Part shown: in pieces, positions 1 through 64,000 of the stretch | Position numbering within the stretch: the stretch's first letter is position 1 | How the letters are laid out: each line of letters opens with the position of its first letter | Position numbers and translations under genes: made by a program | Assembly: GCA_965222605.1 (NCBI GenBank) | Contig: OZ244960.1 | Location: 1,088,001-1,152,000 of the forward strand | DNA from: Candidatus Latescibacterota bacterium | Lineage (GTDB): Bacteria > Latescibacterota > UBA2968 | Length of the DNA stretch: 64,000 bases | Direction of reading: 5' to 3' | The notes under the pieces: generated by a model | Told to the model about the DNA's origin: nothing | What the model saw: only the letters and a program-made list of their open reading frames with translations | Databases searched by the model: none

Positions 1-1451
1 ACTTCCCGGCGCTTCTCTTGCAAACGCAACATGCGCCCCAATCCGCGCAACGCGCGAATCGGCGCGATCCCTTTTTCCTGGGCGCGAAAAGAATAATCCA
101 CGCGATACTTCGTCCGTCCAAATTCATCGCGTTTCAAATTGTACACCTCAAAATAGACAAACGCATTTTGATCCGGGCGAAATGCCTTTGAGGCCATTGG
201 AATAATTTTTAATCCGCGTTTTTGAAACGGACCTTGCTCGTCACTCTGCCCAACATAAAATGCGAGGGCTATATCGCTCACCAAAAGATCATCGCGCTGA
301 GAAAAATCTGATACGGCCAATGATTGTTGATACACCTGTGATTTCCCCGACACCACATCGCGGATTTGAAAAGAGAGATAGTGCAGCCCCGATTCAACCT
401 CAAACGCGAGCACGCCCGGGATAAACGCCCCATCCAACACTTGCTGGTCTGATGGCGCCTGAAATGTCAATTGATCCTGCACGCGATAGACCTCTGCCCA
501 CAGGCTATCAAACATCGCAAGACCGCGGTCCAACATCACCTGATCGGTTTTGTCATCAACGGGCAATCGCGCCATTTCCGTAGCGGGCAACCCATAGTAG
601 ATTTCCAGCCGCGTCGTGCCATTTTCACCGCGAAATCCAGCGGGAAAATAATAAAAATCAACGGGAAGATCGGCAATATCTGCATCGTAAACAGAGGGTT
701 GATGCGCTGTCACTTGCCGCAGAACAATCTCGCTTTGATACGCCATCAAATCCGTTGTCAGTGACAGACTCAAGCCCTCGGGCATCGGTGCAAAGTCATA
801 CCTGTTCCCCTTGCCGCGGCGCACAAAATCAAACTCTGTCCCGCCTTCCAAATCCGCATACACCCAGTATTCCCACCACGATATCGATGGTACGGGAAAA
901 ATGGGTTGCCCGGGCCTGATCCTCAGAGCAATGCGTTTGCGATTCACATAATTTTGCCGCGCATCCTGTATCTCCCGATCCATTTCATTTTGAATATCGC
1001 CCGACTTACTCGTGTGATCGGGTTTGCCAAACCGCACATAAACCTCGCCTCGATCATCCCATGGGAACTGTCCTTGACCGTAATATTGGCGCGCATACGC
1101 CACGCGCCGATAATGCTCAATGAGTCGCTCATTTGCCTTTGTCAACGGCGAGGGATCCAGGCGTCGCCAAAAGCGGTTGATCAACTCAGCGCGTTTTTCC
1201 GTATCCGCATCCCGGTAAATTTCCAGATCATCGGGCAATGCCACCTGCGCCAAATCGCGATAGAGCACCTGCTCTTCTTCTGACAATTCTTCGATATATT
1301 CTTCAAACAGTGCCTGTGCCTTCGCATAGTCCCGAATGGACTGCGCCTGAACCGCCTGTACCAACAGCGGACTGTCAAAATCGCCATTTTGTGCCCACAG
1401 CGTTGTGCTCAACGCACACACTATCAGAAAACCCGTCAATATCGCATGCAT
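1..1451 (-). CDS. GWxTD domain-containing secreted protein (3' end runs off the window)
   Basis: Absent from the ORF track, presumably because no stop is reached in the window. Hand translation from ATG 1451 (RBS AAGGTGG) gives signal peptide MHAILTGFLIVCALSTTLWA, then FWRRLDPSPLTKANERLIEHYRRVAYARQYY...PWDDRGEVYVRFGKPD, the GWxTD-domain signature. The whole frame was not checked to position 1. Confidence 0.85.
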   Translation of the reverse strand, partial: MHAILTGFLIVCALSTTLWAQNGDFDSPLLVQAVQAQSIRDYAKAQALFEEYIEELSEEEQVLYRDLAQVALPDDLEIYRDADTEKRAELINRFWRRLDPSPLTKANERLIEHYRRVAYARQYYGQGQFPWDDRGEVYVRFGKPDHTSKSGDIQNEMDREIQDARQNYVNRKRIALRIRPGQPIFPVPSISWWEYWVYADLEGGTEFDFVRRGKGNRYDFAPMPEGLSLSLTTDLMAYQSEIVLRQVTAHQPSVYDADIADLPVDFYYFPAGFRGENGTTRLEIYYGLPATEMARLPVDDKTDQVMLDRGLAMFDSLWAEVYRVQDQLTFQAPSDQQVLDGAFIPGVLAFEVESGLHYLSFQIRDVVSGKSQVYQQSLAVSDFSQRDDLLVSDIALAFYVGQSDEQGPFQKRGLKIIPMASKAFRPDQNAFVYFEVYNLKRDEFGRTKYRVDYSFRAQEKGIAPIRALRGLGRMLRLQEKRRE

Positions 1452-1540
1452 AACAACCACCTTGTGAAATGTGGACATGCCGTATAAAACCAAATCTACC
1501 CTATAATCCCTCGACTCGCAAAGAAAAATTCCGTCATTTA

Positions 1541-1569
1541 TTGACAAGCGACACACCTGCATGTATCTT
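1541..1569 (+). promoter_or_regulatory. sigma70-type promoter of fbaB
   Basis: TTGACA-17 nt-TATCTT upstream of RBS AGGAG and ATG 1653. Confidence 0.55.
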
Positions 1570-1652
1570 TTCCACCTATTTTTAAAAAAATCAATGCGCT
1601 TTCGCAAAACTTTTACAATCCGCCCAATTTAATTTCTCAGAAGGAGTTTTCC

Positions 1653-2738
1653 ATGGCAGTTGATATGGCAGTTGCTGTTCAAAATGGCATAGGCAAAATC
1701 GCAGACTACCTCGGCGATGACGCCGATGATTTACTCACACATGAAGCACTGGTAAACAAAAACCTGCTCACACTGCCCGGTCCCGACTTTATCGACCAGG
1801 TCTTTGCAGATTCCGACCGCACCATTCCCGTACTCAACAACCTGCAACGCCTCTACAGTGCGGGGCGGCTTTCCGGCACCGGGTACATCTCCATTCTCCC
1901 CATTGATCAGGGCATCGAACACTCCGGCGGCGCGTCCTTTGCCCCCAACCCCATCTACTTTGATCCCGAAAACATCGTCAAACTCGCCATTGAAGGGGGC
2001 TGTAATGCCGTGGCAACCACGCTGGGCGTACTCGGAATGGTTGCCCGCAAACATGCCCACAAAATCCCTTTTATCCTCAAATTTAACCACAATCAATTGC
2101 TCACGTACCCTTCGCAATACGATCAAGTCGTATTTGGACAAGTCGAACAAGCCTGGGAAATGGGATGTGCAGGCGTGGGTGCCACGATTTATTTTGGCTC
2201 GCCCGAATCCAATCGACAAATCGTCGAAATCAGCGAAGCATTTGCCCGCGCACACGAACTGGGACTATTTACCGTACTCTGGTGCTATTTGCGCAACTCG
2301 GCATTTGCGACCGATGACATCGACTACCACGAAGCCGCGGATCTTACGGGACAGGCCAACCACCTCGGCGTCACCATTGGTGCAGACATCATCAAACAAA
2401 AATTGCCGACCAGCAACGGCGGTTACACAGCCCTGAATTTTGGACGCACCCACGACAAAGTCTATACCGAACTCTCGTCTGATCACCCCATTGACCTGTG
2501 CCGCTATCAGGTCGTCAATTGTTATATGGGCAAAGCCGGACTGATCAATTCCGGAGGCGCATCCTCAGGTGCCAGTGATTATGCCGAAGCCGTGCGAACA
2601 GCAGTGATCAACAAACGCGCCGGAGGCACCGGCCTCATCTCTGGACGCAAGGCATTTCAACGCCCCATGCACGAAGGCATCCAATTGCTCAACAACATTC
2701 AAGATGTCTATCTCTGCTCCGATGTGACCATCGCCTGA
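1653..2738 (+). CDS. fbaB: class I fructose-bisphosphate aldolase (DhnA/FbaB type)
   Basis: Motifs [49 protein letters not shown] and [12 protein letters not shown]. Confidence 0.95.
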
Positions 2739-2747
2739 TTCACACAC

Positions 2748-2796
2748 AAAAAGACGGAGCTTTCGGTTTATCGAAGGCTCCGTCTTTTGTTTTTTT
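2748..2796. terminator. bidirectional intrinsic terminator
   Basis: AAAAGACGGAGCTTTCG...CGAAGGCTCCGTCTTTTGTTTTTTT between convergent genes. Confidence 0.85.
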
Positions 2797-2828
2797 AAGG
2801 TGGATGGGAGAGGACCGACCGCTAATAT

Positions 2829-3263
2829 TTAAACCAAATTTTCACCGTCAAAAATCATTTTGTCCTTTTCGTAAATCGCGCCCGTTTCTTCATCTAACTC
2901 GTACTTCATCAACTGCCCCATAGACATGTGGTTGAACACCTCTTTGGAATCGCCGTATTTTTCCAGCAATTTTTCAATTGGGCCTTCAAATTCATAAATT
3001 CGGCGTTTGGGCCGTTCGCGTGCTCTGCGCTCGGTCTCTTCCTTGCTCAAAATTGGCAACCGCTCGGCAGCGGGACCTAATCGACTCGCGTATTCCTGCC
3101 GCCTGCGGTACTGATCGTGCCGCTTTTCAACCTCGTCTTTGGCCTCTTCTCGCTCCTTGGCGCTGAGCAGATCTCCCGCCCGTTCTGACCACTTTTCCTG
3201 TTCGCGCTCGCGCACATCATCGCGGCCCACTTTTCGCATAATATCTCGCAGAGAATCACTCAT
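2829..3263 (-). CDS. hypothetical charged helical protein
   Basis: 144-aa E/R/K-rich ORF with RBS GGAGG; no family recognised. Confidence 0.7.
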   Translation of the reverse strand: MSDSLRDIMRKVGRDDVREREQEKWSERAGDLLSAKEREEAKDEVEKRHDQYRRRQEYASRLGPAAERLPILSKEETERRARERPKRRIYEFEGPIEKLLEKYGDSKEVFNHMSMGQLMKYELDEETGAIYEKDKMIFDGENLV

Positions 3264-3431
3264 CTTTTAAACCCTCCAAAGCCAGATAAATTTAAGACTA
3301 CCAGATGACCGAAAAATAACGCACCACATCCTATTTGTCAAAGGTAATTCTCGCTTTTAAAAATATCGGGGTTGACGCTGATCGTCTTTACAACCATATT
3401 GAAGTCATACACACCATGCGAAAGGAAATAT

Positions 3432-4217
3432 ATGTCCAATTTGGAACGACTTATCAACATCATGGCGCGCTTGAGAGGGCCTTCGGGCTGCCCGTGGGAC
3501 AGAGAGCAAACACCCCAAAGTCTAAAACCCTACCTCATTGAAGAAGCGTATGAAGTCCTCGAGGCGATTGACCACAATGACGACGACGAAATCAAAGAAG
3601 AACTGGGCGATCTTTTGCTACAAGTCGTCTTTCACGCACAAATTGCCAGTGAAGAAAACCGATTTAACATAGACGATGTAGCCGAAGCCATTGCCGACAA
3701 ACTCATCCGCCGCCATCCGCATGTTTTTGGCGACACAAAAGCCGATACGCCCGACGAAGTGATAAAAAATTGGGAAGCCATAAAAGCCGAGGAAAAACCC
3801 GACAAAAGGGCCTCTCTGCTCGACGGAGTGCCGCAACATCTGCCGGCGTTATTGAGGGCTTACAGACTTCAGGAAAAAGCCGCGCGGGTGGGATTTGAGT
3901 GGGGACACATTGCGGATGTGGCTAAGAAAGTGCAGGAAGAAACAGAAGAGTTGATCCAGGCTCAAGAATCCGGCGCAATAGAAAAGATTCGGGAAGAATT
4001 TGGGGACTTGCTATTTGCCCTGGTCAATCTCGCTCGATTTCTCCAAATATGCCCCGAAGAAGCACTCATAAAGACCAACAGAAAAGTTCAATCGCGCTTC
4101 CGGTACATCGAAACCGAACTGTACAAGAAGGGCAAAACACCCCATGAATCTACGCTTGAGGAAATGGATGTGCTGTGGGAAGCCGCAAAAAAAGAGAATC
4201 AGCCCCAAAAATCGTAG
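3432..4217 (+). CDS. mazG: nucleoside triphosphate pyrophosphohydrolase MazG
   Basis: LRGPSGCPWDREQT, EEAYEV, EELGDLLLQVVFH and second domain EEFGDLLFALVN. Start re-called to ATG 3432 after RBS AAGGA. Confidence 0.95.
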   Translation: MSNLERLINIMARLRGPSGCPWDREQTPQSLKPYLIEEAYEVLEAIDHNDDDEIKEELGDLLLQVVFHAQIASEENRFNIDDVAEAIADKLIRRHPHVFGDTKADTPDEVIKNWEAIKAEEKPDKRASLLDGVPQHLPALLRAYRLQEKAARVGFEWGHIADVAKKVQEETEELIQAQESGAIEKIREEFGDLLFALVNLARFLQICPEEALIKTNRKVQSRFRYIETELYKKGKTPHESTLEEMDVLWEAAKKENQPQKS

Positions 4218-4711
4218 TGTGCAGACAATTCCAAAACGGGAATAGGGGCAGATTCCCAATCGTCAATCCAACAAATAATACTGTCACAGGCCATGTAATC
4301 GAGATTTTCGCGCTCGAAATCACTGCTGCGCAACACAGCGTGCGCTCGAATGGGCAATTCATTACTCGACAAAATATAATTGGGAAATTCCTCCTGGGAT
4401 TTGAGCACTTCAAATCCCAATTTTTCGTAAATCCGAATAAATAATTCGCGGACATTGGTCGCATTTCTCACAGCGGGATACGTCAAAATGGGTTCTCGAT
4501 TGACGGGGGCCAGTTGTTTCCCAATGACGTCAAGCGTGCTCTGGGGAACCGTAATCGATTTCGCATTTTTGCGCTCCAATTCAGCTTCGATCCGCTTCAG
4601 AGCCAATTCGGCGACCTCTTTGGTGTCGCTAATTGATTTGCGCACGCGCTTGCCATCTTCATCGTAGTACCCGATCCACCATTTCTTTCCCCGCTGATAA
4701 AGCCAGGCCAT
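4199..4711 (-). CDS. hypothetical: integrase arm-binding-like N-terminus plus degenerate restriction-endonuclease-like domain
   Basis: N-terminus LYQRGKKWWIGYYDEDGKRVRKS...KEVAELAL resembles phage integrase N-termini. C-terminus LGFEV..SQEEFPN...SSDF...CDSIICWIDDW...PVLEL resembles a small PD-(D/E)XK-like family. RBS GGGAG. Confidence 0.7.
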   Translation of the reverse strand: MAWLYQRGKKWWIGYYDEDGKRVRKSISDTKEVAELALKRIEAELERKNAKSITVPQSTLDVIGKQLAPVNREPILTYPAVRNATNVRELFIRIYEKLGFEVLKSQEEFPNYILSSNELPIRAHAVLRSSDFERENLDYMACDSIICWIDDWESAPIPVLELSAHYDFWG

Positions 4712-4923
4712 AGTTTGTGCTCCCGCCGCAAAACGTCAGTGTGTCTTATAATAGCCACAAAAAACGAGAAAAACAATTTGCCACCGATATTATACAATAT
4801 ATTGTATATCCCCGCAAAAACCAATCGCAATATATAGATACATCTGCCTGAAAAAGAAAAAAATGTGGCTATTAGCCACAAATTATCCATCAAATAATAA
4901 TCTAAGCCACACTTTCATGCAAT

Positions 4924-4957
4924 AAAAAAGGCGGGCGTTTCGAGCCTGCCTTTTTTT
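4924..4957. terminator. intrinsic terminator-like hairpin
   Basis: AAAAAAGGCGGGC-GTTTCGA-GCCTGCCTTTTTTT. Confidence 0.7.
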
Positions 4958-5019
4958 ATTTTGGCTCTTGTCCTAATATTTGTTTATATTTCTGCGAGGC
5001 CTTTCTGACGGGGTAAAAT

Positions 5020-5271
5020 ATGAAAACATTGAATATCCCATATTCTGAAGACCTGCTCTTGATCACTGGGCAAGAACCCGAAGTATTTGAACGGGAAGCT
5101 CGCTTTCTATTGGCTTTGAAATTCTTTGAACTCCACCGGATTTCTGCTGGAAAAGCAGCGGAGCTATCTGGTTTAAGCAAGCCCGAGTTTCTCGCAAAGG
5201 TCAGTGCATTGAACATCCCTGTTGTCGATCTGGATGATGATCAACTCGACACAGAATTCGGTTATAAATGA
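5020..5271 (+). CDS. UPF0175 family antitoxin
   Basis: LALKFFELHRISAGKAAELSGLSKPEF motif; lies directly upstream of a PIN gene. Confidence 0.85.
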   Translation: MKTLNIPYSEDLLLITGQEPEVFEREARFLLALKFFELHRISAGKAAELSGLSKPEFLAKVSALNIPVVDLDDDQLDTEFGYK

Positions 5272-5272
5272 C

Positions 5273-5755
5273 GTGTTTCTGATCGCAGATTCCAGCCCAC
5301 TCATTGCGTTAGCAGGCGTGAACCGACTCAATCTATTGCCCAGATTGTATTCTCGCGTTATTGCACCATCCGCTGTAATAGATGAAATTCTGGCCGGAGG
5401 CGAAAATGCCTCTGGCCGTTACTTTTTAGATCGTGCTGCATGGCTTGAACATTGGACATTAGAACGAACAACAGAATTGATTTCCATTGCGCTGGGGCGT
5501 GGAGAAACTGAAGCGATTCAATTAGCAAAGCAATTGCCCAATTCACGTTTGTTACTTGATGATCACCGGGCGAGAAGAGTAGCTGAAGACTTGAATTTGG
5601 AAATTATTGGTTCGGCAGGTATTCTTGTTCAGGGAAAAAGAAAACTGTTGATTCGAGAAGTGGTACCTATTCTAAAAAATATGAGAAAGAATGGTTACTA
5701 TATTGGAGATCGCGTCATCCAAAGGGCTGCACAGGCAGTGGGCGAAACGGTTTAA
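5273..5755 (+). CDS. DUF3368 PIN-domain toxin (VapC-like)
   Basis: IADSSPLIAL, LGRGETEAIQLA, LLLDDHRARRVA, IIGSAGIL. Probable GTG start at 5273. Confidence 0.85.
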   Translation: MFLIADSSPLIALAGVNRLNLLPRLYSRVIAPSAVIDEILAGGENASGRYFLDRAAWLEHWTLERTTELISIALGRGETEAIQLAKQLPNSRLLLDDHRARRVAEDLNLEIIGSAGILVQGKRKLLIREVVPILKNMRKNGYYIGDRVIQRAAQAVGETV

Positions 5756-5761
5756 GATGGG

Positions 5762-5911
5762 ATGTTGCGTCAGTGTATTCACACGGCTCGGGCGCACCCC
5801 CTATCTGCTCGCATTGCCACCATTGACGATTTACAACGCCTCAAGCAGTTGCACCGCGCGGCGATTCAGGTGGTCAGTCTTGAAGCATTTCAGCATCTGT
5901 TAGATGAGTAA
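5762..5911 (+). pseudogene. C-terminal fragment of an Rpn (recombination-promoting nuclease)-like protein
   Basis: Hand translation HPLSARIATIDDLQRLKQLHRAAIQVVSLEAFQHLLDE* resembles Rpn C-terminal tails; no nuclease domain upstream. Confidence 0.5.
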
Positions 5912-6259
5912 CACGATTTCCAAAAGACTCGGTGCGTCTGTTGAGCAATGGATAATGTGAGCGGTATTGGAAGTGTTCCTGACAAAACACGGAAACTGTC
6001 TCTATGGAGATAGACAATTGCGGGATTATGTCTATATCTTTTTGCGCCTGAAAACCCGACAAAACCCCCGGGATCCTTACCGCTGCCAAACCTCTATTTC
6101 AAGTCGATGAGGATCAAACTCACCGCCAGCGCAATGCCGTTCACAGCAGCGTGAATCGCCGCGGTCGTCCAAGCAGAGAGACCGAAAACGCGCTGAAAGT
6201 GCTCCCGAATCACATTAGAACCAAAGACATCAAGGACTCTATCCACTTGACCGCACATT

Positions 6260-8656
6260 TCATTCATATCGCAGAGCATCTATAGGATTAGCTACTGCTA
6301 TCTTTAGTGCCTGATAACCTACTATCATTAAAGCAATGAAGGCAATTAAAAGGCTTCCTGCTATGAAAATTCCAAGGCCAATATCCACACGATAAGTAAA
6401 ACTCTGAAGCCACCATTGTATAGTATAATAGGATACTGGCCATGCTATACTACTCGCAAGAATGACGAGTTTCAAATGTTCTTTTGATAGCAGCATAACC
6501 AGATTTCCTATAGATGCACCCAAAACTTTCCGAATACCAATTTCTTTTGTTCTTCTTTGTGCAGTGTATAGGGCAAGTCCCCAAAGCCCTAAGCAAGCAA
6601 TGCAGATGGCCAACAAAGTAAATCCTCCAATAAGAATACCAATTTTTCTATCTTGCTCATATTGGCTTTTCATTAATTCATCTAAGAAAAAATATTCAAA
6701 AGGTTTGTTGGGATAAAATTGTCGCCATGTCTGTTTGAGGTAATCTAAGGTTTCCAAAGTCCGTCTTTGTGTGGTTTTAACGAGAACGTACCGAAATTCT
6801 GAAGGAGAAATATGAAAGATAGTCGGTTCAATTTTTTGATAAAGCGTCTGCATATGAAAATCCTGAACTATCCCAATTATCCTTCCTGTTTTTTTGGACT
6901 TCCTTTGACTCTTTTTTTCTAAAACGAGTTGCTTGCCTAAAGCTTCGTCAGGTGACGACCATCCAAGATATCCTACCGCACTTTCATTTATTATGAGACT
7001 TGCATGTACATCACTCAGAACTTGATTCTTTGAAAAAACTCTACCAGCTACAAGATCTATACTCAATGTTTCTATAAAATTTTGATCGATACTATATACG
7101 GGCAAGGTAGCTGATTCGCTGATAGTCTTCCCTTCCCGTAGCACCACTCGTTTGGGTAATGCAAAGCCAGGAGGCAATCGAAAAGGCACATCTGATGATA
7201 CTGCTACATCGAGGATGCCCGGATAATGCAAAAGTTGGCCTTTGACCACATCGTATTGGTTCTCAAGAATATAACCGTAAAAAGGCATGGCAATAATCTG
7301 ATCTTTATTAAATTTCAGATCCTTAGTTTGTACATAATTCATCTGGTCGTATATTTTACTTGTACATATTACCAAAAATATGGTAACAGAAAATTGAAAT
7401 ACCACTAATGCTTTTCTGAATAGAACAGAATTAGACCCGATAAGTGATTTACCCTTTAGAATAATACTGGCTTCATAACTTGAGAGAAAAAGGGCGGGAT
7501 AAGAACCCGAGACCAAACCTATTATTAGAGGAATAAACACCAATTCCCATAAAGGCCAAAGAAAATTGAACTTCAAATTTGAGCCAAAATTAAATTGAAA
7601 ATAAAGTAATTCGATAAACATTATTGCCAATATTGACGCTAAAAATGACATCAGAACAGACTCGACCAGAAACTGTACTGCGAGCTGCCACCTGGAAGCA
7701 CCAACTGTTTTTCTTATTCCAATCTCTTTTGACCACTCTGCGGATCGCGCAGTAGATAAATTTGCGAAGTTTATACACGCAATGAGTAAAATAAAGACTG
7801 CTATTATCAAAAAAATACGAACATATCTAATGTTATTGTACGATTCAATATCAAGATCAAGATCTGAATACAGATATATTTCAGTTAACGGTTGAAGGTG
7901 GAACTCTGGAATCCATCCATTTGATTCCAAGTAAATCTCCTTTTTCTTGACAAAATCGGTTAATTTATCCTCCAAATTTTTTGGATTATAGCCCTCAGGC
8001 AACAAGAGATATGTATATAACAGAAGTTTTTGGTTCCAGTCCCTCATTACCTTTTGGCCCTGAATGGAAGCTAAAATATTGAATCTGATATGGGAATTAT
8101 GAGGCATTTCCTTTAGTACGCCGGTCACCTTATAGTCATAACGATTGTTGAATGTGAGTATCTTTCCCAAAGGGTTTTCTTGTCCAAAATATTTCTCTGC
8201 TATTTTGGTGGTTATAACAAGCGAAAAGGGTTCCGAGAGTGCAGTCTTGGGATCTCCATTAATTAAATGAAAATCGAAGACATCAAAAACATCTGTATCT
8301 ACATAAAAAAAAAATTCATTAAATCGTTTATTAGCATAATTGAGAGCTGTTCGGCCCTTCGCGAATCTTATGGCATGAATAATCTCTGGGAACTCCTCAC
8401 GGAGATTTATTGCCAAGGGTGGCGGAGATATAGGCACACGCTTAATCTGTCCTTCACTGCCCCTCTGTTCTTGGATTATTCTGTAAATTCTACTCCCATT
8501 CTTGTGAAAGTGATCATAACTAAGTTGGTCTTTTACAAATGCAACAATCAATAGACAACACGCAATACCAATCGATAAACCAAAGATATTGATAAAAAAA
8601 TATATCTTATGTCGTAGTAGGCGTCTGAATGCGGTGATGAAATAATTTTTTATCAT
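6260..8656 (-). CDS. MacB/FtsX-family ABC transporter permease
   Basis: 798 aa; INIFGLSIGIACC, LIACINFANLSTARS, KEIGIRK twice, NPIDALRYE. Markedly AT-rich. Confidence 0.93.
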   Translation of the reverse strand: MIKNYFITAFRRLLRHKIYFFINIFGLSIGIACCLLIVAFVKDQLSYDHFHKNGSRIYRIIQEQRGSEGQIKRVPISPPPLAINLREEFPEIIHAIRFAKGRTALNYANKRFNEFFFYVDTDVFDVFDFHLINGDPKTALSEPFSLVITTKIAEKYFGQENPLGKILTFNNRYDYKVTGVLKEMPHNSHIRFNILASIQGQKVMRDWNQKLLLYTYLLLPEGYNPKNLEDKLTDFVKKKEIYLESNGWIPEFHLQPLTEIYLYSDLDLDIESYNNIRYVRIFLIIAVFILLIACINFANLSTARSAEWSKEIGIRKTVGASRWQLAVQFLVESVLMSFLASILAIMFIELLYFQFNFGSNLKFNFLWPLWELVFIPLIIGLVSGSYPALFLSSYEASIILKGKSLIGSNSVLFRKALVVFQFSVTIFLVICTSKIYDQMNYVQTKDLKFNKDQIIAMPFYGYILENQYDVVKGQLLHYPGILDVAVSSDVPFRLPPGFALPKRVVLREGKTISESATLPVYSIDQNFIETLSIDLVAGRVFSKNQVLSDVHASLIINESAVGYLGWSSPDEALGKQLVLEKKSQRKSKKTGRIIGIVQDFHMQTLYQKIEPTIFHISPSEFRYVLVKTTQRRTLETLDYLKQTWRQFYPNKPFEYFFLDELMKSQYEQDRKIGILIGGFTLLAICIACLGLWGLALYTAQRRTKEIGIRKVLGASIGNLVMLLSKEHLKLVILASSIAWPVSYYTIQWWLQSFTYRVDIGLGIFIAGSLLIAFIALMIVGYQALKIAVANPIDALRYE

Positions 8657-8712
8657 TGGTCAAGTCCTAATTGTCTATCCGCGACAAGGCTATTTGGAGT
8701 TACCCCGCTTTA

Positions 8713-10446
8713 GATGCTGTTGCCGAATTCTATGCGGCCAAAGCAGCAAAGGATGATGTTCGTGTGGTAGCCCGTGGCGTTTCATTGAGCCACTCATAAA
8801 CACGTTTCAAATTTATGGCCGCCGCTGTGGCTAAATGCTGAAAGTGAACCTTAACGGGATCACGATATCGCGTTTTTCGCATCCCTAAAGCGACGACTGC
8901 CTGGGACAGCGTGCCTTCTATACCGGCCCGAGCATGATATTTTTTCTTAAACTCGGGTAATTCTTGGCGTTGTCGTGCATCTTGTATGGCTTCGTGTTCT
9001 GCCTGCGGTTGTAAACTCACGCTTCGCCCCGTTGCACTTTGGGTGCATTTGATGCGAACCGGACAGGCATTACAGATTTTTGGCGGGAAAAATGCGCGAA
9101 TCATGGGATGACCATGTTGCGTCTTGCCTGTTCGCCAATAGCGATTCGTTTGTCCTTGGGGGCACGTTATTTTTTTCTTTGTCCAATCAATATGAAAATG
9201 GGTGATGTCAAAGCCTTGATCAGCCTGTGCTTGCCAACTGGTATCTGGTAGAACTGGACCGAGTAATTGGACGCCAAAAGTCTTTTGGCTCTCAACAAGG
9301 AGCGGACCACTCATATAGGCCGTATCTACAATATGCACAGTGGGTAAAAGTCCTTCTTCTTGCAAATCCTGGTGGATTGTTTGGGTTGCCAAGACATCCT
9401 GTTGAGGTGCTCGCCGTGTTTCTACGTGGACCACCAAGTTGGGTTGATCTTTCTCACATGTTTCAGTCATATGCACCTTGTAACCTAACCATCTTGTATC
9501 TCGCTTTCGTCCTTGCCGTGCCTGGCGATCATAGGGAGATGCGATAGGTAGGTGGTGGTGTCTGGTCGTTAGCGCGCCAATGCAGGTGACCCTCGACTTC
9601 GTAAAATTGTTGCACCCAGATCTGGCGTAGCGTTTCTACTGCTGGTAGAACATGGAGGCCATACCATTGTGGTTCGTCATAAATCCATTGTAAAAGTGTG
9701 CGTCCATCACGCCCAATCGCCTCAGCAAATAGGGTTCGTTCTCTTTCATCGGTGGGTAATCGCTGCTCATTGAGGGGTTGCCCATAGCGTTCTACCCATA
9801 CATCTTTGACTCGGCCTTGGAGAAATGGGGGTGCAGCTTTGGCTAGTGTTTCTAAGACCTGACGCACGGCTTCGCCGACTAATTCTAATCGATTTAACGA
9901 GCGAATCGCTGCCAAGATGTGCGTCGAATCGGTTCGCTGGCGACCCCGAGTATGGACAAAGCCCCGCTGGACGAAAAGCGTGAGCATGGTATCAACCAGG
10001 CGGTGGGTTGCTTGGTGTTGAATCAAACGCTTACGAAATTTGCATAACACAGAAAAATTAAAACCCGAATCCTCAAAATTTAAGCCTAACTTCCAATCTA
10101 TGCGACTTCGCACCGCGTCAGCCGTTTGCCGATCCGTCAAATTTTCAGCAAACTGCATAATCGTCACCAGGGCCAATCGCCAAGGACTCTCTGCGGATTG
10201 ACCACGACGTGGAAAGAGGTCTGCGAATTGAGCATTGTCATAAATGGAGCCTAACTCATCGCGCATCTTCATATAGATATTGTCTCTGGGAAAGGCGGCT
10301 TGGGCAATGCGAACGGTCTCTTCGGGTACGGGTTCAATTGGATCTTTGGGTAGGGACATGGATCACCTCGGTCAATGAAAGGGAAGAGGCACAAGGAACC
10401 AGAAACCCTACATGATATGGTCATTATTTAATTCGGCAACAGCATC
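8713..10446 (-). mobile_element. IS1182-family insertion sequence
   Basis: Perfect 17-bp terminal inverted repeats GATGCTGTTGCCGAATT (8713-8729) and AATTCGGCAACAGCATC (10430-10446) enclosing a transposase. Confidence 0.88.
8730..10359 (-). pseudogene. IS1182 transposase, frameshifted near 9535
   Basis: ORF 9529-10359 (PWRLALVTIMQFAENLTDRQ, QRTDSTH) and ORF 8730-9476 (HMTETC, VDTAY, RAGIEGTLSQ). The conserved PYD...GYKVH continues in a different frame. Confidence 0.85.
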
Positions 10447-10522
10447 GTTATGGTGGAGAGTTTAGAGCTTGGGATTCAAGCCCGTGATTGATGTAGCTTT
10501 TAGTAAGCCATCGTCGCGTAGC

Positions 10523-10579
10523 GATCACCGTGTCCGCGTTTTTCTTCGCGTGAAGGCATCCAGCTCATGCCGGACGGTT
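10523..10579. repeat. 57-bp direct repeat, copy A (integrase 3' tail)
   Basis: 52/57 identical to 12470-12526 by manual alignment. Confidence 0.9.
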
Positions 10580-10797
10580 GAACTACTTGCGTAGTTGTAC
10601 CCCCCTTCACCAGACAGTTCGGCATAGCGCTGCGTTGTCTGCAAGTTGCGATGACCGAGTAGCCGGCGCACTGTGCCTATGCTCACTCCGCTGTTCACCA
10701 GCTCCGTCGCGGCCGTGTGCCGAAGCTGGTGGATCCCGCATTTGACCTCTGCTCGCTCACACAACTTGTTCCACTGATAATACGTGCTTCCACTCAC
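10525..10797 (-). pseudogene. tyrosine recombinase C-terminal fragment
   Basis: HQLRH, LLGH and TTQRY catalytic boxes present; N-terminal part missing. Confidence 0.85.
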
Positions 10798-10800
10798 CTC

Positions 10801-12348
10801 TCACGCACATACGACCTCAAAGGCCGTTATATTGCGGGTGTTCTTGCTGAACTCTACGGCTATCAGGTAAATCGGCTGATCCAGACTCCGATATTTGTCC
10901 GCGTATCCCTTTGCTTGCAATTGCGCCATCGCCGCACCATCGGACGCCAGTTCCACCACCTTGAACTCGAACAGGTAGATGTTATCGTTGAAGTGTACAG
11001 CCATATCCACACGCCCATGGCTGCTGCTATCCTCTACCGTGATATTTAGACCCAGGCCCGCGAAATAGGAATAGAACACACTAACATAGTAGCCTTCAAA
11101 ATTGGCGATGTCGTTGTTGGTGTACCACTCATAAGGAATACTGGCAAAGAAGGCGTGGAATAGTGTCTTGAGTCCCTCGAAGTCGTTCGCCTCCAGCAGG
11201 CGGTAGAGTTGGACGCTGTTCGCCATCTGGCCGGACGAGTCTTTCACCAGGTAGCGCAATAGACTTCGGTTGAGGCTCTGGCGCACCTCCCGATTGGGAT
11301 AACCCAGTCGGTACAGGGATTCACCGCCAAGGTTCTCCTCACTGGTAATGGTCAGGTACCCAGTCTGAAACAACAGGGCCTCAGTCGCGATTTCATCCAC
11401 ATCGAAGGTCGATAGCAAGTCGCTACCGCCCATCATCTCGTCGAGTTTCAGGGAACTGACACGGCGTTTGAATAGGGTTTCGATGAGGAATGTCGGCGTA
11501 CCAGTCTCGAACCAATAGGCTTCGAAGCTATGCCTTCGGAACAGCAGGAGGATATCGAAGGGGTTATAGACCTTCTCCTCGCCCCGCCAGCTATAGCCGT
11601 TGTACCAGTCGCGGACCTCATCCCGATCCAGGCCGGGCAGTTCAGGCGCAAATACCGTGTCGAGGTCCTCCTCGGTGTAGCCGCAGATGGCGGAATATTG
11701 TGGATCAATGGTGATGTCTGTAAGATTGTTGAGGCCAGAGAAGAGGCGGACTTTGGAGAACTTGCTGACGCCAGTGAGGAATGTGAATTTGATATGGGCA
11801 TCACTGGACTTGATCGTCGAATACAGACCGCGCAGAAAGTCGCGGTTGGCACGGGCGACTTCAGGCTCATCCAGCACATCTAAGATCGGCTTGTCGTATT
11901 CATCAACAAGAACGACAACGCGCTGTCCCGCCTGGCTATGCAACATCTGGATGATATGGCGAAAGCGTGCTGAAGCAGTATCGTAGTGGCTTTCTACGCC
12001 TGTTTCTTTTTCTACAGCGTCCAGTTGTGCCATAACCTCTTTGTGCAAGATCTCCGACTCATTAAAATTGCCGCTGCCAAAGTCGAGTCGCAGGACAGGA
12101 TAGCGAACCTGCCAGTCCCAGTGGTCGTGGATGTGAAGCCCTTCGAACAGCGGCTCATTGCCCTCAAACAGTTCCTTCAGCGTGTCCAGAAACAGGCTTT
12201 TGCCAAAGCGACGCGGACGCGATAAAAAAAAGTGCGTGCCATCGTCGAGCAACTCCCGGATATAGGCTGTCTTATCGACATAGTAGCAGTTCTCCTCCTG
12301 AATTTTGCGGAAGGTCTGAATACCAATGGGCAGTCTGCGTTTGGTCAT
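10801..12348 (-). CDS. AAA-ATPase-like protein with C-terminal PD-(D/E)XK nuclease domain
   Basis: LPIGIQTF, YYVDKT, SRPRRFGKS (Walker A), VLVDEYDKP, and GRVDM...LFEFK. Start ATG 12348 after AAGGTG. Confidence 0.93.
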   Translation of the reverse strand: MTKRRLPIGIQTFRKIQEENCYYVDKTAYIRELLDDGTHFFLSRPRRFGKSLFLDTLKELFEGNEPLFEGLHIHDHWDWQVRYPVLRLDFGSGNFNESEILHKEVMAQLDAVEKETGVESHYDTASARFRHIIQMLHSQAGQRVVVLVDEYDKPILDVLDEPEVARANRDFLRGLYSTIKSSDAHIKFTFLTGVSKFSKVRLFSGLNNLTDITIDPQYSAICGYTEEDLDTVFAPELPGLDRDEVRDWYNGYSWRGEEKVYNPFDILLLFRRHSFEAYWFETGTPTFLIETLFKRRVSSLKLDEMMGGSDLLSTFDVDEIATEALLFQTGYLTITSEENLGGESLYRLGYPNREVRQSLNRSLLRYLVKDSSGQMANSVQLYRLLEANDFEGLKTLFHAFFASIPYEWYTNNDIANFEGYYVSVFYSYFAGLGLNITVEDSSSHGRVDMAVHFNDNIYLFEFKVVELASDGAAMAQLQAKGYADKYRSLDQPIYLIAVEFSKNTRNITAFEVVCA

Positions 12349-12469
12349 ATTATGCACCTTTGTCTTTCGATCTCATCCAAAAGCGATTCTGTGTTTTTGT
12401 ACTTTCGCATTCATACACTGAGCATTTCCTATTTGCCATATCCGCCCGACAAAGGCCCTTCTCCTTTGG

Positions 12470-12526
12470 GATCACCGGGTCCGCGTTTTTCTTCGTGCGA
12501 AGGCACCCAGTTCATGCCGGACGGTT
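12470..12526. repeat. 57-bp direct repeat, copy B (integrase 3' tail)
   Basis: Encodes TVRHELGAFARRKTRTR* on the minus strand, matching TVRHELDAFTRRKTRTR* of copy A. Confidence 0.9.
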
Positions 12527-12656
12527 TCAACGGTAGAATCGGCCATGGTTCCCCAGTTTTTGAATATAATGATAAATGACCTATTTGCAAATATCTGCAA
12601 TTTCCTCGAAAAAATAGGGGTTTGCATTCGATGTATTTTCACGTTTAACCTCTCCA

Positions 12657-13604
12657 TCACCGGATTTTTCCCCAAACAGCCGCCGCGGCGTGGACATCTT
12701 GAATCGCCAGACCGCTCGAATACGCAATACTTCCCTGCCCGCGCAAATGTTCCAAATATCCCAGTGCCGCATCCCCGATATTTAGTATCTCATCCTCCGC
12801 GCCTTTTACCCAGCGGGGCGTCTCATCTCTTTGGCGCAACGCGAGAAATTCGCCCGACTTCAGCACCTGCTCACCGTGATCAGGCACCACAAATCGCCGC
12901 GTCAACAATCCCGGATCCAATTGCGTGGAGCGCCCATCGCCCCCAATCACGGAAATATGCACATGGCTTTCGACATCGAATAAAATCGGCTCAGGCGTTG
13001 GCACAGAAGTAAAAATAGCATCTGCCCCATCAATACAGGTCTCGATATCTGCAACCATCTCCAGATCACAAGAAATATCCGCTCCAACAACTGCTGCATA
13101 CGCCGCGCGTCTCTCGACCGTTCTGCTCGTTACACGTAAGGTCTCTGGCGCCAAAACCACATCAATACACCTGCCCATTGCCTGTGCAATACGCCCCGTC
13201 CCCAGAATCGCCGCCGTGCGTACAGGCGTCTTCGCCAAATATTTCGCGCCCAACGCGCCCGCCGCGCCCGTACGCATATTGGTAATATACTCGGCATCCA
13301 ACGTGATTCGGTCGCCTCTCCGTACATCCTCCAACTCGATCACAGCGGTTCTCGAGCCCAACCGCCCTATCTTGACATCCGAACGCTCTTCAATAACTTT
13401 TTGTCCCGTAAATCTCCCCTTCCACCAGCCCGGCATCACCAGACGAAAAAGATCCATCTCCCCCTCGCGCGAAACTTCTTCTTTGCGCGGCGGATTGACC
13501 ATTTTTCCGAGGCCATAAAGCCGAAACGCCTCGTCGCAACTCTCGACAAAATCCCGCGTTGTCATTACCGAAGCAATTTGCTCATCTGAAATATACTGTC
13601 TCAT
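12657..13604 (-). CDS. ornithine cyclodeaminase / mu-crystallin family protein
   Basis: ITNMRTGAAGALGAKYLA, AILGTGRIA, SGLAIQDVHAA. Confidence 0.9.
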   Translation of the reverse strand: MRQYISDEQIASVMTTRDFVESCDEAFRLYGLGKMVNPPRKEEVSREGEMDLFRLVMPGWWKGRFTGQKVIEERSDVKIGRLGSRTAVIELEDVRRGDRITLDAEYITNMRTGAAGALGAKYLAKTPVRTAAILGTGRIAQAMGRCIDVVLAPETLRVTSRTVERRAAYAAVVGADISCDLEMVADIETCIDGADAIFTSVPTPEPILFDVESHVHISVIGGDGRSTQLDPGLLTRRFVVPDHGEQVLKSGEFLALRQRDETPRWVKGAEDEILNIGDAALGYLEHLRGQGSIAYSSGLAIQDVHAAAAVWGKIR

Positions 13605-13649
13605 GTATTACCTCACGTAAGAATGGGCGAAACCCACCAAACCACCCAA

Positions 13650-13677
13650 CGGACGGGCACGGGGGCGCCGCCCCTAC
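13650..13677 (-). repeat. GTAG-family REP-like palindrome
   Basis: GTAGGGGCGGCGCCCCCGTGCCCGTCCG; related copies at 48775-48835. Confidence 0.55.
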
Positions 13678-13807
13678 ATTGTATAGATGAACTGGCCTGA
13701 GAGTCGGCCAGTTGTACACCATTCCATTGACATTTGTTTTTGGTCGGTCTATTTTAGGACTACAAATGGGGATAAAATGTAACCTACTAAACCGGACGAG
13801 GTGATGA

Positions 13808-14569
13808 GTGAGATCATTTACACTCAAAACAGCCTCTCTAATCTTACTTTTGGGGGAGATTTTCATGGCACAATCAGCTTATGCCGATCGCCCAATGTAC
13901 TCTATTTATCGCGCAGGCACGCCAATTGTAATTGACGGACGCCTGGATGAACCTGCATGGGTCGCTGCCCCAGACGTGGGAGCCTTTGTATTTCCATGGT
14001 ACGAATCGGGAAAAAAAGAACAAACCATAGCCAAAATGCTGTGGGATGACACTTATTTATACGTCTCGTACATCTGTGAAGATGCACATATCTGGGCAGA
14101 ACACACCGCACGCGATTCCGACGTATGGAAAGATGACACCGTTGAGGTATTCACAGCACCCAATCCCAATCAGCCCCAGGCTTATTTTAATATTGAAATG
14201 AATGTACTCGGCATCTTTCTCGACCAGTTTCACCCACAAGGCCCGGACGCGCCCGTGCCCGGCGAGTGGAACGGCGAAGGTATTCAGATCAAGACGCAGA
14301 TAGTCGGCACATTGAACGATGACAGCGATGAAGATGAATACTGGATTTTGGAAGCGGCCATCCCCTTTGCAAATTTTGCACACGTCGCCGTGCATACCCC
14401 TCCAGAGATAGGTGACATCTGGCACCTGAATCTAAATCGTCTGGGCGGAAAAACCAATGAGCAATTTAGCCAGTGGTCGGGCAGCCGCACACCGCAGCCC
14501 CAATTTCATTCGCCAGATGATTTTGGGCGGGTGGTATTCTCGGATAAGGCGAGTCCATTTTGGCGGTAG
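13808..14569 (+). CDS. CBM9-like / DOMON-like carbohydrate-binding protein
   Basis: IDGRLDEPAW, KMLWDDTYLYV, WKDDTVEVF, WILEAAIPF, FHSPDDFGRVVF. Promoter TTGACA-17-TATTTT at 13727-13755. Confidence 0.85.
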   Translation: MRSFTLKTASLILLLGEIFMAQSAYADRPMYSIYRAGTPIVIDGRLDEPAWVAAPDVGAFVFPWYESGKKEQTIAKMLWDDTYLYVSYICEDAHIWAEHTARDSDVWKDDTVEVFTAPNPNQPQAYFNIEMNVLGIFLDQFHPQGPDAPVPGEWNGEGIQIKTQIVGTLNDDSDEDEYWILEAAIPFANFAHVAVHTPPEIGDIWHLNLNRLGGKTNEQFSQWSGSRTPQPQFHSPDDFGRVVFSDKASPFWR

Positions 14570-14623
14570 AGGTCGGTTGCAAACCGACTCGCAAGACGCC
14601 CCATAGCCAAAAGGAGGAAAAAC

Positions 14624-15700
14624 ATGTCGCAGACATTGCCATTACTCGAAGTCAGTGGTTCGCCAACTGAGCGCGGTCAAGCGCATGGCGAGGCATTTAA
14701 GGAACTGATACGAGACCTTGTCGCAGTCAATTTTGAAGATATGGTACATGGAACACAGGGCTATCTGACAAAAGAACGCGTGTATGAAATTGTATCAACC
14801 TACACGGGACCCACGCGCGACTATGCACCCCATCTGTTTGAAGAGCTGGAAGGGATCGCTGAGGCAGCGGATGTACCCTTAGAAGACTTGCTCGCATTAA
14901 ATGCCTTTCTGGAATTACACGACTATTATTCCAATTCATTTCTGGTATCGGGTTGTACTTCATTCATGGTTCCGGGAAGCACATCGGGCGAAGGCGCGTT
15001 AATCGCGCAGAATTACGACCTCTCGTCAATCTATGCAGCAGCAGCAATTCTGGTCAAGGTCAAAAACGATCACGCCCCCGACGCGCTCTTTTACACATCT
15101 GCCGGGATGCTGGGCTGTGCGGGAGTGAACGACGAGGGCATTGGCGTGGTCATTAACAACCTCGTCCCATCAGATGCGAGCGGCGGTGTGCTTTATCCCT
15201 TCATCATTCGGCGTATCCTGGAATCCATGCGAATCGGCGATGCCATCGATGCAGTAGTAGCAAAACCGAGAGCATCGGGTATGAATTACGTGATGTGCGA
15301 TGAAAATGGCGAAATATACGATCTTGAAACCACGGCGAGAGAATACGAAGTCATCTGTCCCTTTGATGGTCCGATGGCCCATTCAAATCACTATCTGACG
15401 GACCGGCTCAAGCCCTTTGAGCGGCGTCAATGGGATCAACGCGGACAGAGCATCTTGCGCTGGGGACGTGCGACCCGGTTGTTAAAATCCTGCGACAAAC
15501 GCAATGCGGACGCGCTAAAAAATATGCTGTCAGATCGGGTAAATGCCCCCGTGGGAATATGCCGCCACAACGAAATTCACAATGGCGAAGCCTGCGGTCA
15601 GACCATTGCCGGCATTGTATTCGATCCCCCGGGACGAAAAGCGTGGTTTACCAAAGGGCCGCCCGGTGAAAATGAGTGGGTCGAATACTGTGTTGGATAA
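14624..15700 (+). CDS. peptidase C45 (acyl-CoA:6-APA acyltransferase-like Ntn hydrolase)
   Basis: ERGQAHGE, autocleavage site GCTS, AQNYD, GVNDEGI, HSNHY. Confidence 0.88.
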   Translation: MSQTLPLLEVSGSPTERGQAHGEAFKELIRDLVAVNFEDMVHGTQGYLTKERVYEIVSTYTGPTRDYAPHLFEELEGIAEAADVPLEDLLALNAFLELHDYYSNSFLVSGCTSFMVPGSTSGEGALIAQNYDLSSIYAAAAILVKVKNDHAPDALFYTSAGMLGCAGVNDEGIGVVINNLVPSDASGGVLYPFIIRRILESMRIGDAIDAVVAKPRASGMNYVMCDENGEIYDLETTAREYEVICPFDGPMAHSNHYLTDRLKPFERRQWDQRGQSILRWGRATRLLKSCDKRNADALKNMLSDRVNAPVGICRHNEIHNGEACGQTIAGIVFDPPGRKAWFTKGPPGENEWVEYCVG

Positions 15701-15745
15701 GGTATTTTTTCTTCAAATCCCTGGGTGAAAAATATAGGAGGACGG

Positions 15746-16633
15746 ATGAAGCGAATTTTATTTTTATTTGGCTTTTTGAACCTTATGACTTTAGCTATTT
15801 GTGCAGAGGATCATCAACTGGCGTTGCACCGGGCACTTCCTATTGATGGGCCAGAAAATAATCAACCCTCGGGTCTAACATTATTTCAAGACACATTGTT
15901 TGCGGTATCAGATCATCACGATGGGGTGATTTACCGGATTGATATAAAAGAAGATCACGCGGTTTTTGTCCCTTATCTGACATTTGATAATCCCGATACA
16001 ACAATAACAGTAAGAATTGACCAGGAGGGCATAACTTGTGATCAGAATGGCGATTTTTATCTGGTCAGCGAGCGAGGGTTTAGACTGTTGAAAGTTTCTC
16101 GAAGTGACGGAATCGCCAGGTGGGTGGGTCCGGATATGAAGGTGCCGGGTGAAGCTGTGGGTTTATTTGCCACACGTGGCGCGGGTATTGAAGGGATCAT
16201 ATCCATTGCATCTGGACGGTTCCTCGTGACAGCCGAGCGCCAGCCCAGAGGATTGATAGAAATCGATTTGGAGAAGGGTACTGCTCAGGCGTTTAATTAC
16301 AATGCCTCGCGTCTGACTTATCCCGAAGGACGTGCAACCGATTTTACGGGTTTGTGGCGCGAAGGCGATGTGATATTCGCGCTTCAACGCGGCGCTGAGG
16401 CCATTACTCAAGTGCGGTATGGTGGCGATGCGTTAGAAGAAATTGACGCATGGTCGTTTGACAAAACAGTGAACCGCGATGATTTGCGTTACAAGAGTGT
16501 AAAATATGGCAAGGCTGAAGGTTTGGCTATGGATGCGTCAAAGGTATATGTGATTTTAGATACCAATGGAGAATCGCGTTTGAACGATGCTGAGGATAAG
16601 CGGTCGATGTTGCTGATATTCAAAAGGCCCTGA
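15746..16633 (+). CDS. secreted beta-propeller protein (SdiA-regulated / phytase-like esterase family)
   Basis: Signal peptide; repeated blades PSGL, QEGIT, IEGI, AEGLA. RBS GGAGG. Confidence 0.7.
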   Translation: MKRILFLFGFLNLMTLAICAEDHQLALHRALPIDGPENNQPSGLTLFQDTLFAVSDHHDGVIYRIDIKEDHAVFVPYLTFDNPDTTITVRIDQEGITCDQNGDFYLVSERGFRLLKVSRSDGIARWVGPDMKVPGEAVGLFATRGAGIEGIISIASGRFLVTAERQPRGLIEIDLEKGTAQAFNYNASRLTYPEGRATDFTGLWREGDVIFALQRGAEAITQVRYGGDALEEIDAWSFDKTVNRDDLRYKSVKYGKAEGLAMDASKVYVILDTNGESRLNDAEDKRSMLLIFKRP

Positions 16634-16681
16634 AAGCTGGTTGATGTGGGATGCTGAAATGCAGGGGATAATCATTCGCTG

Positions 16682-18091
16682 TCATCTCCCTTCACTCGCC
16701 GCCGTAATAAATCGCCTCTCCCTTTGACTTTTGAGCACCTGTTGTTCAATCTCTTCTGGATCACCCCAAATTTCCAATAGCCGCTCGCGCATGGCGTCGC
16801 GTATTTCGCGGTGTTGTACCGACTCTGACAGGTCGTTAAACTCATTCGGATCTTCTGCAATATTGAACAACTCGAGCGCGTCTCCCGGGCTCATATTGAG
16901 CTTGTAATCCCCCTTTTTGAGCATACCCACGGGCCGAATAACGCCGTGCGCGAGGTATTCACAGAAGGCTTCATCCTTCCATGTTTCGGTCTCGCCATTG
17001 ATCAGCGGCAAGAGGCTATCGCCGTCAAGAGGCACAATATCCATCGAAGCACCAGTGGCATCAATGATAGTAGCGACGAGATCCACGAGTGAAACATTTT
17101 GTGCGACGCGCAATCCACCTGGAACATGCCCGGGCCAAACAATCTGAAGAGGCACGCGGGAGGACGCTTCATACATATTTGATTTGCGCCACATACCGTG
17201 TTCGCCATTCATTTCCCCGTGATCTGAGGTATGCACGATAATCGTATTCTCAAGCTGGCCGGTTTCTTCGAGCGCATCGATAAACCGGCCTATTTTTTCA
17301 TCCAAATAGGTGATAAGCCCGTAATAACCCGCGCGGCCCCTCCGCACGAGTTCTTCGGGAAAGTCGGCCATGCCAAACATCAGGCGCAGGCGTTTGTAAA
17401 CCGGGTGCATATTTTCCAGATGGCCTTCGGGGATATCGGGCATATCAATTTGATCGCGCGGATACATATCCCAAAACCGCCGCGGAACCACAAGCGGAAA
17501 ATGAGGCGCGATAAACCCCACATTGATACACCAGGGCTGTTCTTTGCGAGCGGGATCTCTGATATACGCGAGGGCGGCTTCTTCAACCTGATCATCAACC
17601 TGTATCTCAGTCGTTGTACCCGGCCCTGCTTCTGCAATACCGCCCCAGGGCTTTTTCGCTACAACAACCCCCGCATCCCAATTCGCCTCGCCGCGCGGAA
17701 CACCGTCTTTTGTCCACAATTCCGCATGCAAATCGCACGCGAGTTGTGTGCGAAAACCGTGCAATTGATCAAGACCACAAAAGTGCTGCTTACCCGATAT
17801 CACAACATCGTAACCGACATTTCGCAAGCGATGTGCCCATGTAACCGTATCCGACGACATGGGAAAACCATTATCATAAGTACCGATGCGATTGATATAA
17901 CGCCCCGCCATAAATGACATCCGCGACGGACCGCAAATCGGCGAATTGCAATAAGCATTGTCAAACGTGACCCCCATCTCAGATAGGCGATCCATATTGG
18001 GCGATTGCACCAGTGAATGCCCGTAAACACTGCTATATTGGGGGGCATGCTCGTCAGACATAATAATCAGAATATTGGGCTTATCAGACAT
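16682..18091 (-). CDS. sulfatase (choline-sulfatase-like)
   Basis: PNILIIMSDEH, formylglycine motif CGPSR, GKQH, SDHGEM. Confidence 0.93.
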   Translation of the reverse strand: MSDKPNILIIMSDEHAPQYSSVYGHSLVQSPNMDRLSEMGVTFDNAYCNSPICGPSRMSFMAGRYINRIGTYDNGFPMSSDTVTWAHRLRNVGYDVVISGKQHFCGLDQLHGFRTQLACDLHAELWTKDGVPRGEANWDAGVVVAKKPWGGIAEAGPGTTTEIQVDDQVEEAALAYIRDPARKEQPWCINVGFIAPHFPLVVPRRFWDMYPRDQIDMPDIPEGHLENMHPVYKRLRLMFGMADFPEELVRRGRAGYYGLITYLDEKIGRFIDALEETGQLENTIIVHTSDHGEMNGEHGMWRKSNMYEASSRVPLQIVWPGHVPGGLRVAQNVSLVDLVATIIDATGASMDIVPLDGDSLLPLINGETETWKDEAFCEYLAHGVIRPVGMLKKGDYKLNMSPGDALELFNIAEDPNEFNDLSESVQHREIRDAMRERLLEIWGDPEEIEQQVLKSQRERRFITAASEGR

Positions 18092-18106
18092 AGATACTCC
18101 TGTTCT

Positions 18107-19144
18107 TCACGCCGAAATCACATCCGTGGGTTCACCGGCTTGATCGGCGAGCGCGGTGTCAAATATATTTTCAAGCGTACACTGCGGCTCGTATCCTATC
18201 AGTGTGCGCGCCTTGCTATTGTCAGACCAATAGATCCACTGCATGGGAACCTCGACCGCAAAAAGGGGAACACCCGTTATCTCCGCGAGATAATCTGCAA
18301 CCTCGGGAAAAGCGAGCGGGCGGTAAATCGGCGCATTAAACGCTTCGCCAACAGCCGCGGGATGATCGATCGCGCAAATACATGCCCGCGCAGTATCGCG
18401 TGCATCAGAAGGCGACCACATCCACGGACGCCCCTCGCGATCGGTAACAGCACAGGGTTGATCGGGACGCTCGGCGCGGTCGAGCATATCCTGCGCAATA
18501 GCCACGCCATCGGGATGGTAAAGGCCACTTTCCGGTTTATTCGCGGCTTCGCGGATCCGTCCGGCAACAAACTGAACATTCCAACGCCCGAGCACTTCTT
18601 TACCCGCAAACATGCCAGAAGGGCGAATAATGGACAATTGAAGATCGTGTCCATTCATGTACCCTTCGGCCATCGCTTCGTTGATATATTTCAGCGTGCC
18701 ATAAAGTCCACTCGGACGTTTGGGATGGATTTCATTCACCGGCTGATAACAGGGTGGAATATGCTGATTGCCCATAGGATAAACCGCGTCGGTGCTAACA
18801 TGGACAAACCGGTGGAGGCGATCTGCCAATGGTGCAGCCGCTTCAAAAAGATTGTACGTACCCGTAACATTGATCTCGTAAAACGTCTGATTGTCCATAC
18901 CGCGCGGTGGGCCCAAAATATTTGCCGTGTGAACAACCGCATCTACACCATCCACAATATTGCGACACAGCGCCGCATCTCTGAGATCCCCTTCAATCTT
19001 TTCAATATCAAAGGAATCGAGCTTAGATTTCTTGGGATCGTCGGGCAGAATCAGCGCGCGAACATCATCTCCTCGCTCAACCAACTGCTTGACGACATTC
19101 GCGCCCAAACGCCCCGTTGCACCCGTAACGAGAATTTTGCTCAT
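18107..19144 (-). CDS. NAD-dependent epimerase/dehydratase
   Basis: ILVTGATGRLG and YGTLK (YxxxK). Confidence 0.9.
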   Translation of the reverse strand: MSKILVTGATGRLGANVVKQLVERGDDVRALILPDDPKKSKLDSFDIEKIEGDLRDAALCRNIVDGVDAVVHTANILGPPRGMDNQTFYEINVTGTYNLFEAAAPLADRLHRFVHVSTDAVYPMGNQHIPPCYQPVNEIHPKRPSGLYGTLKYINEAMAEGYMNGHDLQLSIIRPSGMFAGKEVLGRWNVQFVAGRIREAANKPESGLYHPDGVAIAQDMLDRAERPDQPCAVTDREGRPWMWSPSDARDTARACICAIDHPAAVGEAFNAPIYRPLAFPEVADYLAEITGVPLFAVEVPMQWIYWSDNSKARTLIGYEPQCTLENIFDTALADQAGEPTDVISA

Positions 19145-19155
19145 AGTTGCCTCTT

Positions 19156-19458
19156 CTATACCCTGGACAAGCGATGTACAACTTCAAATCGCTCCGATTC
19201 AGTCGGCTGCGACCAGAGATCACTTGCGCCGCTCATAACAGCTTCCCGCTCGGGGCTGGCGCGCCAGCCCTCGTAGATTTCTTCATTCTCCCAAATGACG
19301 AGCGTCGTAATCTTCGTCTCGTCGGCAAGGGAGTGAAGCGTCTGACGGCTAACAAATCCGGGTGCCTGACTCTGGGCAATACCGTTGCGATTCAAAAGAT
19401 CGCAAGCCTCATCAACACAATCATCTTTGGCCCAGTGGTGCGTAAGTACGCCGATCAT
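19156..19458 (-). CDS. antibiotic biosynthesis monooxygenase (ABM) family protein
   Basis: APGFVSRQTL...LVIWENEEIYEGWRAS dimeric-barrel pattern; RBS GGAGG. Confidence 0.8.
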   Translation of the reverse strand: MIGVLTHHWAKDDCVDEACDLLNRNGIAQSQAPGFVSRQTLHSLADETKITTLVIWENEEIYEGWRASPEREAVMSGASDLWSQPTESERFEVVHRLSRV

Positions 19459-19503
19459 TTAAAACCTCCATTCGATATCTTCTTTTTCCTTCACACTTCC
19501 CCT

Positions 19504-20361
19504 TCATACTTCACACTTCTCCCCCGACGCCTGCGATTTCTCGAGCGCCTCGAGCACGGCAACGGGCGTAAGCATTGAGCTATCGGTTTCATCTGTCTCA
19601 CCCGTACTGAACATGTGGCAAAAATCGAGAACACCCGTAAGATAAGTATTCTCATCGTACCCAATCACGCGATCAGTACGTCCCTTTTCCCCAATCACAG
19701 AAACGTGGAAACCCACACGGCCTTCGCCAACGAGATTCATCGTTGAAATCGCACCACTTGCAGAATAAAGCGTCGCCGTGTGATTTTGCTTCCCGCGATT
19801 GAGCTGTACATGCGTAATATCCTGATCGAGCAGGCGCACGACCATATCGACCTGATGAATCCCGTAAAAAAAGACACCGCCATATTCAGAATCAATATCG
19901 CAGGGGCCCGTCGAAACAACCGAAATAATGCGCCCGAGTTCTCGAACATCTTTTTGCAATTGCGCGAAAGACGCCTGCTTGGGCAAAACCGAAAAAGAAC
20001 ACACAGGCACGTCGAGTTCACGCGCTCGGGACAAAAACTCTTTGCCTTCGTCGAGACGGTAGCAAAACGGCTTATCGACAAACAGTGGGATCCCGGCCTC
20101 CAGCAATGGACGCACAGCAGGCAGGTGATATTTGGGGTGGCGATGATCCACAATAGCTGCATCGACCTGTCCGACCAGATCTTCTGGATCTTGCACAATA
20201 TTGGGAATCTGCCCCCGCTCCTGTGCATCTTTTGCATCGCCCGGCGTTTCTCCCCAAACATGGGTAACACTAAAACCGGACACGAGTTTATCAATATTAA
20301 TAGTTTTTGCAATCGCCACAGTATGGCTATTTTCCGCCCCAATAATACCAATAGTGGGCAT
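19504..20361 (-). CDS. Gfo/Idh/MocA family oxidoreductase
   Basis: IGIIGAENSH, FVDKP, YGIH. Confidence 0.88.
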   Translation of the reverse strand: MPTIGIIGAENSHTVAIAKTINIDKLVSGFSVTHVWGETPGDAKDAQERGQIPNIVQDPEDLVGQVDAAIVDHRHPKYHLPAVRPLLEAGIPLFVDKPFCYRLDEGKEFLSRARELDVPVCSFSVLPKQASFAQLQKDVRELGRIISVVSTGPCDIDSEYGGVFFYGIHQVDMVVRLLDQDITHVQLNRGKQNHTATLYSASGAISTMNLVGEGRVGFHVSVIGEKGRTDRVIGYDENTYLTGVLDFCHMFSTGETDETDSSMLTPVAVLEALEKSQASGEKCEV

Positions 20362-20402
20362 AGTATTGCTCCTTTCAGTTATAAGCTTTCAGCGGTCAGC
20401 CC

Positions 20403-21644
20403 TCAACTCCACAGCCTGTCATTCACCTGTTCCTCATTCCACGCATCTGTCGGTTCAAAATAGCCGGGCAAATTGGGATTAATGTGTTCTTTAATCGCCT
20501 CTTCATTCAAATCAACGCCGAGTCCGGGCGCGTCGGGCACCTGAATATAACCATTTTGAATAATGGGATTGGGCAAGCCCGTAACGAGCGTATTCCACGG
20601 CGGATAATCAACGGCGTGACATTCCAGAACCAGAAAATTATTTGTCGCAGCGGCGCAATGCACGCTCGCCATCGTCGCAACTGGCGTCGCCGCCATGTGC
20701 AGCGCCATCGCAATACCGTGTTCTTCCGCGTAATCGCCAATCCGTTTGGTCTCGAGAATACCCCCCGATGTGGCGAGATCCGGGTGAATAACGGAAACAG
20801 CTTTGTTATCGATCAGCGGCTTGAAATGTTCCAAAAGATAAATATCTTCACCCGTACAAACCGGGGTCGCCGTTGCGTTTTTGAGGCGCACCCATTGATC
20901 GGTAAGTTGCCAGGGAATCATATCTTCCAGCCATGCGAGATTGAACCGCTCGAGTGCGCGCGCAAGGCGAATACACGACTCCACATTGATATGTCCAAAG
21001 TGATCCGCAGACAGGGGAATCTCATACCCCACAATATCGCGCACGACTTCCACATATCGAACGAGAATATCGATACCCTTATCGGTGAACTGAATACCCG
21101 TAAAAGGATGCATAACCTGCGTGGTTTTCAGCATACCCGCAGGAGAGGACACCGTGCCCGGAATATCCTTGAGCAAACGCACACCAATATCCATCTTGAG
21201 AAAAGTAAAACCACTCTCCATGCACGCTTTCAAGCGATTGCCCATTTCTTCGGGATCCGGCGTTGTGGGGGTGTCGCAATAGATGCGGATCTGATCGCGG
21301 AATTTCCCGCCTGCAAGCTGATAACAGGGCACGCCATAAGCTTTGCCCGCCAGATCCATCAACGCCATCTCCACGCCGCACACGCCGCCACCCTGCCGCG
21401 CATGCCATCCGAACTGTTTGATCTTGCGAAATAATTTATCCACATTGCAGGGATTTTCACCCAAAAGCTGGCGTTTCAGTTGCAAAGCGTAAATATGGCT
21501 GGCCCCATCGCGCACCTCTCCCAAACCGTAGATACCCTGATTGGTATCCAGGCGAATGAGCGTAGAGCGCATAGGCACACCGGAAATATTGACAACGCGC
21601 ATATCGGTAATTCTGAGATCTGATGGGGACGAGTGGGTATTCAT
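20403..21644 (-). CDS. mandelate racemase / muconate lactonizing enzyme family protein
   Basis: Start re-called to MNTHSSPSDLRITD (RBS AGGAG); GVEMALMDLAGK, WLED, CTGED, PDAPGLGVD. Confidence 0.9.
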   Translation of the reverse strand: MNTHSSPSDLRITDMRVVNISGVPMRSTLIRLDTNQGIYGLGEVRDGASHIYALQLKRQLLGENPCNVDKLFRKIKQFGWHARQGGGVCGVEMALMDLAGKAYGVPCYQLAGGKFRDQIRIYCDTPTTPDPEEMGNRLKACMESGFTFLKMDIGVRLLKDIPGTVSSPAGMLKTTQVMHPFTGIQFTDKGIDILVRYVEVVRDIVGYEIPLSADHFGHINVESCIRLARALERFNLAWLEDMIPWQLTDQWVRLKNATATPVCTGEDIYLLEHFKPLIDNKAVSVIHPDLATSGGILETKRIGDYAEEHGIAMALHMAATPVATMASVHCAAATNNFLVLECHAVDYPPWNTLVTGLPNPIIQNGYIQVPDAPGLGVDLNEEAIKEHINPNLPGYFEPTDAWNEEQVNDRLWS

Positions 21645-21669
21645 AAAAATCTCCTGTACCTTCTTAATA

Positions 21670-22875
21670 TCACGGTCGCATGGGCGACCCATCCGGCGCC
21701 CGCGTTTGCGTCCACTGAATAATCTCATCTTCGGGCGGATATTTTGCAGCGAGATCTTCGTCAATATCAATGCCCAGACCGGGATTATCATTGGGATACA
21801 TATAGCCTTCGCGCACCTCGGGCAAACCGGGAAATATATCATAGACGAGATCATTGAAACGGCACCACTCCTGAATACCGAAATTGGGCGCCCACAGGTC
21901 GAGGTGCAAATTGGCCGCGTGACCAACAGGTGATGTATCGCCGGGACCATGCCACGCGGTTCGCACATTGTACATATTGGCAAATGCTGCGACATTGCGC
22001 GCAGGAGTAATACCACCCATTTGGCTGACATGCATGCGAATAAAATCAATGAGTCGATCTTGAATGAGGGGCATCCACTCGTGCGGATGATTAAAAAGTT
22101 CGCCCATCGCCAGAGGCGTGGCGCACTGCGCGCGCATGTGGTGAAAATACGCATTGTCTTCCGGCGCGAGTGCGTCTTCCAAAAAGAAAAGTTTGCAAGG
22201 CTCCACATCTTTGGCAAACTGGATGGCGTCAATCGGGCGCAAACGCTCGTGAATATCGTGCAAAAGCTCGACTTCAGGCCCGATTTCAGCGCGCACATAT
22301 TCGATCATATCGCACATGCGACGGCAATATTCTCGCGGGTGATAATAAGCACCATCGGGCGCACCATCGGGTTTTTGAATCGCATCTGATTGCCCTCCAT
22401 ACCCGCCCATCTGCACGCGAATGTGACGATATCCCTGTGCCATGTAGTGACGCACGCTATCCACTACTTCATGCTTATCGCGCCCATTGGCGTGTGCATA
22501 CGTATCTGCTGCCTCTCGACACTTCCCACCCAAAAGTTGATACACGGGCATGCCCGCGCGTTTGCCCTTAATATCCCACAACGCCTGATCTATCCCCGAT
22601 ATGGCATTATTGAGCACAGGGCCATTGCGCCAGTACCCATTGACCATGCTCATTTGCCAGATTTCCTCAATGCGATCCACATCGCGTCCTATAACAAAGG
22701 GCTTGAGATGTTTCTCAATAGCCGTATGCACCGCGTGAAATCTCTGCGTAAATGTCGCACACCCCAACCCGTAAAGTCCGGGCTCTGACGTAATGATTTT
22801 GACAATAACAAGCCGTGAGCCCGCAGGCTGTGTCACAATGGTCTTGATGTCTTTGATTGTTACATTTTTTGACAT
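21670..22875 (-). CDS. enolase-superfamily acid-sugar dehydratase (RspA/ManD-like)
   Basis: YWRNGPV, DQALWDIKGK, LLHDIHERL, FLED, MGELF, WHGPGD. Confidence 0.9.
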   Translation of the reverse strand: MSKNVTIKDIKTIVTQPAGSRLVIVKIITSEPGLYGLGCATFTQRFHAVHTAIEKHLKPFVIGRDVDRIEEIWQMSMVNGYWRNGPVLNNAISGIDQALWDIKGKRAGMPVYQLLGGKCREAADTYAHANGRDKHEVVDSVRHYMAQGYRHIRVQMGGYGGQSDAIQKPDGAPDGAYYHPREYCRRMCDMIEYVRAEIGPEVELLHDIHERLRPIDAIQFAKDVEPCKLFFLEDALAPEDNAYFHHMRAQCATPLAMGELFNHPHEWMPLIQDRLIDFIRMHVSQMGGITPARNVAAFANMYNVRTAWHGPGDTSPVGHAANLHLDLWAPNFGIQEWCRFNDLVYDIFPGLPEVREGYMYPNDNPGLGIDIDEDLAAKYPPEDEIIQWTQTRAPDGSPMRP

Positions 22876-22932
22876 ATCTACTCCGCTTAGAGAACTCTGT
22901 CTTAGAATAGGTTAAAAAAGAAAAGGCTTGAT

Positions 22933-23172
22933 TTAAACCAAAGCCTTTTGTGTATTTGAGAAACCCCCAACCTCAACAGATACGGCATCAAACCGCTCAT
23001 CGCCGGGGCGATAAGATAGCAATTCTATGCCAATGGGCTGCCCGCTCGTTTCATCTTTAATGATAATAATGCCATCGCCAATTTCCGTACACAGTTGATT
23101 TTTGCGAGGTGACTGCCAGTAGATTGTCAGCAACTCGGCCTCAGCCTCATAGAATACCTTGACCTGGGCCAT
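22933..23172 (-). CDS. DUF2283-like antitoxin
   Basis: VKVFYEAEAELLTIY...GQPIGIELL; overlaps the 3' end of the upstream toxin-like gene. Confidence 0.75.
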   Translation of the reverse strand: MAQVKVFYEAEAELLTIYWQSPRKNQLCTEIGDGIIIIKDETSGQPIGIELLSYRPGDERFDAVSVEVGGFSNTQKALV

Positions 23173-23470
23173 ATACGCGCCTCCCTTCTTTGATTGCATC
23201 CGTTCTGTAAGCCGTAATGATAAAACCTTCCCCATTTAGACGACGTACAACAACGACCATCCAATACTTTTCTTTTTTACCATAAAATAACAGAATGTTT
23301 TCATCTCTACTACTTTCGCGCACTTCAATAGGATCTCTCAACGTATTTTTTATTTTGTCAATCCTATCCTCAATATCGGGATGTTTTGAGACAATTTTTT
23401 GCCAATATCCACGATTTGTACGAACTGTAAATCCCAGTGGTGTTAAAATAGTAAAAAGAAGGTCATTCAT
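23147..23470 (-). CDS. DUF4258/RelE-fold toxin-like protein
   Basis: WQKIVSKHPD, LRDPIEVRES, VVVVR...GFIITAY. Confidence 0.75.
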   Translation of the reverse strand: MNDLLFTILTPLGFTVRTNRGYWQKIVSKHPDIEDRIDKIKNTLRDPIEVRESSRDENILLFYGKKEKYWMVVVVRRLNGEGFIITAYRTDAIKEGRRVYGPGQGIL

Positions 23471-23566
23471 AAATATAACGGGTTAGAGGAACGGTGTCAG
23501 CCCATAATGATGTTATAGCAACCGCTCTTTTTTTTACGATGAGAATGCAGTATTTGATAGCCATTC

Positions 23567-24607
23567 CTATAGACCCTTGGGCAACGCGAGGTCAAAGCGC
23601 CTTGCGGCTTCGCGGAGTTTTTCCGCCGTGCCCACCGGAATGGGAATACCATCGGCAGAGCGTTGGGCAAGGGTGCGATTTTCGGGTTCGCCGGGCATGA
23701 GAATATCGTCAAAGCCATCTGCTCTGGGCAGTACTTTGAGTTCATCAATCAGATTATCGACGTGGTCTTTATAATCGTCCAGATCAATAAAAAAGGAAAT
23801 ATCAATCGCCGCGACAATGCCGTTTTGCTTTCTCGAATTTTCGCCCCCGCGCAATACGGGAACAAGCAGAGGATTATCGGCCATCAAACTGGACAAACAC
23901 TGAAAAATCAGCGCCAGGCCCGATCCCTTGGGACCACCAGCCGGGCGCAGGATAACGCCCTTACGCGCATCCGTCGTCGGATTGCCCGCAGCATCGAGTG
24001 CCCAGTCTTCGCCCAGCGGCACGCCCTTGTCCTGCGCGAGTTGAAGTTTGCCACCCGCTGCCACACTGGTCGCCATATCGAGGCTGATAGGATCGCGTTT
24101 ATTTCCCGGAACCGCAACAGCTATCGGGCTATTGTGTACGCCCGCTGCCTTCGCGCCAAAAGGTGCCATATTCGGCGGGCTACAAACAATGGCAATACCC
24201 GCAAAACCCTCCTGTGCCGCCATCAAAGAATAATAAGCCATCGCGCCCTGATGCGTGACATCGCTGAGCAACACCCATCCAATACCCACATTTTTGGCCT
24301 TCTCAATGGCCTTTTTCATCGCGGGAACAGTCGCCACAGGCCCAAGAGCGCGGTCACACGCAATATGAGCAACCGCTGGCGATTCTTTGACAACGCGAAT
24401 ATCGGGCTGGGGATTCATCGCGCCCGTTTTGATATTGTCGAGATACGTAATGACGCGCAAAACCCCGTGTGAATCAACCCCGCGCAGATTCGCCCAAATG
24501 AGCACTTCTGCTTCTATAGCGGCATCTTCGGGTGGCAGGCCCGCGTTTTCAAAAACGGATTGGATAAACGGTTCGAGATGTTCTGCGCGAATGCGAATGT
24601 CCGACAT
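23567..24607 (-). CDS. Ldh_2 family (malate/L-lactate/sulfolactate dehydrogenase-like) oxidoreductase
   Basis: NLRGVDSHG, DMATS, GGPKGSGL, MPGE. Confidence 0.92.
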   Translation of the reverse strand: MSDIRIRAEHLEPFIQSVFENAGLPPEDAAIEAEVLIWANLRGVDSHGVLRVITYLDNIKTGAMNPQPDIRVVKESPAVAHIACDRALGPVATVPAMKKAIEKAKNVGIGWVLLSDVTHQGAMAYYSLMAAQEGFAGIAIVCSPPNMAPFGAKAAGVHNSPIAVAVPGNKRDPISLDMATSVAAGGKLQLAQDKGVPLGEDWALDAAGNPTTDARKGVILRPAGGPKGSGLALIFQCLSSLMADNPLLVPVLRGGENSRKQNGIVAAIDISFFIDLDDYKDHVDNLIDELKVLPRADGFDDILMPGEPENRTLAQRSADGIPIPVGTAEKLREAARRFDLALPKGL

Positions 24608-24777
24608 GGCATTCCTTTCTGGTATAGGTTATCAGCCCCAACCTCCCAACACTGACTACTTAGAAACCTTGACTTTGAGATTTTTATGCGCTATGCTGTC
24701 TGACAAATTAGGTTCACCTTTATGAAGCGTCAAGATAATCTCAACAGTCAAAAAGAAAAACAACTTCTGGAGGGCTT

Positions 24778-26337
24778 ATGAAACAGTGTTTTGAACATTA
24801 TCGGACATTGCGAAAAGAGATGGATGCGTGGTTAGATCAAAGCAGGCTCATGGATCCGCCGAGCAAGCATGGTGGAGGCGAAGACGAAGCGAACTATTCG
24901 CTGGCGTGGTTCCCCCACTATCTCATCACCGGGAATGACGGGGTGCGGGAACACTTTGAACACCTGCGCGATATGCTGGCCGGATGGGTGGAACGGGACT
25001 GCCTGCACGGTTATGAACCCGAAGCCGAAGCCCATCACGGAACCGAACCTTTTCTGCTCTTTTTGCCGCGTTACCTGGGATTATTTCCCGAAGATGAAAA
25101 AGCAAATGTGCTACTACAAGACGCAGCCGAACACATCGGCAACTGGGTTGAAGGCATTCCCGAATGGTTTGACTGGGAGCGCAATCGGTTTTACGGATAT
25201 TATATTGGCACGCGCACAGTTGGGCGAGACGATGGCTTTGACACCGAAATTGCCGAACACTTCCGCTTTGTCCACATTGCCCTGGCCGCACACAGAATGA
25301 CGGGACAAGACCGATATCGGGACTGGGCTTTGCAATACGGCAAGCGTCGGGCAGAAATGATTGTCGCCATACCAGATGGTCGCTTGCCCATTGCCTGGGA
25401 TGCAAATGGACAACCGAGATTTGGCAAGCAGGCGACTGGAGAACAAAAAAAGGCGGCACAAGCCGGGCATCACGTCCCTGGCGATCCGCTCATCGGAGTC
25501 GAAGTCCTGCTGGCTTCCGGCGTCATATACGCTCTGGGCGATCTGTTCGAAGCATCGGGTGACGCTGTATTTCACCAGGCAGCGCGGCGAATTGCAGAAC
25601 CAATGGTCAACGAATTGCTGGACCCGTATTCAGACCCAGGCGCAGCGGCGATCTCCTATTTTCGGCGGCAGTTTGCCGATGCCTCTCTGGATGAGGCAAT
25701 TCGGGCGCAAATCGCGCGTTTTCCCAACATGCAAGAAGGCGAACTGGCCATGGTCTTCCCGCAGGCGCACCGCCGCGATTGGCCCGGCGTGGGCAAGCGC
25801 AACGACATGACCTATTGGGGAATATGGAATGGCGATGGCTCCGTAACGCCAACAACAGAGCCGAGCACTGCGGCACTAACGCTGGCCTATCAAGTGACAA
25901 GTGATGAAAGCTATGCCGAACGCGCATTAAAGCAAGCGGCAGATAAGCTGATGATGGCGCGTCGGGTGCTGCGCGGTGGTCGAGAACACGCCGATATGGG
26001 TGGCGCGGTCTGTTCGACAGCGGCCGGACACGGACGCAACTGGGGCATTGGACCCGTGACCGGATGTTACGGCCCATTGCTTTTGGGCACGCGAGAAGTA
26101 AAAAGCAAAGTGACGCCAACAGTCGAAGTGAAACACGCCAATGGCGAGCGCGGCATTCCCCATCAAATCCTTCCGCTTGTGATCCATTCGGGAACAGATG
26201 TGGATGGCGTGATGTTTTACAATGGCGGAGATTCAGATATCTCATTTTCGTGGCGTTTTGAGGACAATGGGTGGCAGGTTCTCACCGTGGAAGCCGACGC
26301 AGTTGCCAATTGTGGTGTGACAGGAGTAATGGCATGA
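24778..26337 (+). CDS. hypothetical protein, probably helical barrel
   Basis: 519-aa ORF with RBS GGAGG, first gene of a catabolic operon, ATGA-coupled to the next gene. Confidence 0.75.
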   Translation: MKQCFEHYRTLRKEMDAWLDQSRLMDPPSKHGGGEDEANYSLAWFPHYLITGNDGVREHFEHLRDMLAGWVERDCLHGYEPEAEAHHGTEPFLLFLPRYLGLFPEDEKANVLLQDAAEHIGNWVEGIPEWFDWERNRFYGYYIGTRTVGRDDGFDTEIAEHFRFVHIALAAHRMTGQDRYRDWALQYGKRRAEMIVAIPDGRLPIAWDANGQPRFGKQATGEQKKAAQAGHHVPGDPLIGVEVLLASGVIYALGDLFEASGDAVFHQAARRIAEPMVNELLDPYSDPGAAAISYFRRQFADASLDEAIRAQIARFPNMQEGELAMVFPQAHRRDWPGVGKRNDMTYWGIWNGDGSVTPTTEPSTAALTLAYQVTSDESYAERALKQAADKLMMARRVLRGGREHADMGGAVCSTAAGHGRNWGIGPVTGCYGPLLLGTREVKSKVTPTVEVKHANGERGIPHQILPLVIHSGTDVDGVMFYNGGDSDISFSWRFEDNGWQVLTVEADAVANCGVTGVMA

Positions 26338-27311
26338 AATATCGCACACTGGGGCAGACTGGCCTCGAGGTATCGGAAATTGGATTGGGCGCCTTTCCCA
26401 TCTCTGGAAGACAACAGCGAGCAGATGGAAGCATTGAGGTGTGGTCGGGCACAAGCGATGCAGAATCCATCGCGCTGATCCATCGCTGTGAAGAACTCGG
26501 TGTGAATTTAATCGATTCTGCGGAAGGCTATGGCGACGGGCACAGTGAAGAACTCGTTGGACAAGCACTGCAAGGACGGCGAGATAAATGGATCATTGCG
26601 ACCAAAGTGCAGCCAAACCGGGACATCGACCAAAACGATGAAAAATCAGTACACAACCGGATTGTCGAAGCCTGCGAAAACAGCTTGAAACGCATGCAAA
26701 CGGATTTTATCGACATTTATCAACTGCACGCGATTCCGCACGAATGGGCCATGCCCGCCGTGATGAAAACCCTTGAAAAATTGCAACGAGAAGGCAAAGT
26801 CCGGTGGTACGGTATCTCGACCAACAATCGAGAAGCCATTGATAAACTACGGGTATTGGGCCCCATCCACATTTTGCAGATCGGATACAACTTGTTGGAG
26901 CGCAGTGCCGATACGTTATTGCATTGGGCAAAAGAACAGAAAATAGGCACACTGATTCGCGTGCCCCTGGCAAAAGGCCAATTGACCGGAAAATACTTTG
27001 GACAGAATGCCGAGCAAATACCGCAAAACGATTTGCGATACGAGCGATTTCAGCGTCCCGAGGTGCAAGAGGGATTAAAAAAATTGCCCGAACTCCTGTT
27101 TTTGCAAACACCGCAGCGAACCATGGCACAGGCATCTCTGCGTTTTGTATTGGATCACCCCGGCGTTTCATGCGTCATTGCCGGCGCAAAAAACCGACAA
27201 CAAGTTGACGACAACACAGCGGTATCAGAGATGTCACCGCTCACGCAAGAAGAATTGGATCGCGCCCTTCCCATCGCAGATGCGATTGGCACAGCAGGGT
27301 GGATAGGATGA
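26334..27311 (+). CDS. aldo/keto reductase
   Basis: MKYRTLGQTGLEVSEIGLG, IDSAEGYG, IATK, IDIYQLH. Confidence 0.93.
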   Translation: MKYRTLGQTGLEVSEIGLGAFPISGRQQRADGSIEVWSGTSDAESIALIHRCEELGVNLIDSAEGYGDGHSEELVGQALQGRRDKWIIATKVQPNRDIDQNDEKSVHNRIVEACENSLKRMQTDFIDIYQLHAIPHEWAMPAVMKTLEKLQREGKVRWYGISTNNREAIDKLRVLGPIHILQIGYNLLERSADTLLHWAKEQKIGTLIRVPLAKGQLTGKYFGQNAEQIPQNDLRYERFQRPEVQEGLKKLPELLFLQTPQRTMAQASLRFVLDHPGVSCVIAGAKNRQQVDDNTAVSEMSPLTQEELDRALPIADAIGTAGWIG

Positions 27312-27326
27312 ATCAGGAGGATTATC

Positions 27327-28466
27327 ATGAAAATCACCGCATTAAAAACATTCATTGCGCCCACAACGGGAAATTTTTTCGTCAAAGTCGAAACAGACGA
27401 AGGCATTTACGGCCTGGGAGAAGCGGGCGTAATACGTCGCGGAACCGCGATAGCCGAAGTGATCCGTTCGTTTTCACCAGACGTTATCGGGCAAGACCCC
27501 TTTCGGATCGAGCATTTGTGGCAGGTCATGTTTCGCGGCGGATTTTTCCCCGGCGGCGTCGTACAATCATCGGCAGTAAGCGCCGTTGATATCGCGCTTT
27601 GGGATATCAAAGGCAAAGCCCTGGGCGTACCTGTCTATGAACTACTGGGCGGAAGAACCCGCGACAAAGTGGCGTGTTATCCGCATATTGGCGACCGGAA
27701 CAATATCGATCGGCTGGTCGCAAATTGTAAGCAACGACAGGAGGAAGGCTGGAAATTTGCCCGATGGAGCATGAGCGATCCCACAGACCCCAATGTATTT
27801 GAGCCTTCGCGTGCCGTGCGCTACGGCATCGAACAGGTAAAAGCCGTGCGCGAAGCATGTGGCGATGAACTGGAAATCTGCGTGGATGTTCACACGCGAC
27901 TGGATCCCGCCTGGGTCATTGCATATTGCAAAGGCGTGGAACCCTATCGTCCATTTTTTATCGAAGACCCATTGCGCAGTGAAAGCACACAGAGCCTGCG
28001 CCTCGTGCGACAAAATACGCATCTGCCCTTAGCCATTGGCGAACAATTCGATAGCAAGTGGAAATTTCAGCAGGTGATCGAAGAGGACCTAATGGACTAT
28101 TGTCGTGTTGATCTCTGCATTGCCGGTGGTTTGACCGAAGCCAAAAAAATCGCGGGCTGGTGCGAGACACATTATATTAATCTGGCTCCCCACAATCCGC
28201 TGGGACCCGTGTCAACAGCCGCCTGTTTGCACCTGTGTTTATCCTCTTCTCTCGTCGGCGTGCAAGAATTGCCCAGACCTCCCATGAGTACCTTGACAGA
28301 TGTGTTTCCCAAACAAATGCCCTACGCCAACGGACATCTGCTCGTCCCCGAAGGGCCGGGATTGGGCATTGAATTAAACGAAGACGCGCTCACAGACATG
28401 GCCCCTCCCGAGCCATCTACAGGATCGGGTTTCCGCCGCGAAGACGGATCGTACACAAATTGGTAA
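27327..28466 (+). CDS. mandelate racemase family (galactonate dehydratase-like)
   Basis: DIALWDIKGK, VDVH, FIEDP, IGEQ, APHNPLGP. Confidence 0.92.
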   Translation: MKITALKTFIAPTTGNFFVKVETDEGIYGLGEAGVIRRGTAIAEVIRSFSPDVIGQDPFRIEHLWQVMFRGGFFPGGVVQSSAVSAVDIALWDIKGKALGVPVYELLGGRTRDKVACYPHIGDRNNIDRLVANCKQRQEEGWKFARWSMSDPTDPNVFEPSRAVRYGIEQVKAVREACGDELEICVDVHTRLDPAWVIAYCKGVEPYRPFFIEDPLRSESTQSLRLVRQNTHLPLAIGEQFDSKWKFQQVIEEDLMDYCRVDLCIAGGLTEAKKIAGWCETHYINLAPHNPLGPVSTAACLHLCLSSSLVGVQELPRPPMSTLTDVFPKQMPYANGHLLVPEGPGLGIELNEDALTDMAPPEPSTGSGFRREDGSYTNW

Positions 28467-28487
28467 AAAAACAAAAGGGATTTCACC

Positions 28488-29744
28488 ATGAAAGTGCGAA
28501 TCGGCATCATCGGGTGTGCGCGAATACTAAACGCCCATTTGCGCGGCTATAAAATTCTACAGGAAAATGGTTTTGGCGATCTCTTTCAGATCACGGCTTT
28601 GTGCGCGCGCAAAGAAGAAGACGCCCACCGCTTCCGCAAACGAGGCGAGGGTCTCGGCCCCCGCCCAGCACCGGTTGACGCGCCTGGCGACCCGCTCAAT
28701 GCGCCGCATTCGTTTATCAGTGACCTGCATCCCGATAGCGATACAGAAGTGTACACCAATTACAACGAAATGTTGGAAAAGGGCAAAATCGACGCAGTAA
28801 TCATTCTGACCGGACACGACAACCACCACAGCATCGCCATCGACGCAATGAGAGCCGGCAAACACGTCTCGGTCGAAAAACCAATGGCAATCTCTGTCAA
28901 AGCGGCTCAGCGAATGTGCGAAGTCGCCGACGAAACCGGACAAATCTTGAGCATTGACGAAAACGTGAATTTCAATCCCGCCACCTTGGCCAGCCAATGG
29001 GCTGTAGAAAAGGGCTTGATTGGCGATGTACAAATGCTTTATCGCGGCGTCATTGGATTTCGCAATTCGCGTCCGGACCTCGTGGCTGCGCGAACGCCCT
29101 GGCGTCAGAGCAAATTGGGCGCGGGCGGAGGTGTTGCCATCGATTTGGGCGTCCACCTTTTTAACGGAGTCCGCACGATTTGTGGTCCCATAAAATCGGT
29201 ACAAGCCCTGTGGCGAACGCTCGAACCTGTGCGCGTCTTGATGTCCGACGACGACCGCGCTATAGTCGATCAAATCGAAAATCAAGTAGATGATGCTTTT
29301 TTTGCCAACTTTGAATTTGAAAACGGCGGCATCGGACATATGGCCGTTTCGAGAAGTGCGCGGGGAACACAGGTCGGCGTACCGGGCGGCACGAATATTT
29401 GGGGCAGCAAGGGAGCGATTTCAGACGGGCAATTATTTGGCGAAGATGGGGAATCGGAAAATGTAGAAGACCGGTTTCAACGAGAAGCCGATACATCGCA
29501 CCTGCGCGAAGTCATGCCGCGCGGAATCACCGATGCATTTGCGCTTGAGAACTTGAACTGGCTGCAAGCCATCGCAAACGGCAAACCCATCCAGATGAGC
29601 GGCGAAGAAGGCACCATCGATCTGGCATTGAGTTATGCAATTCTCGAATCTGGCTTGCTCGGACGCGCCGTCACTTTAGACGAAATGTTAAAAGGTGAGG
29701 TGGAAGGGTATCAGAAAGAGATCAACGATTACTACGGACTATAA
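28488..29744 (+). CDS. Gfo/Idh/MocA family oxidoreductase
   Basis: IGIIGCARI, GKHVSVEKP, DLGVH. Confidence 0.92.
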   Translation: MKVRIGIIGCARILNAHLRGYKILQENGFGDLFQITALCARKEEDAHRFRKRGEGLGPRPAPVDAPGDPLNAPHSFISDLHPDSDTEVYTNYNEMLEKGKIDAVIILTGHDNHHSIAIDAMRAGKHVSVEKPMAISVKAAQRMCEVADETGQILSIDENVNFNPATLASQWAVEKGLIGDVQMLYRGVIGFRNSRPDLVAARTPWRQSKLGAGGGVAIDLGVHLFNGVRTICGPIKSVQALWRTLEPVRVLMSDDDRAIVDQIENQVDDAFFANFEFENGGIGHMAVSRSARGTQVGVPGGTNIWGSKGAISDGQLFGEDGESENVEDRFQREADTSHLREVMPRGITDAFALENLNWLQAIANGKPIQMSGEEGTIDLALSYAILESGLLGRAVTLDEMLKGEVEGYQKEINDYYGL

Positions 29745-29758
29745 CCCTGGATTACGCG

Positions 29759-30520
29759 ATGAAAATCTCACCAGAAAATCGACAACAATTGAATGAGCAG
29801 GGCTATGTGATCATCCCCGATGTACTCTCTGAATCCGAGATATCGCACTATCGGGCACTGCTGCTACACCTCGCCGAACAAGAACGCGAAAAAGGTTCGG
29901 GCCGAGTACATACCAGTGGCAAAGGCCAGCATGTGCGGTGGCTGGTGAACAAGGGAAAACCATTTGAAAAGCTGGTAGCGCATCCCAAAGTCGTGCCCTA
30001 TTTTGAATATATGCTGGGCGAAGATTATACGCTCAGCACACTCACATCAAATGTGATTTATCCGGGCGCCGGAGACAATGCGTTTCACGTCGATAATGCG
30101 CTGGGCAAAATGCCAGAGCCGCTGCCTTCATTCCCGATGTTTGTCAACAGCCTGTGGCTCCTGAACGATTTTACCCCGGAAAACGGGGGCACGCGCTTTG
30201 TGCCCGGCAGCCATCGGTTCTTAAAAAAGCCCCCGCCAACAGATCATCCTCACGCACTATGCCATCCCGACGAGATGCGGCTCTCAGCCCCAAAAGGATC
30301 GGTATTTCTGTTCAATGGCGCAATATGGCACGCCACGGGATCCAACCGAACAGATGACGCCCGCGTGTGTCTCATCTGCTTCTGCTGTCGCTCATTTCTA
30401 AAGCCGATGTTCGATTTTGTACACCACCTCAAACCCGAGGTCGTGGATCGAGCCACGCCGGAGATGAAGCGCATCTACGGATTTAATTCTCAACCCCAGC
30501 CACCGGACGTGCGCGATTAA
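29759..30520 (+). CDS. phytanoyl-CoA dioxygenase (PhyH) family Fe/2OG enzyme
   Basis: HVD...WH facial triad; ENGGTRFVPGSH. Confidence 0.92.
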   Translation: MKISPENRQQLNEQGYVIIPDVLSESEISHYRALLLHLAEQEREKGSGRVHTSGKGQHVRWLVNKGKPFEKLVAHPKVVPYFEYMLGEDYTLSTLTSNVIYPGAGDNAFHVDNALGKMPEPLPSFPMFVNSLWLLNDFTPENGGTRFVPGSHRFLKKPPPTDHPHALCHPDEMRLSAPKGSVFLFNGAIWHATGSNRTDDARVCLICFCCRSFLKPMFDFVHHLKPEVVDRATPEMKRIYGFNSQPQPPDVRD

Positions 30521-30604
30521 ACTGATCTCACAGGCATCAATCGCACCCCCGGTTCGCTGTTGAATCGGGGATATTTTTGGATCATTCAACAAAAGAGACG
30601 AGCC

Positions 30605-31747
30605 ATGAAAATCACCGATGTCAAAGCGACAACATTGAAGGGTTACAAAGATTGGAACTATGTAAAAGTGGAAACCGATGCCGGCATATCGGGCGTGGGA
30701 GAAGCACATCCGGGCGAAGGCATAAGCGATGCGGTGACAAAGCGATTGCGCCCCATGCTAATCGGACAAAATCCCCTGAATGTCGAACCGCTCTACACGC
30801 GGATGCTCGACCGCAGCACCGGGCAATCTACCGCCGGGATACTCCTCGGCGCAATCGGCGGCGTGGAAACAGCACTTTGGGATGTTGCGGGCAAAGCCAT
30901 TGGCGTACCCGTCTATCAATTGCTCGGCGGAAAGTATCGAGACCGACTGCGGATGTACGCCGATGTGGGCAGAGGGCGAAATCGAACAAACACCCCCGAA
31001 ACATGGGCCGAACGCGCCAAAGAGGGCGTGGCGGACGGATTTCAGTCCATCAAGTTCGACATCGACGGATCGGCAAACGAATTGCAGCACGACCCCGTGG
31101 ATCGCGGGTTATCACTCGCCGAATTGGACAAAATGGAAGCCATGGTTTCCGCAGTCCGAGACGCCATCGGATACGATATTGACCTGTGTATTGACTGCCA
31201 CGGAAAATACAATGTGCGCGACGTGCTCTTACTCGCCCAACGCCTGGAAAAATTTAACCTGATGTTCCTCGAAGACCCCGTACCCCCAGAAAACATCGAT
31301 GCCATGGGCAAAGTGACTGCTTCCACATCCATACCAATTTGCACGGGCGAATGGGTCCACCGCAGAGACGGATTTCGCGGGCTAATCGAGAATCAGGCGT
31401 GCGACATGCTACACATTGATATTTCGGCGACCGGAGGTATGCTGGAAGGGAAAAAAATCGCCGACCTGGCAGATCTGTACTATATGCCCGCAGCATTCCA
31501 CAACATCGTGTCGCCATTGGGCATGGTGGCATCCGCACATGTGGGCGCAACCGTGCGAAATCTCCACACCCTGGAACTGCCCTATCACGCAGATCAGATA
31601 GAATGGCGATGGGACCTCGTGATCAGCGACGAGCCATTGATTCAGGATGGACAATTTATACTTCCTGAAAAACCGGGACTCGGCGTCGAATTCAACGAGG
31701 ATTTGGCACGCGCGCATGTAAAAGAGGGATATGATTTCTTTGATTAG
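30605..31747 (+). CDS. mandelate racemase / MLE family protein
   Basis: MKITDVK, ETALWDVAGK, IDCH, FLEDP, CTGE, KPGLGVE. Confidence 0.92.
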   Translation: MKITDVKATTLKGYKDWNYVKVETDAGISGVGEAHPGEGISDAVTKRLRPMLIGQNPLNVEPLYTRMLDRSTGQSTAGILLGAIGGVETALWDVAGKAIGVPVYQLLGGKYRDRLRMYADVGRGRNRTNTPETWAERAKEGVADGFQSIKFDIDGSANELQHDPVDRGLSLAELDKMEAMVSAVRDAIGYDIDLCIDCHGKYNVRDVLLLAQRLEKFNLMFLEDPVPPENIDAMGKVTASTSIPICTGEWVHRRDGFRGLIENQACDMLHIDISATGGMLEGKKIADLADLYYMPAAFHNIVSPLGMVASAHVGATVRNLHTLELPYHADQIEWRWDLVISDEPLIQDGQFILPEKPGLGVEFNEDLARAHVKEGYDFFD

Positions 31748-31834
31748 ATGTCATGGAAACAGTTTCTCCTTGTTTTATAGTATCGTTATTAGTATCATAA
31801 ACTCGCCAAGGCAATCGAAAACGAAAGACATGCA

Positions 31835-32161
31835 ATGAGTGACCACTACACCTACCGCATCACATGGTCTCCTGAAGACAACGAGCATGTGGGTCTATGC
31901 GCTGAATTCCCATCACTAAGCTGGCTTGCACCTACTCCCGATGAGGCTTTGGACGGCATCCAGCGACTTGTGCGCGAATGCCTCGAAGACATGCATGCAA
32001 CTGGAGAAACAGTACCGCAGCCAATAGCTGACCGCACCTACAGCGGAAAATTCATAGTACGCCTGCCACCGGAATCGCACCGTGCCCTTGCTATACAAGC
32101 GGCGGAACAAGGAGTGAGCCTGAATCGCCTTGTGAGTGCGCGACTTGCAAACACTACCTGA
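31835..32161 (+). CDS. hicB: HicB family antitoxin (no adjacent hicA)
   Basis: YTYRITWSPEDNEHVGLCAEFPSLSW...YSGKFIVRLPPESHRALAIQAAEQGVSLN. Confidence 0.9.
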   Translation: MSDHYTYRITWSPEDNEHVGLCAEFPSLSWLAPTPDEALDGIQRLVRECLEDMHATGETVPQPIADRTYSGKFIVRLPPESHRALAIQAAEQGVSLNRLVSARLANTT

Positions 32162-32206
32162 TTGATATTGCAGAATGATGAGTTCTTCTTGTGAGAGGAG
32201 TTCGTG

Positions 32207-33151
32207 ATGAAAGCTATTAAAAAATTTGAACTGGATTATAAAACAGAGAGTATAGGACAATCGCTGATCTTACAGGCAGATTGTTTTGAATGGTTCGGCC
32301 GGATACCTGAAAATAGCATCCATGCAGTTGTAACTGATCCGCCTTATGGCGTTAAAGAATACGATTTGAAACAACTGAAAAAAAGGCAAGATAATAATGG
32401 AGGGATCTGGCGTATCCCGCCCTCATTTGACGGTCATAAACGCGCACCTTTGCCCAGATTTACAGCGTTAAATCAGAAAGAGCGCGAGACCTTAGAGCGA
32501 TTTTTTGTAGAATGGGCGCAGCTGGTAGCCAATGCACTGCGACCAGGTGGTCATGTATTTATTGCAACCAATGTGTTTCTCTCTCAGTTGGTTCTTTCGG
32601 CACTGGTGAAGGGCGGATTGGAGTTTCGAGGTCAGTTGATTCGGCTTGTGCGAACACTTCGTGGTGGGGACCGCCCTAAGAATGCCGAAAAGGAATTTTC
32701 CGAGGTATCGTCTATGCCGAGAGGTTGTCACGAACCCTGGGGAATTCTACGAAAGCCAATGCTTCCAAAGATGAAGGTGAGTGACTGTCTGAGAGAATTT
32801 CAAACAGGAGGACTGAGAAGGCGTCCTGATGGCACGCCATTTGGCGACGTGATTATGAGTGAACGAACTCCGCGAAAGGAACGAGATATTGCGGATCATC
32901 CCAGCCTAAAGCCGCAATCGTTCCTCCGTCAGATCGTATATGCAGCACTTCCGCTTGGAGAGGGTGTGGTTGTTGATCCGTTTATGGGGTCAGGATCCAC
33001 AATTGCAGCAGCAGAGGCCGTGGGTATCTCATCTATTGGGATAGAAAGACATCGAGAGTATTTTGAGATGAGCAGTGAGGTGATTCCAAAGTTGGCAGTT
33101 TTAAAATCTCCGGGTAGTATTAGTTTGGATGCACAACTTCAATTATTGTAA
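32207..33151 (+). CDS. beta-class amino (N4-C/N6-A) DNA methyltransferase
   Basis: DPPY precedes DPFMGSGS; HPSLKP. Confidence 0.92.
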   Translation: MKAIKKFELDYKTESIGQSLILQADCFEWFGRIPENSIHAVVTDPPYGVKEYDLKQLKKRQDNNGGIWRIPPSFDGHKRAPLPRFTALNQKERETLERFFVEWAQLVANALRPGGHVFIATNVFLSQLVLSALVKGGLEFRGQLIRLVRTLRGGDRPKNAEKEFSEVSSMPRGCHEPWGILRKPMLPKMKVSDCLREFQTGGLRRRPDGTPFGDVIMSERTPRKERDIADHPSLKPQSFLRQIVYAALPLGEGVVVDPFMGSGSTIAAAEAVGISSIGIERHREYFEMSSEVIPKLAVLKSPGSISLDAQLQLL

Positions 33152-33787
33152 GTCAGGTGCTTTATAGATCCAGTTTTCCATCATTTTTTGATAACCTGAA
33201 TTGGCTACACTGGCAGTGATCGTCCTGCGACTGGTACTGCTTCGACCAGAGAACCGCCAATCGTCTTTTGTTAGAGATGCTCCGACAACCATAAGAAATC
33301 GAAAGGGCATTGGGGCTATCCCTTTTGAAGCGTCAATTGGCCGATTGCTCTCAAATACAAATACCAAAAGCCAGCTATCCTCCGGGTTGTGACCTTGCCA
33401 TCCTCTTAAATAGCGCGATGCTTTGACTTCAATACCCTCATCGGCGTACTGGACAGCATCTTCAGGGAAAATGCCAGCGGGGAGTAAGTCTGGATGTCCA
33501 TTGTGATATAGGTTTTTAACAAGACCGGGGCAATATTTAGGAATATTGGCATTCATGAATTCACTTACCATACTACTAAAATTTGCTGGCATTAACATAG
33601 ATTCGAGACGTGGTATTTTTTTTACGTGAAGTTGCTCATTGACAAATCCCAAAAAGTCGATAAACACATTCATCGCAAGCTGAATGTGTTGCGTTTTGCA
33701 TCCGTACGGCAAGTGTGCAGCAGGATTAAAATTTTTGGTCTCAACAGGTTGCGGGCTACACGCTATTGCTTCAGCGTTTTGGCTCAT
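33143..33787 (-). CDS. putative type II restriction endonuclease
   Basis: HPDL...GIEVKAS (PD...ExK). Convergent with the methyltransferase, 9-nt overlap. Start MSQN after RBS GGAGG. Confidence 0.65.
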   Translation of the reverse strand: MSQNAEAIACSPQPVETKNFNPAAHLPYGCKTQHIQLAMNVFIDFLGFVNEQLHVKKIPRLESMLMPANFSSMVSEFMNANIPKYCPGLVKNLYHNGHPDLLPAGIFPEDAVQYADEGIEVKASRYLRGWQGHNPEDSWLLVFVFESNRPIDASKGIAPMPFRFLMVVGASLTKDDWRFSGRSSTSRRTITASVANSGYQKMMENWIYKAPDLQ

Positions 33788-34029
33788 GCTAAATTTCCCT
33801 CCTGAACTATAATGTGTATCACATTGGTACCAGATAAGCAGATTGATCAAAGTTACGCCTGATATTTTCAATAAGTCAACACCTTTCTCTGCGAGATTTG
33901 AAAAGCCGACAGGCAGGAGGTAGGTCAAGCGCGCCCTTGTTTGGTTTTAGTCGTTGACAAGGAATGGCAGATTTCTATATTCATGCGGCTTTTGAGAAAC
34001 TATAGACGCACATAGAACAAGGAGGGATT

Positions 34030-35187
34030 ATGGAACTCAACATCGGCATGATCGGATATTCATTCATGGGCAAAGCGCACAGCAATGGATTCCGCCAATT
34101 GCCCGCATTTTTTCCCGAACTCAGAGTAAAACCCGTATTAAAAGTAATCTGTGGGCGCAACCACGATGCCGTAAAAGATGCGGCTGAAACATATCAATGG
34201 GAAGAATACGAAACCGACTGGGAAAAAGTCGTCGCCCGAGACGATATCGACGTCATCGACATCTGCACACCCGGCGACCAGCACCTGCCCATGGCACTGG
34301 CAGCACTGAAAGCAGGCAAACACGTCATCTGTGAAAAACCTCTCACAAACACCCTCGCAGAAGCCAGAGAATTGTTGGCAGTGGCTGAAAACACGGACAA
34401 AAAAACCATGGTTGCATTCAACTACCGCCGCGTGCCCGCTGTGGCATTGGCGCGGCAATTGATCGCCGAAGGGCGGATTGGGGAAATTTATCACTGGCGC
34501 GCCGTGTACTTGCAAGACTGGATCATCGATCCCGACTTCCCACTCGTCTGGCGATTGGAAAGAGACAAAGCGGGTTCGGGACCGCACGGTGACTTGAACG
34601 CACATATCATCGACCTCGCCCTGCATCTCGTAGGCGACATCGACAGTGTGGTCGGCGCAGATACCACCTTCATCAAAGAACGCCCAATGCTGGAAGCCGT
34701 TGATGGGGGTCTGGGTGCTCAAGGCGGCGAACAGATGGGCAAGGTGACAGTTGACGATGCCACAATGTTTTTGGCCCGATTTCAAAATGGCGCGCTCGGC
34801 ACATTTGAAGCCACGCGATTTGCTGCCGGGCGGCGCAACTACAACCACTTTGAAATTAACGGAAGCAAAGGAAGTATTGCGTTCAACCTCCAAAAAATGA
34901 ACGAATTGCAATTCTATTCGCGCGACGACGAAGATCACATTCAGGGCTTCCGCGAAATTATTGTAGGTGAAGGCAGTCAACCCTTTATGGACGCGTGGTG
35001 GCCGCCGGGACACATTATCGGCTGGGAACACACATTCACGCATGAATTCAGGGATTTCTTTGAAGCGATTGCACAGGATGGAACCTTTTCACCTGACTTT
35101 ACCGAAGGCACAAAGGTGCAGGCCGTCCTGGAAGCCGTAGTCGATTCGGCAGCGACAAAAACCTGGCAAGACGTACCCAAAATTTGA
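34030..35187 (+). CDS. Gfo/Idh/MocA family oxidoreductase
   Basis: IGMIGYSFMGKAH, ICEKP, YLQDW, DLNAHIID, WWPPGHIIGWEH. Confidence 0.93.
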   Translation: MELNIGMIGYSFMGKAHSNGFRQLPAFFPELRVKPVLKVICGRNHDAVKDAAETYQWEEYETDWEKVVARDDIDVIDICTPGDQHLPMALAALKAGKHVICEKPLTNTLAEARELLAVAENTDKKTMVAFNYRRVPAVALARQLIAEGRIGEIYHWRAVYLQDWIIDPDFPLVWRLERDKAGSGPHGDLNAHIIDLALHLVGDIDSVVGADTTFIKERPMLEAVDGGLGAQGGEQMGKVTVDDATMFLARFQNGALGTFEATRFAAGRRNYNHFEINGSKGSIAFNLQKMNELQFYSRDDEDHIQGFREIIVGEGSQPFMDAWWPPGHIIGWEHTFTHEFRDFFEAIAQDGTFSPDFTEGTKVQAVLEAVVDSAATKTWQDVPKI

Positions 35188-35207
35188 GATAGAACAGGAG
35201 TGAAGAA

Positions 35208-36206
35208 ATGGCAAGACCAGTTACGTTATTCACCGGACAGTGGGCGGACTTGACACTGGAAGTCATGTTGCAAAAAGCCAGAGACTTTGGCTATGACGGC
35301 GTGGAACTCGCCTGTTGGGGCGACCACATGGACGTGCGCGAAGCCGCATCGAATGACGGCTATGTACGCGAAAAAAAGGAATTGCTCGAGCAATACAGCA
35401 TGCAGTGCTTTGCCATTAGCAATCACCTCGCTGGGCAGGCGGTATGCGACAACATCGACGCGCGGCACGAGGCGATTTTGCCGCCCCATGTGTGGGGTGA
35501 TAGCGACCCCGAAGGCGTGCGACAACGCGCCGCCGAAGAAATGATGGCAACAGCCGAAGCTGCAAAAGCCATGGGCCTGACCGTGGTCAATGGCTTTACC
35601 GGATCCTCAATCTGGCATCTGTTGTATTCTTTCCCCCCGGTTTCACCCGATCAAATCGATGCGGGATTTAGCGACTTTGCGGATCGCTGGAACCCGATTC
35701 TGGATGTCTTTCAAAAGAACGATGTGCGGTTCGCACTCGAAGTGCATCCAACGGAAATCGCATTTGATATTGCTTCGGCTGCTCGGGCATTAGAGGCACT
35801 GGAAAATCGACCAGAATTTGGCTTCAATTACGACCCCAGCCACCTGGTCTATCAAAATGTGGATTATGTTGGTTTTATCCGCGAGTTCAGCGACCGGATC
35901 TATCACGTCCACATGAAAGATGCGTACCTGTCGCCCAACCCCAAACGAGCGGGTATATTTGGCGGGCATACAGATTTCGGCGATCCAGACCGCAGTTGGG
36001 ACTTCCGTTCAGTGGGTCGCGGCAGCGTGGATTTCGAAGAAATTATTCGCGCATTAAACGACATTGGCTACGAGGGACCGCTCTCAATCGAGTGGGAAGA
36101 TTCGGGTATGGACCGCGAACACGGCGCAACCGAATCCTGTGCCTTTGTCAATGATATCGACTTTGAACCCTCAGATGTGGCATTTGACGCGGCATTTGAA
36201 GAGTAG
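35208..36206 (+). CDS. sugar phosphate isomerase/epimerase (xylose isomerase-like TIM barrel)
   Basis: [34 protein letters not shown]. Confidence 0.92.
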
Positions 36207-36227
36207 TACAGTGATCAGCGATCAACA

Positions 36228-36285
36228 GTCAGCCCTCCCATCCACCACCCAAATAGGGCGGGATGGTGAGGGCTGACATTTTTTT
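36228..36285 (+). terminator. hairpin plus U-tract before dppA
   Basis: GTCAGCCCTCCCATCC...GGATGGTGAGGGCTGAC followed by ATTTTTTT. Confidence 0.6.
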
Positions 36286-36297
36286 GGGGAACACACA

Positions 36298-37851
36298 ATG
36301 GCACGCTATCTATTTCTCGCAATATTGATGTTAATAACCGCTTGTGGACAACAAACCGGGAACACGGTTGTTTTTGGGCGCGGTGGCGATTCCGTGGGAT
36401 TGGACCCCGCGCTGGAGACAGACGGCGAGTCGTTTAAGGTATGCGACAATATTTACGAGACACTCGTCACATTTGTGCCCGAACGCACCGACCTCGCACC
36501 CGGATTGGCCGCTTCCTGGCAAGCGTCAGAAGATGGTTTGACCTGGACATTTCGTTTGCAGGAAAATGTCGTCTTTCACGACGGCACACCCTTTAACGCC
36601 GATGCCGTCGTTTTTTCACTCGCGCGGCAATTCAAGGCCGATCACCCTTTTCACAAAGTAGAAGGCGCGTATCAATACTGGTCGAGCATGTCCATGAGCG
36701 ATATTGTAAAAGATGTCCGCAAAATAGACGACCTGACCGTGTCCATTGATCTAAAACGCCCCAATGCGCCTTTCCTCTCAAATCTGGCGATGAATTTCTG
36801 CGCCATCGTCAGCCCTGTTGCCGTAAAAAAATGGGGGGCTGATTTTGCGCGGCATCCGGTAGGCACGGGTCCGTTTCGCTTTGTCGATTGGATCAAAGAT
36901 GACCGCGTGGTATTAGAACGCAATCCCGATTATTGGGGACCAGCACCCAAAATTGATCGCCTGATTTTCAGAAGTATTCCCGAAAATTCCGTCCGACTCA
37001 TCACCCTAACCCAGGGGTCTATTGATGGCATGGACAACCTGGTGCCAGACTTTTTGCCGACAATTGAATCGGATGAAAATCTCGCATTGCTGTCTCAGCC
37101 GGGGATGAACGTGGGCTATCTGGCGATGAACATGGACAAAGAGCCATTCCAGGACCTCAATGTGCGGCGTGCCATAAACCACGCGATCAACAAACAGGCA
37201 CTAATCGATAACTTATATCAGGGCCTGGCCATTCCAGCGGTCAATCCAATTCCGCCAACGCTCTGGAGTTATCGGCAAGAAACACCCGGATATAAATACG
37301 ACCCAGAAAAAGCCAGAGCAATCCTATCCGACGCGGGATTCCCAAACGGATTCAAAACCACCCTCTGGGCCATGCCCGTCCCCCGGCCCTACATGCCACA
37401 ACCCCTGAAAATCGCCCAGGCAATCCAGGCCGATTTACAAATAGTCGGCATCGAAGCTGAAATCGTCACTTATGAATGGGGAACATATCTGGATAAAGTC
37501 CAGCGTGGGCAGCACGACATGGCATTGCTGGGATGGACCGGAGACAACGGCGACCCCGACAACTTTCTCTACGTTTTGCTGGACAAAAGCGCGACCAAAA
37601 TGCCGGCCAATAACATTTCCTTTTATCGCAGCGATCCGCTGCACGACGTATTGGTGGCTGCCCAGAAAGAATCCGACAAAGCAAAACGCACGGCCCTGTA
37701 TCAACAGGCTCAAGAAATCGTCTTTCACGACGCCCCCTGGGTACCCCTGGTACACGCAACCCAAACAGCGGCATTCCGCACCCGCGTCAAAGGCTTTAAG
37801 CTACACCCCACCGGGAGCAAATGGTTTCACGATGTGATGATTGAAGAGTAA
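36298..37851 (+). CDS. dppA: dipeptide ABC transporter substrate-binding lipoprotein
   Basis: Lipobox ITAC; PVGTGPF, LWAMPVPRPY, GWTGDNGDPDNF. Confidence 0.9.
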   Translation: MARYLFLAILMLITACGQQTGNTVVFGRGGDSVGLDPALETDGESFKVCDNIYETLVTFVPERTDLAPGLAASWQASEDGLTWTFRLQENVVFHDGTPFNADAVVFSLARQFKADHPFHKVEGAYQYWSSMSMSDIVKDVRKIDDLTVSIDLKRPNAPFLSNLAMNFCAIVSPVAVKKWGADFARHPVGTGPFRFVDWIKDDRVVLERNPDYWGPAPKIDRLIFRSIPENSVRLITLTQGSIDGMDNLVPDFLPTIESDENLALLSQPGMNVGYLAMNMDKEPFQDLNVRRAINHAINKQALIDNLYQGLAIPAVNPIPPTLWSYRQETPGYKYDPEKARAILSDAGFPNGFKTTLWAMPVPRPYMPQPLKIAQAIQADLQIVGIEAEIVTYEWGTYLDKVQRGQHDMALLGWTGDNGDPDNFLYVLLDKSATKMPANNISFYRSDPLHDVLVAAQKESDKAKRTALYQQAQEIVFHDAPWVPLVHATQTAAFRTRVKGFKLHPTGSKWFHDVMIEE

Positions 37852-38127
37852 ACGATCAGACGGGAATGGCGTAAGAAGGGGCAACCTATCGAAAAAAATG
37901 GAAACTGGGACAAATTTTGGACAATAGGACAAATTTTGGGCATTGACTTTGTCAACGCTTGTATTATCGTACACCAATACTGTAGAACAGTTTTTTATAG
38001 ATGTGTTAAAAAGTACCGTTCACGCAGATTAAGGTGTCTTAGATGTGATGCCAACATGCACTATTTAAGCCCGGCAAATCTGTTCACACTATTGTGTGGC
38101 TGAAGTCTAAAATGAAAAGAAAAACCA

Positions 38128-41046
38128 ATGCGTAACCTGATTTTGTTCACACTATCCACACTCACGCTTTTGATACATCCGCTGTCTCTTCCAGCGCAGA
38201 ATAGCTTTTCTTTTTCCATAGATGCGAACACTGCGACGGGTGATCAAGCGGTCACATCTGTTAATGTATCCCCGGACTTTGATGGCGATGGTATGGTTGG
38301 CTTCTCTGACTTTTTGGCGTTGTCAGGTCTGTTTGGGGCACGTCAGGGCGATGGGAGGTATGAAGCGAAGTATGATCTGGACAGCGACGGCACAATTGGA
38401 TTTTCCGATTTTCTGATCTTTAGTGCCAGCTTTGGCAAAGAGGTATCTTCCCCTGGGGGTGATACAACGCAGGTTGCCATCCCTGATGCCAATCTGCGTA
38501 CTGTTATCGAAGGTAGTCTCGGCAAGTCAAGCGATGCGCCAATCACTCAGACAGAGATGGCGAGCTTAACTCACCTTGCGGCCCCGAACAAGAATATTCG
38601 CGATCTGACCGGGCTTGAGTTTGCTATTAACCTGATAACGTTAGACCTTGGTGAAGCGGAAGTAAGCGGGTATATAGTGAACAGCAACGAGATATCCAAC
38701 CTTTCGCCGCTATCTAATTTAACCCGACTGGAAACGCTGGAGCTTTCCGACAACAGCATATCGGATGTGACACCGCTATCTAATTTGACCAGCCTAAGAG
38801 TGCTGGATCTTAGCATCAACAGCATATCGGATGTGTCTGCACTGTCAGGACTGACCAGCCTGGAGGAGCTGAGTCTCGTCGGCAACAACATATCGGATGT
38901 GACACCGATAGCTAACTTAACCGGCCTAAGAGTGCTGCAGTTTAGCAGCAACAGCATATCGGATGTGACACCGATAGCTAATTTAACCAGCCTGGAGGGG
39001 TTGAATCTTATCGGCAACAGCATATCGAATGTGGCACCGATAGCTAACTTGACCAGACTGGAATGGCTGTCTCTTGACAATAACAGCATATCGAATATGG
39101 CGCCGCTATCTAATTTGACCAGACTGGAAACGCTGGGTCTTTCCAACAACAGCATATCGGATGTGACACCGCTATCTAACTTGACCAATCTGGAATTGCT
39201 GTTTCTCTCCAGCAACAGCATATCGGATGTAATGCCGCTATCTAATTTGACCCGTCTGGAATTGCTGGAGCTTTCCGACAACAGCATCTCAGACCTCGCG
39301 CCGCTGGTGGCAAACACAGGATTGGGTAGTGGAGATGAGGTTAGGGTGGAGAACAACCCCTTGAGTGCCACATCAATCAACACACACATCCCAGCCCTTC
39401 AGAGCAGAGGGGTTAGTGTACTCTACTCCCGTAGCGGTGGCAGTGGCGGTGGTGGCGGTGGTGGCAGTACAATGAACGTTGTCATTCTGGATGCGAACCT
39501 GCATGCGGCCATTGCGGCAAGTCTCGGCAAGTCGATCCATACGCCAATCACGCAGGCAGAGATGGCTACCTTAACTCGCCTTGATGCATCGAACCTGAAT
39601 ATTCGCGATCTGACCGGACTTGAGTTTGCAATTAACCTGACAGAGTTGGTCCTCGGTGGAAACGAAGGGGGCTTGTGGGAGGGAAACATCAATGAGCTAT
39701 TCAACAACCTTTCGCTATACTTGACCAATCTAATAGAACAATGGATTAACTTTTCCTTCAACTTTTCTGTCAACAGCATATTGGACGTGACGCCACTATC
39801 TAACTTGACCCGTCTGGAATTGCTGGATCTTTCCTACAACAACATATCGGATATGACGACGCTATCTAACTTGACCAATCTGGAAGCCCTGGATCTTTCC
39901 GGCAACAGCATAGCGAATGTGACACCCCTATCTAACTTGACCAGGCTGGAACGGCTGTCTCTTTCCGGCAACAGCATAGCGAATATGTCTGCACTGTCAG
40001 GATTAACGAGTCTGGAAGTGCTGATTCTTTCTGGCACAAGCATATCGAATGTGACACCGATATCTAACTTGATCAATCTGGAAGTGCTGGATCTTTCCTA
40101 CAACAGCATAGCGAATGTGACGCCGATATCTAACTTGACCAATCTGGAATGGCTGATTCTTTCCGGCACAAGCATGGCGGATGTGACACCAATATCTAAC
40201 TTGACCAGGCTAAGAGTCCTATCTCTTTCCGACAACAGCATAGCGAATGTGACGCCGCTTGTGACGCTTCTATCTAACTTGAATAACCTGATATTTCTGG
40301 ATCTTTCCGACAACAGCATATCGAATGTGACGCCACTATCTAACTTGACCAATCTAAGAGCTCTGACTCTTTACGACAACAACATATCAGATGTGACGCC
40401 ACTATCTAACTTGACCCGTCTGGAATGGCTGGATCTTGAAGACAACAGCATATCGAATGTGACGCCGCTATCTAATTTGACCAGCTTGGAATGGCTGGAA
40501 CTTGACAACAACGGCATATCGGATGTGACACCGCTATCCAACTTGACCAATCTAAGATGGCTGGAACTTTACGACAACAGCATATCGGATATGACGCCGA
40601 TATCTAACTCGACCCGCCTGGAATTGCTGTCTCTTTCCGACAACAGCATATCGGATATGACACCGCTATCGAACTTAATCAACCTGAAATTGCTGTCTCT
40701 TTCCGACAACAGTATATCGAATGTGACGCCGATATCTAACTTAATCAACCTGACAGGGTTGGAACTTAACAACAACAGCATCTCAGACCTCGCGCCGCTG
40801 GTGGCAAACACGGGATTGGGTGAAGGAGATGAGGTTGATGTGAGGAACAACCCCTTGAGTGCCACATCAATCAACATACACATTCCAGCCCTTGAGAGCA
40901 GAGGGGTTGAGGTAGATTTTAGCGCATCGAAGCCCACGATAAAAAACAAAGAACTGAGGATACCCCTCCGGATGATAGAACCGTTGGGGATGAAAAAATG
41001 GAAGGTGGGCGATAATTTGAGAAACGGTCGCTTGAATAATTTTTGA
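38128..41046 (+). CDS. secreted internalin-like LRR protein with N-terminal EF-hand/dockerin-like pair
   Basis: Signal peptide; DFDGDGMVGFSDFL and DLDSDGTIGFSDFL; two capped LRR modules with 9 and 15 regular 22-aa repeats joined by a poly-Gly linker. Confidence 0.93.
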   Translation: MRNLILFTLSTLTLLIHPLSLPAQNSFSFSIDANTATGDQAVTSVNVSPDFDGDGMVGFSDFLALSGLFGARQGDGRYEAKYDLDSDGTIGFSDFLIFSASFGKEVSSPGGDTTQVAIPDANLRTVIEGSLGKSSDAPITQTEMASLTHLAAPNKNIRDLTGLEFAINLITLDLGEAEVSGYIVNSNEISNLSPLSNLTRLETLELSDNSISDVTPLSNLTSLRVLDLSINSISDVSALSGLTSLEELSLVGNNISDVTPIANLTGLRVLQFSSNSISDVTPIANLTSLEGLNLIGNSISNVAPIANLTRLEWLSLDNNSISNMAPLSNLTRLETLGLSNNSISDVTPLSNLTNLELLFLSSNSISDVMPLSNLTRLELLELSDNSISDLAPLVANTGLGSGDEVRVENNPLSATSINTHIPALQSRGVSVLYSRSGGSGGGGGGGSTMNVVILDANLHAAIAASLGKSIHTPITQAEMATLTRLDASNLNIRDLTGLEFAINLTELVLGGNEGGLWEGNINELFNNLSLYLTNLIEQWINFSFNFSVNSILDVTPLSNLTRLELLDLSYNNISDMTTLSNLTNLEALDLSGNSIANVTPLSNLTRLERLSLSGNSIANMSALSGLTSLEVLILSGTSISNVTPISNLINLEVLDLSYNSIANVTPISNLTNLEWLILSGTSMADVTPISNLTRLRVLSLSDNSIANVTPLVTLLSNLNNLIFLDLSDNSISNVTPLSNLTNLRALTLYDNNISDVTPLSNLTRLEWLDLEDNSISNVTPLSNLTSLEWLELDNNGISDVTPLSNLTNLRWLELYDNSISDMTPISNSTRLELLSLSDNSISDMTPLSNLINLKLLSLSDNSISNVTPISNLINLTGLELNNNSISDLAPLVANTGLGEGDEVDVRNNPLSATSINIHIPALESRGVEVDFSASKPTIKNKELRIPLRMIEPLGMKKWKVGDNLRNGRLNNF
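38700..40790 (+). repeat. 66-bp coding tandem repeats (two arrays)
   Basis: Recurrent AACAGCATATCGGATGTGACACCGCTATCTAACTTGACC core at 66-nt period. Confidence 0.9.
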
Positions 41047-41071
41047 TTCTTCATCCCAGAGAATTAACACC

Positions 41072-41851
41072 ATGCCAGATACTACAACACAGTTGCATCC
41101 CGACCCCAAAGCCTGTGCTGTCGCCCGTGCGGTCTGCGACGTGGTCCACCCCAATACCGTCATCCTGTTCGGGTCCCGCGCCCGGGGCGACTTTACGCCC
41201 GATTCCGATATTGACCTGCTCATTATCACTGACTCCCAGCAGCTAAACCGGCAGGAATACATGCGCTCCAGTAAGGCGGCTCGCCGCAAAGTCCAGGAAG
41301 TTTACGGTCACTCCATGGGCGTTGACCTGGTCCACCTGAGCGAGGACGCTTTCCGCGATGGTCGCCGTGCCCGAAACCATGTCGCAGGGCAGGCTGTCCG
41401 CGACGGCGTCGATATACATGGCGCAAAAATAATCTATGACAACCCGGAACCGACCAACTGGCCCGATATACGACAGAGAATCATCAATGCCGAACGTGAA
41501 CTCCGCGTTCTGGAAGATCTGGTAGAAGCAAATTCAGCACCGGAAGCCATCGGCTTCCACGCCCAACAGGCTCTTGAAAACGTCCTAAAAGGCTGGATTT
41601 CAGCACTCGATACCGATTACAAAAACACCCACGACCTATCCGACCTATCCGCCATCATCCGAACCCATTTCGAAGAGATCGACACTCCCGCCAGTGAAAA
41701 GCTAACATGGCTGACCGACTATGCCGTAAGATACCGCTATCACGGCATAGAGGTCTGCGTGGAAGATCGCTTCGAGTTGCTCGCTGCGGTAAAAGAAACC
41801 GTAGAGATCATCATCGCCCGCATTCGGACACTGAGTAAAATGACTGGGTAG
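41072..41851 (+). CDS. minimal nucleotidyltransferase (MNT)-HEPN fusion
   Basis: LFGSRARGDFTPDSDIDLL followed by FHAQQALENVLKG...THDL. Confidence 0.88.
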   Translation: MPDTTTQLHPDPKACAVARAVCDVVHPNTVILFGSRARGDFTPDSDIDLLIITDSQQLNRQEYMRSSKAARRKVQEVYGHSMGVDLVHLSEDAFRDGRRARNHVAGQAVRDGVDIHGAKIIYDNPEPTNWPDIRQRIINAERELRVLEDLVEANSAPEAIGFHAQQALENVLKGWISALDTDYKNTHDLSDLSAIIRTHFEEIDTPASEKLTWLTDYAVRYRYHGIEVCVEDRFELLAAVKETVEIIIARIRTLSKMTG

Positions 41852-41897
41852 GAAAGTGATGGGTAGCTTACTGATATGAATTTTACATTGATAAAGA

Positions 41898-41969
41898 ATC
41901 AGGATTGACTATATTTTCCACTGGTCCGAAAATTCTGCGCATCAGGTATCGCTAACGGACTATCATTAG
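41898..41969 (+). pseudogene. higB toxin 3' remnant
   Basis: IRIDYIFHWSENSAHQVSLTDYH* directly before higA; HigB proteins typically end F.W...A..V.I.DYH. Confidence 0.7.
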
Positions 41970-41985
41970 GCTATTGGAGACAATC

Positions 41986-42297
41986 ATGCTGCCAGAAAAT
42001 CGTATTCCGACGCATCCAGGAGAAATCCTTTTGGAAGAATTTCTGAAACCTCTGGGAATGACTCAAGTGGCATTTGCCAAACACATTGAAGTGCCACTTC
42101 AGAGGATTAACGAGATCATCCGTGGCAAGCGGGGCGTAACCCTTGAGACAGCCTGGTTATTTTCTCAAGCACTGGGCACAACGCCTGAGTTATGGATAAA
42201 TCTTCAACGGAATCACGATTTGGCTAAAAACCGACCAAAGAAAAAGATTCCAAAGCTTCAATCAGTGGATGCGCTGAATCTGTCACAACCTGAATGA
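41986..42297 (+). CDS. higA: HigA addiction-module antitoxin
   Basis: THPGEILLEEFLKPLGMTQ...RINEIIRGKRGVT...WINLQ. Confidence 0.93.
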   Translation: MLPENRIPTHPGEILLEEFLKPLGMTQVAFAKHIEVPLQRINEIIRGKRGVTLETAWLFSQALGTTPELWINLQRNHDLAKNRPKKKIPKLQSVDALNLSQPE

Positions 42298-42436
42298 TAA
42301 GATATATGTAACGTCTGTTACTTTGCTAAAAAATCTGCCCTCACAAGAAAAGGGATGCACATATATTTGCATCCCTATTTCATATTGCACTTCAAGCGCG
42401 TTCTGTGAACTACTCTCCAAAACTGTGATCAATTAG

Positions 42437-42528
42437 AATGGCGACGGACATGTGGATATCGTGGTTGACGATGCCGCCAAAAACTTAATCCAGGAGAATG
42501 ACAGGACTGGCACATTTCGGCCGCGATA
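42437..42528 (+). pseudogene. single FG-GAP repeat fragment
   Basis: NGDGHVDIVVDDAAKNLIQENDRTGTF with no start codon. Confidence 0.5.
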
Positions 42529-42765
42529 GGCGCAGAAGCCAATCAGAGGAAGGATAGGCAATGTATAGGCAGACATTTTGGGGACAAACACAATAGTGTA
42601 GCACGTAATACGGTTTGTTGACACCCTTTTGGATTTGGGCTATATTGCTTGAAAGATTACTCTAATTTTTTCAAGACACGACCTTATAGCACACGGATAC
42701 AACAGATGATATAGTTTGTAAAGGAACAAAAAATAATAACTTAAAATCGCTCATGGAGTTTAATA

Positions 42766-43146
42766 ATGGCAACATTTACTGTTGATGAATTGGTCAAAGC
42801 TGCTGAGCAATTGCCTCAAATAGATTTGGAAAATTTGACGGCGCAGGTACTTACACTCAAGGCAAGACGCACAGCACCAGAATTGTCGAAAAATGAGGCT
42901 GAGTTGCTCCTAAATATCAACCGGGGAATGCCCGATGAGTTACAGAATCGATATCGGGAACTTATTGCTATCAGACGATCAGAAACACTGACCGAATCTG
43001 AACATGCCGAATTGCTTCACCTGACAAATCAGGTTGAAAAATATGATACAGAACGGCTGAAATATCTTACCGAACTGGCACGTATTCGAAAAATTTCTCT
43101 GACAGAGCTTTTGAATGAACTCGGCATCGAGCCAGCCTACACATAA
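42766..43146 (+). CDS. hypothetical helical protein, usually partnered with an HNH nuclease
   Basis: EAELLLNINRG...LTESEHAELLHL...RLKYLTELARIR. Promoter TTGACA-17-TATATT near 42618-42646. Confidence 0.75.
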   Translation: MATFTVDELVKAAEQLPQIDLENLTAQVLTLKARRTAPELSKNEAELLLNINRGMPDELQNRYRELIAIRRSETLTESEHAELLHLTNQVEKYDTERLKYLTELARIRKISLTELLNELGIEPAYT

Positions 43147-43149
43147 ACC

Positions 43150-43266
43150 GTGAACGCGAGACTGAAACAAGCTGTTATTCATCGTGCCCAGGGATGCTGT
43201 GAATACTGTCAGAGCCAGGCTCGTTTTGCAACCCATCCATTCTCTATTTCTGATCACAATAGATAA
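43150..43266 (+). pseudogene. truncated HNH endonuclease
   Basis: VNARLKQAVIHRAQGCCEYCQSQARFATHPFSI then stop; the HNH core is lost. Confidence 0.7.
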
Positions 43267-43310
43267 ATCGCCATAAAACTCCTTCAAAAATTGCTTGCAT
43301 TGGCAAACAC

Positions 43311-43348
43311 AAAAAGCCCAACGGCCACCTCTAAACCGTTGGGCTTTT
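43311..43348. terminator. intrinsic terminator
   Basis: AAAAGCCCAACGG-11 nt-CCGTTGGGCTTTT. Confidence 0.8.
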
Positions 43349-43444
43349 CCTAATGGATATTGCGCGTCGGTCAAATTTGTCGGATATTGCTTGTGCGTAT
43401 CCAGGGTGCTTCAACTCTTTTTTCTCTCTTCAAAACAACTACCC

Positions 43445-44455
43445 ATGCACATCTACATACTCAAAAGATTACTGGCACTAATTCCCACACTATTGGGCAT
43501 TACAGTGCTGGTTTTTTTTATGGTACATCTCGTACCTGGAGACCCCGCCCAGATCATGCTGGGCGAACGGGCAAGTGCCGAAAGTCTGGCGACACTGAGA
43601 CGCGATCTGGGCCTGGATCAGCCGTTACATGTGCAATTTGGACGCTATTTATCCGACCTGATGCAAGGCGATCTGGGGCGATCAATTAAATCGCACGAAC
43701 GGGTATCCGTCGAACTAATGGCGCGTTTTCCCGCCACAATGGAACTGACCTTCGCAAGCATGGTATTTGCCTGCATACTCGGCATTGGTGCAGGTATTGC
43801 ATCCGCGATTCGGCGCGGCACCTGGTGGGATTATATTGGCATGACGGCATCGCTGGCAGGGGTATCGGTACCCATCTTCTGGCTGGGATTATTGCTCATC
43901 CTGGCTCTTGCTGTCTCCCTACCGTTGTTTCCCGTCTCCGGACGACTCAGTTCTCATGTATTTATACCCACATGGACTGGATTTTACCTCATAGACAGCC
44001 TGATCGCAGGTGATCTGCCGAGTTTTGGCGACGCACTCTGGCATTTGATTCTGCCCAGTATAACGCTGGGCACCGTACCCGCCGCTGTTATTGCACGCAT
44101 GACTCGGTCGAGCTTGCTGGAAGTCCTGCGCGAAGATTATGTGCGCACTGCCTGGGCAAAAGGCTTATCTGAACGGGTCGTCATTTTGCGCCACGCAATG
44201 AAAAATGCATTCATCCCCGTATTAACCGTAATCAGCTTACAGTTCGGTTATCTATTGGGCGGCGCAGTCTTAACCGAAAGTATTTTTGCCTGGCCCGGGG
44301 TCGGGCGCTGGTTGCTCCTCTCCGTTTACGCCCGCGATTTTCGAGCAATTCAAGGGGGCGTACTGATCGTCGCTACAACCTTTGTGGTAATCAACTTGAT
44401 CGCAGACCTGTTATATGCCTGGTTGGACCCACGGATCAAATACAGCAAAGAGTAA
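43445..44455 (+). CDS. dppB: dipeptide ABC transporter permease
   Basis: LVPGDPA, GLDQPL, IARMTRSSLLEVLREDYVRTAWAKGL. Start re-called. Confidence 0.9.
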   Translation: MHIYILKRLLALIPTLLGITVLVFFMVHLVPGDPAQIMLGERASAESLATLRRDLGLDQPLHVQFGRYLSDLMQGDLGRSIKSHERVSVELMARFPATMELTFASMVFACILGIGAGIASAIRRGTWWDYIGMTASLAGVSVPIFWLGLLLILALAVSLPLFPVSGRLSSHVFIPTWTGFYLIDSLIAGDLPSFGDALWHLILPSITLGTVPAAVIARMTRSSLLEVLREDYVRTAWAKGLSERVVILRHAMKNAFIPVLTVISLQFGYLLGGAVLTESIFAWPGVGRWLLLSVYARDFRAIQGGVLIVATTFVVINLIADLLYAWLDPRIKYSKE

Positions 44456-44465
44456 ACGACACACA

Positions 44466-45335
44466 ATGTCACATATCCAGGACACCTTACAAACACCACC
44501 GCAAACCACCTCGCTTTTGATCTGGCAGCGATTGCGTAAAAATCGTCTCTCCATTGTGGGAAGTGTATTGATCGGCGGCTTTCTGCTACTGGCTCTCACA
44601 GCACCTCTAATCGCCCCCTCCAATCCAATGGCGCAGGCACTCTACAACCGCTTATCACCCCCAACGCTCGAACATCCATTCGGCACAGATGACTTTGGCC
44701 GAGACATATTGAGCCGCGTCATCTATGGTGCGAGGATCTCTCTGCGCGTCGGGGTATTTGCCGTAATGATCGCCCTTGTACTGGGCACTTGCATTGGGGT
44801 CGTCGCGGGCTATTGGGGAGGATGGATAGATCAAATATTGATGCGTCTGATGGATCTGCTACTCGCCTTCCCGAGCATATTGCTCGCAATCGGCATCGTG
44901 GCTATTTTGGGACCCGGCCTGGAAAATGCGATGTTGGCCATCGGTATTGTAGCAGTGCCGCAATATGCGCGCCTGATTCGCGCATCCGTCTTAACCGTGC
45001 GAGAAACCGATTACGTCATGGCCGCACGCGCCCTGGGGGCATCCGATTGGCGCATACTATGCGTGGCCGTCTTGCCCAATTGCCTCGCCCCATTGATCGT
45101 CCAGGCGACATTGGGATTGGCAACCGCGATCCTCGACGCTGCAGGACTGAGTTTTCTCGGCCTGGGCGCGCAACCCCCCATCCCCGAATGGGGCGCAATG
45201 TTGAGTCAAGGACGCGAACTGATTGTGCGCGCACCCTGGGTACTCACCTTTCCCGGTGGAGCGATCTTTTTTACAGTACTGGCGTTTAATCTGGTCGGCG
45301 ATGGTCTGCGAGACGCGCTGGATCCAAAGGCTTAA
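44466..45335 (+). CDS. dppC: dipeptide ABC transporter permease
   Basis: FGTDDFGRDILSRVIYGARISL, LSFLGLGAQPP, GDGLRDALDP. Confidence 0.9.
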   Translation: MSHIQDTLQTPPQTTSLLIWQRLRKNRLSIVGSVLIGGFLLLALTAPLIAPSNPMAQALYNRLSPPTLEHPFGTDDFGRDILSRVIYGARISLRVGVFAVMIALVLGTCIGVVAGYWGGWIDQILMRLMDLLLAFPSILLAIGIVAILGPGLENAMLAIGIVAVPQYARLIRASVLTVRETDYVMAARALGASDWRILCVAVLPNCLAPLIVQATLGLATAILDAAGLSFLGLGAQPPIPEWGAMLSQGRELIVRAPWVLTFPGGAIFFTVLAFNLVGDGLRDALDPKA

Positions 45336-46567
45336 TTCAATTTCGCCATCGGACCGAGTGCGACAAGCGCGGGATCCGCATCGAGAGGATATTGTTCGAG
45401 ATAATCGGCAATGCGTTCTGGCGTGACGGCATCGATCTCCGCACGTTCTTCCTCGAGCGTTTTGAGTGGCGTATTAGTGCTCAAGCTACCCACAATTTGA
45501 GAGAAACGAGAAAGACCGTTTTCACCGCTGCAAATAATACCCGTAGCCTGTTTGGTCTTGGCGCGTTGGAGCGCGTCGCTATCAATACCGTTCTTTAAAT
45601 CCGCCATTTCGCGCCGCACAATATCGAGAACCTGAGACGCATTTTGCGGATCCACAGACAGATAAACATAAAAAAGCCCGGCATCGCTAAAATTGATATA
45701 CTCTGCCGACGCTTCATCGGCCAGACCCTCTTGAATAATAGACCAGTAGAGCCGGCTATTGGTCGATGCGCCCAAATAAACAGAAAGCAGATCTGCAGTA
45801 GCGGCATGATCATCGGATGACGGCGGCGCGGGAAGCGCGAGCGCAATGTGTTCGCGCGCCACACCATCGCGTTGCACAACGCGGTTTGCAGCGTGAAAGG
45901 CAGGGATTGATTGCTCGCGCCCGCGATCAGACACCTGCCAGTCTCCGCAATGTGCTTCAACAGCCCTAATGATTTCATCGCGATCAAACGCGCCTGTAAT
46001 GACAAACGTGAGGTTATTGGGACCATAGCGCCGCTGGTGATATTCTGCCATCAGATCGCGGGTAATGGACTTCACAGTATCCTCTGTGCCCAGCACACTC
46101 TGCCCTAAGGGATGATCGCCAAAAGCCTCTTGAATGAGATCGTCAATAATGAGCGCGTCGGGCTGGTCGTGATACATCGCAATCTCTTCGAGAATAACCT
46201 TCTTTTCCATATCAAACTCGTCCGATGGCAAATTGGCGCGCATCATATCGCTGAGAATTTCGATAGAATCCGTTGCCCGATCACTTTGCACCCAGTGAAA
46301 ATAGGCCGTGCCCTCCCACCATGTGTAGGCATTCCACATAGCGCCCAAATCATCGACATCGAGCGAAAGCTGCCGCCAGTCGCGCTTGGGCGTACCCTTG
46401 AAACACATGTGTTCGAGAAAATGTGAAATACCCAAAAAGGCCGGAGATTCATCGCGCGATCCCGTTTGGGCAAAAAACCCCAGCGCAGCCGAACGAATGC
46501 GCGGAATAGTTTCAAAAACAAGCGTGAGACCATTGTCGAGGGTATGCGTGGAAAAGGGTGAAGACAT
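45332..46567 (-). CDS. M16 (pitrilysin) peptidase, catalytic subunit
   Basis: HFLEHMCFKGT zinc motif; EKKVILEEI. Confidence 0.92.
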   Translation of the reverse strand: MSSPFSTHTLDNGLTLVFETIPRIRSAALGFFAQTGSRDESPAFLGISHFLEHMCFKGTPKRDWRQLSLDVDDLGAMWNAYTWWEGTAYFHWVQSDRATDSIEILSDMMRANLPSDEFDMEKKVILEEIAMYHDQPDALIIDDLIQEAFGDHPLGQSVLGTEDTVKSITRDLMAEYHQRRYGPNNLTFVITGAFDRDEIIRAVEAHCGDWQVSDRGREQSIPAFHAANRVVQRDGVAREHIALALPAPPSSDDHAATADLLSVYLGASTNSRLYWSIIQEGLADEASAEYINFSDAGLFYVYLSVDPQNASQVLDIVRREMADLKNGIDSDALQRAKTKQATGIICSGENGLSRFSQIVGSLSTNTPLKTLEEERAEIDAVTPERIADYLEQYPLDADPALVALGPMAKLN

Positions 46568-46611
46568 GAGTTGCTCCTGGAGAAAGCGGTGAGACGTAAA
46601 AAGCTGATAGC

Positions 46612-47475
46612 TTATAAACTCTTTGCCATTGCAATCGCTTCGTGCTCGGGCAGATAGGGCACATCAGTGCGATCCCAACTGCGCCTGCCAGCGACACAGT
46701 GGATACCCATCAGTTGTCGTTTTTGGGGGGTATCGGCCCAATCGACAATGCTTTGTGGCGGTGGACTCGCGATCCATTTTTTTACAAAAAAGGGCATATA
46801 GCCATAAATAACCATGCGCCGATCCATCGCACTGGTATTGGCACATCCCGTATGCCAGCAGACCACATTCCACAGCACGGCATCGCCGGCATTGAGAGCC
46901 ATCTTCTTCATATTGGGCATGGTTTCCAGAGCATCTCCCGAATAGTCTTCTTTGGGCGGATAATCCGGATTTGTATGTGTGCCAGGTACCAATGAAAAAC
47001 ATCCCATGTCTGTGGTCTGATCGTCGATAAAATAAAAAATTTTAATCTTGAGCGTATATTGCGGGTGCGTCCATGGCGGCCAGTCTCGGTGCCAGGACGT
47101 ATGGGCGGCAGTGCCTGCATGGTGATTGTGATAGAGCATTTCCATCGCCTGATAATCCGGGCCGACGATATTTTCGACATAGGGAATAACACTGGGATTA
47201 TTGGCCAGGTCGAGAATGGTCTCATCTGTGTCAAAGTCCGGGCGAATAGTATGCGCGTACGGTCCATTGCCATAGCCATTTCTGAACTTGCCGAGCCGAA
47301 GCTCTTTTTTTCGCTCTACAAGCATTTCTGACTCGCGGCGTTCAAAAGCCCGTCGCACCCGGTCCAGACCAATGGGTTCAATAGCGTTTTTGATCACCTT
47401 ATATCCATTTTCATCGTAAAAAGCGCGCTCTTCATCGGTTGGTGCCGAATATTGTATTGCATCGATCGTTGCCAT
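46612..47475 (-). CDS. PhyH family Fe/2OG dioxygenase
   Basis: WHRD, LVPGTH, WH. Confidence 0.88.
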   Translation of the reverse strand: MATIDAIQYSAPTDEERAFYDENGYKVIKNAIEPIGLDRVRRAFERRESEMLVERKKELRLGKFRNGYGNGPYAHTIRPDFDTDETILDLANNPSVIPYVENIVGPDYQAMEMLYHNHHAGTAAHTSWHRDWPPWTHPQYTLKIKIFYFIDDQTTDMGCFSLVPGTHTNPDYPPKEDYSGDALETMPNMKKMALNAGDAVLWNVVCWHTGCANTSAMDRRMVIYGYMPFFVKKWIASPPPQSIVDWADTPQKRQLMGIHCVAGRRSWDRTDVPYLPEHEAIAMAKSL

Positions 47476-47510
47476 AAATTGCTCCTGTGAGAACTGGGTG
47501 GCGTTATGCG

Positions 47511-48755
47511 CTACATTATCTCTTTATTTTCCAGCGGTCGAGGCCCCAAAACCAGTAATGTACCAGGTGTTGGGGGAAAAGTTTCAATATATTGCGGAAT
47601 CTGACCGAGGGTAACGGCATCAATACCGGCGGCAATTTCGTCAATCGTTCGCACGCGGCCCTCGAGAAATAAGTCTTCGATAACGCCACCAGCGCGGCCC
47701 TCGGGCAAATCGCCAATAGTAAAAAGGCGTCCCTTGAGCACTGTTTTGGCACGAATGAGTTCTTCAGTGGTGACATCGCGGCGCAATCGCGCGAGTTCCG
47801 ATTGACATACATCCAGGGTCTCCTGAGCGCGATCAGCAGTGGTACCTGCATAAACAGCCATCAGACCGCCGCCGCGGTATGCCTGATAAAAAGCCGACAC
47901 ACTATACGCCAGGCCGCGTTTTTCGCGGACCTCTGTAAATAATCGGCTCGATCCACCGCCGGAAAGAATGGCGATGGCGAGTTGTCCAGCGTAATAGAGG
48001 TCGTGACCTCTTGGAACACCACAAGAAAGCAGACAAATATGGGCTTGTTCCGATGGCTTTTCGTGATGTACACTGCGGTCGGCAACAGAAATGGGATGGA
48101 CACCCTCGCTGTCCGGTGATTCGCCTGTCCACCCGCCAAAAACATCGCTAACAGTCTCGATCACAATTTCCGCATCCAGACCGCCTGCAACCCCAATGAG
48201 CAAATGGGCTGGCCTGCAATGTGCATCCCAATGGCGGCGAACGCCCGCAGGTGTAATAGCCGATACTGTATCGGGTTCGCCGAGGGGGATTCTACCCATC
48301 GGTGAGCCAAGCCCCGCCTTATAGGTCATATACATGGCCTGTTGTATGGGGTTGTCCTCCATGCGTTTGAGTTCCTCAAGGGTGATGGTCTTGGCGATTT
48401 CGACCTGGTCACTGGGAAAAGACGCACTGCGAAAAAGTTCGGCATAAAGTTCAAGTGCGGGTTTGAATTTGTCGGGCAGGACTTGTGCAAAAAAAGAGGT
48501 ATGTTCGACAGAGGTCGAAGAACTGCGCCTTATACCAAGACCGTCAAAAGCGTCAAATATAGCGCGGGCGTCATGCCTGGGCGTACCCTTAAAAAGAACA
48601 TCTTCTGCAATGCGCGTAATGCCCAATCTGTCGTTGGGATCGTCTTTCGCACCAAAAATAAAACGAAATGAAACAACAAGCGATTGCGCGCCGGGCATGG
48701 GTTCGGCCACCACGCGAATCCCATTGTCGAGAGTATAAATTTGTGGCTCAGACAT
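47511..48755 (-). CDS. M16 peptidase, non-catalytic subunit
   Basis: HxxEH replaced by RIAED; SSRLFTEVREKRGLAY retained. Start MSEPQ. Confidence 0.88.
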   Translation of the reverse strand: MSEPQIYTLDNGIRVVAEPMPGAQSLVVSFRFIFGAKDDPNDRLGITRIAEDVLFKGTPRHDARAIFDAFDGLGIRRSSSTSVEHTSFFAQVLPDKFKPALELYAELFRSASFPSDQVEIAKTITLEELKRMEDNPIQQAMYMTYKAGLGSPMGRIPLGEPDTVSAITPAGVRRHWDAHCRPAHLLIGVAGGLDAEIVIETVSDVFGGWTGESPDSEGVHPISVADRSVHHEKPSEQAHICLLSCGVPRGHDLYYAGQLAIAILSGGGSSRLFTEVREKRGLAYSVSAFYQAYRGGGLMAVYAGTTADRAQETLDVCQSELARLRRDVTTEELIRAKTVLKGRLFTIGDLPEGRAGGVIEDLFLEGRVRTIDEIAAGIDAVTLGQIPQYIETFPPTPGTLLVLGPRPLENKEIM

Positions 48756-48774
48756 TGTGGTCCTCAAATAAAAT

Positions 48775-48835
48775 GTAGGGGCTGTGCCTCTGTGACCGCC
48801 CAAAGAATGCAGGGGCGATATCTCTGCGCTCGCCC
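48775..48835 (+). repeat. tandem pair of GTAG-type REP-like sequences
   Basis: GTAGGGGCTGTGCCTCTGTGACCGCCC and GCAGGGGCGATATCTCTGCGCTCGCCC. Confidence 0.55.
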
Positions 48836-48919
48836 AATCGGTTTTTCATGTAACAACAAGAATATATATTGTCAATAGATATTGTGACACTTATCCCCTT
48901 TCAGGAGGTCATCATCTTC

Positions 48920-49894
48920 ATGAACGTCAAAGTTGAAAATTTGCGTGCGTTATGCCAGTCTATCCTGACCGATCGCGGACTCGACGCGGCTGACGCGCAT
49001 ATTGTGACAGATATTTTGATTGAAGCCGAATTGCGCGGGCGTTCAACACACGGGATGATCCGCTTGCCCGGCATTGTCGAGCGCGTATCTCAAAGTAATC
49101 AATCACCCATGGTCGTAGAAAAAGATGCGCCGGTTTATGCTCTCATCAATGGACGGGATAATCTGGGCTATCTGGTAGCACATCGGTGTGCGTGCACCGC
49201 AATTGACAAAGCCAAACAGAGTGGGGTGGGCATTGTGGGCGCGCGCGACACGAGCCACAGTGGGATGCTGGGCTATTACGCCTCAATGATAGCCGATGCG
49301 GGACTGATCGGACTGGTTATGTGCAACACAGGCCCGCGCATTGTCCCCTGGGGCGGGCAGCAGCCCGTGCTTGGAACAAATCCCATCGCGGCGGGATTTC
49401 CCGCAGCAGAAGGCCAGATACTGGTCGATTTTTCGTGTGCGGCGATTACCAATGGCGAAATATTGATGGCACTCAAAGACGGCAAAGAAATTCCCGCAGG
49501 ACGCGCATTGGGACCAGATGGCAAGCCTACAACTGATCCCGAGCAAGCGCGCGCAGGCGGGGCATTGCCCTTTGGCGAACACAAAGGATATGCTTTGAGT
49601 GTGATGATTCAACTCTTTTCTGGCGTATTGCTCAATGCTGCACCCGTGCCTGAAATGGGAAAAAATTATGGAATTTTTATGCTGGCTATCGATCCTGCAA
49701 TTTTCTTGGGAATGGACATCTTTCAATCGGGCGTTGGCGAAGTCATCTACACCATTAAAAATTCAATGCCCGCAGAAGGCGTAACCGAAATTTTGATCCC
49801 GGGCGAACGCGCGTTTAGAGAACGCGCGATGCGGATACAGTCGGGTGTGGATATCGACGATGAATTAATAGAAGAACTCCAGCAATTAGCGTAG
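48920..49894 (+). CDS. Ldh_2 family oxidoreductase
   Basis: ELRGRSTHG, LGTNPIA, HKGYAL, IPGE. Confidence 0.92.
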   Translation: MNVKVENLRALCQSILTDRGLDAADAHIVTDILIEAELRGRSTHGMIRLPGIVERVSQSNQSPMVVEKDAPVYALINGRDNLGYLVAHRCACTAIDKAKQSGVGIVGARDTSHSGMLGYYASMIADAGLIGLVMCNTGPRIVPWGGQQPVLGTNPIAAGFPAAEGQILVDFSCAAITNGEILMALKDGKEIPAGRALGPDGKPTTDPEQARAGGALPFGEHKGYALSVMIQLFSGVLLNAAPVPEMGKNYGIFMLAIDPAIFLGMDIFQSGVGEVIYTIKNSMPAEGVTEILIPGERAFRERAMRIQSGVDIDDELIEELQQLA

Positions 49895-49911
49895 AGATCA
49901 CCTCTTTACCC

Positions 49912-49940
49912 TTGACAGCCCGAATGGGGTTGGCTACCTT
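49912..49940 (+). promoter_or_regulatory. sigma70 promoter of the dap operon
   Basis: TTGACA-17 nt-TACCTT immediately before the riboswitch. Confidence 0.7.
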
Positions 49941-49948
49941 TCCGTTCC

Positions 49949-50136
49949 GCAAGGGTAGAGGCGCGAGCGATCATCAGTATGCGGCACAAGAGGCGAAACG
50001 GGATACTGCTCCACTGTGCCGACAAAAAGGGATCGTTCGCCGAAGTCCTGACCTGTTTCGCCGCAGGGCAGGGCTGGTTCAGTGAATAATATCTGCTGAA
50101 CTGTCACGGGAAAGGTTTCCGTGGAGTGCTCTCTTG
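49949..50136 (+). ncRNA. lysine riboswitch (L-box)
   Basis: AGAGGCGC...AGTA...AAAGGG...GCCGAA...CTGTCAC...GTGGAGTGCT in canonical order, upstream of dapA. Confidence 0.9.
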
Positions 50137-50160
50137 TTCGCGAGATTTTCTGCTGTGCTT

Positions 50161-50201
50161 AGCGTCTGGCGATACCCTTGAGAAGCCGGCGCTTTTTTTT
50201 T
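50161..50201 (+). terminator. riboswitch attenuator terminator
   Basis: AGCGTCTGGC...GCCGGCGCT plus T-tract between the aptamer and dapA. Confidence 0.75.
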
Positions 50202-50227
50202 GCAAAGTGCAGAAACTGGAGGTTTTT

Positions 50228-51256
50228 ATGTTAGAAGGATGTCATACAGCGTTAATCACACCCCTGACTGCTGACCAGGCCCTGGACCAGGACGGTCTGG
50301 AAAAACTGGTAGCATTTCAGATTTCTGAAGGGATTGACGGCCTTTTGGCCTGCGGCACGACGGCTGAGAGTCCAACCCTGAGCAGTGATGAACAAAGTTT
50401 GATTACGCGCGTGGTGTGCAGCCAGGCCAGAGAGCAGTGCCGTGCCATTGGGGGGGCGGGCAGCAACTCGACGGCAAAAACCTTAAAAGCGGCCGAATAC
50501 GCCGCGCAAGTGGGTGCGGACTCCATCCTGCTCGTCGATCCCTATTACAACGGGCCGAGTTCTCTGGAGATTCGCAAAGAATACGTCGAACCCGTAGCCC
50601 GAGCATTTCCCGAATTGGACATGATACCCTATGTCATACCCGGCCGGTCCGGCACGAAATTGCTCCCGGAAGATCTCGGCGTCTTGTCTTCCGAATACAA
50701 AAATGTGAATACCGTAAAAGAGGCCACAGGCGATTTGGACAACATGGCGCGCACCCGCGAATGTTGTGGCGATGCGTTCTCGATCATGTCGGGTGACGAC
50801 GACAAAACATTTGACATGATGACCATCGGCCAGATTGACGCCGCGGGCGTAATCAGCGTAATATCCAATGTGGCACCCGGGCCTGTGACAAAAATGGTAC
50901 ACGCTCTCCAAAGCGGGGATATGGACGAAGCGGACCGCCTGCACGCCGCATTGAAGCCCTTATTTGGGATGGTCGGCGTTGTGTCTGAAGAACAAACACC
51001 TTATGGTGTGACAGAAGTCAAGGCGCGCAATCCATTGCCGATAAAAACCCTGATGAATATTTTGGGCATGCCAGCCGGGCCGTGCCGCCAGCCATTGGGA
51101 AAAATGAATCGCGCCGGACTGGATATCGTGCTGGGCATTGCCCGCGAAGTACAGGCCAATAGCCCAGAGGTATTTGCACCCGTAGCGTCATTTTTTGGTA
51201 CAGACGTGGCGCAACGCCTGAACGATGATTCGGTAATAGAAGGACTGGCTTACTGA
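50228..51256 (+). CDS. dapA: 4-hydroxy-tetrahydrodipicolinate synthase
   Basis: TALITP, CGTTAESPTL, PYYN, VKEATG. Confidence 0.93.
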   Translation: MLEGCHTALITPLTADQALDQDGLEKLVAFQISEGIDGLLACGTTAESPTLSSDEQSLITRVVCSQAREQCRAIGGAGSNSTAKTLKAAEYAAQVGADSILLVDPYYNGPSSLEIRKEYVEPVARAFPELDMIPYVIPGRSGTKLLPEDLGVLSSEYKNVNTVKEATGDLDNMARTRECCGDAFSIMSGDDDKTFDMMTIGQIDAAGVISVISNVAPGPVTKMVHALQSGDMDEADRLHAALKPLFGMVGVVSEEQTPYGVTEVKARNPLPIKTLMNILGMPAGPCRQPLGKMNRAGLDIVLGIAREVQANSPEVFAPVASFFGTDVAQRLNDDSVIEGLAY

Positions 51257-51276
51257 TAGTTTTTTTGGGAGCAATT

Positions 51277-52083
51277 ATGATTAAGGTGGGTATCTGTGGT
51301 ATTGCCGGGCGGATGGGACAGCGAATATCTCATCTGACCCTCGAAGCCGAAGGATTGGATTTGGGCGGCGGTGTCGAATTTGCAGGTCATCCCGTAATCG
51401 GAAAAGACATTGGCGAAGTCATAGGCGTTCCTCTCAAAGGTATATCAGTAGTGGATACGGTCGAGGCGATGGCGAACAATGTCGATGTAATCACGGCATT
51501 CACCGCGCCCCCCGACCCGACAGTTGTCGCAGCAGAAATAGCGGGACGTGCTGGTGTGCCGATGGTCATTGGCACAACGGGTTTGTCTCCCGATCAGGTA
51601 GAGACCATGACACAGGCCCTGAAAAATGTCGCCTGTGTATTTGCGCCCAATTTCAGCGTGGGAGTAACGGTGCTGGTACAACTCGTAGAAGAAGCCGCGC
51701 GCATTCTGGGCGGCGATTACGATGCAGAAATCGTCGAAGCACACCACCGGTTTAAAACCGATGCGCCTTCGGGAACAGCTTACGCACTGGCCGAAGCCGC
51801 AGCAAGGGGATTGGATCGCAACTTGCAAGAGGTGGGTGTATATGGTCGCCATGGCGATACGGGCGCGCGGACACGCGAAGAAATCGGCGTACACGCCATT
51901 CGCGCCGGCGATATTGTCGGCGAACACACAATCATGTTTGGGGGCATTGGAGAAACCATCGAACTCGTCCATCGCGCTCAAAGTCGCGATACATTCGCCT
52001 CCGGCGTGATTCGGGCCATCCCCTTTGCCGTCGAAGCCGACCCGGGGATGTATGACATGCGCGATGTATTGGGATTGAGGTGA
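51277..52083 (+). CDS. dapB: 4-hydroxy-tetrahydrodipicolinate reductase
   Basis: GIAGRMG, EAHHRFKTDAPSGTA, RAGDIVGEH. Confidence 0.95.
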   Translation: MIKVGICGIAGRMGQRISHLTLEAEGLDLGGGVEFAGHPVIGKDIGEVIGVPLKGISVVDTVEAMANNVDVITAFTAPPDPTVVAAEIAGRAGVPMVIGTTGLSPDQVETMTQALKNVACVFAPNFSVGVTVLVQLVEEAARILGGDYDAEIVEAHHRFKTDAPSGTAYALAEAAARGLDRNLQEVGVYGRHGDTGARTREEIGVHAIRAGDIVGEHTIMFGGIGETIELVHRAQSRDTFASGVIRAIPFAVEADPGMYDMRDVLGLR

Positions 52084-52123
52084 GAGAAAGGTAAGACGTA
52101 AAACATAAAAGAGGAGGAAGTTC

Positions 52124-54031
52124 ATGAGTGTTGATGTGCATGCGGCATTTGATGCCGGACAAACCCTTGCTGTGGCAGATCGGATTTTGATTTCACCACA
52201 GGCGGGTTCTTTGCAGAGCCGCGTAGATGAACTCTTAGACGCAATTACAAATAGCGGGGCCTCTGGCGATTTGATTTGCAGAACATTGGTTCAGCTGGGC
52301 ATGAATTTTGTCGGACGCGATGCCGAGATTGTTGGATATGGTGCTGATGAAATAGACGCAGCACTCGACAATGTGTTGGGCGCGCTCGATAATTTGGAAG
52401 GCGATCACGCCACAGGTGTTGTAAATGGCTTTTTGGCCGACATGAAATCCGTGAATCTGGCCGATAGTCTTTCGGGATTATTGGCCGAGCGGATTGAGTC
52501 AAACCTGGACGCTGGCAATCCCGCCCGATCATTTCTGGAATTGCTCAAAGCCAATATGCGCGGCGGTGTGTATTGGCAAATGATCGGTGAAAATGTCTGT
52601 AAATTTGGCAATGACTTTGCGCGAGGTCTGGAGTACTTGCGACACTATGGCTTCTGTCAGGTCTCCACAAACCCGGTATTGGCTGCCAAAGCATTTGACG
52701 AAGATCCCTCGCTGGACGATGAACTCAAATCAGAGATCGCCAGACACGAAGAGTGGAAGGCCGATCCCGAAAAATATGCCGATGACATTGTAATGGCTGC
52801 CACACTGATTGCGCTGTGGCCCAATCTTTCAATCTTTCGGCCCCTGGCGATGCACACGGGACTAAAAGACTACATGGTGAGTTTTCAACTCAATCCCAAT
52901 ATCGCAGATCAGGCCGATGCCAGCATTGAAGATGCGCGCAACGCATATCGCATTGCCGATGATTATTTGAAAGGATATGACAAATTATTGGGCGTCAGTA
53001 ATATAACCCTGGATCCCAATATCGTATTCAAGGTCGGCGGTGGACACGAAGCCGCACGAAAAATCACGACCGTACTCAACAGCGAAGGCATTGGCACAAA
53101 TAACACAGTCGTTTACACAGTTGCCCAGGAAGTGCAACTCGTCATCGATGCATTTGAGGGCAAAGCCAGAGCGGCGCAGGCGGGTAAGCAAGTGGTGAGA
53201 ACTTATGAAACGAATATGGGAGGGCGGTTTGTAAGCCATTTGCGCGAAGTAGAAGCCGAAAAACTATTCGGCGCATTATCAGAAGATCGCGCCAGTGAAT
53301 TGCTCGCCGAACTCGCTTCTGATCTGGAAGTCGATATACCCGAAGGGACATTGGTCGAACAATCGACTGAAATATGTTCTTATGCCCACTTGAAATCGCT
53401 GGATCATCCGGTAATCTTAAAAGTTGCCGAAGCGGCCGGTCAGTCTTCAGAGGCAATTGTGCAACTCGAAGCCGATCTAAAAAAAGCGGGAACGGTCATT
53501 GCGCGGCGCGTACATTGGATTTTTTACGCGCCTGAAAATCGCCCCAAATGGGTTGCCTACTTGTCGGACACCTACGGTTTACCAGAAGATCAGGCACAGT
53601 GGATTTTGGCGTCAATGGATGTGTTGCCCGCGTCCAAGCGCGTTCCCGATGACACGCTTCACGCACTGGGCGAAAATATGTGCCATACAGAATTTCCCAA
53701 TCATCAACGCGCCGTTCAACTCGTCTCAGAAGAACCCGATTTTGACCTGGACGAACTCAGGGGATCAATCGGTCATGAATACGAACCCGGCGTGGCACAG
53801 CGACTTTATGAATTGCCCGATTTTCAGAAGGGCTACGATCTGACGCCCTCGCTGAGGGATTTTCTCGAGAACGAAGTTCAAATTGATCTGAGTGGCTGGC
53901 AGACGCGGGGCATGGAACCCGGTGACTGGCCCGAATTTGGATCGGTTCAAAAAACCACCACTGAGTTCAAAGCCGCGTATGACGCATTTTTGGTGCGGTG
54001 TGTTGACCTGGCCAAAGAAGTTACTGGATAG
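52124..54031 (+). CDS. long transaldolase-family protein
   Basis: VSTNPVL, VSFQLNP, NIVFKV (Schiff-base Lys), GIGTNNTVVYTVAQ, GRF; 635 aa. Confidence 0.75.
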   Translation: MSVDVHAAFDAGQTLAVADRILISPQAGSLQSRVDELLDAITNSGASGDLICRTLVQLGMNFVGRDAEIVGYGADEIDAALDNVLGALDNLEGDHATGVVNGFLADMKSVNLADSLSGLLAERIESNLDAGNPARSFLELLKANMRGGVYWQMIGENVCKFGNDFARGLEYLRHYGFCQVSTNPVLAAKAFDEDPSLDDELKSEIARHEEWKADPEKYADDIVMAATLIALWPNLSIFRPLAMHTGLKDYMVSFQLNPNIADQADASIEDARNAYRIADDYLKGYDKLLGVSNITLDPNIVFKVGGGHEAARKITTVLNSEGIGTNNTVVYTVAQEVQLVIDAFEGKARAAQAGKQVVRTYETNMGGRFVSHLREVEAEKLFGALSEDRASELLAELASDLEVDIPEGTLVEQSTEICSYAHLKSLDHPVILKVAEAAGQSSEAIVQLEADLKKAGTVIARRVHWIFYAPENRPKWVAYLSDTYGLPEDQAQWILASMDVLPASKRVPDDTLHALGENMCHTEFPNHQRAVQLVSEEPDFDLDELRGSIGHEYEPGVAQRLYELPDFQKGYDLTPSLRDFLENEVQIDLSGWQTRGMEPGDWPEFGSVQKTTTEFKAAYDAFLVRCVDLAKEVTG

Positions 54032-54080
54032 GCATAAGGCAGATAGCAGCGGGGATGAGGCCGTTCCCCCAGAATTCGTA

Positions 54081-54650
54081 TTACTTATCCCCGCTTTTCA
54101 TCTGTGCGTCTAAAATAGCACCTATTCCTTCCCGATTCTCGACGCGTACAAAATACGATTCTTCGTGCCCTTCTGCCGAAAGCACCATCACATCCCGCAT
54201 ATTTTCGCCGCTCTCATCCCTCTGTTGCTCCAATCGCCACATCATCACATATTCTGTTCCCGGATCGCGTTGCCAGGGCACCAGGGGATCTACATCAACC
54301 AGCTTTCGAGGTTCTGCCCCACTAAAGTCTGCGCCTGTAGCAGTATGCACGGTAAACTTAATCTGTCCATTGCGCGTATCGTAAACCACCTGCCCTTTTT
54401 CCGAAAAATTTCGTTGGATATGAGGCTCCATCACCGCCAGTGAATACGTACTGTCGCTGAGCACGAGAATTGTAATTTCTCGCTCCAGATCATCTTCTCC
54501 ACGCCGCCCGGTCTCGCTCCCTGCATACATAAACCAGGCGCCCATTGGCGTGTCCAATTTTTGTCGCGTCCCAATCTGCTCTTTCTTCTTCTGCTCGCCA
54601 GCGCATCCAGCGATCAGACACAATAATACCACACCCAATACCTGTTTCAT
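54081..54650 (-). CDS. hypothetical lipoprotein
   Basis: MKQVLGVVLLCLIAGC lipobox; RBS GGAGG. Confidence 0.75.
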   Translation of the reverse strand: MKQVLGVVLLCLIAGCAGEQKKKEQIGTRQKLDTPMGAWFMYAGSETGRRGEDDLEREITILVLSDSTYSLAVMEPHIQRNFSEKGQVVYDTRNGQIKFTVHTATGADFSGAEPRKLVDVDPLVPWQRDPGTEYVMMWRLEQQRDESGENMRDVMVLSAEGHEESYFVRVENREGIGAILDAQMKSGDK

Positions 54651-54720
54651 AAACCCTCCATATATAAAAGCGGCCCAAACAAAAATTTGGACCGCTCGCC
54701 TGTTTTCCGTGTAATGTACA

Positions 54721-55875
54721 CTACCCTCCAAATGCTTCTCTAACGCGATCAAAAAAACCTTTTCCACCCTCTGGCGGCTGTATGTTTTCCAATTTGGCAA
54801 GCCTGGCAAACAACTCCTCTTCCTCCCGGCTCAATTTTGCCGGCGTCCAGACCGCCACGCGCACGAGTTGATCGCCCGTGCGATATCCATCCAATTCGGG
54901 AATGCCCTTGCCTCGCAATCTAAAAATTCGCCCCGATTGTGTACCCGCAGGGATCTTCATACTCACGCGACCGGTCAGGGTTGGCACTTCTATATCTGCC
55001 CCCAGAGATGCCTGGCTAAAACTGATGGGCAAATCGTACACAATATCGTTACCGTGTCTTTCAAAATATTCGTGTTCTTCTTCTTCGACAAAGACCATAC
55101 AATCGCCCGCTGGTCCGCCATTTGGCCCTGCATTGCCCTGCCCCCGCAACGGAATATAATTGCCTTCGGAAATACCCGCGGGGATATTGACCGAAAGATC
55201 CTTTTGCTTCTTCACTCGCCCCTGCCCCTGACAACTGCCACATCGCTCCCGCACCACGTTCCCACTGCCATTGCACTGCGGGCAGGTTGTGACATTGACA
55301 AACTGTCCAAACAGGGAGCGCGTGGCCTGCCGAATCTGTCCCACGCCACCACACATATCGCATGTTACGGGCGCACTTCCCGGTTTTGCCCCAGCACCTC
55401 CGCACGTATCACAGGTTTCCAAACGCGATAGCCGAATGGTTTTTTGAGCGCCCTCGGAAATCTCCTCTAAGGTCAAACTAATCGAAATCCTCAAGTCCTC
55501 ACCGCGATTTGACCGCCGTGGGCTGCGCCGGCCAAACAAATCGCCAAAGATACCTCCGCCAAAGATCTCATCCAGATTGGAAAAAATATCTTGAAAATCA
55601 CCGGCGTGCGAAAAGTCTGACCACTGAAAGCCACCGCCCCGGAAGGTACTGCTAACACCTTCGTGCCCAAAGCGGTCATACGCCTGTCGCTTTTGTGCAT
55701 CCATCAGCACTTCATAAGCCTCGGCGCCTTCTTTGAACATTTCCTCTGATTGTGGATTGTCCTTATTGCGATCCGGGTGATATTTCAGCGCGTGCTTGCG
55801 ATAAGCCTTCTTAATCTCATCTTCTGAAGCCCCGCGATCCACCCCCAGTATTTCGTAATAATCTCTTTTGGCCAT
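54721..55875 (-). CDS. dnaJ: chaperone DnaJ
   Basis: J-domain HPD, G/F region, four CxxCxGxG repeats. Confidence 0.96.
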
Positions 55876-55935
55876 TGACCTTTCCCATCGACAAACATGT
55901 AAAAAGAGCCGCACAGTTGCGACCCTGTTCATAGT

Positions 55936-56595
55936 CTAACTTTTGTCTGCTTCCTCGCCCCCTTCCGGGGTCTCCTGTGTGGGTTTGCCCTGGCTTACCA
56001 CCACTTTGGCCGGACGCAACACCTTATCGCCCAGGCTATATCCTTTTTCAATCTCATCTGAGACAATACCGGCATCGTGAATTTCCGATGGCATTTGCAT
56101 CAATGCTTCATGCACAGTAGGATCAAATGGTTTGCCAATCGTCTCAATTTCTTTCAAATTGCGATTGTAGAGCACGCGAGGAAATTGCTCCATAATCATT
56201 TTTATGCCTTCTTGAAACCCCTCCGACTCTGTATCCCCATTTTCGCTGTGTGCCAATGCGCGACCAACACCATCTAAAATGGGCAATAAATCGCGAATCA
56301 CATCTTCGCTGGCAGATTGTACAAGAGTCTCAAATTCTCGCGCCCTGCGTTTTTTGTAATTTTCAAACTCAGCGGCGAGGCGTATCCACCGATCTTTGTA
56401 CATTTCGGCTTCTTCGCGGGCCAAAAATAATGGGGTAGCCTCTATCTTCTCCTTTGGCTCCTCCAACTGATCGGCCTCACCATTAACTTCATCTTTCGCC
56501 ACCTCTGACTCTACCTCCTCCACATCTGTATCTTCAACTTCCACAACTTCTTCTTCCAACGGTGGTTCTTCTTTTTTTTCTTTCTTATGCGCCAT
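55936..56595 (-). CDS. grpE: nucleotide exchange factor GrpE
   Basis: RLAAEFENYKKR, FDPTVHEA, GYSLGDKVLRPAKVVV. Confidence 0.95.
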   Translation of the reverse strand: MAHKKEKKEEPPLEEEVVEVEDTDVEEVESEVAKDEVNGEADQLEEPKEKIEATPLFLAREEAEMYKDRWIRLAAEFENYKKRRAREFETLVQSASEDVIRDLLPILDGVGRALAHSENGDTESEGFQEGIKMIMEQFPRVLYNRNLKEIETIGKPFDPTVHEALMQMPSEIHDAGIVSDEIEKGYSLGDKVLRPAKVVVSQGKPTQETPEGGEEADKS

Positions 56596-56704
56596 GATTT
56601 TTCAACAACTCCTCAAAAAATGTCGCAGGAGACCCCTGATGAAAGCGCGAGGATGAATGTGCGAGCACGCGAGCACGCGGTCATGAATGCGACGATTAAA
56701 ATGA

Positions 56705-56733
56705 TTGACACACCGCAAAAATGTGAATATCCT
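56705..56733 (+). promoter_or_regulatory. internal sigma70 promoter of the mini-element
   Basis: TTGACA-17 nt-TATCCT. Confidence 0.65.
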
Positions 56734-56739
56734 ACTATT

Positions 56740-57009
56740 CACAGATTCCAGAAGTTCTGCACGAAATACCCTATCTCCAGTGCAGGTAAAATCTGTATGG
56801 TCAAGCCACAAATATAAGGTGGTTTGAATATAATGACCTGTCTGTATTGACAGGTATCTGGGTTATCCCAGTAGTGGGTGTCCGGCGCACCCCGCAGTCT
56901 TGGCTTAATCGCCATACGGTCTGCAAAGCCGCAAGTTCTCGAAAAGTAGTCCCTGAAGTTTAAGGGCTACCTCCGGAATCCTGCGACTTTAGTCGTGGGA
57001 GCACGTCGA
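56740..57009 (+). ncRNA. candidate structured RNA (omega-RNA-like)
   Basis: At least eight consecutive hairpins from the predicted transcription start to the IS right-end hairpin. Confidence 0.55.
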
Positions 57010-58035
57010 TTATCTGCGATCCAACATCTCTTCTGTCAGATTTGCCATATACTGCACCAGGGGAACGAGCCGTCCATAGGGCAATCGCGTTGGCCCAATA
57101 ATTCCAATAACACCCGACACATTGCCCACCGAATACGTAGAAGTCAGCAAACTGCAATCCTTGAGCGCAGGCGATTCGTGTTCATCGCCAATCGTGATAG
57201 AAATACCCGCATCGCGCGTGCGGTCACTCAACAAATGCGCCACGTATTCACGAGCTTCCAGCATGCCAATCAGCCCGGCCAGGCGTTCACTGGAAAAATC
57301 GGGCTGACCAAAAAAGTTGCGCGTGCCATCCATATGCAGATCGGCACTGCTCGGAAATCTGAATAGATGATCGGCACTATTGGCAAGCAAACGCAACAGC
57401 TTGGGAGACCCGGACGATGCAGACGCAAGCCGTTCTTTAACAGATGCCATAATCTCGCCTATCGTAAGCCCAGAAAGCCGCTGGTTGACCACCCGCCGCG
57501 TTTCTTTCAACTCATCCTCTTCAATTTCTGAGTCGATTTCGACAACCATAGTCTTGACCAGTCCAGACCGAATGGTCATCACCATCAGCAGCTTGGACTC
57601 GCTCAATTTAAGCATTTCTAAACGCTCAAAAATGCCCTGGGTGAATTGGGGTCCAAGTGCAATGCCCAGATTGTGCGATACATCGGCCAAAACTCTGGAC
57701 ACTTGTACCAGTAAATCGTCGGCGTTGCCCTCTCGCAAACGCTCAACACTATCCCGAATAGACCGCTGTGCAGCCTCGGCGAGTTCCTCCCGATTCATCA
57801 ACATATCGACATAGTACCGATACCCCTTATCGCTCGGCACTCTACCCGCCGAAGTATGAGGCTGATACAAATAGCCTTTTTCTTCGAGATCGGCCATCGA
57901 GTTGCGAATAGTTGCCGCGCTGAGTCCCAAATCCATCTTGGAAACTGTGCGCGACCCCACCGGCTCGCCTGTCGTGACATAAGTGCCAATCAAAATGTCG
58001 AGAATTGCTTTTTCCCGAGGTGTCAGTTCGGTCAT
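57010..58035 (-). CDS. hrcA: heat-inducible transcription repressor HrcA
   Basis: GEPVGSR, SAATIRNSMADLE, PHTSAGRVPSDKGYRYYVD, GIIGPTRLPY. Confidence 0.96.
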   Translation of the reverse strand: MTELTPREKAILDILIGTYVTTGEPVGSRTVSKMDLGLSAATIRNSMADLEEKGYLYQPHTSAGRVPSDKGYRYYVDMLMNREELAEAAQRSIRDSVERLREGNADDLLVQVSRVLADVSHNLGIALGPQFTQGIFERLEMLKLSESKLLMVMTIRSGLVKTMVVEIDSEIEEDELKETRRVVNQRLSGLTIGEIMASVKERLASASSGSPKLLRLLANSADHLFRFPSSADLHMDGTRNFFGQPDFSSERLAGLIGMLEAREYVAHLLSDRTRDAGISITIGDEHESPALKDCSLLTSTYSVGNVSGVIGIIGPTRLPYGRLVPLVQYMANLTEEMLDRR

Positions 58036-58118
58036 TGCGCGTCTCTCTTCACCTGGAAGAACAGAAAAAAATAGCCTATCCGCATTGATACAAACCGAAT
58101 ATGCGAAACAGTTTAGTT

Positions 58119-58147
58119 ATGATATAGGAAGACCCACCGATTGTCAA
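58119..58147 (-). promoter_or_regulatory. sigma70 promoter of hrcA
   Basis: Minus strand TTGACA-17 nt-TATCAT. Confidence 0.65.
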
Positions 58148-58155
58148 GCCCCATC

Positions 58156-58192
58156 AAAAAACGGGCTGGCCGACTTATCTGACCAACCCGTT
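58156..58192 (-). terminator. terminator of the upstream secreted-protein gene
   Basis: Minus strand AAACGGGTTGGTC...GGCCAGCCCGTTTTTT. Confidence 0.6.
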
Positions 58193-58222
58193 TCCGATCT
58201 CAGACATGCTTATTTTTTAATT

Positions 58223-59842
58223 TCAACCCACGGGCTTGCCAAAAGCATTGGCAAATATCAAAAAGTCTGAAAATGCGACTGTACCATCCCCGTCCAAATC
58301 AGCAGCAGCATTGTATCCCGGTCCCCCCTCGCTCGTGCCGAAAGCAGCGACAAAGAGCAAGAAATCGGAGAAATCGACATCCCCGTCACTATCCAGGTCA
58401 GCGCTGGGTGTCTGAGAAGGTGCCTGGCGTATCACGATTAAAGCTTGAATTGCGGTCTCGGAAAGAGGAACTCCGAGAAAGGAAACAGTATCACCCGCCA
58501 TCAGATCGGTAATAGGGAAAAAAAGTTTGGCGAGATCCTCAACATTGCCAGAAAAAAATATTGAGATAATATCCTCAACATTCGTCTGATCGAGGGTAAT
58601 CATCAGAGCCTGTGAGACATCCACGCGCACCTGCTGATCATTGCGTTGAATGAAAAACGAATTATTTTCCACATCTACACTTTGAACGCTCACCTCTCGA
58701 ATGTCAACGGGTTCCAGCTCCGTTTGCAGCATGACCTGTAAATCAGTTACACTGGCACCATCGACAACCTGAATCAGTGTCGAGGGATCAACCCCTCCCA
58801 TTATATTAATTCCCACAAAAGCACCTAACACAACCGTGTTTCCCTGTGCATCCATAACCTCTTGATTCAGAGCCAGTGCATAAGACCCATCCGGCACATG
58901 TTTCAACTCAAACGCCAGTTGTTCTGGGAAGGATTCCAATACACTGAGATTGGCAACGCGAACAATGGCACGCTCGAACGGGTCAGTTCCATCACTTTCC
59001 GTCAGAGCTTTTGAATATAATTCAGAATCAATCAGCACCGCTACACCAGGTGTATCGGACAACGTAACACCCTCGGGCAAAATACCCACGCCGGAAACAA
59101 CGGCATCTGAAAGTTCCACTGTGCCCAAAAAATACTGATGTAGTTCAGAAATATTTGGAATCGACTCGAAATCCGAAATGCCAATAAGCACCTGATAGGT
59201 CGTTCCCTCGGGCAAATTAACGCTGCCCTTCAGTTTCATGGGATCGCTGGTATCTGGTGCAATTGCAAACAATCCAATTGGAAATGAGGTGACAACCCCC
59301 ACATTTTCAATATTGATCCCCCCTGCTGGGTTAGGCGTTACCCCCTCTAAAGGGACATTAAATGTAATCTCAAACTGCTGCATCCCACTCGGCACGGGCG
59401 GATTCTTCACATCTTCCTGAAGCGTCACACCGCCAATCACAAACGAAGTCAAGGCAGGCATAATAGGTTGCTGTTGTACAAAACTATTGGGATCGCCGGG
59501 ATTTGTCACCTGAATGCTCGCATCTGTCATACCATCGCCATCCGGATCACCCAATTCCTGACCATTGGACACGCCATCGCCATCTGAGTCGAGCATTGCG
59601 AGCATGGCATTCCATTGAACGACGCCAGTGCGACCACTCGGCATGAGATAATTGTTCTCGATAGCCATACCAAAAGGCGTGCGAGGCCCACCTCCGCCTG
59701 GGTTCACATGGCACGAAGCGCACCCGAGCGCACGACCATTGGGTATCTGATCTACCCGCGCTGGACGGGCATCGGCCTGTCCCCATCCAATAAAAACAAT
59801 GACCAGGACAGCAAGCAATCTATAAGACTTTAATCGCGACAT
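58223..59842 (-). CDS. secreted protein: CxxCH/temptin-like N-terminus and C-terminal EF-hand/dockerin-like pair
   Basis: Signal peptide; CASCHVNPGGGGPRTPFG...DSDGDGVSNGQELGDP; DLDSDGDVDFSDFL and DLDGDGTVAFSDFL. RBS AGGAGG. Confidence 0.8.
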   Translation of the reverse strand: MSRLKSYRLLAVLVIVFIGWGQADARPARVDQIPNGRALGCASCHVNPGGGGPRTPFGMAIENNYLMPSGRTGVVQWNAMLAMLDSDGDGVSNGQELGDPDGDGMTDASIQVTNPGDPNSFVQQQPIMPALTSFVIGGVTLQEDVKNPPVPSGMQQFEITFNVPLEGVTPNPAGGINIENVGVVTSFPIGLFAIAPDTSDPMKLKGSVNLPEGTTYQVLIGISDFESIPNISELHQYFLGTVELSDAVVSGVGILPEGVTLSDTPGVAVLIDSELYSKALTESDGTDPFERAIVRVANLSVLESFPEQLAFELKHVPDGSYALALNQEVMDAQGNTVVLGAFVGINIMGGVDPSTLIQVVDGASVTDLQVMLQTELEPVDIREVSVQSVDVENNSFFIQRNDQQVRVDVSQALMITLDQTNVEDIISIFFSGNVEDLAKLFFPITDLMAGDTVSFLGVPLSETAIQALIVIRQAPSQTPSADLDSDGDVDFSDFLLFVAAFGTSEGGPGYNAAADLDGDGTVAFSDFLIFANAFGKPVG

Positions 59843-60195
59843 AAACAATCCTCCTGAAGAGGGTAATAAATGGAGACAACACGACGTTGCGTCTCATCTT
59901 CGGAAAATGTAGAGCATGTCCCATTGAAAGGCAACCGCTTTCTCAGTAAAAAAATTGTCTTGCAACTTATAGAGAAATGTTTATAATTGAACCTTGTTTT
60001 TTTATCATTTGTCTATAATTGGATCTTGTCTTAGGGGCATCATCGCCCGACTGTGTAACACATATTTAATACATGAGAAATCACGCTGAAACAAACACCA
60101 TCTATATTTCCTGCCGATATTTCGGGTCGGCAAACACTGCCGATCCTTTCATTTTTCAATACAGGCCACTTTTCTCACAATGAAAGGAGCAGAAT

Positions 60196-61614
60196 ATGGC
60201 CCAAACGCCACAAGACGTTCTTGCAATAATCGCAGATCAGGGCATTAAAGTTGTCGATATGCGCTTTACCGATTTTCCCGGTCACTGGCAGCATTTTACT
60301 ATTATGGCCTCCGAAATCGAAGAAGAAACCTTTGAAGATGGACTCGGCTTTGACGGATCCAGTATTCGCGGCTGGCAGGCCATCGACGAATCGGACATGC
60401 TCGTCATGCCCGATCCCGCCACGGCGTTTATCGATCCTTTCCTCGAAGAACCCACGCTCGTAATGATTTGTAATATTGCCGATCCCATCACCAAAAGCGG
60501 CTATTCGCGCGACCCGCGTTCGGTCGCCCAAAAAGCCGAAGCCTATTTGCAATCCACGGGCATTGGCGATACGGCATTCTTTGGTCCAGAAGCCGAATTT
60601 TTTGTTTTTGACGACGTGCGCTTCGGCGAAGGGTCAAACCACGCCTTTCACAGCGTGGATTCAATTGAAGGCTACTGGAATTCCGGCAGAGATGAAGGCC
60701 CCAACCTGGGTTACAAACCCCGCCATAAAGAAGGCTACTTCCCCGTGCCCCCCCACGACACGCTGCAAAATATACGCACGGAAATGGTGCTGACAATGGA
60801 AAGCGTTGGCATTGATATTGAAGTTCACCACCACGAAGTGGCAACTGGCGGTCAGGGCGAGATCGACATTAAGTTCTGTCCAATGGTCACATGCGCTGAC
60901 CGAATGGCATGGTATAAATACATTGTAAAAAACGTGGCGCTCAAACACGGTAAAACCGCCACCTTTATGCCCAAACCCCTTTTTGAAGACAATGGCACGG
61001 GCATGCACACGCATCAAAGCCTTTGGAATGGCGATGACCCCCTCTTTGCCGGATCGGGATACGCGGGCCTGAGCGAAATGGCTCTGCACTATATCGGTGG
61101 CATTCTCAAACATGCCGATGCACTGATTGCATTGACCAACCCGACCACCAACTCGTTTAAGCGTCTGGTGCCCGGGTATGAAGCCCCGGTCAATCTGGCC
61201 TATTCGCAGCGCAATCGCAGTGCTGCAGTACGCATCCCAATGTATTCTCAAAGTCCCAAATCCAAGCGCGTCGAATTTCGGTGTCCAGATCCAAGTGCCA
61301 ATCCCTATCTGGCTTTCGCGGCCATGTTGATGGCTGGCCTGGACGGCATACAAAACAAAATTGACCCGGGGGAACCACTCGACAAAAACCTCTACGACCT
61401 CGAACCCGAAGAAGCGGCATCCATTCCGCAGACACCGGGTTCACTGTCCGATGCCCTCGACGCACTGGAAGCAGATCACGACTTCTTGCTCAAGGGAGAT
61501 GTCTTTACCGACGACGTGATCGAAACATGGGTCGAATACAAGCGCGAAAATGAAGTTGACGCCATCAACCAGCGTCCCCATCCACACGAATTCGCTCTTT
61601 ACTACGATGTGTAA
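60196..61614 (+). CDS. glnA: glutamine synthetase type I
   Basis: [39 protein letters not shown], adenylylation-site-like NLYDL. Confidence 0.97.
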
Positions 61615-61640
61615 TATTTAAGTCGTTTTTAGTGACACAG

Positions 61641-61678
61641 AAAAGCAGGTGGTTGTATTCCGACCACCTGCTTTTTTT
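61641..61678. terminator. bidirectional intrinsic terminator
   Basis: AAAAGCAGGTGGTTG-TATTC-CGACCACCTGCTTTTTTT. Confidence 0.88.
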
Positions 61679-61700
61679 ACCTGTCCAGTCCCTGTCTCTC

Positions 61701-62489
61701 TCAATCCCTCAACTTCGTCTTCTCATCCCACCTCACCAGATCCAGATGTTTTTGTGAAAAGCCAACCGCATCCCGAACATCGGCACCGCGCATGTCGGCA
61801 TTGTCAAACTGGGCTTTGTAGAGATCGGTTTTTTGCATGCGGGCGCGCTGGAGATTGGCCTGGCGCAAATCCACTTTGACGAGATCGGCCTCCTGGAGCT
61901 TAGCACTTTGCAGGTTGGCCCCCTTCAAATTGGCATCGGTCAAATCCGATTTTCTGATGTCAGTTGTACGCAAGATGGCATTTTCGAAATCCACTTTGAC
62001 CAATATGGCCTCTGACAAATTGGCCTTGTAAAAATTCGCATTTTTGCATTTGGCCCCGCGCAAATTACACCCCACCAGTTTTGCTTCCTCAAAATTTGCG
62101 TTTTCCATATTTGCACCGCTAAGATCTGCCAATTCCAAATCAGCCGGCGATGCCTGCACGCCTTTCATATTCGCTTTTGTGAGGATCGCATTCTGCAAGA
62201 ACGCCCCGCTCAGATCAGCACCTTCGAGGTTTGCATCGCGCAAATTGGCCTGCAAAAGACGCGCGCGCTGTAAGTTGGCACCCGATAAATTGGCCCCCCG
62301 CAACTGCGCGCCACTGAGAATAGCTTCGCGCATATCGGCATGTTGTAATGCAGCATTTTGCAATTCTGCTCGGTTTAGATTTGCACCGGCCAGATCAGCG
62401 CGCGCTCCCTCTGTCCCATTGGACGCTATCCAGGCCTGATGTCGTGCAAGGATCTCGCGCACCTGTGCAGGTGAAAGAATTATAGGCAT
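61701..62489 (-). CDS. pentapeptide repeat protein
   Basis: Continuous A(D/N)Lxx repeats after ILARHQAWIASNGTEGARADL. Confidence 0.93.
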   Translation of the reverse strand: MPIILSPAQVREILARHQAWIASNGTEGARADLAGANLNRAELQNAALQHADMREAILSGAQLRGANLSGANLQRARLLQANLRDANLEGADLSGAFLQNAILTKANMKGVQASPADLELADLSGANMENANFEEAKLVGCNLRGAKCKNANFYKANLSEAILVKVDFENAILRTTDIRKSDLTDANLKGANLQSAKLQEADLVKVDLRQANLQRARMQKTDLYKAQFDNADMRGADVRDAVGFSQKHLDLVRWDEKTKLRD

Positions 62490-62505
62490 GTGATTTCTCC
62501 CTTCG

Positions 62506-63063
62506 CTAAATTCTGATGACTTCGTTTTCGGTTATGATCAAATCCATCTTCACATCGTGTGGCTCGGCAGGCACGCGATCTATGATCTGAAAACCATAAG
62601 ATAAACCGATTCGAACTGCTTCAGTCCGTACCAAAAAACGGTCATAATATCCACCACCCGATCCAATCCGATGGCCCAGGCGATCAAAAGCGATGCCGGG
62701 AATGAGGATCAGGTCAATAGTATGAGGTAACAGTACCATTTTGGGATTTGGAACCGGTTCGCGCAAGCCATAATGTACAGGCCGCAGATCGTTCAATCCC
62801 GCAATCGCTTGAAAATCCATGCCTCTATCTGCCCGTGTAACAGGTACTCCCACCTGCTTGCCGCTGCCGATTGCTTTTTGGATCACTGTTCTTGTATCCA
62901 CTTCATTTTTTATCGACACATAACAGGCAATGCACCGTGCAAGTTGGTATGCTGGCATATCGATCAACCGGCGATAAATACGCAAACTCTTCTCGCGAAC
63001 AGCTCGTTCGGGCATTTGGATACGCTCGGCGCGAAGGCGACGTTTCAGATCTGGCTTTGTCAT
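62506..63063 (-). CDS. ygfA: 5-formyltetrahydrofolate cyclo-ligase
   Basis: NEVDT, IDLILIPGIAFD, RIGSGGGYYDRFL, HDVKMDLIITE. Confidence 0.94.
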   Translation of the reverse strand: MTKPDLKRRLRAERIQMPERAVREKSLRIYRRLIDMPAYQLARCIACYVSIKNEVDTRTVIQKAIGSGKQVGVPVTRADRGMDFQAIAGLNDLRPVHYGLREPVPNPKMVLLPHTIDLILIPGIAFDRLGHRIGSGGGYYDRFLVRTEAVRIGLSYGFQIIDRVPAEPHDVKMDLIITENEVIRI

Positions 63064-63182
63064 AATAAGTTTCTCGCTTCTCGCTTGACTTTAATAAATT
63101 AAACTGTTAAAATTTCACAACATTTTTAATCATATTTTATCTGCATTTGGGCGGGCAAGTTGAATTTTTCATCGTTAATAAT

Positions 63183-64000
63183 ATGGAAGACACACACATG
63201 AACCACTCTCGCGGTTGTAATCAGCTTCAAGATAGGCTGAAAATGCGAGGCAACCTGCCGTCGCACATAGCAATAATAATGGATGGCAATGGACGGTGGG
63301 CGCAACTGCGAGATTTGCGCCGCACAGATGGGCATCGGTCTGCCCGCGAAACCGTGCGCGATATTGTGCGTGCCTGTGGCGAACTCGAAATAGACATTCT
63401 CACCCTGTTCACCTTTGGTACAGACAATTGGCGCCGGCCCTGGTCAGAAGTGTTATCACTGATGCAATTGTTGCGCGACTGTTCGCACGAAGAACTCAAT
63501 GAGTTGCAAGAAAACAACGTGCGCCTCATTGCAACGGGCGATACGGAACGGCTGGTCAAGCACTCGCGTAAAGCACTTAAAAATGCCATTCGCAAAACAG
63601 CTAACAACACGGGGCTTACGCTTAATCTCGCGTTGAGCTACGACGGTAAAAACGATATTCTTCAAGCCGTGCAAAGCATTGCTGTCGATGTCGCACAGGG
63701 ACGCATTTCAACAGACGCGATTGATGCCGATTTATTTTCCCAACGCCTTTATACAGGTAATTTGCCCGACCCCGATTTGTTAATCCGTACCAGCGGCGAA
63801 GTTCGCTTGAGTAATTTCATGCTCTGGCAGTGTGCTTACACCGAGTTCTGGTTTACAGATGTACTGTGGCCCGATTTTAAGCGCGAGCACCTCTACGAAG
63901 CCATCCACAGTTATCAAAACCGAGAACGTCGGTTTGGCAAAACAGGACTTCAATTGCGCGATGAAACGCTCGCAAGCGAAACCAATGGGTCTTCGGAGGA
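63183..64000 (+). CDS. uppS: undecaprenyl diphosphate synthase (3' end just beyond the window)
   Basis: Absent from the ORF track. Hand translation gives PSHIAIIMDGNGRWA, PDPDLLIRTSGEVRLSNFMLWQ, LWPDF, RERRFG. Start at 63183 or 63198. Confidence 0.93.
   Translation, partial: MEDTHMNHSRGCNQLQDRLKMRGNLPSHIAIIMDGNGRWAQLRDLRRTDGHRSARETVRDIVRACGELEIDILTLFTFGTDNWRRPWSEVLSLMQLLRDCSHEELNELQENNVRLIATGDTERLVKHSRKALKNAIRKTANNTGLTLNLALSYDGKNDILQAVQSIAVDVAQGRISTDAIDADLFSQRLYTGNLPDPDLLIRTSGEVRLSNFMLWQCAYTEFWFTDVLWPDFKREHLYEAIHSYQNRERRFGKTGLQLRDETLASETNGSSE

Follow-up and report, generated by a model that had tools for sequence, protein, structure and literature searches.

The gap between grpE and hrcA in this Candidatus Latescibacterota genome holds a non-autonomous, protein-free element of the PATE type, carrying a promoter-like site and an omega-RNA scaffold which is probably used in trans by a resident TnpB; we place the probability of this reading at about 0.65. 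The mini-element goes back to a TnpB-only element of the IS200/IS605 family, from which an internal deletion has removed nearly all of tnpB, and it retains the left end (LE), a promoter-like site and about 211 nt comprising the tnpB 3′ end and the right end (RE). An earlier note on the same DNA had proposed a candidate stand-alone omega-RNA unit at this place. The ends, the promoter-like site, a covarying scaffold and a polymorphic insertion all speak for such a unit, and we infer its use in trans by TnpB.

The insertion and its empty allele

In the window, the whole 64,000-nucleotide stretch analysed, dnaJ (54721-55932), grpE (55936-56595; PF01025, E 5e-44) and hrcA (57010-58035; PF01628, E 4.9e-50) lie on the minus strand, the last two being separated by 414 bp (56596-57009). 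The window contains no match to the CIRCE consensus with up to three mismatches allowed. The inserted mini-element, TCAAAAAATGTCGC...GCACGTCGA, takes up 397 bp of the gap (56613-57009, plus strand) and is skipped exactly by a conspecific contig of the public DNA run X7, which joins 56612 to 57010 with an ambiguity of 1 nt. A second contig of this run spans 56620-57001; filled and empty alleles coexist in one natural sample. The insertion is also missing from all 20 congeneric genomes, in which the hrcA–grpE gap is 17-60 nt, and none of 40 relatives has a full-length match to the 397 bp. Empty hrcA–grpE junctions, which the earlier note had suggested seeking, are thus to be found both in the run X7 contig and among the congeners. 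On the same evidence the bounds first given to the element, 56622-57030, are corrected to 56613-57009, its left edge moving 9 nt further left.

The element was inserted 3′ of the sequence CTCC (56609-56612, plus strand) without target duplication, falling precisely in the space that separates the stop codon of hrcA from the ribosome-binding site of grpE. Its 3′ end, ...ACGTCGA at 57009, abuts the stop codon (TTA on the plus strand, 57010-57012). The CTCC of the left flank, the candidate target or transposon-adjacent motif (TAM) as placed by the junction of the empty-allele contig, is the complement of the grpE Shine-Dalgarno sequence GGAG.

Relationship to full-length TnpB elements

By BLAST, the right 159 nt of the mini-element are 75-80% identical to sequences at five other places in the genome, and each of these five loci also matches its left end, 1.2-1.5 kb from the right-end match. 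Between these ends lie 412-aa ORFs with OrfB_IS605 and Cas12f1-like_TNB domains (three of three tested). These five full-length copies, in which tnpB (412/413 aa) is intact in four and broken in one, are the tnpB loci with the same ends whose existence the earlier note had left to be checked. The LE (56613-56699, plus strand; nhmmer and BLAST) has an outer stem, GTCGCA (56622-56627) and TGCGAC (56688-56693), which reads as previously described, as does the ACGTCGA against the hrcA stop codon. Positions 1-84 of the mini-element align to positions 1-77 of an nhmmer profile of the five full-length copies (E 2.7e-07), and by BLAST the LE is common to these copies and to a 115-bp mini-element (G000 1886433-1886546), a deletion derivative without scaffold. 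Judged by eye, the LE hairpin is present but weaker or degenerate compared with the full-length copies.

At the other end, 56799-57009 is homologous to profile positions 1293-1486 (nhmmer E 1.5e-33). These are the terminal 194 nt of the full-length copies, in which the final ~140 nt of tnpB are followed by 52 nt past its stop codon. The only stretch of the mini-element without a match to the full-length copies in the profile alignment is 56700-56798 (99 nt). Within the right half, tblastn with the full-length TnpBs locates a frame-broken relic of the last ~30 tnpB codons (TnpB residues ~382-410) at ~56861-56945 on the plus strand, residues 382-396 and 398-410 aligning in two different frames at ~60% identity. 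The right half is thus a decayed tnpB 3′ end, as expected for an omega-RNA, and the statement that no TnpB coding relic is present does not hold. Residues 296-315 and 360-383 of TnpB also gave tblastn alignments to 56727-56850 (E 0.02-0.3, target of 474 nt), but these are not strong enough to be interpreted.

The longest ORFs inside the insertion (40-76 aa) have no Pfam match above cutoff in five of five tested (best E 0.059). With both ends matching TnpB-encoding elements of the same genome and no significant Pfam ORF between them, the description as a protein-free IS200/IS605 mini-element is borne out. The terminal features of a PATE are likewise present, LE and RE being homologous to full-length IS200/IS605-family ends and hairpins lying near both.

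Promoter-like site

A sigma-70-like promoter, TTGACA-17-TATCCT (56705-56733, plus strand), is directed towards the right end with 10/12 consensus matches; no other site resembling a promoter occurs in 56300-57300. Shuffled sequence gives 1.3±1.2 such sites per kb, so that a 10/12 match by itself is not above chance. In a full-length copy TTGACA-17-TATATT (11/12) is found between the LE hairpin and the body of the element in the same orientation, as is TTGACG-17-TATACT (10/12) in an independent, 354-bp mini-element from another genus (assembly G024). The promoter-like site is placed where the full-length copies have their putative tnpB promoter. Thus, for the promoter of its own once ascribed to the element, the plus-strand site and its family-typical placement stand, whilst the match alone is at the level of chance.

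Scaffold fold and covariation

The omega-RNA scaffold region, tnpB 3′ end plus RE, occupies 56799-57009 on the plus strand (nhmmer), with a covariance-model core at 56848-57009. It is preceded by a leader hairpin, ACAGATT.../...AATCTGT (56741-56796, plus strand), inside the 99-nt stretch unmatched to full-length copies. The scaffold closes with the terminal RE hairpin TCCTGCGAC-TTTA-GTCGTGGGA (56979-57000, plus strand; helix 11), in which two of eight pairs are changed on both sides and which is also found in actinobacterial TnpB elements. The dense hairpins reported earlier are real in energetic terms: the plus strand of 56740-57009 folds at -96.1 kcal/mol (z -4.74), and none of 200 shuffles was as good. 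Since the minus strand folds equally well (z -5.42), folding energy cannot separate the strands.

The right part forms a five-helix structure backed by covariation, as had been proposed as a check on the hairpins. Covariation was counted on 11 fairly close Latescibacterota sequences alone, as four actinobacterial RE sequences were alignable at the terminal hairpin only and were dropped. One copy (L012, from G019) was left out of the alignment, as were the 115-bp mini-element (L007) and a truncated copy (L043), both without scaffold. Across the 11 sequences the 64 predicted pairs are 95.5% paired, and 14 are changed on both sides, compared with 5.7±1.7 in shuffles (0/500 reach 14) and at most 5 with slid partners. 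Invariant G-U pairs at columns 120-140 and 157-203, each in 11/11 sequences, are compatible with the plus strand only.

The mini-element carries 33 substitutions and nevertheless retains 45 of the 52 pairs in the model, seven being broken and seven others substituted on both sides with pairing still intact. Random placement of 33 substitutions keeps 38.1±2.6 pairs, and 45 is reached in 29 of 5000 simulations; for the G024 mini-element the corresponding count is reached in 14 of 5000. Model R1 gives the mini-element 135.3 bits (E 2e-35) and the resident TnpB copies 177-190 bits. In this genome it adds no scaffold copy to the seven already located by BLAST, and it matches seven of 151 genomes of the phylum, this one included. 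Comparison with Rfam motifs, also suggested in the earlier note, yielded nothing relevant: cmscan of 56000-57600 against Rfam 15 up to E 10 gave no family match, a chance snoRNA match falling outside the element.

Guide and target sites

An IS200/IS605 omega-RNA consists of the tnpB 3′ end and the right end, and takes its guide from the DNA that adjoins the RE on the outside. Placed according to this layout, the predicted guide TTATCTGCGATCCAACATCT (57010-57029, plus strand) is antisense to the last hrcA codons. The only perfect match to these 20 nt in the genome is their own flank, and the next best has three mismatches and no adjoining CTCC. The flank next to CTCC matches the empty-allele contig, in keeping with the idea that the guide would match the empty donor site. 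Among the seven genomic copies the left flank is CTCC in four, and ATCC, TCCC and TTTC in one each. Their right flanks are unrelated to each other, so that the copies with different flanks that had been looked for do exist. Elsewhere the family lies in the same manner before unrelated genes, among them those for topoisomerase I, an SPFH/Band 7 protein, an enzyme of the enolase superfamily and a protease resembling Rce1.

Candidate protein partners

The four intact 412/413-aa TnpBs encoded elsewhere in the genome could be partners of the mini-element. Compatibility is not assured, as the scaffold is 75-80% identical to the resident copies, scores fewer bits and has seven of 52 pairs broken. In the partner TnpB, D198, E334 and D369 are conserved in 115/115, 111/115 and 113/115 homologues, respectively. 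Gly stands in place of the RuvC-II Glu in 113/115, and a Glu further on, in SEKYTSQ, is conserved in 111/115. A nuclease-dead, TldR-type partner, offered as an option in the earlier note, is unlikely because this clade retains a conserved, rearranged acidic triad; nor has the guide a perfect match to a host promoter elsewhere. As for a transposase, one strong PF01797 match to Y1 TnpA (160 aa) and two weak ones are present in the genome. The hairpins flanking the strong locus differ, and it has none of the LE/RE motifs searched for. Present-day mobility of the mini-element is thus doubtful.

RNA-library contigs and related mini-elements

A contig of RNA library X12 covers 56750-57012 with no differences, and one of library X13 covers 56802-57421, bridging the element and hrcA; both come from one study, are uninformative on strand, transcript ends and level of expression, and may reflect DNA carry-over. 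Assembly depths (26.7 for the element contig, 5.15 for hrcA and 2.1-2.7 for grpE in X12; 13.1 in X13) cannot rank genes. The end of the X12 contig at 57012 may reflect an assembly branch, since the 115-bp mini-element has a near-identical RE, and says nothing of guide length. Stretches without a contig occur at 56545-56749 in X12 and at 56420-56801 in X13, such gaps in coverage carrying no weight.

A full-length parent of the mini subfamily turned up neither in this genome nor in 150 others of the phylum. A metagenome collection likewise yielded no such parent and no further copies, its contigs giving no match to either a subfamily-specific LE word or an RE pattern. The mini-elements here and in G024 have different breakpoints and belong to two genera, and in each of them the promoter is preserved together with 158 nt or more of scaffold. 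No cognate TnpB for the latter is present in its 89%-complete assembly, which indicates that orphan scaffolds can persist without a partner.

Proposed mechanism and alternative explanations

On the favoured reading, the promoter would fire rightwards from ~56740 to give an omega-RNA of ~270-290 nt, to which the adjacent hrcA 3′ end would supply the 3′ guide. One of the four intact TnpBs would bind this RNA in trans, and the complex would cut chromosomes bearing the empty CTCC-TTATCTGCG... junction. Recombinational repair would then copy the element back, amounting to homing, or retention, of an element that itself encodes no nuclease. As the predicted RNA runs against the hrcA–grpE–dnaJ operon, an antisense effect on the mRNA is possible as a secondary effect. 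A more ambitious version, which we hold to be distinctly speculative and improbable, would make the element a live 'guide-only' parasite of the resident TnpBs in a wild symbiont population, with trans-acting homing pitted against a circulating empty allele. The family, through its CTCC motif as the Shine-Dalgarno complement, would systematically colonise positions just upstream of ribosome-binding sites, and the outward omega-RNA would in addition restrain the gene upstream by antisense action, in this case hrcA, which encodes the heat-shock repressor.

The preserved structure could be mere inheritance from a recent full-length ancestor. As a first alternative, the element would be a dead deletion derivative and its RNA a by-product, the promoter and scaffold having been spared by chance with too little time for decay. 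Several observations lend this some weight, namely the negative search for a cognate TnpA in the genome, the degenerate look of the LE hairpin, the broken pairs and lower covariance-model score, the loss of the scaffold from the 115-bp and truncated L043 copies, and the G024 mini-element without a matching TnpB in its assembly. Against it, two mini-elements with different breakpoints have kept the same parts in two genera, each retains more pairs than random substitution would leave, seven pairs here have changed on both sides and still pair, and filled and empty alleles occur together in a natural sample. An inert relic is unlikely in our view, albeit worth serious consideration. Much less probable is a host-level regulator, acting in cis or as antisense to uncouple hrcA from grpE–dnaJ by convergent transcription or RNA duplex formation, or as a minus-strand RNA providing a processing or stability site. 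The plus-strand promoter facing the operon, the predicted guide antisense to hrcA, the good fold of the minus strand and the X13 contig bridging element and hrcA would suit such a role. However, the operon does without the element in 20/20 congeners, the empty allele persists in the species, and the G-U pairs favour the plus strand. Moreover, the family is placed likewise before unrelated genes, a pattern that suggests a preference for certain target sites and not a role in heat shock. A native, non-mobile structured RNA of the operon, such as a thermosensor, riboswitch or leader, might be suspected from the dense hairpins inside a heat-shock operon. This reading is refuted by the nhmmer match of the ends to TnpB elements, the empty allele and the 20/20 congeners without insertion, and no Rfam family was matched; its probability is close to nil.

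Known systems and significance

The omega-RNA of ISDra2 TnpB is reportedly a sense-strand RNA from the tnpB 3′ end and RE, guided by the DNA just outside the RE to a target in which the TAM, said to be TTGAT, lies beside the empty donor joint. The mini-element shares the tnpB 3′ end plus RE layout, the flank guide as predicted and the motif beside the empty joint. It differs in having no detectable sequence or Rfam match, in CTCC versus TTGAT and in lacking a tnpB gene upstream. The PATEs reported from Haloquadratum walsbyi resemble the present element in being non-autonomous, of the IS200/IS605 type, bounded by terminal palindromes and devoid of an ORF. They differ in their archaeal host, and their description reportedly predates knowledge of guide RNAs.

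According to Meers et al. (2023 preprint, PMC10055086), PATEs often encode omega-RNAs, and the TnpB of other IS copies would have to act in trans. With such PATEs already in print, the concept is not new and existing knowledge is unchanged; nothing further was found in the literature on stand-alone or orphan TnpB guides. The PATE-like ISGst derivatives of Geobacillus stearothermophilus are similar in combining LE and RE of a TnpB-encoding IS with an omega-RNA region and no gene, in needing TnpB from another copy in trans, and in belonging to a TnpA-poor family with many elements without tnpA. By comparison, the host phylum here is Candidatus Latescibacterota, the target motif is CTCC and the RuvC-II site of the partner TnpB is rearranged, and one specific copy comes with a promoter, scaffold covariation, a natural empty allele and RNA-library contigs. 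By motif alone, with Gly at the RuvC-II Glu and a conserved Glu further on, the partner resembles RIIr-5, a RuvC-II-rearranged TnpB clade of Altae-Tran et al. (2023, PMC10691335).

The element represents a natural guide-RNA module apart from its nuclease gene, with both alleles in environmental data and four possible TnpB partners in the genome. For a TnpB clade whose active site is rearranged, it provides a compact scaffold together with CTCC as a candidate TAM. Elements of this sort also bear on the origin of modularity in TnpB systems, which is often regarded as a stage on the way to CRISPR arrays.

The insertion between hrcA and grpE

The genes hrcA (57010-58035), grpE (55936-56595) and dnaJ (54721-55932) lie on the minus strand, with 414 bp between hrcA and grpE. 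Upstream of hrcA, on the same strand, a 541-aa open reading frame (58223-59848) has Temptin_C, dockerin and EF-hand matches. The 3' end of hrcA is present in 20/20 congeneric genomes, with the start of grpE about 17-60 nt away and no element between, and none of 40 relatives has a match to the full gap. The empty junction, for which an earlier note on this DNA had proposed a search, was found in these congeners and also in a contig from the public DNA run X7, which at ~99.6% identity fuses position 56612 to 57010, with 397 nt absent and a 1-nt ambiguity. A second X7 contig, spanning 56620-57001, carries the filled allele, and the DNA run X3, from a different study, gave contigs of the filled form only. 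The insertion is therefore 56613-57009, without target duplication, and both alleles occur together in at least one sample. The element had originally been drawn at 56622..57030; its place in the hrcA-grpE gap stands, and its limits are corrected by the empty allele. That allele reads CTCC followed by TTATCTGCG..., in keeping with the proposal that the guide of the putative RNA would match the empty donor site.

The motifs named in the earlier note all lie where it put them: GTCGCA (56622-56627), TGCGAC (56688-56693), TTGACA-17-TATCCT (56705-56733), the series of hairpins, and the ...ACGTCGA terminus, which at 57009 abuts the hrcA stop codon. The hairpin density is real, since 56740-57009 folds much more strongly than shuffled sequence (z -4.74 on the plus strand and -5.42 on the minus strand); as both strands fold well, folding energy does not discriminate between them. 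Viewed on the operon strand, the outer stem of the left end, GTCGCA...TGCGAC (56622-56693), is followed by ATTTTTT shortly before the grpE ribosome-binding site, near which a simple scan also finds a small terminator-like hairpin (56638-56626, minus strand). This arrangement might make the insertion polar on grpE-dnaJ.

Origin and relatives of the mini-element

In the organism's own genome (6.34 Mb), sequences 75-80% identical to the right 159 nt of the gap occur at five further loci, and the left end is also present at each, 1.2-1.5 kb from the right-end match. These are further copies and tnpB loci with like ends, of the kind for which a BLAST search had been suggested. Open reading frames of 412/413 aa lie between the two ends, with OrfB_IS605 and Cas12f1-like_TNB domains in 3/3 tested; four of the full-length copies are intact and one is fragmented. 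A profile of the five aligns with mini-element positions 1-84 (window 56616-56699, E 2.7e-07), and its positions 1293-1486 align with mini-element positions 184-394 (56799-57009, E 1.5e-33), so that only 56700-56798 is without a profile match. With both ends homologous to the full-length copies and the middle missing, the mini-element is an internal-deletion derivative that has lost almost all of tnpB. The earlier statement that no TnpB coding relic is present was wrong in detail: TnpB residues ~382-410 persist as a frame-broken trace at about 56861-56945, and such a relic should be the expected content of an omega-RNA (TnpB guide RNA) region.

Other derivatives occur in this genome and beyond it. 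A ~115-bp mini-element of the same subfamily (G000:C1:1886433-1886546; locus L007, 1439-1552) comprises 47 nt of left end and 52 nt of right end, the latter 98% identical to that of the window mini-element. It has neither promoter nor scaffold, lies directly upstream of the topoisomerase I start, and is also present in DNA runs X3 and X7. A 354-bp mini-element (locus L009, G024:C481, about 1303-1657 on the minus strand) was found in G024, an assembly from a different genus within the family; its deletion breakpoints differ from those of the window mini-element, and its scaffold extends over at least 158 nt (161.6 bits). No TnpB above 35% identity was found in this assembly, which is 89% complete. 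On a congener chromosome (L043), mid-tnpB is joined straight to a right end of which only the final ~35 nt remain, the scaffold being deleted. The right-end terminal hairpin with GGGAGCACGTCAA is nearly exact in TnpB elements of Mycolicibacterium, Mycobacterium, Streptomyces and Leucobacter (L042, L044, L047, L048, L050); the rest of the scaffold gave no alignment with these actinobacterial elements. The shared hairpin hints either that this 3' module is widely conserved or that it has spread horizontally.

CTCC (window 56609-56612) is the left flank of 4/7 copies in the genome, the remaining three having ATCC, TCCC and TTTC, and the right flanks of the seven are unrelated. The motif is complementary to the Shine-Dalgarno core. 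The loci concerned are the window site, copies in the same genome (L002-L007, L016-L018), and L093 and L098; at 6/9 left-end boundaries examined, the start codon of an opposite-strand open reading frame of at least 60 aa is 6-17 nt away. Genes adjoining insertions include those for GrpE, topoisomerase I, an MR/MLE enolase-superfamily enzyme, an SPFH/Band 7 protein and an Rce1-like protease. This proximity to gene starts could reflect a target preference, or insertions surviving only in intergenic DNA.

Promoter and scaffold

The site at 56705-56733 (10/12 matches) is the sole promoter-like sequence in 56300-57300. Shuffles yield 1.3±1.2 such matches per kb, similar to the one observed, and taken alone the site is weak evidence for a promoter. 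It gains weight because a near-consensus site occurs in like orientation and at about the like position in all three element types. In the full-length copies, TTGACA-17-TATATT or TTGACA-17-TATAAT lies between the left end and the tnpB start codon (5/5 aligned; 11/12 matches in the L002 copy), and the G024 mini-element has TTGACG-17-TATACT just past the left-end hairpin, in the same orientation (10/12, 0.2 expected).

RNAalifold, applied to the two mini-elements of the window and G024 together with the right ends of nine full-length elements, predicts five main helices over the last ~160 nt (64 predicted pairs, 95.5% paired). The covariation check of the hairpins that had been proposed gave double-sided changes at 14 pairs, above the 5.7±1.7 of shuffles (0/500 reach 14), and sliding the partners by 1-3 columns leaves at most five. 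Invariant G-U pairs, for example columns 120-140 and 157-203, are present in 11/11 sequences and fit the tnpB-sense (plus) strand, not its complement. Compared with the consensus of the full-length copies, the mini-element carries 33 substitutions and keeps 45/52 model pairs, seven of them via double changes; 33 randomly placed substitutions keep 38.1±2.6 pairs, with 29/5000 simulations reaching 45. The G024 mini-element keeps 47/52, as do 14/5000 simulations. These patterns show past selection on the scaffold and do not imply present selection; the substitutions may predate tnpB loss. A covariance model from the alignment recovers the 7 known genomic copies and no further scaffold copies in the organism's own genome; it scores the mini-element at 135 bits and full-length copies at 177-190, and matches 7/151 genomes of the phylum, this one included.

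The candidate partner TnpB and a possible mechanism

The genome is TnpB-rich and TnpA-poor. It has 35 Cas12f1-like_TNB-domain loci, mostly open frames of 374-414 aa, and a single good Y1 TnpA, whose element ends look different from those of the mini-element. The resident TnpB has Gly in place of the RuvC-II Glu (IILGDL versus IQMEDL of PDB chain 8j12_A). Among 115 homologues of at least 44% identity, the Gly is found in 113 and a Glu in SEKYTSQ in 111, and D198 is kept in all 115 and D369 in 113. Section 8 of Altae-Tran et al. 2023 (PMC10691335) presents RuvC-II-rearranged TnpB clades as predicted active, and the resident 412-aa clade (L002:367-1605 and the other full-length copies) fits the rearranged-site pattern of that section. 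Because its rearranged, conserved acidic pattern equals that of clades predicted active, the resident TnpB is more likely a nuclease than a dead repressor.

Metatranscriptome contigs from two runs of one study cover the right part of the element, one being 56750-57012 with 0 differences and another 56802-57421. Being contigs rather than reads, they do not tell the strand, the transcript ends or the level of expression, and with DNA carry-over possible they are consistent with expression of the mini-element, no more. Transcription would proceed rightwards from about 56740 and give an omega-RNA with the hrcA 3' end as guide. TnpB provided in trans would use this RNA to cleave empty junctions, and such cleavage would favour keeping the mini-element. 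Nowhere else in the genome is there a good target for the 20-nt guide, and this speaks against the RNA regulating DNA targets in trans. The RNA might have an antisense effect on the hrcA-grpE-dnaJ operon.

The gene-less IS derivative has retained both a promoter-like site and an omega-RNA scaffold whose pairs covary, and four intact TnpB genes of the cognate family reside elsewhere in the genome. Elements of this kind are already known. The passages of the Meers et al. 2023 preprint (PMC10055086) on Geobacillus report that gene-less elements resembling PATEs (protein-free IS200/IS605 derivatives) 'often encode' omega-RNAs, which would need TnpB from other IS copies in trans. The window mini-element agrees with these in being gene-less, in its omega-RNA region and in the TnpB that would have to come in trans, and the host phylum, the target motif and the TnpB clade are different; a closer published case may exist. 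What it adds is allele, covariation and RNA-library data on one copy.
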